Shown one piece after another: positions 1 through 32,000 of a stretch of 32,000 nt of DNA. The notes beneath the pieces were generated by a model. The model saw only the letters and a program-made list of their open reading frames with translations. It did not search any database and had not been told where the DNA came from. The DNA comes from Paramicrosporidium saccamoebae KSL3 (taxonomy: Eukaryota > Fungi > Cryptomycota). The stretch lies in contig MTSL01000208.1 in assembly GCA_002794465.1 (NCBI GenBank), positions 1 to 32,000 of the forward strand. The letters are read 5' to 3'. The translations under genes and the position numbers were made by a program. Position 1 is the first letter of the stretch. The number at the start of each line of letters is the position of its first letter.

Positions 1-642
1 CGCTCATTTTCCTTGAATGTTGGCTGACTGATCGAGATGGATTCTCAACTGGATTTTTTCACACTTGTAATACTAAAAAGGTGATGCGACAACCATCTGA
101 CATTCAATGTTACAAATTTCTACGCAGTCTCTCTCAGTGTGCTATCCAAGGGTAAGTTATGCAACAACATTGCCATGTTTGGGGCAGTCAATACCCTCAA
201 TCGCTTCGATCCAGGCATGGCTGGAGGGACTGCACTGAATTTCCGTACTATCGACCTTTAAACACATAAATTCTACCTCCCCTAAAGCTCCGTCTGAGGT
301 TAAAATTTATATACCAACATCCCACACCGGATCACCATAAATGTTTCGGGGGGACTCAATTTCAGCCATCATGCACGTATGACCGTCTTGACCTACTGAA
401 ATGGTCACAAATGAAGAAAAACTGACAGACCTAGTGTTAGACAATATCCGCTTCTGGACCAGTGGTCCCAGCCCAAAATGCTGTCACACAATCCAGTGTA
501 TTGACAATCTGTAAAAGGCCTAACCAGCTTTATTTACACAACAAGTCTAGGTAATGTTATTGTTTACTTGTTAGTTTTACTGTCAATCCATTATTAGTAA
601 AGAATCCCCCGGTTTGCCGGTCCACCATTTTGTAATTGGCCG

Positions 643-2349
643 TTAGGGCGTGCAGCGTTTCATGTAGCGCGGATAGAAGCATACCTCACGGACATGGTCA
701 CGTTTGAGGGCCCACGCAAGGAATCGCTCAAAACCAAGTCCGTATCCACCATGGGGACAGGCTCCGTATTTGCGCTGGTCAGTGTACCAATAGTAAAACT
801 TGGGGTCGATTCCCTCGCGCGCATATCCCTTCATAATGTCTTCATAATCCCAGATACGCATACTACCACCAATAATCTCACCCACGCCGGGCATTAGCAG
901 ATCAGTCGAATGGGTCAGGGCTGGATCTTCCTCATCGCGGAACATGTAAAATGCCTTCATGGCCGTTGGGAAGCGACAAAGGAATATTGGCTCGCCAAGA
1001 GTGTCCACCATGAACCGCTCGGGTTTCTCGGGAATGTCCTCTCCATACTCGTAAAGGGTACCATCATCCTTGCGGAAATCAGCCTGGCGGAGCCACTCGA
1101 TCGCATCCTTGTACTGCATGCGACGGAAGGGACGCTGGGGAACCTTTAGGTCGGGATTCAATTCCAAAATCATGTCGCGGGATGAGCTACTCAGGGCCTT
1201 TTCAATTACGTCACAGACAAGGAATTCTAGACGCTCCAAGAGCTCGTCATAGGTAATGAACGGCATCTCAGCCTCAATGTGCGTAAACTCGGAGAGATGG
1301 CGACGGGTACGGGAGGCCTCGGCACGGAATGACATTTGGATGCAAAACACATCTCCCATGGACGGAATGGCAGTTTCCAGGTACAGTTGGGAACTTTGAG
1401 TGAGATATGCAGGCTCACCATAGTAATCCAACTTGAACAGGGTGGATCCACCTTCACATTCAGTCTGGGTGAGGCACGGCGTAGTGAGTTCTACATAATG
1501 CTGCTCAATGTAATGCTGGCGGAAGGCTTGCAAAAAGACACTGCGCAGCTTCATCAAAGAGCTGGCAGTCTCTCCACGCAGAACCAAATGGCGCTGGTCA
1601 TACATGACTTCAGGGCCGGCTTCCTTATTAAGTTTTGTCTCAAAGGCTTCAATGCCTGAGGGCGCAGCGTGGATCAACTTCCAGAAATCCACAATGAGCT
1701 CGTGGCCACCAGGAGCTGACTTACCCTCGGGTACCTCGACGAGCGTTCCGTACAAGGCCACAGTCGATTCTACAGTGAGTTTGGGGATATCCACTGACTG
1801 GCACATTTCCTTTCCAAGCAAGCACTGGAGATATCCGCTTCCGTCACGAAGAGTCAGGAACATCATATTCTTTCCCTGCATCCTCATTCTATGTATCCAT
1901 CCAAAAATGACCACACGCTTTCCCTCCTTGCGTGCCTTTTCAGCTTCACGAATTTTAATCTTTTGGGCCACAGGCAAAGTGGAATCTTCGGTAAGAACCT
2001 TATATTCCACCTGGGTCTCGACGGCCTGGCTTGGCAAGTTTTCGCGTTCTGCCTGCTTCCGTGCCTTTTTTTCTTGAATTTCCAAAAGTCCAACTGCCTT
2101 CTTCAGGGCCGCCTTTGGTGCATCCTGGAAGCCCTCCTCTTCGCTCTTACGGAGCATCAACTTTACGTCCTTGGGGATGGTAATCTCACCGCCGTTAATA
2201 GCCACAGAAAGCGCATGCGCCAGCGTTCCAAATGGCTTTGCCTCAGTTCCGTCACCACCATCGTCGCTTCCACAAAGTAAACATGCGTAGAGGGTCTTGC
2301 GAGGCTCGCTAAGCGAGAGGTCTTCCATTTGCTTGTGAACAGCACCCAT
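643..2349 (-). CDS. NARS1: Cytosolic asparaginyl-tRNA synthetase (class IIb), 568 aa, intronless
   Basis: Eukaryote-type N-terminal extension (GSDDGGDGTEAKPFGT), OB-fold anticodon domain (GWIHRMRMQGKNMMFLTLRDGSG), motif 2 (FRAEASRTRRHLSEFTHIEAE), motif 3 (PHGGYGLGFERF) and C-terminal YPRYMKRCTP. Confidence 0.97.
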   Translation of the reverse strand: MGAVHKQMEDLSLSEPRKTLYACLLCGSDDGGDGTEAKPFGTLAHALSVAINGGEITIPKDVKLMLRKSEEEGFQDAPKAALKKAVGLLEIQEKKARKQAERENLPSQAVETQVEYKVLTEDSTLPVAQKIKIREAEKARKEGKRVVIFGWIHRMRMQGKNMMFLTLRDGSGYLQCLLGKEMCQSVDIPKLTVESTVALYGTLVEVPEGKSAPGGHELIVDFWKLIHAAPSGIEAFETKLNKEAGPEVMYDQRHLVLRGETASSLMKLRSVFLQAFRQHYIEQHYVELTTPCLTQTECEGGSTLFKLDYYGEPAYLTQSSQLYLETAIPSMGDVFCIQMSFRAEASRTRRHLSEFTHIEAEMPFITYDELLERLEFLVCDVIEKALSSSSRDMILELNPDLKVPQRPFRRMQYKDAIEWLRQADFRKDDGTLYEYGEDIPEKPERFMVDTLGEPIFLCRFPTAMKAFYMFRDEEDPALTHSTDLLMPGVGEIIGGSMRIWDYEDIMKGYAREGIDPKFYYWYTDQRKYGACPHGGYGLGFERFLAWALKRDHVREVCFYPRYMKRCTP

Positions 2350-2729
2350 TAGGGTGAGCCGGGATCCCGTCGGTTTTTCCCAGGCTCCTCAACGATGATT
2401 GGTGGATGGACCAATGGGCCTACGAACAATCATGAAACCTGTCTAAGCACATTCACAGTCATAAGCGCACTTACAGTCAGTGATGTCGATTGCAAGTCGT
2501 CATTCTCAGCTTTTGGGATAGCATTTTGGTTTGTAACTGCTAATTGTAAGCGGATATTATCTAAGAAACTCTTATTAAGACTCTGTGATTCGCTTCGCTA
2601 TAACTTTTACACACAAAGTGATCGTCTTGTAAAATGAAATCTGATGATTACGCAACAGCAATCTATAATCGAATCTTGGATTCTTTGCACCAACGGCACA
2701 ATGCACAGTAATTAACCAATCAATTCCCC

Positions 2730-2792
2730 TTTAAACTTTAAACTTTACACATTACACATTATACATTACATATTGCGTATTACATATTGAAT
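2730..2792 (+). repeat. Degenerate 7-nt tandem repeat, 9 units, running into the COG4 ATG
   Basis: tttaaac tttaaac tttacac attacac attatac attacat attgcgt attacat attgaat. Confidence 0.75.
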
Positions 2793-4981
2793 GACTGTAG
2801 AACAAGAATATAGTAAAACGCTGGAAGCGCAGCTCGCAGAGCTCGAGCGACAGAGGACAGCTCTCCAAAAAGAACTGGGCAAGACGTGCGATATTTTGAA
2901 AATGGACGAGTCTGAAGCAGAGGGTCTTGGAGAGATTATGTAAATATAGCTAGTCGCCTCAATTTAGGGCCTCGTTACGCGACCTCCACACATCAGATGC
3001 GGCGCGTGTCATTTCACTGACAAAGGAGACCCATGAGATTGCGGGAAAGATGAGTGCCAATATTAGGAAACGAGACATGGAGAGGGCAAAACCAGGACCG
3101 CCATATTAATGTGTAGACACGCCTGGAAAGGGTGATTAAGATGGTTGGGGAGATTGAACAGCTGAATGGCAATTTTCAGAGACTGAATTCAGAGTGTGAG
3201 TCGGGTCCCTTGGCAGATAGCTGCGCTCTATTTGATGCAGTGAAGCATTGGTACCGGATATATACGGCTTGCCTCACCCATTAGTTCCGAGCAAGTTAAA
3301 GCTGGATGGGGGTGCAGGTACTCTACGGAAGGCGACATGAGCGAAAAATTGTCTGTCATTCAAGGAGTGCTAGTAAAACGTCTAGAGGCCGTTCTGAGGA
3401 CGCACAAGCTATCCGATAATGCTGATGAGACTATGGGACAGGCCTTTGACCTGCTTCTGCTATTCAAGTCGATTGATCAACAGCATGAAGGACTGGAGAT
3501 TCTTTCAAATCTCGTTCAAAAGTTTACTGCAAATGCGCTGGGCACCATTTTGAACCAACAATCATCTCTTGACTTTCGATTTGCCCTCAGAACTGGGAAA
3601 ATTTGTGAATTTGCAAAGGGTCTCTTTGGATGGTGTCGGGGCCAGTTGCTGAGACTTGACGAGAATGGGTCTAGTGCGGCAATCCATAGTCGCATATTCA
3701 CAGAGGCAGAGATTGCATTAGTATCCGTAATTCGCTCCTTTATTAGCGAGCGCAACGTACATCAAATGGTTGAATCACTCCAAATAGACGACTCTACCAC
3801 CAGCGAGATGAATATCAAGGATATGGATTTGTTGGCAACAGAGATTGCCTTGATCATTCAAAACTGTCTATCGTTGGCCCGTGACAGACAGCACGCTGTG
3901 CGTAATCTTGACGCAACCAAGTTTTCTAATCTAGGATCGTTGTTCTCAGTCTTGGCGGACCTCTTGATAAGCTATTCAAAGCTCGAGAATGCTTACCTCC
4001 AATCGGGGGTTAGAATGGTACTCATTCTCCCTTAAGGTAACCATCTAGGCCTTGTCCATGAGTAAAGTGTCAGAAGATGACAAAATCTCGACCAGTGTTG
4101 AGGATTCTTTCTTCCTGGCCCAAAAATGCTGCACACGGGCAATTGCTGTGGGTGAATCATCAGCCATTACCAATGTTCTTGAAGGATGCAAAGCCGTCAT
4201 GAACTCTGAAATGATCGTCTTTCTCCAGCGGAGGATGAGACAATTAGTACCCGACGCCAAGACTGGTGACTCGATCATTATTGCCGTGAATGACGCCGCG
4301 GCAGGCCGTGACTTTCTTGAACGTCTTGTTGATGAATTGCGCGAGCTAAGCGACAATGGTCAGATGTACTCCATCAACAGGGCATCAGAGGGATGCATTG
4401 GCGAGCTGGATAATCTTGCCAAGAGCAAAATCAATACATCCCTGAATGGACTGGATAGTGTGGGCTCAGCATTTCGAGGAATTGTCAAAACAGGATTGGA
4501 GTCTATCAATTCTATCATGATAAAATCAAAGATAGTGCCCTTTTTGGCACAATTATCTCGAGATCTGGCAACTGCTGAAGGAAGCGAGACTCCCTTGTTG
4601 AGACTAATACCATTTGTGGACAAGACACTCTTGCCCCACTTTGTTCGTCTTGTTGACGAAAACCAAGCCAGCTCCATCATGCTAATTTCCAATGAGATAT
4701 CTCAGCAGATTGAGCAGTCTCTGCTTGGCAGTAAGTGGACCATCCAAACTGCAACCAACACTGAGCGTAATCTCCGCAAGCTGATTTCCTATTTGGCCGA
4801 CTTGACAGAGTTGCAAGCCAAGGATCTATTTATTCGCTCCAACCAGATGCTATCCATTATTACTTGTGATACTCACGTCGAGGCCGCTGCGTATGTAGAG
4901 ATTTCTTCAGGAAATGAGAATTGGCGACTAACAGAGGGAGAAAGTAAAACAATGCTTGCTTCACGTATTGACTGGAAATAA
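2791..4981 (+). CDS. COG4: Conserved oligomeric Golgi complex subunit 4-like, about 688 aa, 5 exons (2791-2939, 2968-3085, 3117-3250, 3285-4017, 4049-4981)
   Basis: Introns of 28, 31 (GC-AG), 34 and 31 nt join the ORFs in frame (exon sum 2067 nt). COG4-like segments: AGKMSANIRKRDMERTRL, TSVEDSFFLAQKCCTRAIA, and C-terminal LTEGESKTMLASRIDW. Confidence 0.8.
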
Positions 4982-5005
4982 ACCAACAGATAATTCTTTC
5001 TCATA

Positions 5006-5180
5006 TAATGACGACGAAACTCTGTATCTTACATTTAGCCTAATAACGATGGAATTCTGCTCCTTACATTTAGCATAATAACGACGAAACTCTGTTCCTT
5101 ACATTTAGCATAATAGCAATGGAACTCTGCTCCTTCCATTTAGCATAATAGCGACGGAAATCTGCTCCTTCCATTTAGCA
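5006..5180. repeat. 35-nt minisatellite, 5 copies
   Basis: Units start at 5006, 5041, 5076, 5111 and 5146. Consensus taataacgacg(g/a)aactctgctccttacatttagca. Confidence 0.95.
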
Positions 5181-5184
5181 TAAT

Positions 5185-5297
5185 CTCTCCCACAGGTCTT
5201 TCCCACATGTCTCTCTCACACGTCCTTCCCACATGTCTCTCTCTCACACCTCTCCCACATGTCTCTCCAACTTGCCCCTCTCGCATGCCTCTCTCAT
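5185..5297. repeat. C/T-rich degenerate repeat (cccacatgtctctctc-like, about 4-5 copies)
   Basis: Recurrent cccaca(t/g)gtct(c/t) and ctctctcaca blocks. Confidence 0.7.
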
Positions 5298-5339
5298 ATA
5301 ATTTCGGACCAATTGGCTTTCTTCTAGCAGCCACAATTC

Positions 5340-6755
5340 ATGAAGAGTGTACTCCGCTCAGCGTATGTCCTCAAGTCAGCCATGTGTCATGCTTAGCAAG
5401 AATTTTACCAAAGGATACTCGGAAATTCAGGTAAAGGTCCGCGAAGCCACTTCCAATGAAGATTGGGGACCCACCATGAATCAGCTAGAGGAGATTGCGA
5501 GAGCGTCGTTTAATCCGTTATCACCCACGGATGCCTCCTAATATTGTAGCACTCAGTTTTCAGATATTATTTATATTATCGACAAGAGATTGAATGACCA
5601 TGGAAAGAACTGGAGACATGTCTACAAGACATTGCTGGTGCTGGAATACTGTATTTGTTGTGGCGCTGACACTATGGTCACATTTGCAAAGGAGCGTCTC
5701 CACGAGGTAAAGACTCTTCGTGAGTTTATATCCTTGGACGACAACGGGACCGACAATGGCGCATGCGTTCGCGAAAAGAGCAAAGACATTGTGGGACTGT
5801 TATCAGACGACAATCTCCTTTCATCAGCCAGAAGAAACAAAAATCCCCCGATGGAGAGACGGCCGCAATCCGTCGGTCCGCTGACGATTGCAAAAGGGAG
5901 CTCCAGCAGCAATGCACTATCGACGTCTGTAGGCAATGATCTGCCGGCCTTTATGGATCGCTCACAGTTGCAAAGTCGCAAAAGCTTTGAGGATCTCCAA
6001 ACTGTCGATGAAGAAGAGGCAATGGCCATGGCATTAGAGTGCAGTAAAGCTGAATTTGAGAGTGCCAAGAATCTTCTGGACAGCAAGTAGGGATGCTTGC
6101 ATCTGACTAATCTTAGGGATTCGGGCTACCCTGTATTTTTACGAAATGCCAGTCGATCATCCTCAGCTCACAGCTCATCTCACAATCTGTAGCCCGCAAT
6201 TTTGACCTGTTCATTCTCTTAGGGCAACTAGTGCAACTTTGGCCCAGGGACCATTGTCCGCTGAACAACTCTTAGATCTAGATGATGACTCATTTGCGCA
6301 AGCCTTGGAATCCAGCTATCCTGGAACACGCCAGGCTTCAACGGCAAATGATACTTTTCTGTCGGTGCCATCCAATAGCACGAGCTATGCCGTTAATCCG
6401 TTCGAGATCCAGGTATTACACTTCTGGGCACAAAAGTATAAACTTGTAGAATGACACAATACAGCCAACGTGGACTGACCCCTTTTCCGACACGAGCAAG
6501 TATATGAACGGGAATTCGTTGGGTCAAATGTATGCCAAAGATATGAACGAGCAGCCTGGACCAAAAGAGATACATCCCATAGCGATCCCAATGAATACGT
6601 ATGCAGATTTGCAGACGGGTGCCAAGCCAGTCCTTCCGGGGAGCATGGCCCCTCAATTTGAAAACCAGCCGGCCAAGAATCCCGGAGTCCGGCAAGAGGA
6701 AACGCGTACAGCCACAAAGTCGGACTCTGTAGATCCATTTGCCGATTTGTTCTGA
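5340..6755 (+). CDS. Epsin (ENTH domain, UIM, NPF/DPF motifs), about 415 aa, 6 exons (5340-5362, 5397-5516, 5550-6086, 6117-6188, 6223-6412, 6450-6755)
   Basis: Spliced N-terminus MKSVLRSAKNFTKGYSEIQVKVREATSNEDWGP; KRLNDHGKNWRHVYKTL; UIM DEEEAMAMALECSKAE; NPF, DPF and terminal DPFADLF. Introns 34, 33, 30, 34 and 37 nt; exon sum 1248 nt. Confidence 0.93.
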
Positions 6756-7004
6756 TGGCTCTGTAAATAAATTAGTGGCGCAGTGTACTGGGATGTGATA
6801 CAGTGTGATAAAAGTGGTAATAGTGGCAATAGTGATAAATGCAACGAAAATAGTGCGTCAAAAATCTCTAGGATCTATATAACATCTATAGTCACCTTGG
6901 ATACGCTCTCAATTAGTCAAGCTCTAATATATCATACTCGTACGGCGGGAATACAAACTTGTGTCAATTTGTACAGTTTGGGCTAAAAATATCACCAAAG
7001 TTCT

Positions 7005-8219
7005 ATGAGTAAGTGTGCAGTGTCGCCTATTCCCCCGTGCTTAGAGCCTCACTTAGATGCTAAAGCTCAACAGCGTGCAGTGTCGCCTATTCCCCCGTGC
7101 TTAGAGCCTCACTTAGGTGCTAAATCTCAACAGTGTGCGACGCCGCCTCTTCCCCTTTGTTTAGAGCCTCACTCGGGTGCTAAATCTCAACAGCGTGCAG
7201 TGTCGCCTATCCCCCCGTGTTTAGAGTCTTACTCAAAGCCAGTGCAATCTATTCCCCTGTGCTTAGAGTCACACTCAAGACCAACACAATCCACTCTCAT
7301 GCGCGCAGAGCCTCACTCAAAGCCAAGGCGAAGGGTCCAATTTGCGACGGAGCACCAAAAGCTATATTTTCACCCTACAAGGCCAGTATTTAAGACGACA
7401 AAGCCAGTGTGTCGGATAGCATTATCTCCCATTAACTGCGTGGCAGAGTCTGGAACGGGATCCTGGCTGGCAGACTTGCAGGGAATGCGGCAGGCACCAT
7501 TTTGTCGGTTGGATTATCTGCGAGTCAAGTCGGTAGTAGACTCCTCGTCTACTACTCCAAGTGTCTTTGAAATGGATGAGGCGTCCTGCGACGCGATGAT
7601 TGAAGGAGAGGTGGCCGCTTTGAATTTGGACTATAAAAAAGAAATCTACGTTCATTACACACTTGACTCTTGGAAAACGCAAAGCGTGACAATGGCAACT
7701 TATACGTCCAGTGTTAGTACCTTGAGGATCGACAAGTTCCGATTTATCATTCCACTACAAGACAGTATGGGCGACTTTACTCTGCAGATTGCAATCAAAT
7801 ATTGCGTTGGAGGCAAGATCTACTGGGACAATTTTAATTGTCAGAATTACCAGTTCTCGGGGACGGTTGAGGAGGAAGACGGCCAGGTCTTGGAAGAGCT
7901 AGTGGGCAGGAACGAGGCCGACTTTGATTTTATGACAGAGGTGATTACAACTGCCGTAACCAAGCCTCAGCCAATTCCAATTCCAACCACAAAGCTGTCC
8001 TGCAGCACTGCCTTGTCAGCCGTGCCATCTCCGACCAGCATAAGAATTAACTATTCAAAAAGTGCCGCTGATGTCCCGTTTGTCGTGTCAACCAAGAGCA
8101 TTCCAGGCCATGCCGCGTCCTGGACATGCACCAAGTCCTTCACCGTTCAGGCCGATTTTTCTAGATCTAGAACTCTTACTACAATGCCGCTGGATGGAAT
8201 CCCGTTTTTCATGGCCTAA
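7005..8219 (+). CDS. CBM21-domain protein, probable glycogen-targeting PP1 regulatory subunit, 404 aa
   Basis: RVxF motif (RRRVQFA) followed by CBM21 motifs EGEVAALNLDYKKEIYVHYTLDSWKT and AIKYCVGGKIYWDNFNCQNY. Confidence 0.85.
   Translation: MSKCAVSPIPPCLEPHLDAKAQQRAVSPIPPCLEPHLGAKSQQCATPPLPLCLEPHSGAKSQQRAVSPIPPCLESYSKPVQSIPLCLESHSRPTQSTLMRAEPHSKPRRRVQFATEHQKLYFHPTRPVFKTTKPVCRIALSPINCVAESGTGSWLADLQGMRQAPFCRLDYLRVKSVVDSSSTTPSVFEMDEASCDAMIEGEVAALNLDYKKEIYVHYTLDSWKTQSVTMATYTSSVSTLRIDKFRFIIPLQDSMGDFTLQIAIKYCVGGKIYWDNFNCQNYQFSGTVEEEDGQVLEELVGRNEADFDFMTEVITTAVTKPQPIPIPTTKLSCSTALSAVPSPTSIRINYSKSAADVPFVVSTKSIPGHAASWTCTKSFTVQADFSRSRTLTTMPLDGIPFFMA
7013..7325 (+). repeat. Coding tandem repeat: about 3.8 x 60 nt (20 aa) plus 2 x 42 nt
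   Basis: (C/R)AVSPIPPCLEPHLGAKSQQ units starting at 7013, 7073, 7133 and 7193. Confidence 0.92.
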
Positions 8220-8233
8220 ACTGTAATACACTT

Positions 8234-9473
8234 TTATTCTTCAGAGTAGCACCAAAGCACAAGCTTCAACGAGCTGGTCACAATTCTGGCCGACTCGTAT
8301 GCAGCATCCAAATCCGAATCCTCGCACATTGTGATCAAATCGCCATCAGAGTCGCGGTACTTTAGCTTAACCTGAGTTTTCCCAAACTTTTCCTTCACTC
8401 GATCATTTAGCGACTCGAATGTCTCCATCTCATCGAGCATTATCATTCGAGACTGGGCAATCTTCTCCTCATCGCCCACGATGAAATGTACTTTTGCCAG
8501 ACTGAGGGTCACGTCATTCGTCGCTGTCACTGAGGTGCTGGAAAATGCCACTGATGAGGATCTAGAGTGCTTGCGGTTGTGCTGAATTCTCTGAATCTTT
8601 TCCAGCTCGTCACGTACAATCTAGAACAATCATGCTCGATATCTTTCAAATGTACATCTTTATGGGTGGGGGCCATGAACTGGGTTGCACTGTCTGATTC
8701 GCCTTCGGCGACACTGACCAAGGCTCGACTGGTTGGAACCTCCTGAGCTTGGAATGCCTTAAGGGATCCCAGAGATGCGGTTCTTCTTTGCGCCTTTACT
8801 CGAAAAATGTCCGTCAAGGGCGGTTCAAAAAGCATCCATTTCTAATTTTAGTACTTTGAAAGAGATTTGCACCGAGTCAGAGCCAGAAATCATGGCGTGA
8901 TCAACAATATCATGTCGGACGAGACAGCGGTATTGATGCGCATTCACAAGAGACTTGAGTGCAGCTCCGCGATCAGAGAGATCCATCAGTGCTGCTGCCA
9001 TATTGTAGAACAGCTCGCATGCATAGACGGCCACGTCCAGCCCAAGCTGCTTGTAATCAATCACATTGTTTCCCCTCATGCTCTCCATATCAGTCAAACC
9101 TTATCACCTACCTGCACCGCATTGTTGTAGTGATTGATTGCCCTCTGGATATGGCCCATGCGATACAAGAGGTATGCCAGCTGGAAATGGGCCAGACAAA
9201 AGTAAGGGTCGCATCTCAGACATCTCTCCAAGGTTACCATCTACACCAGTCTTATTGTCACAAAATGTCTACTGAACTCTCCTCATCATGCATAAGAAGG
9301 TAACAGAGGGCCACATTGTAGAGTGGCCTTGAGCGAGCTCCTAGTTTACGAAAGTGCATTGCTGCAACCTCATAATCCCGCACATCAAATGCCGAAATCC
9401 CCAGAGTCCAATACTCTTGTTCCAGTGCGGTCGGGAGCGGTTGAGGTTGCTCTTCCTGCGTTCCACCAAGCAT
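8234..9473 (-). CDS. noxR: NADPH oxidase regulator NoxR / p67phox-like (TPR + PB1), about 370 aa, 5 exons (9473-9273, 9240-9112, 9082-8873, 8841-8656, 8620-8234)
   Basis: TPRs (SRPLYNVALCY, DPYFCLAHFQLAYL), family signature MRGNNVIDYKQLGLDVAVYACELFYN, and C-terminal PB1 with OPCA motif KLKYRDSDGDLITMCEDSDL. Introns 32, 29, 31 and 35 nt, all phase 0. Confidence 0.88.
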
Positions 9474-9615
9474 CTATGTTATAAAAATAGAATCATGCGC
9501 TTTATGAGACGACTGAACCTGAATGAATGTTTACTTGCTAGATCTATTTCAACAGTCTAACAGTTGTAAAGATTAACATTTCACCGGTTCACCACCCTAT
9601 CACTCCACCACTTTA

Positions 9616-10515
9616 TCATTCCATCGCTCGGGGAGCTAGATTGAGCAAAAGAGAGCTGGCATCCAAATACACCCGGTTACTAGACTTGGAGACGGTAGTG
9701 GCAATTTCACGGGCGGCCTCAATTCGGCGCAGATCAATAAATGCAGGATTCTTGCGCATAGCCTCTCCAATCATCTTGGCAGCCTCTGCCTCTCCTTCAG
9801 CTTTTATGATAATGGACTGTTGTTCCTGCTTTGCACGCTCAACGACAAATGCAGCTCGATGTGCCTCTTGCTGTGCAATTTGCTTAGCCTCAACAGCATG
9901 AGCAAATTCTTCGCTGAATTGAACCGAAGTGATGGACACATCCTCCAGGTTAATGTTAAAGGCGGTAGCTCGATCCATCAGTCTTTGGCGAACGAGCTTG
10001 CTCACCTAGCAGGTCAAACGTTCCGGAGAGGGTATACCTTTTCACGCTGAGTCACCAGTTGGCTGGCATTGAATTGGGCGACGACCGACTTGAGCACTTC
10101 GTTGACAATGGATGGAAGAACGCGTTCGTCATAGTCGGAGCCCAGAGTTCTATATATGGTGGGGAGTGCATTTTCATCGGGCTTTGACAATACACGGATG
10201 GTGATATTTACCATTTGCAAGTCCTTTGTTCCCGTAAGAGATGCAATGTTGCGTGGCTTGGCACGAACTTCGTAAAAAATGGGGCGTTCAATCCACGGAA
10301 TCATGAAATGCGTTCCTTCTCCATAAATCTTCTCCTTCAAACCTCCAATACGGGAATATTTAATTGCGCGGTATCCTCCGTCGACTAAAATAAACACTCG
10401 CCACCAAGTGGATACCGTTGTATAAGGATGAATTGATCCCAATAGCGGCAACACCAAGTCCCAAAAGACCACTGGCACGGCCAAGGTTTTTAAAGAGGTC
10501 ACCTCGAGGAGCCAT
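9616..10515 (-). CDS. PHB2: Prohibitin 2, about 278 aa, 3 exons (10515-10416, 10384-10038, 10005-9616)
   Basis: [76 protein letters not shown]. Introns 31 and 32 nt. Confidence 0.97.
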
Positions 10516-10554
10516 GGTACCAGGGACGCTGATTGGCTACTTGGGTTTAGTGGG

Positions 10555-11443
10555 ATGTCACAGTTACTGCGGGCTGCCGGAGAGTGGTTCCGTCCAGGCA
10601 GTCCGCGTGTTTTAGGGCATTTACGCAGTTTCAGCGGGTTGGTTCGGCGGTCCTTTTCCACGCACGGGACATGCACCGCCGACCTGGGGGAATCTGCACG
10701 ACAAAAAGTACTGATGAACACGAATCCTAGCCCTCTCGGTACATCGTTTTACAGAAGACAGCTTCCTATGAGTCTGACATCCTTTACTTCCTATGAGGGA
10801 CGGCAGTTGTTTAAAGAGGCGCTTAATGCCGGCATGGTGGAGAATTATTTTAGTCTCGTTGGAAACTTTACCACTCAAACCGAGACTTCGTATTGCGGAC
10901 TGGGATCGTTGGCAATGGTGCTAAACGCTATGGAGGTGGATCCTGGTCAAACGTGGAAGGGAGTCTGGCGATGGTATTCAGACGAGATGCTCGAGTGTTG
11001 TGCGCCGTTGGATTTGGTCAAGGAAAAGGGCATCACTTTGGAACAGTTTGTGTGTCTAGCCAAGTGTCACGGTCTGGAAGCGCGATCGCAACGTTTTGAC
11101 CATACAACATATGACCAATTTAAAGCCGATCTTTACAAAACTGCCACCGAGCCGGGACACCATATGGTTATTTCATTTGACCGGGCAAGTCTGGGCCAGA
11201 CTGGTATTGGCCATTTTTCGCCAATCGGCGCATATCATGCCGAAAAGGGTCTTTGTCTTGTCCTGGACGTGGCTCGATTCAAATACCCATCATATTGGGC
11301 CCCCATTGAAATGATATGGTAATCAATATCCATGAATATAAACGTTTAGGAATTCAATGGAACCTGTAGATCCTGATACTTGCCTGCCACGAGGCTATGC
11401 AATGCTGAAACTTGCAAACCCGCGCATTACTGGCTGTCCCTGA
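10555..11443 (+). CDS. PCS1: Phytochelatin synthase (glutathione gamma-glutamylcysteinyltransferase), catalytic domain only, about 285 aa, 2 exons (10555-11318, 11350-11443)
   Basis: [17 protein letters not shown] (catalytic Cys), [10 protein letters not shown] (His), LDVARFKYP (Asp); spliced [17 protein letters not shown]. Intron 31 nt. The start could instead be Met at 10714. Confidence 0.93.
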
Positions 11444-11633
11444 TATTAATGATTTATCTGGATTGTCTGTGGGTGCTGAGCATCATTGATTCTCTTCACC
11501 GCCAAAGACTACAGGCTTGTTGGTCCCCCAAGATTATCAGCCTACTGATAATGACCATCAGAAACTGTCCAACTTTTTCTAACAGCGCATTACAGCCTCC
11601 CCCCTATAGACAATTTTATTAAACACTTATTAG

Positions 11634-11654
11634 TTATTGGTCATTGGTTATTGG
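11634..11654 (-). promoter_or_regulatory. Three tandem CCAAT boxes (7-nt period) upstream of the CDK gene
   Basis: ttattgg tcattgg ttattgg, ending 31 nt before the ATG at 11686. Confidence 0.5.
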
Positions 11655-11685
11655 CTAATAGTTTTTCTTTGGTCGCCGAATTCAC

Positions 11686-12704
11686 ATGGACCGGTATCAG
11701 AAAATCGACAAACTTGGCGAGGGCACTTATGGCATTGTATATAAAGCGCAGAACAAGGCAACGGGAGAGATTGTCGCTCTAAAACGCATTCGTCTTGACA
11801 ATGAGGAAGAGGGTATTCCATGCACTGCTGTTCGCGAAATCTCCCTGCTCCGCGAGCTACAACACCCCAATGTGGTTCGACTTTTGGACATTTTACACAC
11901 GGAAAAGAAGCTGACTCTGGTCTTTGAGTACCTCGACAGCGATTTGAAAAAATATTTGGACACGACCAACCCGCCGCCCAGCGAGGGAGAGGTGGTTGTA
12001 GAGCTGTCCAAGGACTATCGTGAGTTGGTAAAAGGCTTTCTCTATCAGCTCCTCCAGGGCGTCGCTTATTGTCATGAGAGTCTCGTGTTACATCGTGACC
12101 TTAAGCCGCAAAATTTGCTGGTAAGTCGACGCGGCGAACTAAAAATTGCCGACTTTGGTCTAGCTCGTACCTTTGGGGCTCCAGTCCGCAGTTACTCCAC
12201 CGAGGTAGTCACCCTGTGGTATCGGCCACCCGATGTGCTGTTGGGAAACAAGTTTTATTCAACCTCCATTGATCTTTGGAGCGTCGGATGTATTTTTGCC
12301 GAAATGATGAATGGAAAGCCCCTCTTTCCAGGATCCAACATGCGAGATCAGTTGTTGAGAATTCAGCGGTATGGCCAAAGACTGAGTTTGTGATTATTAG
12401 GGTACTAGGCTTGCCAGACTTTAAGAACTGGTCATACTATGAAGATTTACCCGAGGCGCATGACAAGTCGCTCTGGCTTAAAGACTTTACGCCTCTCGGC
12501 CTGGAGACTGCCATCCCAACCCTTGACGATGTTGGGCTTGATTTTGTCACCGTATCCATCATATAACTATGCTAATGTCCATAGCGTTGTCTGCAGTACA
12601 TTCCCGAGCAGAGAATTTCTGCAGCCGAGGCACTCGAACATCCTCTATTTGAGAGTGTGCGTGGAAAATATGCAGTCATGTATAGTTCGATAAATAAACC
12701 ATAG
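11686..12704 (+). CDS. Cyclin-dependent kinase, CDK5/Pho85/PCTAIRE type, about 317 aa, 3 exons (11686-12368, 12401-12551, 12585-12704)
   Basis: GEGTYG, PCTAVRE helix, [50 protein letters not shown]. Introns 32 and 33 nt. Confidence 0.93.
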
Positions 12705-12899
12705 ATCTGTTGCATTGCGGGAGCCTGGAGCGCTAATCGGTCTGTTTATCGTTTGATATGTCAACCTCTTAGTCTAGAGAGTCAATCCCTTTGCCTAAAC
12801 ATTCCGCCCAACCTCCGTTTAGTCCCTGTTTGATACTTACAATCGTCAGACTCCTCACCCTTGGTCCACTACTTTACATATCGATCACGCCGGGGCTAT

Positions 12900-13655
12900 A
12901 TGTCCGAGGACGGCCAACTGGGAGGCAAAATCGAGGGATGCTGCCAGCTTTGTGAAAAAGGTCTTGCTAAATACCGCTGTCCAGGTTGTGACATGAAAAC
13001 TTGTTCCTTTATCTGTGTGCGGGATCACAAAACGGTCTCGGGATGCACAGGCAAGCGCAGTCGGGCCGGCCTCACCTATCTCCCCGTCTCCCAACTGACG
13101 CCTGAAGTGCTTCTGGATGATTATTGGCTACTCGAAGAGGCAACACAGTCAAACAAGATGCTTTCACGGGTGCTTCCAAGGAGCAGACCACGCAATCAAT
13201 ATTTGGTGAAACAGTGTGCGCTCCGTAATACTTGTCTGTCGCTGATGCCGGCGGGCATGAAACGCGCCAAACAGAACCGAACCTCTCTGAATGGAGAGAC
13301 TATCACATGGACGGTGGAATGGATCGTCTTGGAGGGTGTGGAGGATCATCCCGCCACGATGAAGATTGACGACCTGCGTCCCTTTATCACCAAAACCACT
13401 TATAGCCAATGTTCAGAGAATGAGACGCTTCTACATAGTTACTCCAGAACATTTCAAAATTCCGATGCCGCTGCAAATATCACACTGCTGCTCAAGCAGG
13501 AAGCCGACAAGGATTTATCCATCTCCCCCGTGGATATTTCCCCAACTCGCCGTCTATGGCCTGTCCATTCTCCGAACACAACATGGCAGCTTTTACTTGC
13601 AAACCGCACAATTGTAGAATTCCCCACCATTTACATTTATAGAAATACACTTTAG
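12900..13655 (+). CDS. BCD1: Box C/D snoRNP assembly factor BCD1/ZNHIT6-like, about 251 aa
   Basis: zf-HIT CQLC..KYRCPGCDMKTCSFICVRDHK..GCTGKR, LLDDYWLLEE, MPAGMKRAKQNRT, ITWTVEW, IVEFPTIYI. ATG at 12900 preferred over the TTG start in the ORF track. Confidence 0.85.
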   Translation: MSEDGQLGGKIEGCCQLCEKGLAKYRCPGCDMKTCSFICVRDHKTVSGCTGKRSRAGLTYLPVSQLTPEVLLDDYWLLEEATQSNKMLSRVLPRSRPRNQYLVKQCALRNTCLSLMPAGMKRAKQNRTSLNGETITWTVEWIVLEGVEDHPATMKIDDLRPFITKTTYSQCSENETLLHSYSRTFQNSDAAANITLLLKQEADKDLSISPVDISPTRRLWPVHSPNTTWQLLLANRTIVEFPTIYIYRNTL

Positions 13656-13866
13656 AATGTGTGATTTATAGACTCTTGCAAACAGCATCCCACTGAGGAT
13701 GGTGACTTTTAAGGGCGTCGCATACTTTAATAATACGAATACTCACCCTCACTAACAGATCCTTTATCGAATACTCTCGCAATATTCATATCATTGTTAT
13801 TACTATTGTTTTCAACTACACTGTTCGACTACATTATTCGACGACACTGCTTTAAATTGAATGAAA

Positions 13867-16800
13867 CTAATGCGCTTTGGCAGGCGTGCGAGCACGAGTG
13901 CTACGACGGCGGCTATCCTCTTCCTTTTCTTCTTCCTCCAGCACCGCTTCAATTGGACGCTTACCAGGTGTCTTGGCTGGTGTCTTGGCGAGTGTCTTGG
14001 CTGGCGTCTTGGCTGGTGTCTTTGTTGTCGTTGTCAAGTTCGTGTTCGAGTTGAGGTTGGGATGGGAGGACGAGTTTTCGTCATTGTTAATCAACTCTGA
14101 TCCAGCCGTCGTCTTTCTCTTGGCCGCCCTGGGATGATACGAAGGACTGGCCCCATCAGACTCAATTTTGGCAGCGACTCCCTTCTTGGCTGTGCTCTTC
14201 AACGTCGGCGTCTTTCCATTAGCAGCCGGTGTCTTTTTTGTTGAAGCAGGTGCCTTCTTGGCTACGGCAGGCGCTGGCGTCTTTCTCGTAGATCGGCTTC
14301 CGCGAGGTTCCTCCTTAGCAGACTCTTTCTGGATCGACTCTCCCAGAGTCACTTCTTCCTGGCTGGATTCTTCCTTGTCAACCGACTTTCCACGCTTAGT
14401 TCTGGGAACTGGGGTGGCCTTTGCCGGAGTAGTTGCACGTCCACGACGAGGCACAGTCTTTGGTTCTTCCTCCGTTGGATGGGGTTGCGAGCCGCGACGA
14501 GGAGCGCTCTTTGGTGCGGCTTTCGCTGTGGATGCGGGAGTACGGACAGATGCGATGCGAGTAGACCGACGAGGCGTTGAAGGTGCACTGCTCGTCGTCG
14601 ATTGTTCTCCCGAGTCAGCAATGTTATCAAGACAAATTTCCACTGTCGCAAGGGCGTCTCCATTGTTATCCACAGAATTGGTGCTCTCCTCCGCCGTCTT
14701 TTCGGTAATCTCCTCTTCGGCTTCCTGCGTCACGTCCGTCTCCATAGGCGAACAAACCTCTGCAATATCAGCAGTCTCTTCAGCGGCACTGGCAACATTT
14801 TCAACAGCATTATGCTCAGCACAAATTTCATTACTCTCATTTTTCTCGTTTGGTTCTCCGGCATCTTTGACCATCCCTTTCGGCGTTTCCAGAGCTAATT
14901 CTGTAGCCACAGTTTCAATTGGGTCGGCCGAGTCTTGATCAATTTGCATCAATTCGGTTACTTTGGTAGGAGCATCTTCCATCACTACATCCATTGCATC
15001 ATCTTTTACCGAATCGACCACATTATCAGTCACGTGATTACTCACATCACCATCACCATCCACATTAACATTCGCATTATCAGTCACAGTGGCATTTACA
15101 TTAACATCCACAGTACCCACCACATTGCTATCCACAGTATCCATCACATTGCTATCCACAGCCTCCACCACATTACTGTCCACAGTTCCCGTCGCATTAT
15201 TATCCGCAGTATCCACCACATTACTATCCAAAATATCAGACTTTACATCAGCTGTTGCTTCAGCTGGCTCCTTGGCCATGATTAGCTCCTCTTCGTCAAT
15301 AAATACTTGTTCAGTTAAATGTTCAGGGGCCTCGAAAAAGTTCACTCGATGGAGTTTTGGTGAGGCAGTAATCTCGGCATCAACAACCACTGGCGAGCCA
15401 CCACTGGCCACTGAGAAACGCGGCGACTTTGGGGTGGCAGACACGCTGGCATCCCGACGCGGAGTACCACCAACCCCGACAGTGCTTGTGGTAGGCGATG
15501 CGTGTCTATTAGCCGCAATGAGTGCGGGAGTGGGTGGGAATAGTAAATTAATGTTGGGAGAAGCCCCAGATGCGCGTGGTGGCGGCGTAACCAGCAGCGC
15601 TGGTGTCTTTACGGCCTGGGCAGTGGGAGTTCTTACAGCCTGTGGGGTCTGGGCAGTGGGCGTCCTTGCGGCCTGTGGAGTCTGGGCAGTAGGGGTTTTC
15701 ACCGTTTGTAAAGTCTGCGCAACAATCTGGTTGACTTCAAATTTACTGACGCTCGTCTGGGATTTGGGAGTTTTGCAAATCTCCTCAAGTTGCCTAGTAG
15801 GAGTGGTCACCTCAAAGGTCGTTGTGACAGTCTCAATGGTAATCTCCTGTACAGACTCGCTCACCTCCCATTCATTGGCAGCAGGAACTGGCGATCCACC
15901 TTCAACCGCAGCGATTGAGAAGCTTCTCCGGGGACTCTCCAGTCGGCGTGGCGAATTCTTGGACGATTCCGCAACAAATCCATTGATCAGGGCCACTGCC
16001 GTCTCCACTTTGATTGGCGTCTTTACCGGAGTGACAGCCTTTACCGTTAGAGTCTTGGTTGCTGAATTATAATGCATTGGACTACCCGGAACAGAAACAT
16101 TGTTTAAAGTCCGCGTAGGCGTTGCAACCTTCATAGGCGATCCTAGCTTTCTAGGAGTGACCTTTATAGGCGATCCCAACTTACGGGGAGTAACCTTTAG
16201 GGGGGATTCCAGTTTTCTGGGAGTAGCCTTTAAGGGAGAGTCCAATTTTCTAGGAGTAACCTTGGTGGGAGATTCCAGTTTTTTGGGAGTAACCTTGATG
16301 GGAGATTCCAGTTTTTTGGGAGTGGCCACCTTGTCAGGAACAGCCAATTTCACGGGCGACTCGGCATTAATCGGGGTTGTGGCCATCTTGGATGGTGTCT
16401 TTGCCGGCGTAGATGTCATTTTGTGAGGAGTTTCCTGTTTTGTTGGGGTCTTGGGTACCGGCGATCCCAGTTTATGAGTCGCGGTAGAACTCGCTGGTGT
16501 ACTAGTCTTCATCGGACTCATACACTTGATCGGACTCTCACACTTGATCGGACTACCACACTTGATCGGACTACCACACTTGATCGGCGTACCAGTCTTT
16601 ATCGGACTACTACACTTGGTCAGGCTCTCACACTTCATTGGACTCCCGCCCTTAGTCAGACTCTCACGCTTCATCGGACTGCCACACTTGATCGGCGTAA
16701 ACTGCATCATATCCTCTGCCTCTGCAGTTTCCTCCGTTTCGAAGCGGAAAGAACGCTCAACTACTGTGAGCACATCTCCATCGGAAAGAACATGAGACTC

Positions 16801-17115
16801 GTTCTTGTTCAGAGTAACACCGTTGACGATGGTCCCTTGGGTGCTGATATTCTCCAACACGGCCTACAATTAATCCCAACACCCAATCCTACATGGCCAT
16901 TTTCGTTGCGGTATAGACGACAATGTTCCTCGGAAATTGTCGCCAACTGAATTCTAATGTCACAATGTGCTCCTCTACAATTCAGACCCTGCGTCACGGA
17001 ATAAATACCTTCCAAAGAGATAAGAGCTGTCCGTGAGGTCAAAAGATGCGCTGTCCTGGCCGGTGCGCTTCAGGACGACAACGCGGCCATAGGATGAAAG
17101 TATCGGCGCAGGCAT
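13867..17115 (-). CDS. Large FHA-domain intrinsically disordered protein with Ki-67-like FHA, about 1061 aa, 3 exons (17115-17009, 16974-16893, 16863-13867)
   Basis: Spliced FHA: RVVVLKRTGQDSASFDLTDSSYLFGRGAHCDIRIQLATISEEHC...ISTQGTIVNG...LSDGDVLTVVERSFRFE. The rest is low complexity with many SP/TP sites. Introns 34 and 29 nt; exon sum 3186 nt. Confidence 0.9.
16126..16323 (-). repeat. 6 x 33-nt coding repeat, TP(K/R)KL(E/D/G)SPxKV
   Basis: Six 11-aa units, each containing a TP(K/R)K and an SPxK site. Confidence 0.93.
16501..16698 (-). repeat. 11 x 18-nt coding repeat, (S/T)PIKCG-type hexapeptides
   Basis: TPIKCG SPMKRE SLTKGG SPMKCE SLTKCS SPIKTG TPIKCG SPIKCG SPIKCE SPIKCM SPMKTS. Confidence 0.93.
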
Positions 17116-17140
17116 TGACGACTTCCGCTGCCCCCGACGA

Positions 17141-17154
17141 CAATTTGGCGCCAA
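17141..17154. promoter_or_regulatory. E2F-type site TTTGGCGCCAA in the FHA-gene/primase bidirectional promoter
   Basis: Matches TTTSSCGC and is near-palindromic. It lies 28 nt upstream of the FHA-gene ATG, next to ATTGG (reverse CCAAT) boxes. Confidence 0.5.
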
Positions 17155-17349
17155 GTAGACCACACTTTCCCATTGGCCGATTGCTTAGCATTGGAAATGG
17201 ACAAGTAACACAACACCCACAGTCCTACTCCCATCTACAGAGTTCGGCTTGACACTGACAACATTGGATATGATTCAACCATACTCTACCGGGCTGATTA
17301 TAGGATCGCCCGCATATCCCATCGAGACGACTGAACGGTGATTGGTCAG

Positions 17350-18820
17350 ATGAAGAGGATTACAAAGACCGGAGAGGTGGCAGTGGCCAGTGAGGTGGGG
17401 AGAAATAGTATCGGCGGTCTTGTGTCCATTCCCGATGACGCTATCCCCGAGGAACATCCACTCCGTCTTAATACCTACACCATCCCGCCCAACTACGACA
17501 TTACCGTGGAAAAGTTTGAAGAATACGCCTTTTCCCGCCTCCAATTGCTGCGTGCCGTGGAAAATGCGTCCATGAAGTTCCAACGAGAAGACGAACTGTC
17601 CAAAGCAATCAAAACGGCAGAGGACAAATGGATGCCGCTGCACTCGAATGAAAGTGCCGGCGCATACTCCTTGTTGGAGGAGCGCCGACGCGATCAGGCG
17701 GCACATTTCATTCTGCGACTGGCATTCTGCAGCACTGCGGATAATATCCGTTGGTTTGTGACACAGGAATGTCTACTCTTCCGTATCCGTTTCCATCTGG
17801 AGATGAGCAGAGAGCGCAGTGACTTTCTCAAACGCACCAACTCTCACCTGATCCCCGTCGATCCCAGCGAGAAAACGGCTGTTCTGGAGCACCTTCGGAA
17901 ATGCTCGCCCGGAAAGGAAATGGACGATTTCTTCAAGGTCCCCTTTGAATTTGTGCCCGATTTGGTGGGTCGTCGTGGCGTCTATGTGCATAAAGGCTAC
18001 GCCTATGTTCCCAAAGGCGATTCATTTTCCATTGTAATGACAAGGTTTAAGGAAAATCTAGAGTTTTGGATGGAACGCACTGCCCGAGAATTGCCCAGTC
18101 TGCGCGACGACCGTCTCTTACCGCTGCTGCGTCTGGTAAAGACGTCAGATAGCAGTTCCACCGATGTCTCCCGCGGCTTTGTGGAGGGAAAGCTTTCCTC
18201 TGCCGATCTTGACGCGGTACTCTTAACAGCACATACTGACATTGGTTTAGGCCAGCACACATTTCCCACTCTGCATGCAGAATCTCTATCGTCGCGGGTT
18301 GCAGGACAATCATCTCAAATATGGTGGCCGTCAACAGCTTGGACTGTTCCTCAAGGGCGTCGGTTTGCCCCTCGAAGAAGCAATCCTCTTCTGGCGTCGG
18401 CTCTTTGTGCCCAAATCCGGAGAGGACGGTTTCACAAAGAATTATCTCTACAATGTCCGGCACAATTATGGGCAAGAGGGGAAACGCGTTAATTATGGAC
18501 CTTACAGCTGTTCAAAGGTGATTCTAGGTTCAACGCCCGGTGTTGGTGATCATCACGGCTGTCCCTTCCGACACGCCAGCGCAGAAAGACTGACTGATAT
18601 GTTGGTGGGATATGTTGGTCCGAGTGGCACAAAGCTGAGTGGCACGCAAGTACAAGAAATTGGTGAAATGGCCAACGGAAATCATTGCCAGAGCGCCTGC
18701 ACGCGGCTCTTTGAATACACCCGTCGTCCTGATCAGCCAACTGGCCATATCGAAACATTTTCATATCCATCAAAGTTCTTTGAAGCGTCTGTGAAGCTCA
18801 CAAAAAAGGCTCCTCAATAA
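17350..18820 (+). CDS. PRI2: DNA primase large subunit, about 478 aa, 2 exons (17350-18216, 18251-18820)
   Basis: ITVEKFEEYAFSRLQLLR, RRDQAAHFILRLAFC, HFPLCMQNL, HLKYGGRQQLGLFLKGVGL, YNVRHNYGQEGKR, and Fe-S cysteines (CM, YSC, HGCPF, HCQSAC). Intron 34 nt. Confidence 0.97.
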
Positions 18821-18832
18821 ACTCTTTATTTA

Positions 18833-20626
18833 CTAATCGGCGGCCGGCGATTCTTCTGGACCTAGTTGATGTGGTAAATCACCTAGTTGACGTGGCAAGT
18901 CACCTGGTGGATGTGGTAAATCATCTGGTGGATGCGACAAATCCGGTCGATGCGACAAATCATCTGGTCGATTCGACGTATCTGCGTGATGCGGTAAATC
19001 ATCTGGTCCATTCAGCGTATCTGGTGGATTCAACGCATCTAATGGATCCAACATGTCTGGACCAAATCTCCCAGTAGATGATTCCATGTTTGACGGCAGA
19101 GCCGCACTCGTCTGCAAGGACACTTTAACACTCGCCGTTTCACCAACTACGTCAATCAGGGTCGTTTCATTTACAGGCTCCTCGGCAACTACTTCAGGTG
19201 GCTTGGCTTTTGGTACCACCGGGATCAGAGTGGGAGTAACCTCAATTCCATAATCTTTCAATTTTTTCATTTCAACCTTTCTCCTGTATACGCTGTATTC
19301 TTTTCCAATTTCAGTAGTGTTTAGCTCTCCCTCTGGCCAACAGGCCACAATCTTTTGATAGAGTGCTTTCCGAATGCTAATTTCGCTAAACGGCTCTGCC
19401 TTTATCCCAGTGCTCGCCTTGGAGAGTCGATCAAGGGCCTGGGAATCGAGTTCGGCCCGTACAATTTCAAAAATTAGCTCCCGAAGACGCTCCGTCCAGC
19501 GCGCCTTTTTCTTGCCTTCAGAGTTTGGCTCCACCGTTGGAAGAGATTCTATCTCTGCTGCCAATGACTGGAACTGCTCGGGAATCACCTTGGCCCGTAG
19601 CTCGTCTCGGTGTAGAGGGACAATCTTGAAGCTGATCAGCTTTTGCAGTGCAGCAATCGGAAATGGAAGACAACTTCCAAGATCAGCCAACACTGACTCT
19701 GGAATTTCCGTCTTTTTATCTAGCTGTCGCAGACAAGTGACCACTACTTCATTACATAATGACCGCAAGTTTGAGGGAAATCGTTTTGGGTCTGCAAATA
19801 CCGTCTTTTCAGCCTCCATTTTGAACGCTTCCAGTGCTAATTTGTATTCCAATTCCATCAATGGTTTGGCAATGTCCAGTTTCTTCCGCATCTTTTCCTC
19901 GCTCGACTCGGCCTTTTCAGGCGATTGTCGTGAAGCCTTACGGGGTGACTTTGTATGTATCGAAGGACCCACTGAGGGCTGCCCTGATGGCTGATGTGAC
20001 AACTGGTCTGACGGATGATCCGATAAATCCGGAAGCACCACCTCCACAATTTCGTTATCGCCAATGTCGGCAAGTCGATCCATGACCGATTTATCCTTCT
20101 TACTAGGAGGAACCTTTGTGCGCTTCACTTTGCTCCGTTCTTGACTCCGCTCGGGTGATTTCCGTCGTTTCGTCGCAGGTGTTCGGCGCTTCTTCTTAGT
20201 TGCCAACATCTTTTCCTCCCATAAAGGGTCGATTTTGCGTTCCGGCAACCGGCCCTTCCATACATAATAGTCACATTCAGCCGTTATAACGGGCTGTTCC
20301 TGTTCAGTATCACAGGTCCCCGCCAGGAGCTCCTGCAAGGTTATTCCCGGTGGTAGCTCGTCGTCGTCAATAAACGGGTCATCCAGGTCGTAGTCTTCCC
20401 CCTCGTCGCGACGTTTACGTATTTTTTTCCTTGGTCCCTCTTCCTCCTCTTCCGAGTCGGCCTCCACCGTCGGTTCCACATTAGGCTGTGCGCGGACGCC
20501 GCTTACCAGTGCACTAAAGTCAATCTTGTACGAATCCTTCAAGGCGCTGCTGGAGACATTGACTACAATGGTCGTGGGACCATTATCGACCTGTGGATTG
20601 ATGCCAGCCTCATGCATTGCCAGCAT
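18833..20626 (-). CDS. Ubinuclein/Hpc2-like HIRA-complex subunit, 597 aa
   Basis: HUN/HRD motif GEDYDLDDPFIDDDEL and later YYVWKG; ubinuclein-like helical region RWTERLRELIFEIV and IRKALYQKIVACWPEGELNTTEI. Confidence 0.8.
   Translation of the reverse strand: MLAMHEAGINPQVDNGPTTIVVNVSSSALKDSYKIDFSALVSGVRAQPNVEPTVEADSEEEEEGPRKKIRKRRDEGEDYDLDDPFIDDDELPPGITLQELLAGTCDTEQEQPVITAECDYYVWKGRLPERKIDPLWEEKMLATKKKRRTPATKRRKSPERSQERSKVKRTKVPPSKKDKSVMDRLADIGDNEIVEVVLPDLSDHPSDQLSHQPSGQPSVGPSIHTKSPRKASRQSPEKAESSEEKMRKKLDIAKPLMELEYKLALEAFKMEAEKTVFADPKRFPSNLRSLCNEVVVTCLRQLDKKTEIPESVLADLGSCLPFPIAALQKLISFKIVPLHRDELRAKVIPEQFQSLAAEIESLPTVEPNSEGKKKARWTERLRELIFEIVRAELDSQALDRLSKASTGIKAEPFSEISIRKALYQKIVACWPEGELNTTEIGKEYSVYRRKVEMKKLKDYGIEVTPTLIPVVPKAKPPEVVAEEPVNETTLIDVVGETASVKVSLQTSAALPSNMESSTGRFGPDMLDPLDALNPPDTLNGPDDLPHHADTSNRPDDLSHRPDLSHPPDDLPHPPGDLPRQLGDLPHQLGPEESPAAD
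18860..19060 (-). repeat. Degenerate ~21-nt coding repeat (DDL(S/P)HPP heptads) at the ubinuclein-like C-terminus
   Basis: DALNPP DTLNGP DDLPHHA DTSNRP DDLSHRP DLSHPP DDLPHPP GDLPRQL GDLPHQL. Confidence 0.8.
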
Positions 20627-20643
20627 CGATTTATATCAATTAG

Positions 20644-21603
20644 CTATTTATTCTTTTCTACTGATTGCAAGTTTCCCAATTCCCCCTCTGATCGCTTGTA
20701 AATGTCATAGTAGCGACGTAATACTTGGTCCCCCGTAGAGTTTTTCGGCTCAGGACTGCGTCCCTTGGTCTTTGCAAAGTGCATCTCGTAATCCCTAATC
20801 CCTGGAAACAATTTTTTCAGTCTAGCGTCGGTGGTTTGTATGGCTGTCTGTGATACATTGGTCAGTTTTGAGATGCCTCGAAGATTATACCATCGAATGT
20901 CACCCTCAGCCTGGGTCGGATAGTGTGAACGAAAATCCAAAAGTCCATCAACCAATTCGGAGAGGAGAGTCTGAGTCTTGGTTGCTACGACGCGTTCCAG
21001 GTATCGATCCAGAAAAGGCTCTTCCAATCCCAACTCTGCATCAAGTTCATCGGCTACATGGCCATGCTCTGCCTTTACTTGATCCCACACCTTTCTAACC
21101 GTATCACGAAGCGCCATATGAAGCTCAAAGCTTTGATCAACCGTGACGGCGGGTGAGGGATCATTTCGCAATTCATCGGAAATGTCCTCAAGAAGGGGAT
21201 TGTCTTTATATTGAATACGCTTAAAGTGGGCCTTTTTGGTTCGGCTCACCTCTTTTTCGACTCGTCGGTTGACACAACGGAACAACGGGACTGGCAAAAC
21301 TTCAGTTGTGGGTTTTGTGGGTCTTCGGTGGACCAAATAGCTTTTCTCCAAATTCTCAGGTTGCACCGGCCATTTGAATCCTGGCAACGGCGCCGATATT
21401 TTCCCATGTCGTTTGCGACGCCAGACGTCATAGAATATCAGATTAGACAGCTGGTACTTTAGCCCGTATCGCTTCGTACCTAGGCACTCAAGCTGTTTTC
21501 GATATTCTTCATCGCCCAAATTCCCAGAATACACTTGGTCATCAGTGGGAATTCCAATGTCGTGAAATTCTTCGAAAGGGTCTGGTTGGCAAAGTTCATC
21601 CAT
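20644..21603 (-). CDS. Hypothetical protein, about 319 aa; N-terminal segment weakly resembles the Rrn9 domain (RNA Pol I upstream activating factor)
   Basis: Long intact ORF. LSNLIFYDVWRRKRH...GFKWPVQPENL recalls the Rrn9 W..WP motif. The CDS is likely real but the function is uncertain. Confidence 0.5.
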   Translation of the reverse strand: MDELCQPDPFEEFHDIGIPTDDQVYSGNLGDEEYRKQLECLGTKRYGLKYQLSNLIFYDVWRRKRHGKISAPLPGFKWPVQPENLEKSYLVHRRPTKPTTEVLPVPLFRCVNRRVEKEVSRTKKAHFKRIQYKDNPLLEDISDELRNDPSPAVTVDQSFELHMALRDTVRKVWDQVKAEHGHVADELDAELGLEEPFLDRYLERVVATKTQTLLSELVDGLLDFRSHYPTQAEGDIRWYNLRGISKLTNVSQTAIQTTDARLKKLFPGIRDYEMHFAKTKGRSPEPKNSTGDQVLRRYYDIYKRSEGELGNLQSVEKNK

Positions 21604-21796
21604 GATAAAGAACAAATCATTTCATTGATACTGGTTGATTGGCTGTGACCGACGAGTCGACAATCATGGTTGGTCAATCGAATTGTAGCCAATCATTGCA
21701 CTGGACAATCGGCACTGATTCGCAAGCAATCCTCTCCGCCAATACAGCTTTTAGATCTTTATAAAGAGTACCTCGAGTCGACTGTCACCAAACGCC

Positions 21797-23920
21797 ATGA
21801 AGATCAATCTACTGGTCATCACTGCGAAACTTCTGGCATTAACAACTGCCACCACTGTTCATCATCACAACTACAATCGGGGACCCCTTCGTCCACAAAT
21901 TGTCGTGATTAACCATCACTTTCATAATGCCGATACAGCCGGCATCTCTGGTGCGCATAACACTCGTAACACTCATGGAGGGATGAGCGCAAATGCAAAC
22001 GCTCCTAGTGCACCTGGTTCTTCTGGCGCCAAGTCGAACACTCCCAGTGCACCTGGTTCTTCTGGTGCATTTAGTGTCCCTAATGCTAGCGCATCTGGTG
22101 CTTCTAGTGTCCCTAATGCTGGCGCATCTAGCGCCTCTAGTGCACCTAATACTGGTGCATCTAGCGCCTCTAGCGCACCTAGTACGCCTGCTGCACCTCA
22201 CACTCCTGCTGCATCTACCGCTCCTGCTGCATCTAACGCTCCTGCTGCTGGTGCTTCCAGTACTCCCAAAGCTGCAAAGGCATCAAAGAACTCTCCGCCT
22301 ACCGCGCAGTTCAAAGAAAACACCGCAAGCAGCCCTCCTGTGAAAGAACACAAGCTCACTGGTAGCGTATTTGGTGCTAGTCATGCGGCTCCACCGGCAG
22401 CAGGTGCATCGAGTCAAGAAAAGAGCGCCACAAAGTCAAAAATTCCAGCTCCACCCGGACCGGCACCGATTCTGAGCAAACCCAACAAGGCACCCAAGCC
22501 ATGTGTCCCTGTTCCATCGTCAAATCAAAGTCAGACGAGCCCCACAAACGCCACTGCTGCCTCTACTCCAGCCCAGCAGGCAACAAAGTCTACTGTTCCC
22601 CCTCCACCTGGGCCTGCTCCAATCTTGAGTCAATGGAAGCCAAAGAAGGCCGCGCCCAATCCGAGTCCAGCCACTCCTTCTCAGGCTGCCGCTCCCGCTG
22701 CCACCAATTCTACGACTCCCATTCTGAACAAACCCAAAGGTTGCAAACCGATTAATGTCTCTGGCACTGTTCCGGCATCAGCTGCGCCAAGTGGAACAGC
22801 TTCTTCTGCAACTTCTGCGTCAAGCTCTGCTGCACCTGGATCTGCTGCGCCTGGATCTGCTACACCTGGCTCTGCTGCGCCCGCGACAAACACAACTGCA
22901 GCACCCGTTTCCTCCAACACTGCGACCAATACTACACGCACCAAGGATGACACGGCCCATCTAGTCGGTGATTACGTAAGCACAGCTAAAATGTTAAAGA
23001 TTCTTCAAACACCAGGAGCTCCGCTGCCTTGGAAATGGCAGGAGCAGTGCTACAATAGCCGTGTCAGCCATTGTGGACCAGTCTTCAAGACGGCTGCTCG
23101 GGATATCAATCTTTACGGGGCCGAGTTGGATACAAGTCTACGTGCACCGACCACCGTCTTCCCCAGTCCCACAGACTTGCGATTCCGCACATTGACTGCG
23201 GCAGGAGCTGTGCTGGGTGGAAAGCTGCCAGCCTTTAAGGACGAAACCATTCCGTATCATACTTATGCCGCCATGGAAATGCTCATTGGAACTGGACTGA
23301 CACCGGTCGCCTCGGGTGAGAGTAGTGCCCAGAAAAAGGTGGTGAATGTTGCTCCGTTTGTGGCGTCCCGTGGGCAGCTCAAGACCCATCTGAGTCCCAT
23401 TGTCCGTCTCGGACTGCACCGACTCGCTGCTGCCCTGCTTTCCCTCTCGAACACAAAGTTTACCTCCATCGACGATGAACTTCGTGCTCTACTCGCGGAT
23501 GCCCAGCATCAGCCCTTTACTCTCGCTGTCCTACTAAAGCATGTTGAGGGAGAGCAGTTGCGTCGCACCCTTTCCAAGGAACATCGGGCTCCACCGCTCC
23601 TGCAAGCCGGTATTTACCACGCTCTGACAGTCAACGTTCCTGACACGCTCAACTTGTGTCATCCGAATGCACAACTGCCTGCCATCTCCGTCCATGCCCA
23701 TTTCCTGAAAAAGTATGGCAGCACGCTGCCGAGGATGAGGCAGATCGTGCTGGCTCGTGCCTTCTTGTATCTAGTCTTTGGGGTTCCCTTCGACCGCTCC
23801 TACTGCAAGAATTGCGGCAATCCTAGGACTGCGTCCAAATCCACTGCAAGGCTCCTTGTTAATGGAATTCTGGCAAGCTATTGTCGTCCTCGTAGCAAGT
23901 ATCACGTAGTAGTCAATTAA
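21797..23920 (+). CDS. Secreted Ser/Ala/Pro/Thr-rich (mucin-like) protein with an unrecognised ~320-aa C-terminal domain, 707 aa
   Basis: Signal-peptide-like MKINLLVITAKLLALTTA, about 330 aa of low-complexity repeats, then a normal-complexity domain. Confidence 0.85.
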   Translation: MKINLLVITAKLLALTTATTVHHHNYNRGPLRPQIVVINHHFHNADTAGISGAHNTRNTHGGMSANANAPSAPGSSGAKSNTPSAPGSSGAFSVPNASASGASSVPNAGASSASSAPNTGASSASSAPSTPAAPHTPAASTAPAASNAPAAGASSTPKAAKASKNSPPTAQFKENTASSPPVKEHKLTGSVFGASHAAPPAAGASSQEKSATKSKIPAPPGPAPILSKPNKAPKPCVPVPSSNQSQTSPTNATAASTPAQQATKSTVPPPPGPAPILSQWKPKKAAPNPSPATPSQAAAPAATNSTTPILNKPKGCKPINVSGTVPASAAPSGTASSATSASSSAAPGSAAPGSATPGSAAPATNTTAAPVSSNTATNTTRTKDDTAHLVGDYVSTAKMLKILQTPGAPLPWKWQEQCYNSRVSHCGPVFKTAARDINLYGAELDTSLRAPTTVFPSPTDLRFRTLTAAGAVLGGKLPAFKDETIPYHTYAAMEMLIGTGLTPVASGESSAQKKVVNVAPFVASRGQLKTHLSPIVRLGLHRLAAALLSLSNTKFTSIDDELRALLADAQHQPFTLAVLLKHVEGEQLRRTLSKEHRAPPLLQAGIYHALTVNVPDTLNLCHPNAQLPAISVHAHFLKKYGSTLPRMRQIVLARAFLYLVFGVPFDRSYCKNCGNPRTASKSTARLLVNGILASYCRPRSKYHVVVN

Positions 23921-24125
23921 TCATTAAACTGTGAGTAAAACAATGTAGTAACTGTGTGAGTTAGAGTGTATCAGCAGGTCAGGAACGGAGGAATATCTCG
24001 GATCTACATATCCGAAACAAAGAGCCACTATTTAAAGCTTCATAAACTAAACACAATAACGTTTATCGGATCTGAACCATTTGTTTGCTCTAACAACCAC
24101 CTTGTATTGTCGATGGGTAAAAGGG

Positions 24126-24482
24126 TTAAACGTTAGTATTTATGAAATCGTCATATTCCTCGAGAGTGGTAAAATACAACGTGTGGGGGGTTAGTGAAAT
24201 GATTGGATCATCAGATGTTCGATTAAGCAGTGATTCTTCATACTTGAAAATTCTACTCCCACTGCTATTTGTGAGTCCCACCGCTATAATCACCAATTCG
24301 TTTGGTTCGAACGGACAGAAAGCTTCGTGTCCTCCTGTCGGGAAATCTAGCTCAACGATCTCCCGGTCCTTGCCAAGGACCATTACTGAGCTAACATTAT
24401 CAATACCCTCCCATGTGATGGTCGAGGCTTGCACAGAGGCGGCCAAGAGATATAAAAGTGATAAAAGAGTTTTAACGTGCAT
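24126..24482 (-). CDS. Small secreted protein, orphan family member A, 118 aa
   Basis: MHVKTLLSLLYLLAASVQA signal peptide; clear paralogy to 30202-30549. The second ATG (24482) is preferred because it matches the paralogs. Confidence 0.85.
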   Translation of the reverse strand: MHVKTLLSLLYLLAASVQASTITWEGIDNVSSVMVLGKDREIVELDFPTGGHEAFCPFEPNELVIIAVGLTNSSGSRIFKYEESLLNRTSDDPIISLTPHTLYFTTLEEYDDFINTNV

Positions 24483-24836
24483 GTCTTTTGTGGCGTTGGC
24501 AACGGCTATCGTAAAGGGTTCTTTAAAAAAAGACCAGGGCCCGTGGTGCTGTTTATGCAATCAAACTGGGCATTGACAGATAGTTAAATTGTTAGTGCCT
24601 AACTGTCGTGTCGATCTCCCGCGGCTACATACATTGGGGATTGCAGAATTATATACTACACCCCTTAATATGCTTGGCGTTCCTAGCATCAAATTACTAA
24701 AGTACAAGTACAATTGCTACATGGTAGAATCAAACGAAGACACCGTTTTCAGTTCGCCACTTTGGATTATACATCTCCCGCACCCATCACCTTACCGCTT
24801 TTATATGCATTACGTATTGTACAACATGCAAAATAT

Positions 24837-25769
24837 CTATTTCTGTAAGGCATCACAGAGCAAGTCTATAAATCCAATGTCATCAAAACCTGGAAAGTAG
24901 TTGACATCTATTACAAACATTCGCTCCGTCTGCTCCTCGAATATCAAATCCCATCCAAACAGTGTCAGTCCCAGTTCCGTCCTTAGTGCCTCTGAGAAGG
25001 AGCTCACTTGCTGTGCATGTCGAGTGTACCTGGCCATGGCACTCTCATATTCCTCAGATGCAACGCTGCCGTTTCGCTTCATCGCTTGGCTGTTAAACTC
25101 GAGAGAATCGCCGTCCTTGTCAGCCCGCAGCGACGGCCGGAGCTGAATACGAATTTTCCCACCCACAACATACACCTTGTATAATATACCGTAATGTGGC
25201 ACATACTCTTGCAGAATATACTCTGCTCCCCCAACAATCTGCTCCACCCGATAATAGAGCGACATGCTGTGAGAGTGTTTTGCGCTACACGCCGCCACAG
25301 GCTTCCGAATTACGGGAAAACGGAGGGGCTCGTTGCATTCGCCAGTAGGAGGGAGGTGCAGACCATGGAGTGGGGCAAACCAGCGCAACAGGTCGCAAGT
25401 ACGTCGTCGGTCGGACAGAAGCGCTACATTCCAATCAACTACACGACCACCCCATCTCCTCAACTCTTCCTCAATACGGAGCAGGTCAACCTCGGGTAGT
25501 AACCAGTCACTGAGCTTGTGAAGTAGTACTGTCAGCTGTAACTCGCAAAGACGGTTCGCCGTCAAGTCCACAGGAGAAAGATGCACAAAGGTGACATGGT
25601 TGCATTTCTTAGTATGGTCGCATTTCTCAGTATGGTCGCATTCCTCAGTATGGTCGCATTCCTCAATATGGTCACATTCTTCAATATGGTTGCATTTCTC
25701 AAAGCCATGTTTGTGCCACTTTTTGGCCAGCACTACTACACCCACCCTCAACTTTTCATTCACTGTCAT
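24837..25769 (-). CDS. ITPK1: Inositol-tetrakisphosphate 1-kinase (ATP-grasp), 310 aa
   Basis: VLLHKLSD, FPVIRKPVAACSAKHSHSMSL, LQEYVPHYGILYKVYVVG, LTLFGWDLI, VIDVNYFPGF. Confidence 0.9.
   Translation of the reverse strand: MTVNEKLRVGVVVLAKKWHKHGFEKCNHIEECDHIEECDHTEECDHTEKCDHTKKCNHVTFVHLSPVDLTANRLCELQLTVLLHKLSDWLLPEVDLLRIEEELRRWGGRVVDWNVALLSDRRRTCDLLRWFAPLHGLHLPPTGECNEPLRFPVIRKPVAACSAKHSHSMSLYYRVEQIVGGAEYILQEYVPHYGILYKVYVVGGKIRIQLRPSLRADKDGDSLEFNSQAMKRNGSVASEEYESAMARYTRHAQQVSSFSEALRTELGLTLFGWDLIFEEQTERMFVIDVNYFPGFDDIGFIDLLCDALQK
25593..25700 (-). repeat. 6 x 18-nt coding repeat, (E/K)(E/K)C(D/N)H(I/T/V), inside ITPK1
   Basis: EKCNHI EECDHI EECDHT EECDHT EKCDHT KKCNHV. Confidence 0.95.
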
Positions 25770-25916
25770 GGCCCCTGTGAGATGGTGCTGCGGCTGTCAA
25801 CATTAACGCTAAACGTCAAAGTGTACTGATTCATCAAATCCTAATGCTAAAGTGCGTTAATTTATCAAACCCTACTGTATAGAACTCGGCATCACTACTA
25901 AGCGCTATGTTGACAG

Positions 25917-29576
<3,660 letters not shown>

Positions 29577-29673
29577 TTAAAACGGCATTAATGTGAAATT
29601 CCTTTTATTTGCAAATAATGAGGCCTGGTTTATGTTGATGGAAAAGACTTGTTATCTCTAGTCCGTATATATT

Positions 29674-30051
29674 CTACTGATATGCTCTTTCGCTGTCATC
29701 AATGGTTTGGTGCTGATGTGGTGCGTAAATAATGTACTCATCAGGGGTCAGTTCAATAACTGGGAGTTCCTTCACCACGTCGTAATAGTACCCAAATTGT
29801 GTGTCGATTGGGTACAATTTACCATCTCCAGGTTCTTCAAAGTATAATACAATACTTTTCAAGTCGGAGAGACGAACCGGAATTATACATGTGTGATCTC
29901 CCAGCTCAGGTGGATTGATTTTGTAGACCCTACTTCCGTATGCATTGACAGTTATTGACTTGACACCCTGAACCTTGCCCCACTTGAGGCGTGAAGCTTG
30001 TACATAAGCGTTCAGCAAAAACAGGGACGACAGACAAGCCACAATGTTCAT
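29674..30051 (-). CDS. Small secreted protein, orphan family member B, 125 aa
   Basis: Signal peptide ending AYVQA, conserved Trp at mature position +5, and PVIELTP motif. Confidence 0.75.
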   Translation of the reverse strand: MNIVACLSSLFLLNAYVQASRLKWGKVQGVKSITVNAYGSRVYKINPPELGDHTCIIPVRLSDLKSIVLYFEEPGDGKLYPIDTQFGYYYDVVKELPVIELTPDEYIIYAPHQHQTIDDSERAYQ

Positions 30052-30201
30052 TTCCGTGAGAGAGTATGCCTCCTACGGACCAGGGGGATAAAGGGTCTAT
30101 TGTATGAGCATCTATGTATGATATCACTCTAATAATATAATATAGAGATTGTGTAAATTGCGTTAATAACCACCTTGTGTTGCCAATGTTTAAATAGCTA
30201 G

Positions 30202-30549
30202 CTATCCCTTTACAAAATCGTCATATGCAGGAGGACTGGTAACATACGGTGTATTAGGAGTCAATGAAATGGTGGGCCTGCCAGACACTTGACTAAGCAT
30301 GGAGTCGTTGTATTTGTAAAATCTAGACTCGCCTCCATCGGAAGTTAATACTACTACTTTACATTCATTCGGCACGAGGACGCACCATGCTCTATCCCCC
30401 GCAGGCGCAATATTTAGGACATAAGTTTCTCGGTTAATACTAGTGACAATTACTGAGATAATGTCTTCAATGCCTGTCCACGTGATAATTAAAGCTTTCA
30501 CGGAAGCGGCTAAAAGAGATACAAGTGTTAGAAGAGCTTTAAAGTTCAT
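30202..30549 (-). CDS. Small secreted protein, orphan family member C, 115 aa
   Basis: LLAASVKA signal end, ITWTGI, C..PNE, SRFYKY, PTISLTP, YDDF. Confidence 0.85.
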   Translation of the reverse strand: MNFKALLTLVSLLAASVKALIITWTGIEDIISVIVTSINRETYVLNIAPAGDRAWCVLVPNECKVVVLTSDGGESRFYKYNDSMLSQVSGRPTISLTPNTPYVTSPPAYDDFVKG

Positions 30550-30603
30550 GTCCTTAAAGCCACCGAAATTGGAATCACAGGGTTTTGCGCAACACTGTCC
30601 AAT

Positions 30604-30619
30604 TTACCATATATGGTAA
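30604..30619. promoter_or_regulatory. Perfect 16-bp palindrome TTACCATATATGGTAA (CArG box, Mcm1/SRF-type)
   Basis: CC(A/T)6GG core with symmetric TTA/TAA flanks, about 55 nt upstream of the member C ATG. Confidence 0.45.
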
Positions 30620-30935
30620 TAGATCTGATGGTCTATATCAATATCGATCAGAATAATGTAATTGAATTTGCCCCACTGCATCCACCACCAGTGTTTGGAT
30701 GCATGGTATATTCCCACATATTGCTTATCAAAGATACAGGCTAAAGTCACTCACATGAAATGTACCAGCACGGGAATTATGATCTAGGGGGGTTTAATCT
30801 CGCAGGGCCCAATGCTTTAACTCAATGTACCCATATTATTCAAGTAGACGGATTTGTGAAGCAATTAAAACTTCCAATTGATGCTGTATTTATTAGAAAC
30901 CTTCAGGACGCTTGTGCCACTGGTTACGCCATGAT

Positions 30936-31388
30936 TTACTGAGGAAGAGTTGTAGAGCCCCCTGACGAGGCATCGGTTTTTCCAGAATACGGACATTTGC
31001 CACTTTGGGCAGAAGGACGTCCGTATGGTTTTTCTCGGGCAAGCCGCTCACGAAGCTTACGAGGATCTCCGACATGATGTCTTTCAGGAGTCAAAGCAAT
31101 GACGCTTCTGCCGCAAGGCGGCCGTTTGAGCATGGTTGCTTCATTGTATTCGTATTCCTCGACTTTCTCGTCAGCTCCAATTACCAATTCAATTTTTACC
31201 AACTCTTCGTGGTCAGTCAGTGTAGAGGTTAAGTAAACGTCTCCTTCAAGAGGTATCGAGCTAATCTTGCCGTCTTTAGTGGTTAGGACGACCAAAGTAA
31301 CATTATCAATCCCCTTCCACGTCAAGAACGAGGCTTGTACAGAAGCAGCCAGCAGCGAAAAGAACGGGAGGAAGGCTGTAATATTCAT
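30936..31388 (-). CDS. Small secreted protein, orphan family member D, 150 aa, with a basic C-terminal extension
   Basis: SLLAASVQA, LTWKGIDNV, EYEYNE and SVIALTP. ATG at 31388 preferred because it matches the paralogs. Confidence 0.8.
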   Translation of the reverse strand: MNITAFLPFFSLLAASVQASFLTWKGIDNVTLVVLTTKDGKISSIPLEGDVYLTSTLTDHEELVKIELVIGADEKVEEYEYNEATMLKRPPCGRSVIALTPERHHVGDPRKLRERLAREKPYGRPSAQSGKCPYSGKTDASSGGSTTLPQ

Positions 31389-31871
31389 ATCGGCACTGTG
31401 GCGTAGCCAAGTCTGCACAACTTTATAACAATGTCTCAATCTATCAGATATAGTAATTTATCAGATGCTTAATACAGCTGCCGATCAACTTTAAGCCAGC
31501 AAGTCCCATGCTTCAGTCTGTGGATTTTTTATCAAATATCAGCCAGGTGCATTAACCGGTTGTGCGAATTAGAGCAACAACTCTGGCCGGAATTGGTTCT
31601 TTGTGGCTTCACATCACGTGACATTAGAGGGTTAGATGTGCACAGACTCGAGTCGCTGTGTTTTATCAGTATCTCGTGGGCCATTCTATAGACTCTACAA
31701 CATGGTGACCGTATGTGTTAAATGGGATCGTCAGTTTCCAATACGCGCCTCCTTTCACAATTGGCCGATCAACCCACTGCACAACATAGGATGTAGTCAA
31801 GACACTTTATCAGTGATCTGGTCTGAACTAGCACAATTTTCTATTTTATAATATGGTCCGAGTTTGTCAAA

Positions 31872-32000
31872 CTACTTTACATAAAGCAATTTGGATCCTT
31901 CCCTATAATGCTCGTCGGAGACTATGATGAAATGCTTCCCACCCGAGGCATTGTACATTTCATCCTTCACAAACGGCACCACCACCTCGCCCTCAGCCGT
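31872..32000 (-). CDS. 3' end of an ORF entering from the window edge, possibly a fifth family member
   Basis: Open 42 codons: TAEGEVVVPFVKDEMYNASGGKHFIIVSDEHYREGSKLLYVK*. Loose resemblance to TSDGG...DSMLSQVSGRPTISLTP. Confidence 0.35.
   Translation of the reverse strand, partial: TAEGEVVVPFVKDEMYNASGGKHFIIVSDEHYREGSKLLYVK

What the first reader, a model, noticed from the sequence alone, without database searches (positions are those of the whole stretch)
13867..17115. Candidate Ki-67-like chromosome-periphery protein in a fungus-like genome
Seen: the spliced N-terminus aligns residue by residue with the human Ki-67 FHA as I recall it (RRLVTIKRSGVDGPHFPL...LFGRGIECDIRIQLPVVSKQHC...FSSTNPTQVNG...LKHGDVITIIDRSFRYE versus RVVVLKRTGQDSASFDL...LFGRGAHCDIRIQLATISEEHC...ISTQGTIVNG...LSDGDVLTVVERSFRFE). 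Then follow about 900 disordered residues with tandem repeats full of CDK consensus sites ((S/T)PxK), an acidic block (about 14600-15300) and a Lys/Arg-rich TPAK tail. Established: Ki-67 combines an FHA domain, a PP1-binding RVxF, repeats with CDK1 sites and charge blocks, and is characterised mainly in vertebrates. Inference: this may be a deep Ki-67 orthologue or a convergent mitotic chromosome coat.
Basis: partly seen in the sequence, partly recalled or inferred. Interest (0 to 1): 0.72.

Follow-up and report, generated by a model that had tools for sequence, protein, structure and literature searches.

The report
Ki-67-like protein of Paramicrosporidium, already described
The gene is real and encodes a relative of the human proliferation marker Ki-67 in an early-branching fungus that parasitises amoebae, but this same protein was already listed and analysed as a putative Ki-67 homologue in a June 2026 preprint, so only some details here are new.

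Summary
A minus-strand gene (17115-13867) with two tiny introns (34 and 29 nt) encodes 1061 aa. It has an N-terminal FHA domain whose best match anywhere is Ki-67 (human Ki-67 FHA, E 3e-21, 46% identity; next is Rad53 at 3e-9). About 950 predicted-disordered residues follow: five tandem-repeat arrays, 68 S/T-P sites (40 full CDK consensus), an acidic block (net -55) and a basic tail.

The window is Paramicrosporidium saccamoebae (Cryptomycota). The disordered region printed for UniProt A0A2H9TFY5 in bioRxiv 10.64898/2026.06.18.733134 is identical as far as printed. That preprint already calls the protein a putative Ki-67 homologue, and GenBank already labels Coemansia relatives "Ki-67". The main claim is therefore already known.

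New details:
- My model is 11 aa longer than the public one, inside the FHA.
- There is an RVNF PP1-type motif, where the preprint lists "no".
- The tandem repeats are now defined.
- About ten uncultured relatives share gene order and conserved short motifs, including an invariant PRRSxR that matches the HMGN/Dsup nucleosome-binding core.

Function is inferred, not shown.

The parts
13867..17115 (-). Whole coding region of the Ki-67-like gene (ATG at 17115, stop codon 13869-13867); 1061 aa after splicing
   Evidence: The N-terminal 'MP...' start is shared with relatives.
17009..17115 (-). Exon 1 (residues 1-36, first two bases of codon 36)
   Evidence: L003 has an intron at the same point. L001 has no intron here and reads straight through with the same residues.
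16975..17008 (-). Intron 1, 34 nt, GT..AG
16893..16974 (-). Exon 2 (residues 36-63; contains the Ki-67 hallmark strand GAHCDIRIQL)
16864..16892 (-). Intron 2, 29 nt, GT..AG. The position is conserved in L001 and L003; the read-through products P0002 and P0004 also break off at this point.
13867..16863 (-). Exon 3: the end of the FHA domain plus the whole disordered region in a single exon
16738..17088 (-). Ki-67-type FHA domain, residues 10-105 (interrupted by the two introns)
   Evidence: Pfam E 4.8e-15; PDB Ki-67 FHA E 2.7e-21; AF2 core pLDDT above 90; Foldseek top hit 2AFF, TM 0.90; NJ tree
15373..16737 (-). Basic S/T-P-rich region, residues 106-560 (net +31; 52 S/T-P, 33 of them full CDK consensus). 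Tandem arrays at 16507-16695 (SPIKCG x 10.5), 16126-16323 (TPRKLESPLKV x 6) and 15616-15697 (TPTAQTPQAxR x 2.5).
15283..15390 (-). The conserved block in the middle of the disordered region, residues 555-590: VVVDAEITASPKLHRVNFFEAPEHLTEQVFIDEEE. D558, E560 and S564 are invariant in the family.
15337..15348 (-). RVNF, residues 569-572: candidate PP1-docking RVxF motif. It is RVDF in the close relative P0230 and R[VI]x[LM] in the wider family.
   Evidence: Chance of any such match in this protein is 0.33.
14587..15330 (-). Acidic block, residues 575-822 (net -55, pI 4.05), with tandem array 15098-15237 (VDSNVVxT x 5.8)
14557..14574 (-). PRRSTR, residues 827-832: family-invariant motif matching the HMGN/Dsup nucleosome-binding core
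   Evidence: invariant P827, R828, S830 and R832; enrichment; motif structure and function from PMC12487698
13870..14586 (-). Basic tail, residues 823-1061 (net +26, pI 10.6), with TPAK array at 13967-14022
13894..13908 (-). RRSTR, residues 1049-1053: second HMGN-like motif, eight residues from the C-terminus. Seven of the other nine family members also carry a copy near the C-terminal end.
17144..17151 (.). E2F-like site (TTGGCGCCAAA) 29 nt upstream of the ATG, in the roughly 220-nt divergent promoter shared with the DNA primase large-subunit gene. CCAAT boxes lie at 17172-17176 and 17190-17194.
   Evidence: A similar site plus CCAAT is present upstream of the orthologues in L001 and L003.

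Best explanation
This is the Ki-67-family gene of Paramicrosporidium saccamoebae, UniProt A0A2H9TFY5. The model here is 11 residues longer than the public one.

Shown:
- The N-terminal domain is a Ki-67-type FHA.
- The remaining ~950 residues are predicted to be disordered and sit in one exon.
- The sequence forms three charge blocks. The first is basic, repetitive and packed with CDK-consensus S/T-P sites (+31). The second is acidic (-55). The third is a basic tail (+26).
- The protein belongs to a family of uncultured rozellomycotan relatives with the same layout, the same neighbouring genes and a few conserved short motifs.

Inferred by analogy with vertebrate Ki-67:
- The basic tail tethers the protein to chromatin. 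The most likely anchors are its PRRSxR/RRSTR motifs, which match the HMGN/Dsup arginine-anchor motif that binds the nucleosome acidic patch.
- The rest of the chain extends away from the chromatin.
- Mitotic CDK phosphorylation of up to 52 sites would turn the basic block strongly negative. That would change the chain's extension, repulsion or condensation. A phosphatase such as PP1, docked at RVNF, would reverse this at mitotic exit.
- The FHA recruits a phosphothreonine-bearing partner.
- The E2F-like/CCAAT promoter shared with DNA primase suggests expression linked to proliferation.
For: FHA identity:
- all support a Ki-67-type FHA.
- The Ki-67 hallmark strand CDIRIQ and the ERSFR(F/Y)E end are invariant.

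Same protein as in the preprint:
- The printed disordered sequence is identical as far as it is printed.
- The disordered region is 953 aa long in both.
- Both give 68 S/T-P sites, pI 7.2 and a fully phosphorylated charge of -136.

Disorder, repeats, charge and CDK sites.

Family and gene order:
- One search gives the family alignment.
- One search shows family members scoring E 1e-135 to 1e-287, then metazoan Ki-67.
- Searches show the primase large-subunit gene head-to-head with the FHA gene in all three relative loci.

Fungal Ki-67 with a canonical PP1 module: Coemansia P0103 carries SVRFGPPLRPELFDALAPPASPLRRG.

HMGN-like motifs:
- Each family member has 1-5 copies, against 0.006-0.04 expected.
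- PMC12487698 shows that Dsup PPRRSSRLT and HMGN RRSARLSA bind the acidic patch.

RVNF lies in the conserved block in the middle of the disordered region and is RVDF in P0230.

Promoter. E2F is retained in basal fungi according to PMC4862756.
Against: - Nothing outside the FHA is detectably homologous to animal Ki-67.
- Pfam PP1_bind (PF15276) and K167R (PF08065) are not found.
- A profile-profile comparison of the conserved block with the animal PP1-binding block is negative (probability 0.4%).
- An RVxF match is expected by chance in 33% of shuffles. In the wider family its last residue is L or M, which published RVxF definitions do not allow.
- The protein is neutral (net 0, pI 7.2). It is not strongly basic like most Ki-67 proteins.
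- The canonical FHA Asn is replaced (STQGT). In some relatives the Ser or His is replaced too.
- The preprint's AlphaFold3 runs predicted no NIFK binding, but those used the shorter public model.
- HMGN-like motifs are not a feature of animal Ki-67 (4 of 153 proteins versus 2 expected).
- No localisation or binding data exist.
Confidence: 0.7

Rival explanations
1. Only the FHA domain is shared with Ki-67. The disordered remainder is lineage-specific, and the protein does a different nuclear job. Examples would be a nucleolar or ribosome-biogenesis scaffold, or a cell-cycle adaptor. It would have no chromosome-coating or PP1-targeting role.
For: - There is no detectable similarity outside the FHA.
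- Net charge is neutral, with a large acidic block unlike most Ki-67 proteins.
- The RVxF match is not statistically meaningful on its own.
- The canonical FHA Asn is missing.
Against: - The overall layout matches the feature list used to define Ki-67: an N-terminal FHA, a long single-exon repetitive disordered region, dense CDK sites and a basic C-terminus.
- A kickxellalean fungus has the same FHA type together with the canonical Ki-67/RepoMan PP1 module. The full architecture therefore predates the animal-fungal split.
- The disordered regions of Ki-67 diverge beyond recognition even among animals.
Confidence: 0.22
2. The protein is a parasite effector. It would be exported into the host amoeba nucleus, where Paramicrosporidium lives, to bind host chromatin through its HMGN-like motifs.
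For: - The organism is an intranuclear parasite (Table 1 of the preprint).
- The protein carries motifs expected to bind any eukaryotic nucleosome.
Against: - The N-terminus is the FHA domain itself, starting at residue 10, so there is no room for a signal peptide.
- The gene sits head-to-head with the DNA primase gene in all three relative loci, as a housekeeping gene would.
- The promoter looks cell-cycle-regulated.
- Free-living fungi and animals have the same protein type.
Confidence: 0.04
3. The gene model is an artefact. On this view the two very short introns are not real, and the FHA similarity comes from stitching fragments together.
For: - Introns of 29 and 34 nt are unusually short.
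- The public model is 11 aa shorter.
- No transcript data were available.
Against: - Without splicing, each frame ends in a stop.
- With splicing, the domain aligns end to end with the Ki-67 FHA. It folds with pLDDT above 90 into a complete FHA sandwich.
- Both intron positions recur in L003. L001 lacks intron 1 and encodes the same residues continuously.
Confidence: 0.03

Closest known systems
Paramicrosporidium saccamoebae A0A2H9TFY5, as analysed in bioRxiv 10.64898/2026.06.18.733134 (Haider et al., June 2026)
   Same: It is the same gene. The printed disordered region is identical as far as printed and is 953 aa long. The S/T-P count (68), pI (7.2) and fully phosphorylated charge (-136) also match. 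The preprint already classes it as a putative Ki-67 homologue through InterPro's Ki-67-type FHA entry.
   Different: - The public model is 1050 aa and mine is 1061. The 11 missing residues lie inside the FHA.
- The preprint lists the PP1 motif as 'no' and the repeats as '?'. I find RVNF (569-572) and five tandem arrays.
- The preprint states that there is no sequence conservation in the disordered part. Within the rozellomycotan family there are conserved motifs.
Vertebrate Ki-67 (MKI67, human P46013)
   Same: - Both have an N-terminal FHA, 46% identical, with the CDIRIQL strand.
- Both have a long disordered, repetitive region in one exon with dense CDK sites.
- Both have an RVxF-type motif downstream of the FHA.
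- Both have a basic C-terminus.
   Different: - This protein is one third the size.
- It has no Ki-67 repeats (PF08065) and no detectable KiR/PP1_bind module (PF15276).
- Its net charge is 0 rather than +113.
- It has a 250-aa acidic block.
- No similarity to the LR domain could be shown.
- Its HMGN-like motifs are not found in animal Ki-67.
- It has no KEN box.
Fungal Ki-67-like proteins of Kickxellales (Coemansia KAJ2151461.1, named 'antigen identified by monoclonal antibody Ki-67'; Mycoemilia A0A9W7ZY29)
   Same: They have the same type of FHA (41% identity) at the N-terminus of a protein that is otherwise largely low-complexity, and they come from an early-diverging fungus.
   Different: - Coemansia keeps the canonical RVxF-KiR module (SVRFGPPLRPELFD..PPASPL). 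The window has only RVNF..HLTEQVFIDEE.
- Coemansia has no [RK][RK]S[AST]R motif.
HMGN proteins and tardigrade Dsup (nucleosome-binding motif RRSARLSA / PPRRSSRLT)
   Same: The family-invariant motif (T/S)PRRS(A/S/T)R(L/I/V) reproduces the core. This includes the two arginines and the serine that contact the H2A-H2B acidic patch.
   Different: The proteins are otherwise unrelated. Nucleosome binding has not been tested here, and the window has Thr and Ile where HMGN has Ala and Leu.
RepoMan (CDCA2)
   Same: It is a mitotic chromatin protein that docks PP1 through an RVxF-KiR module, and it is thought to derive from Ki-67.
   Different: RepoMan has no FHA domain. The window protein has the FHA but no recognisable KiR module.
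Rad53 FHA1 and CHFR/Dma1 FHA domains
   Same: They share the FHA fold and are the next-best matches.
   Different: They score 40 bits or fewer against 79 for Ki-67, at 27-30% identity. They lack the CDIRIQ and ERSFRFE signatures.

Membership tests
Ki-67 (MKI67) family | N-terminal FHA domain of the Ki-67 subtype (CDIRIQL strand beta-4, (D/E)RSFR(F/Y)E end) | tested here: met
   - PDB Ki-67 FHA scores E 2.7e-21 against 3e-9 for the next family.
- The best named hits among 1.8 billion proteins are Ki-67.
- The signature residues are invariant.
- NJ bootstrap is 85.
- Foldseek's top hit is 2AFF, TM 0.90.
Ki-67 (MKI67) family | PP1-binding RVxF motif downstream of the FHA, in animals extended to the KiR module (Pfam PF15276) | tested here: inconclusive
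   - RVNF at 569-572 fits [RK]-x(0,1)-[VI]-{P}-[FW] and lies in the conserved block in the middle of the disordered region.
- The chance of such a match is 0.33.
- PF15276 is not detected, and hhalign against the animal block is negative.
- The wider family has L or M at the last position.
Ki-67 (MKI67) family | Ki-67 repeats (Pfam PF08065) | tested here: not met
   PF08065 is not detected. Among the hits it is on record only for vertebrate proteins. The window has its own unrelated tandem repeats, all in one exon.
Ki-67 (MKI67) family | Long intrinsically disordered region with dense CDK (S/T-P) sites | tested here: met
   - Residues 101-1061 have pLDDT below 50 and no secondary structure.
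- There are 68 S/T-P sites against 20.9 +/- 3.9 in shuffles.
- There are 40 full CDK-consensus sites against 2.6 +/- 1.6 in shuffles.
Ki-67 (MKI67) family | Strongly basic protein whose charge reverses on mitotic phosphorylation | tested here: not met
   Net charge is 0 and pI 7.2, while human Ki-67 has pI 10.2. Only the 106-560 block is basic (+31) and could reverse. Several other putative homologues in the preprint's table are also acidic or neutral.
Ki-67 (MKI67) family | C-terminal chromatin-binding (LR) domain | tested here: inconclusive
   A basic tail is present (net +26). Its end, RRSTRARTPAKAH, resembles fish Ki-67 ends such as TRRGRSAKK. A positional scoring test was negative: the best window lay in the tail in 1 of 153 proteins, against 1.03 expected.
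Ki-67 (MKI67) family | Localisation to the mitotic chromosome periphery, nucleolus or heterochromatin | not testable with these tools
   This needs microscopy.
Ki-67 (MKI67) family | FHA binding to phosphorylated NIFK | not tested
   There is no NIFK gene in the window and no complex-prediction tool. The preprint reports 'no, AF3' using the 1050-aa public model.
HMGN/Dsup-type nucleosome-binding motif | Core RRS(A/S)RL with two acidic-patch arginines and a serine | tested here: met
   The window has PRRSTRI (827-833) and RRRSTRA (1048-1054). P, R, S and R are invariant across the family. Members carry 1-5 copies against 0.006-0.04 expected. The motif definition comes from PMC12487698.
HMGN/Dsup-type nucleosome-binding motif | Specific binding to the nucleosome acidic patch | not testable with these tools
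   This needs a nucleosome gel-shift or structural experiment. A sequence search of the motif region against PDB chains found nothing.

The most novel reading that the evidence does not exclude
The Ki-67 relatives of Rozellomycota may be anchored to chromatin by HMGN/Dsup-type arginine-anchor motifs that bind the nucleosome acidic patch. There would be two or more such motifs per molecule, flanking the basic tail. These would be the first fungal proteins with this motif. They would also give a defined, minimal 'FHA - CDK switch - acidic spacer - nucleosome anchor' version of Ki-67. Separately, the reported divergence of the Paramicrosporidium FHA, and its failure to dock NIFK in silico, may be an artefact of a mis-spliced public gene model.
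Probability: 0.3. Interest if true: 0.55.

Novelty: already known. Interest (0 to 1): 0.33.

Why it matters
Ki-67 was long thought to be confined to vertebrates, so a fungal relative helps date the protein to at least the common ancestor of animals and fungi. That point has now been made in print for this very protein, so the finding itself adds little.

What could still matter:
- A corrected gene model. It restores a fully Ki-67-like FHA and may change the published in-silico conclusions about this species.
- A family of compact (770-1330 aa) relatives with conserved short motifs. In a protein class whose disordered regions are otherwise unalignable, these motifs give concrete, mutable handles: a possible PP1 dock and HMGN-like nucleosome anchors.

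Tried and rejected
- Pfam PP1_bind and K167R: not detected, even at E up to 10.
- hhalign of the conserved block against the animal RVxF-KiR block: probability 0.4%. By eye, RVNF..HL.EQVF.DE resembles RVSF..HL.PELFDE, but I could not make this significant.
- The C-terminal end resembles fish Ki-67 ends. In a positional PSSM test the tail held the best match in 1 of 153 proteins, against 1.03 expected, so positional homology is not claimed (the first attempt, timed out).
- HMGN-like motifs in animal Ki-67: [RK]RS[AST]R[LIVM] occurs in 4 of 153 proteins against 2 expected. It is not a general Ki-67 feature.
- PDB sequence search with the motif region: no hits.
- Identifying the public 1050-aa model. 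I enumerated all GT-AG models that give 97 residues before TAEAED; there are 158. The most plausible keeps both donors and uses downstream acceptors (introns of 55 and 41 nt), which deletes GAHCDIR and AVLE. An exact look-up found neither this model nor mine in the protein collection, so the question stays open.
- Metagenome scan for more family members. The first query had no usable conserved stretch. The second gave 29 loci, but only the already known JADMIO01 contig carries the PRRSxR/EIxASP signature.
- E2F motif count over the whole window: 5 against 4.1 expected, so not enriched. Only the positional conservation upstream of the orthologues is suggestive.
- Organism identity. The AsnRS neighbour pointed to a relative of P. 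saccamoebae at 83% identity. The identical disordered sequence in the preprint's supplement then showed that the window is P. saccamoebae itself.
Full report
**1. The observation**

The finding lies on the minus strand. A 997-codon open frame (13867-16860) begins inside an FHA domain. The missing N-terminal part lies in two small upstream exons.

Joining 17115-17009, 16974-16893 and 16863-13867 removes two GT..AG introns of 34 and 29 nt. The result is a single frame of 1061 aa starting MPAPILSSYGR.

The model has independent support:
- Without splicing, each frame runs into a stop.
- In the close relative L003, both introns sit at the same codons.
- In the more distant relative L001, intron 1 is absent and the same residues are encoded continuously, while intron 2 is at the same place.
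- The spliced domain folds in AlphaFold2 into a complete FHA sandwich with pLDDT above 90 through the core.

**2. The FHA domain is of the Ki-67 type**

- Pfam FHA scores E 4.8e-15.
- Against all PDB chains, the best hits are the two human Ki-67 FHA entries. They score E 2.7e-21 (79 bits), cover residues 11-114 and are 46% identical. Rad53 FHA1 follows at 3e-9 and CHFR at 1.5e-7.
- An exhaustive HMMER search of 1.84 billion representative proteins gave 412 hits below 1e-10. Most of the listed hits are long proteins with the domain at residues 3-100. Those I looked up are Ki-67 of fish, newt, turtle and frog, 'Ki-67-like' proteins of tunicates, and unnamed mollusc proteins.
- Single-domain scores separate cleanly. 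Ki-67-type proteins score 70-116 bits, and other (multi-FHA) proteins score 51 bits or less.
- In a neighbour-joining tree, the Ki-67-type domains including the window separate from other FHA domains with bootstrap 85. The window's own clade has bootstrap 91.
- Foldseek ranks 2AFF first (TM 0.90, rmsd 1.5 A).
- The beta-4 strand CDIRIQ and the ERSFR(F/Y)E end are invariant. The GR, S and H phosphothreonine-binding residues are kept in the window.
- The canonical Asn is not kept: the window has STQGT where vertebrates have STNPT. Some relatives also replace the Ser or His.

**3. The rest of the protein**

- Residues 101-1061 have pLDDT below 50 and no predicted secondary structure.
- Tandem Repeats Finder finds five arrays in the big exon. 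Their units are 6, 11, 11, 8 and 4 codons.
- There are 68 S/T-P sites against 20.9 +/- 3.9 in composition-preserving shuffles. Of these, 40 are full [ST]Px[KR] sites, against 2.6 +/- 1.6.
- Charge is arranged in blocks. Residues 106-560 are net +31, residues 575-822 are net -55 and residues 823-1061 are net +26. The whole protein is net 0 with pI 7.2.

**4. Whose gene it is, and prior art**

The neighbouring asparaginyl-tRNA synthetase is 83% identical to a protein named from Paramicrosporidium saccamoebae. The next named hits are only about 55% identical.

[quoted passage not shown]'. It selects putative Ki-67 homologues from InterPro's Ki-67-type FHA entry. Three are fungal: Malassezia, Mycoemilia and Paramicrosporidium saccamoebae.

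Its supplementary table prints the 'Paramicrosporidium' disordered region, 953 aa starting TAEAEDMMQFTPIKCGSPMK. This is identical to window residues 109 onward as far as it is printed.

Its Table 1 row is UniProt A0A2H9TFY5: 1050 aa, pI 7.2, 68 S/T-P, phosphorylated charge -136. These figures match my numbers.

The window is therefore P. saccamoebae, and this exact protein has already been proposed as a Ki-67 homologue. GenBank also already names Coemansia proteins 'antigen identified by monoclonal antibody Ki-67'. The central claim of the finding is correct and already known.

**5. What I can add**

(a) Gene model.
- The public entry is 11 residues shorter than mine. Both share the 953-aa disordered region, so the difference lies within the FHA.
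- One plausible cause is that a gene predictor could not accept introns of 34 and 29 nt. Using the same donors with the next acceptors (55 and 41 nt) gives exactly 1050 aa. That model deletes GAHCDIR and AVLE, which includes the Ki-67 hallmark strand.
- I could not confirm this, because neither model is in the protein collection.
- If true, it would explain why the preprint found this FHA structurally aberrant and unable to dock NIFK in AlphaFold3.

(b) PP1 motif.
- The preprint lists 'no' for this protein. HRVNF (568-572) fits the same regular expression.
- It lies in the conserved block in the middle of the disordered region and is RVDF in the close relative P0230.
- The evidence is weak. 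A match arises by chance in 33% of shuffles. The wider family has R[VI]x[LM] instead. PF15276 is not detected, and a profile-profile comparison with the animal block is negative.
- Coemansia does carry the canonical module SVRFGPPLRPELFDALAPPASPL. The full Ki-67 PP1 module therefore existed in early fungi and appears degenerate in this lineage.

(c) A family.
- About ten uncultured relatives (770-1330 aa, from Logan, ENA and JGI assemblies) share the same layout.
- In all three relative loci examined, the DNA primase large-subunit gene lies head-to-head with the FHA gene. Other neighbours recur in some loci: zf-HIT/BCD1 in L001, ubinuclein/HUN and phytochelatin synthase in L004, Band_7 in L001 and L004.
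- Their conserved motifs are V(V/I)DxEIxASPxLSPR(V/I)xL, (T/S)PRRSxR(L/I/V), DNSP...RRSxR, EEDKEN and a C-terminal RRSTR...AKK.
- The EEDKEN motif is a KEN box in most relatives but reads DEN in the window.

(d) HMGN-like motifs.
- PRRS(A/S/T)R(L/I/V) is invariant in the family. It reproduces the nucleosome-binding core of HMGN (RRSARLSA) and Dsup (PPRRSSRLT).
- Cryo-EM shows that core bound to the H2A-H2B acidic patch through its arginines and serine (PMC12487698).
- Each family member has 1-5 [RK][RK]S[AST]R copies against 0.006-0.04 expected, all in the basic tail.
- The motif is not enriched in animal Ki-67 and is absent from Coemansia.

**6. Likely mechanism (inferred, not shown)**

- The tail binds chromatin, probably at nucleosome acidic patches and at DNA.
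- The acidic block and the N-terminal part project away from the chromatin.
- CDK phosphorylation of the basic repeat block would convert +31 to a strongly negative charge. That would change extension, repulsion or condensation, as proposed for vertebrate Ki-67 (review PMC8354752).
- A phosphatase would reverse this, and the FHA would recruit a phosphoprotein partner.
- An E2F-like site (TTGGCGCCAAA) with CCAAT boxes lies 29-80 nt upstream of the ATG, in the promoter shared with primase. A similar site recurs upstream of the orthologues in L001 and L003. E2F is retained in basal fungi (PMC4862756). This suggests proliferation-linked expression. The motif is not enriched across the window as a whole.

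**7. Rivals**

- The main rival is that only the FHA is shared and the protein has another nuclear role. I give this about 0.2.
- A secreted effector is unlikely. The FHA starts at residue 10, and the gene has housekeeping-type conserved neighbours.
- A gene-model artefact is unlikely, given the conserved intron positions and the confident fold.

**8. Verdict**

However, the protein is already in the literature as a putative Ki-67 homologue. Remaining interest lies in the probable mis-annotation of the public FHA, in the family-level motifs, and in the HMGN-like nucleosome-anchor hypothesis.

Noticed in passing
window 16864-17008: The two introns in the FHA region are only 34 and 29 nt long. 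The public protein (1050 aa, from the preprint's Table 1) is 11 aa shorter than the model built here, and the loss falls inside the FHA. Gene predictors with a minimum intron length may mis-splice other genes of this genome in the same way.
   Followed up: partly
window 17116-17340; L001 about 5885-5925; L003 about 2615-2665: The Ki-67-like gene and the DNA primase large-subunit gene are head-to-head, about 220 nt apart. An E2F-like palindrome (TTGGCGCCAAA) with CCAAT boxes recurs upstream of the orthologues in two other species.
   Followed up: partly
window 643-2349 (-): The asparaginyl-tRNA synthetase is only 83% identical to the one AsnRS named from P. saccamoebae in the protein collection (P0236, 613 aa, on a 10.9-kb contig). 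Yet the Ki-67-like gene shows that the window is P. saccamoebae. The public assembly may therefore hold a second, divergent copy: a paralogue, a second strain or a second haplotype.
   Followed up: no
window 10555-20626; L001; L004: The primase large-subunit gene is head-to-head with the FHA gene in all three uncultured rozellomycotan loci (L001, L003, L004). Other window neighbours recur in some of them: ubinuclein/HUN and phytochelatin synthase in L004, zf-HIT/BCD1 in L001; Band_7 lies downstream in L001 and L004. FHA identity to these relatives is roughly 50-75%.
   Followed up: partly
window 25917-29375 (-): This ORF encodes cohesin SMC3 (E 1.4e-240 to fission-yeast Psm3, 6YUF_C). It lacks about 48 N-terminal residues, so a further short upstream exon is expected.
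   Followed up: partly
window 7005-8219 (+), 10555-11322 (+), 24837-25769 (-): Three ORFs have notable Pfam matches: a CBM21-domain protein (the module of glycogen-targeting PP1 regulatory subunits), a phytochelatin synthase and an inositol-1,3,4-trisphosphate 5/6-kinase. They are notable as retained genes in a small parasite genome.
   Followed up: no
window 14168-14938, 15089-16072, 16423-16950 (+): Long antisense open frames (175-327 aa) overlie the repeat-rich exon. They are low-complexity mirror images of the coding strand and not genes.
   Followed up: partly
P0103 (Coemansia sp. RSA 637, KAJ2151461.1): This kickxellalean 'Ki-67' has a complete animal-type PP1 module, SVRFGPPLRPELFDALAPPASPLRRG. 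The RVxF-KiR module therefore predates the animal-fungal split.
   Followed up: partly
window residues about 990-996 (13870-14100) versus relatives P0006, P0007, P0008, P0012, P0014: An EEDKEN motif (a KEN box, an APC/C degron) is conserved near the C-terminus of most family members. It reads DEN in the window and in its closest relative P0230.
   Followed up: no
L007, L009-L012, L016 (metagenome contigs): Several environmental contigs carry single uninterrupted ORFs of 1560-1775 aa. Each has a Ki-67-type FHA, a canonical RVSFG..PE module and 40-118 S/T-P sites. They probably come from marine protists or animals.
   Followed up: no
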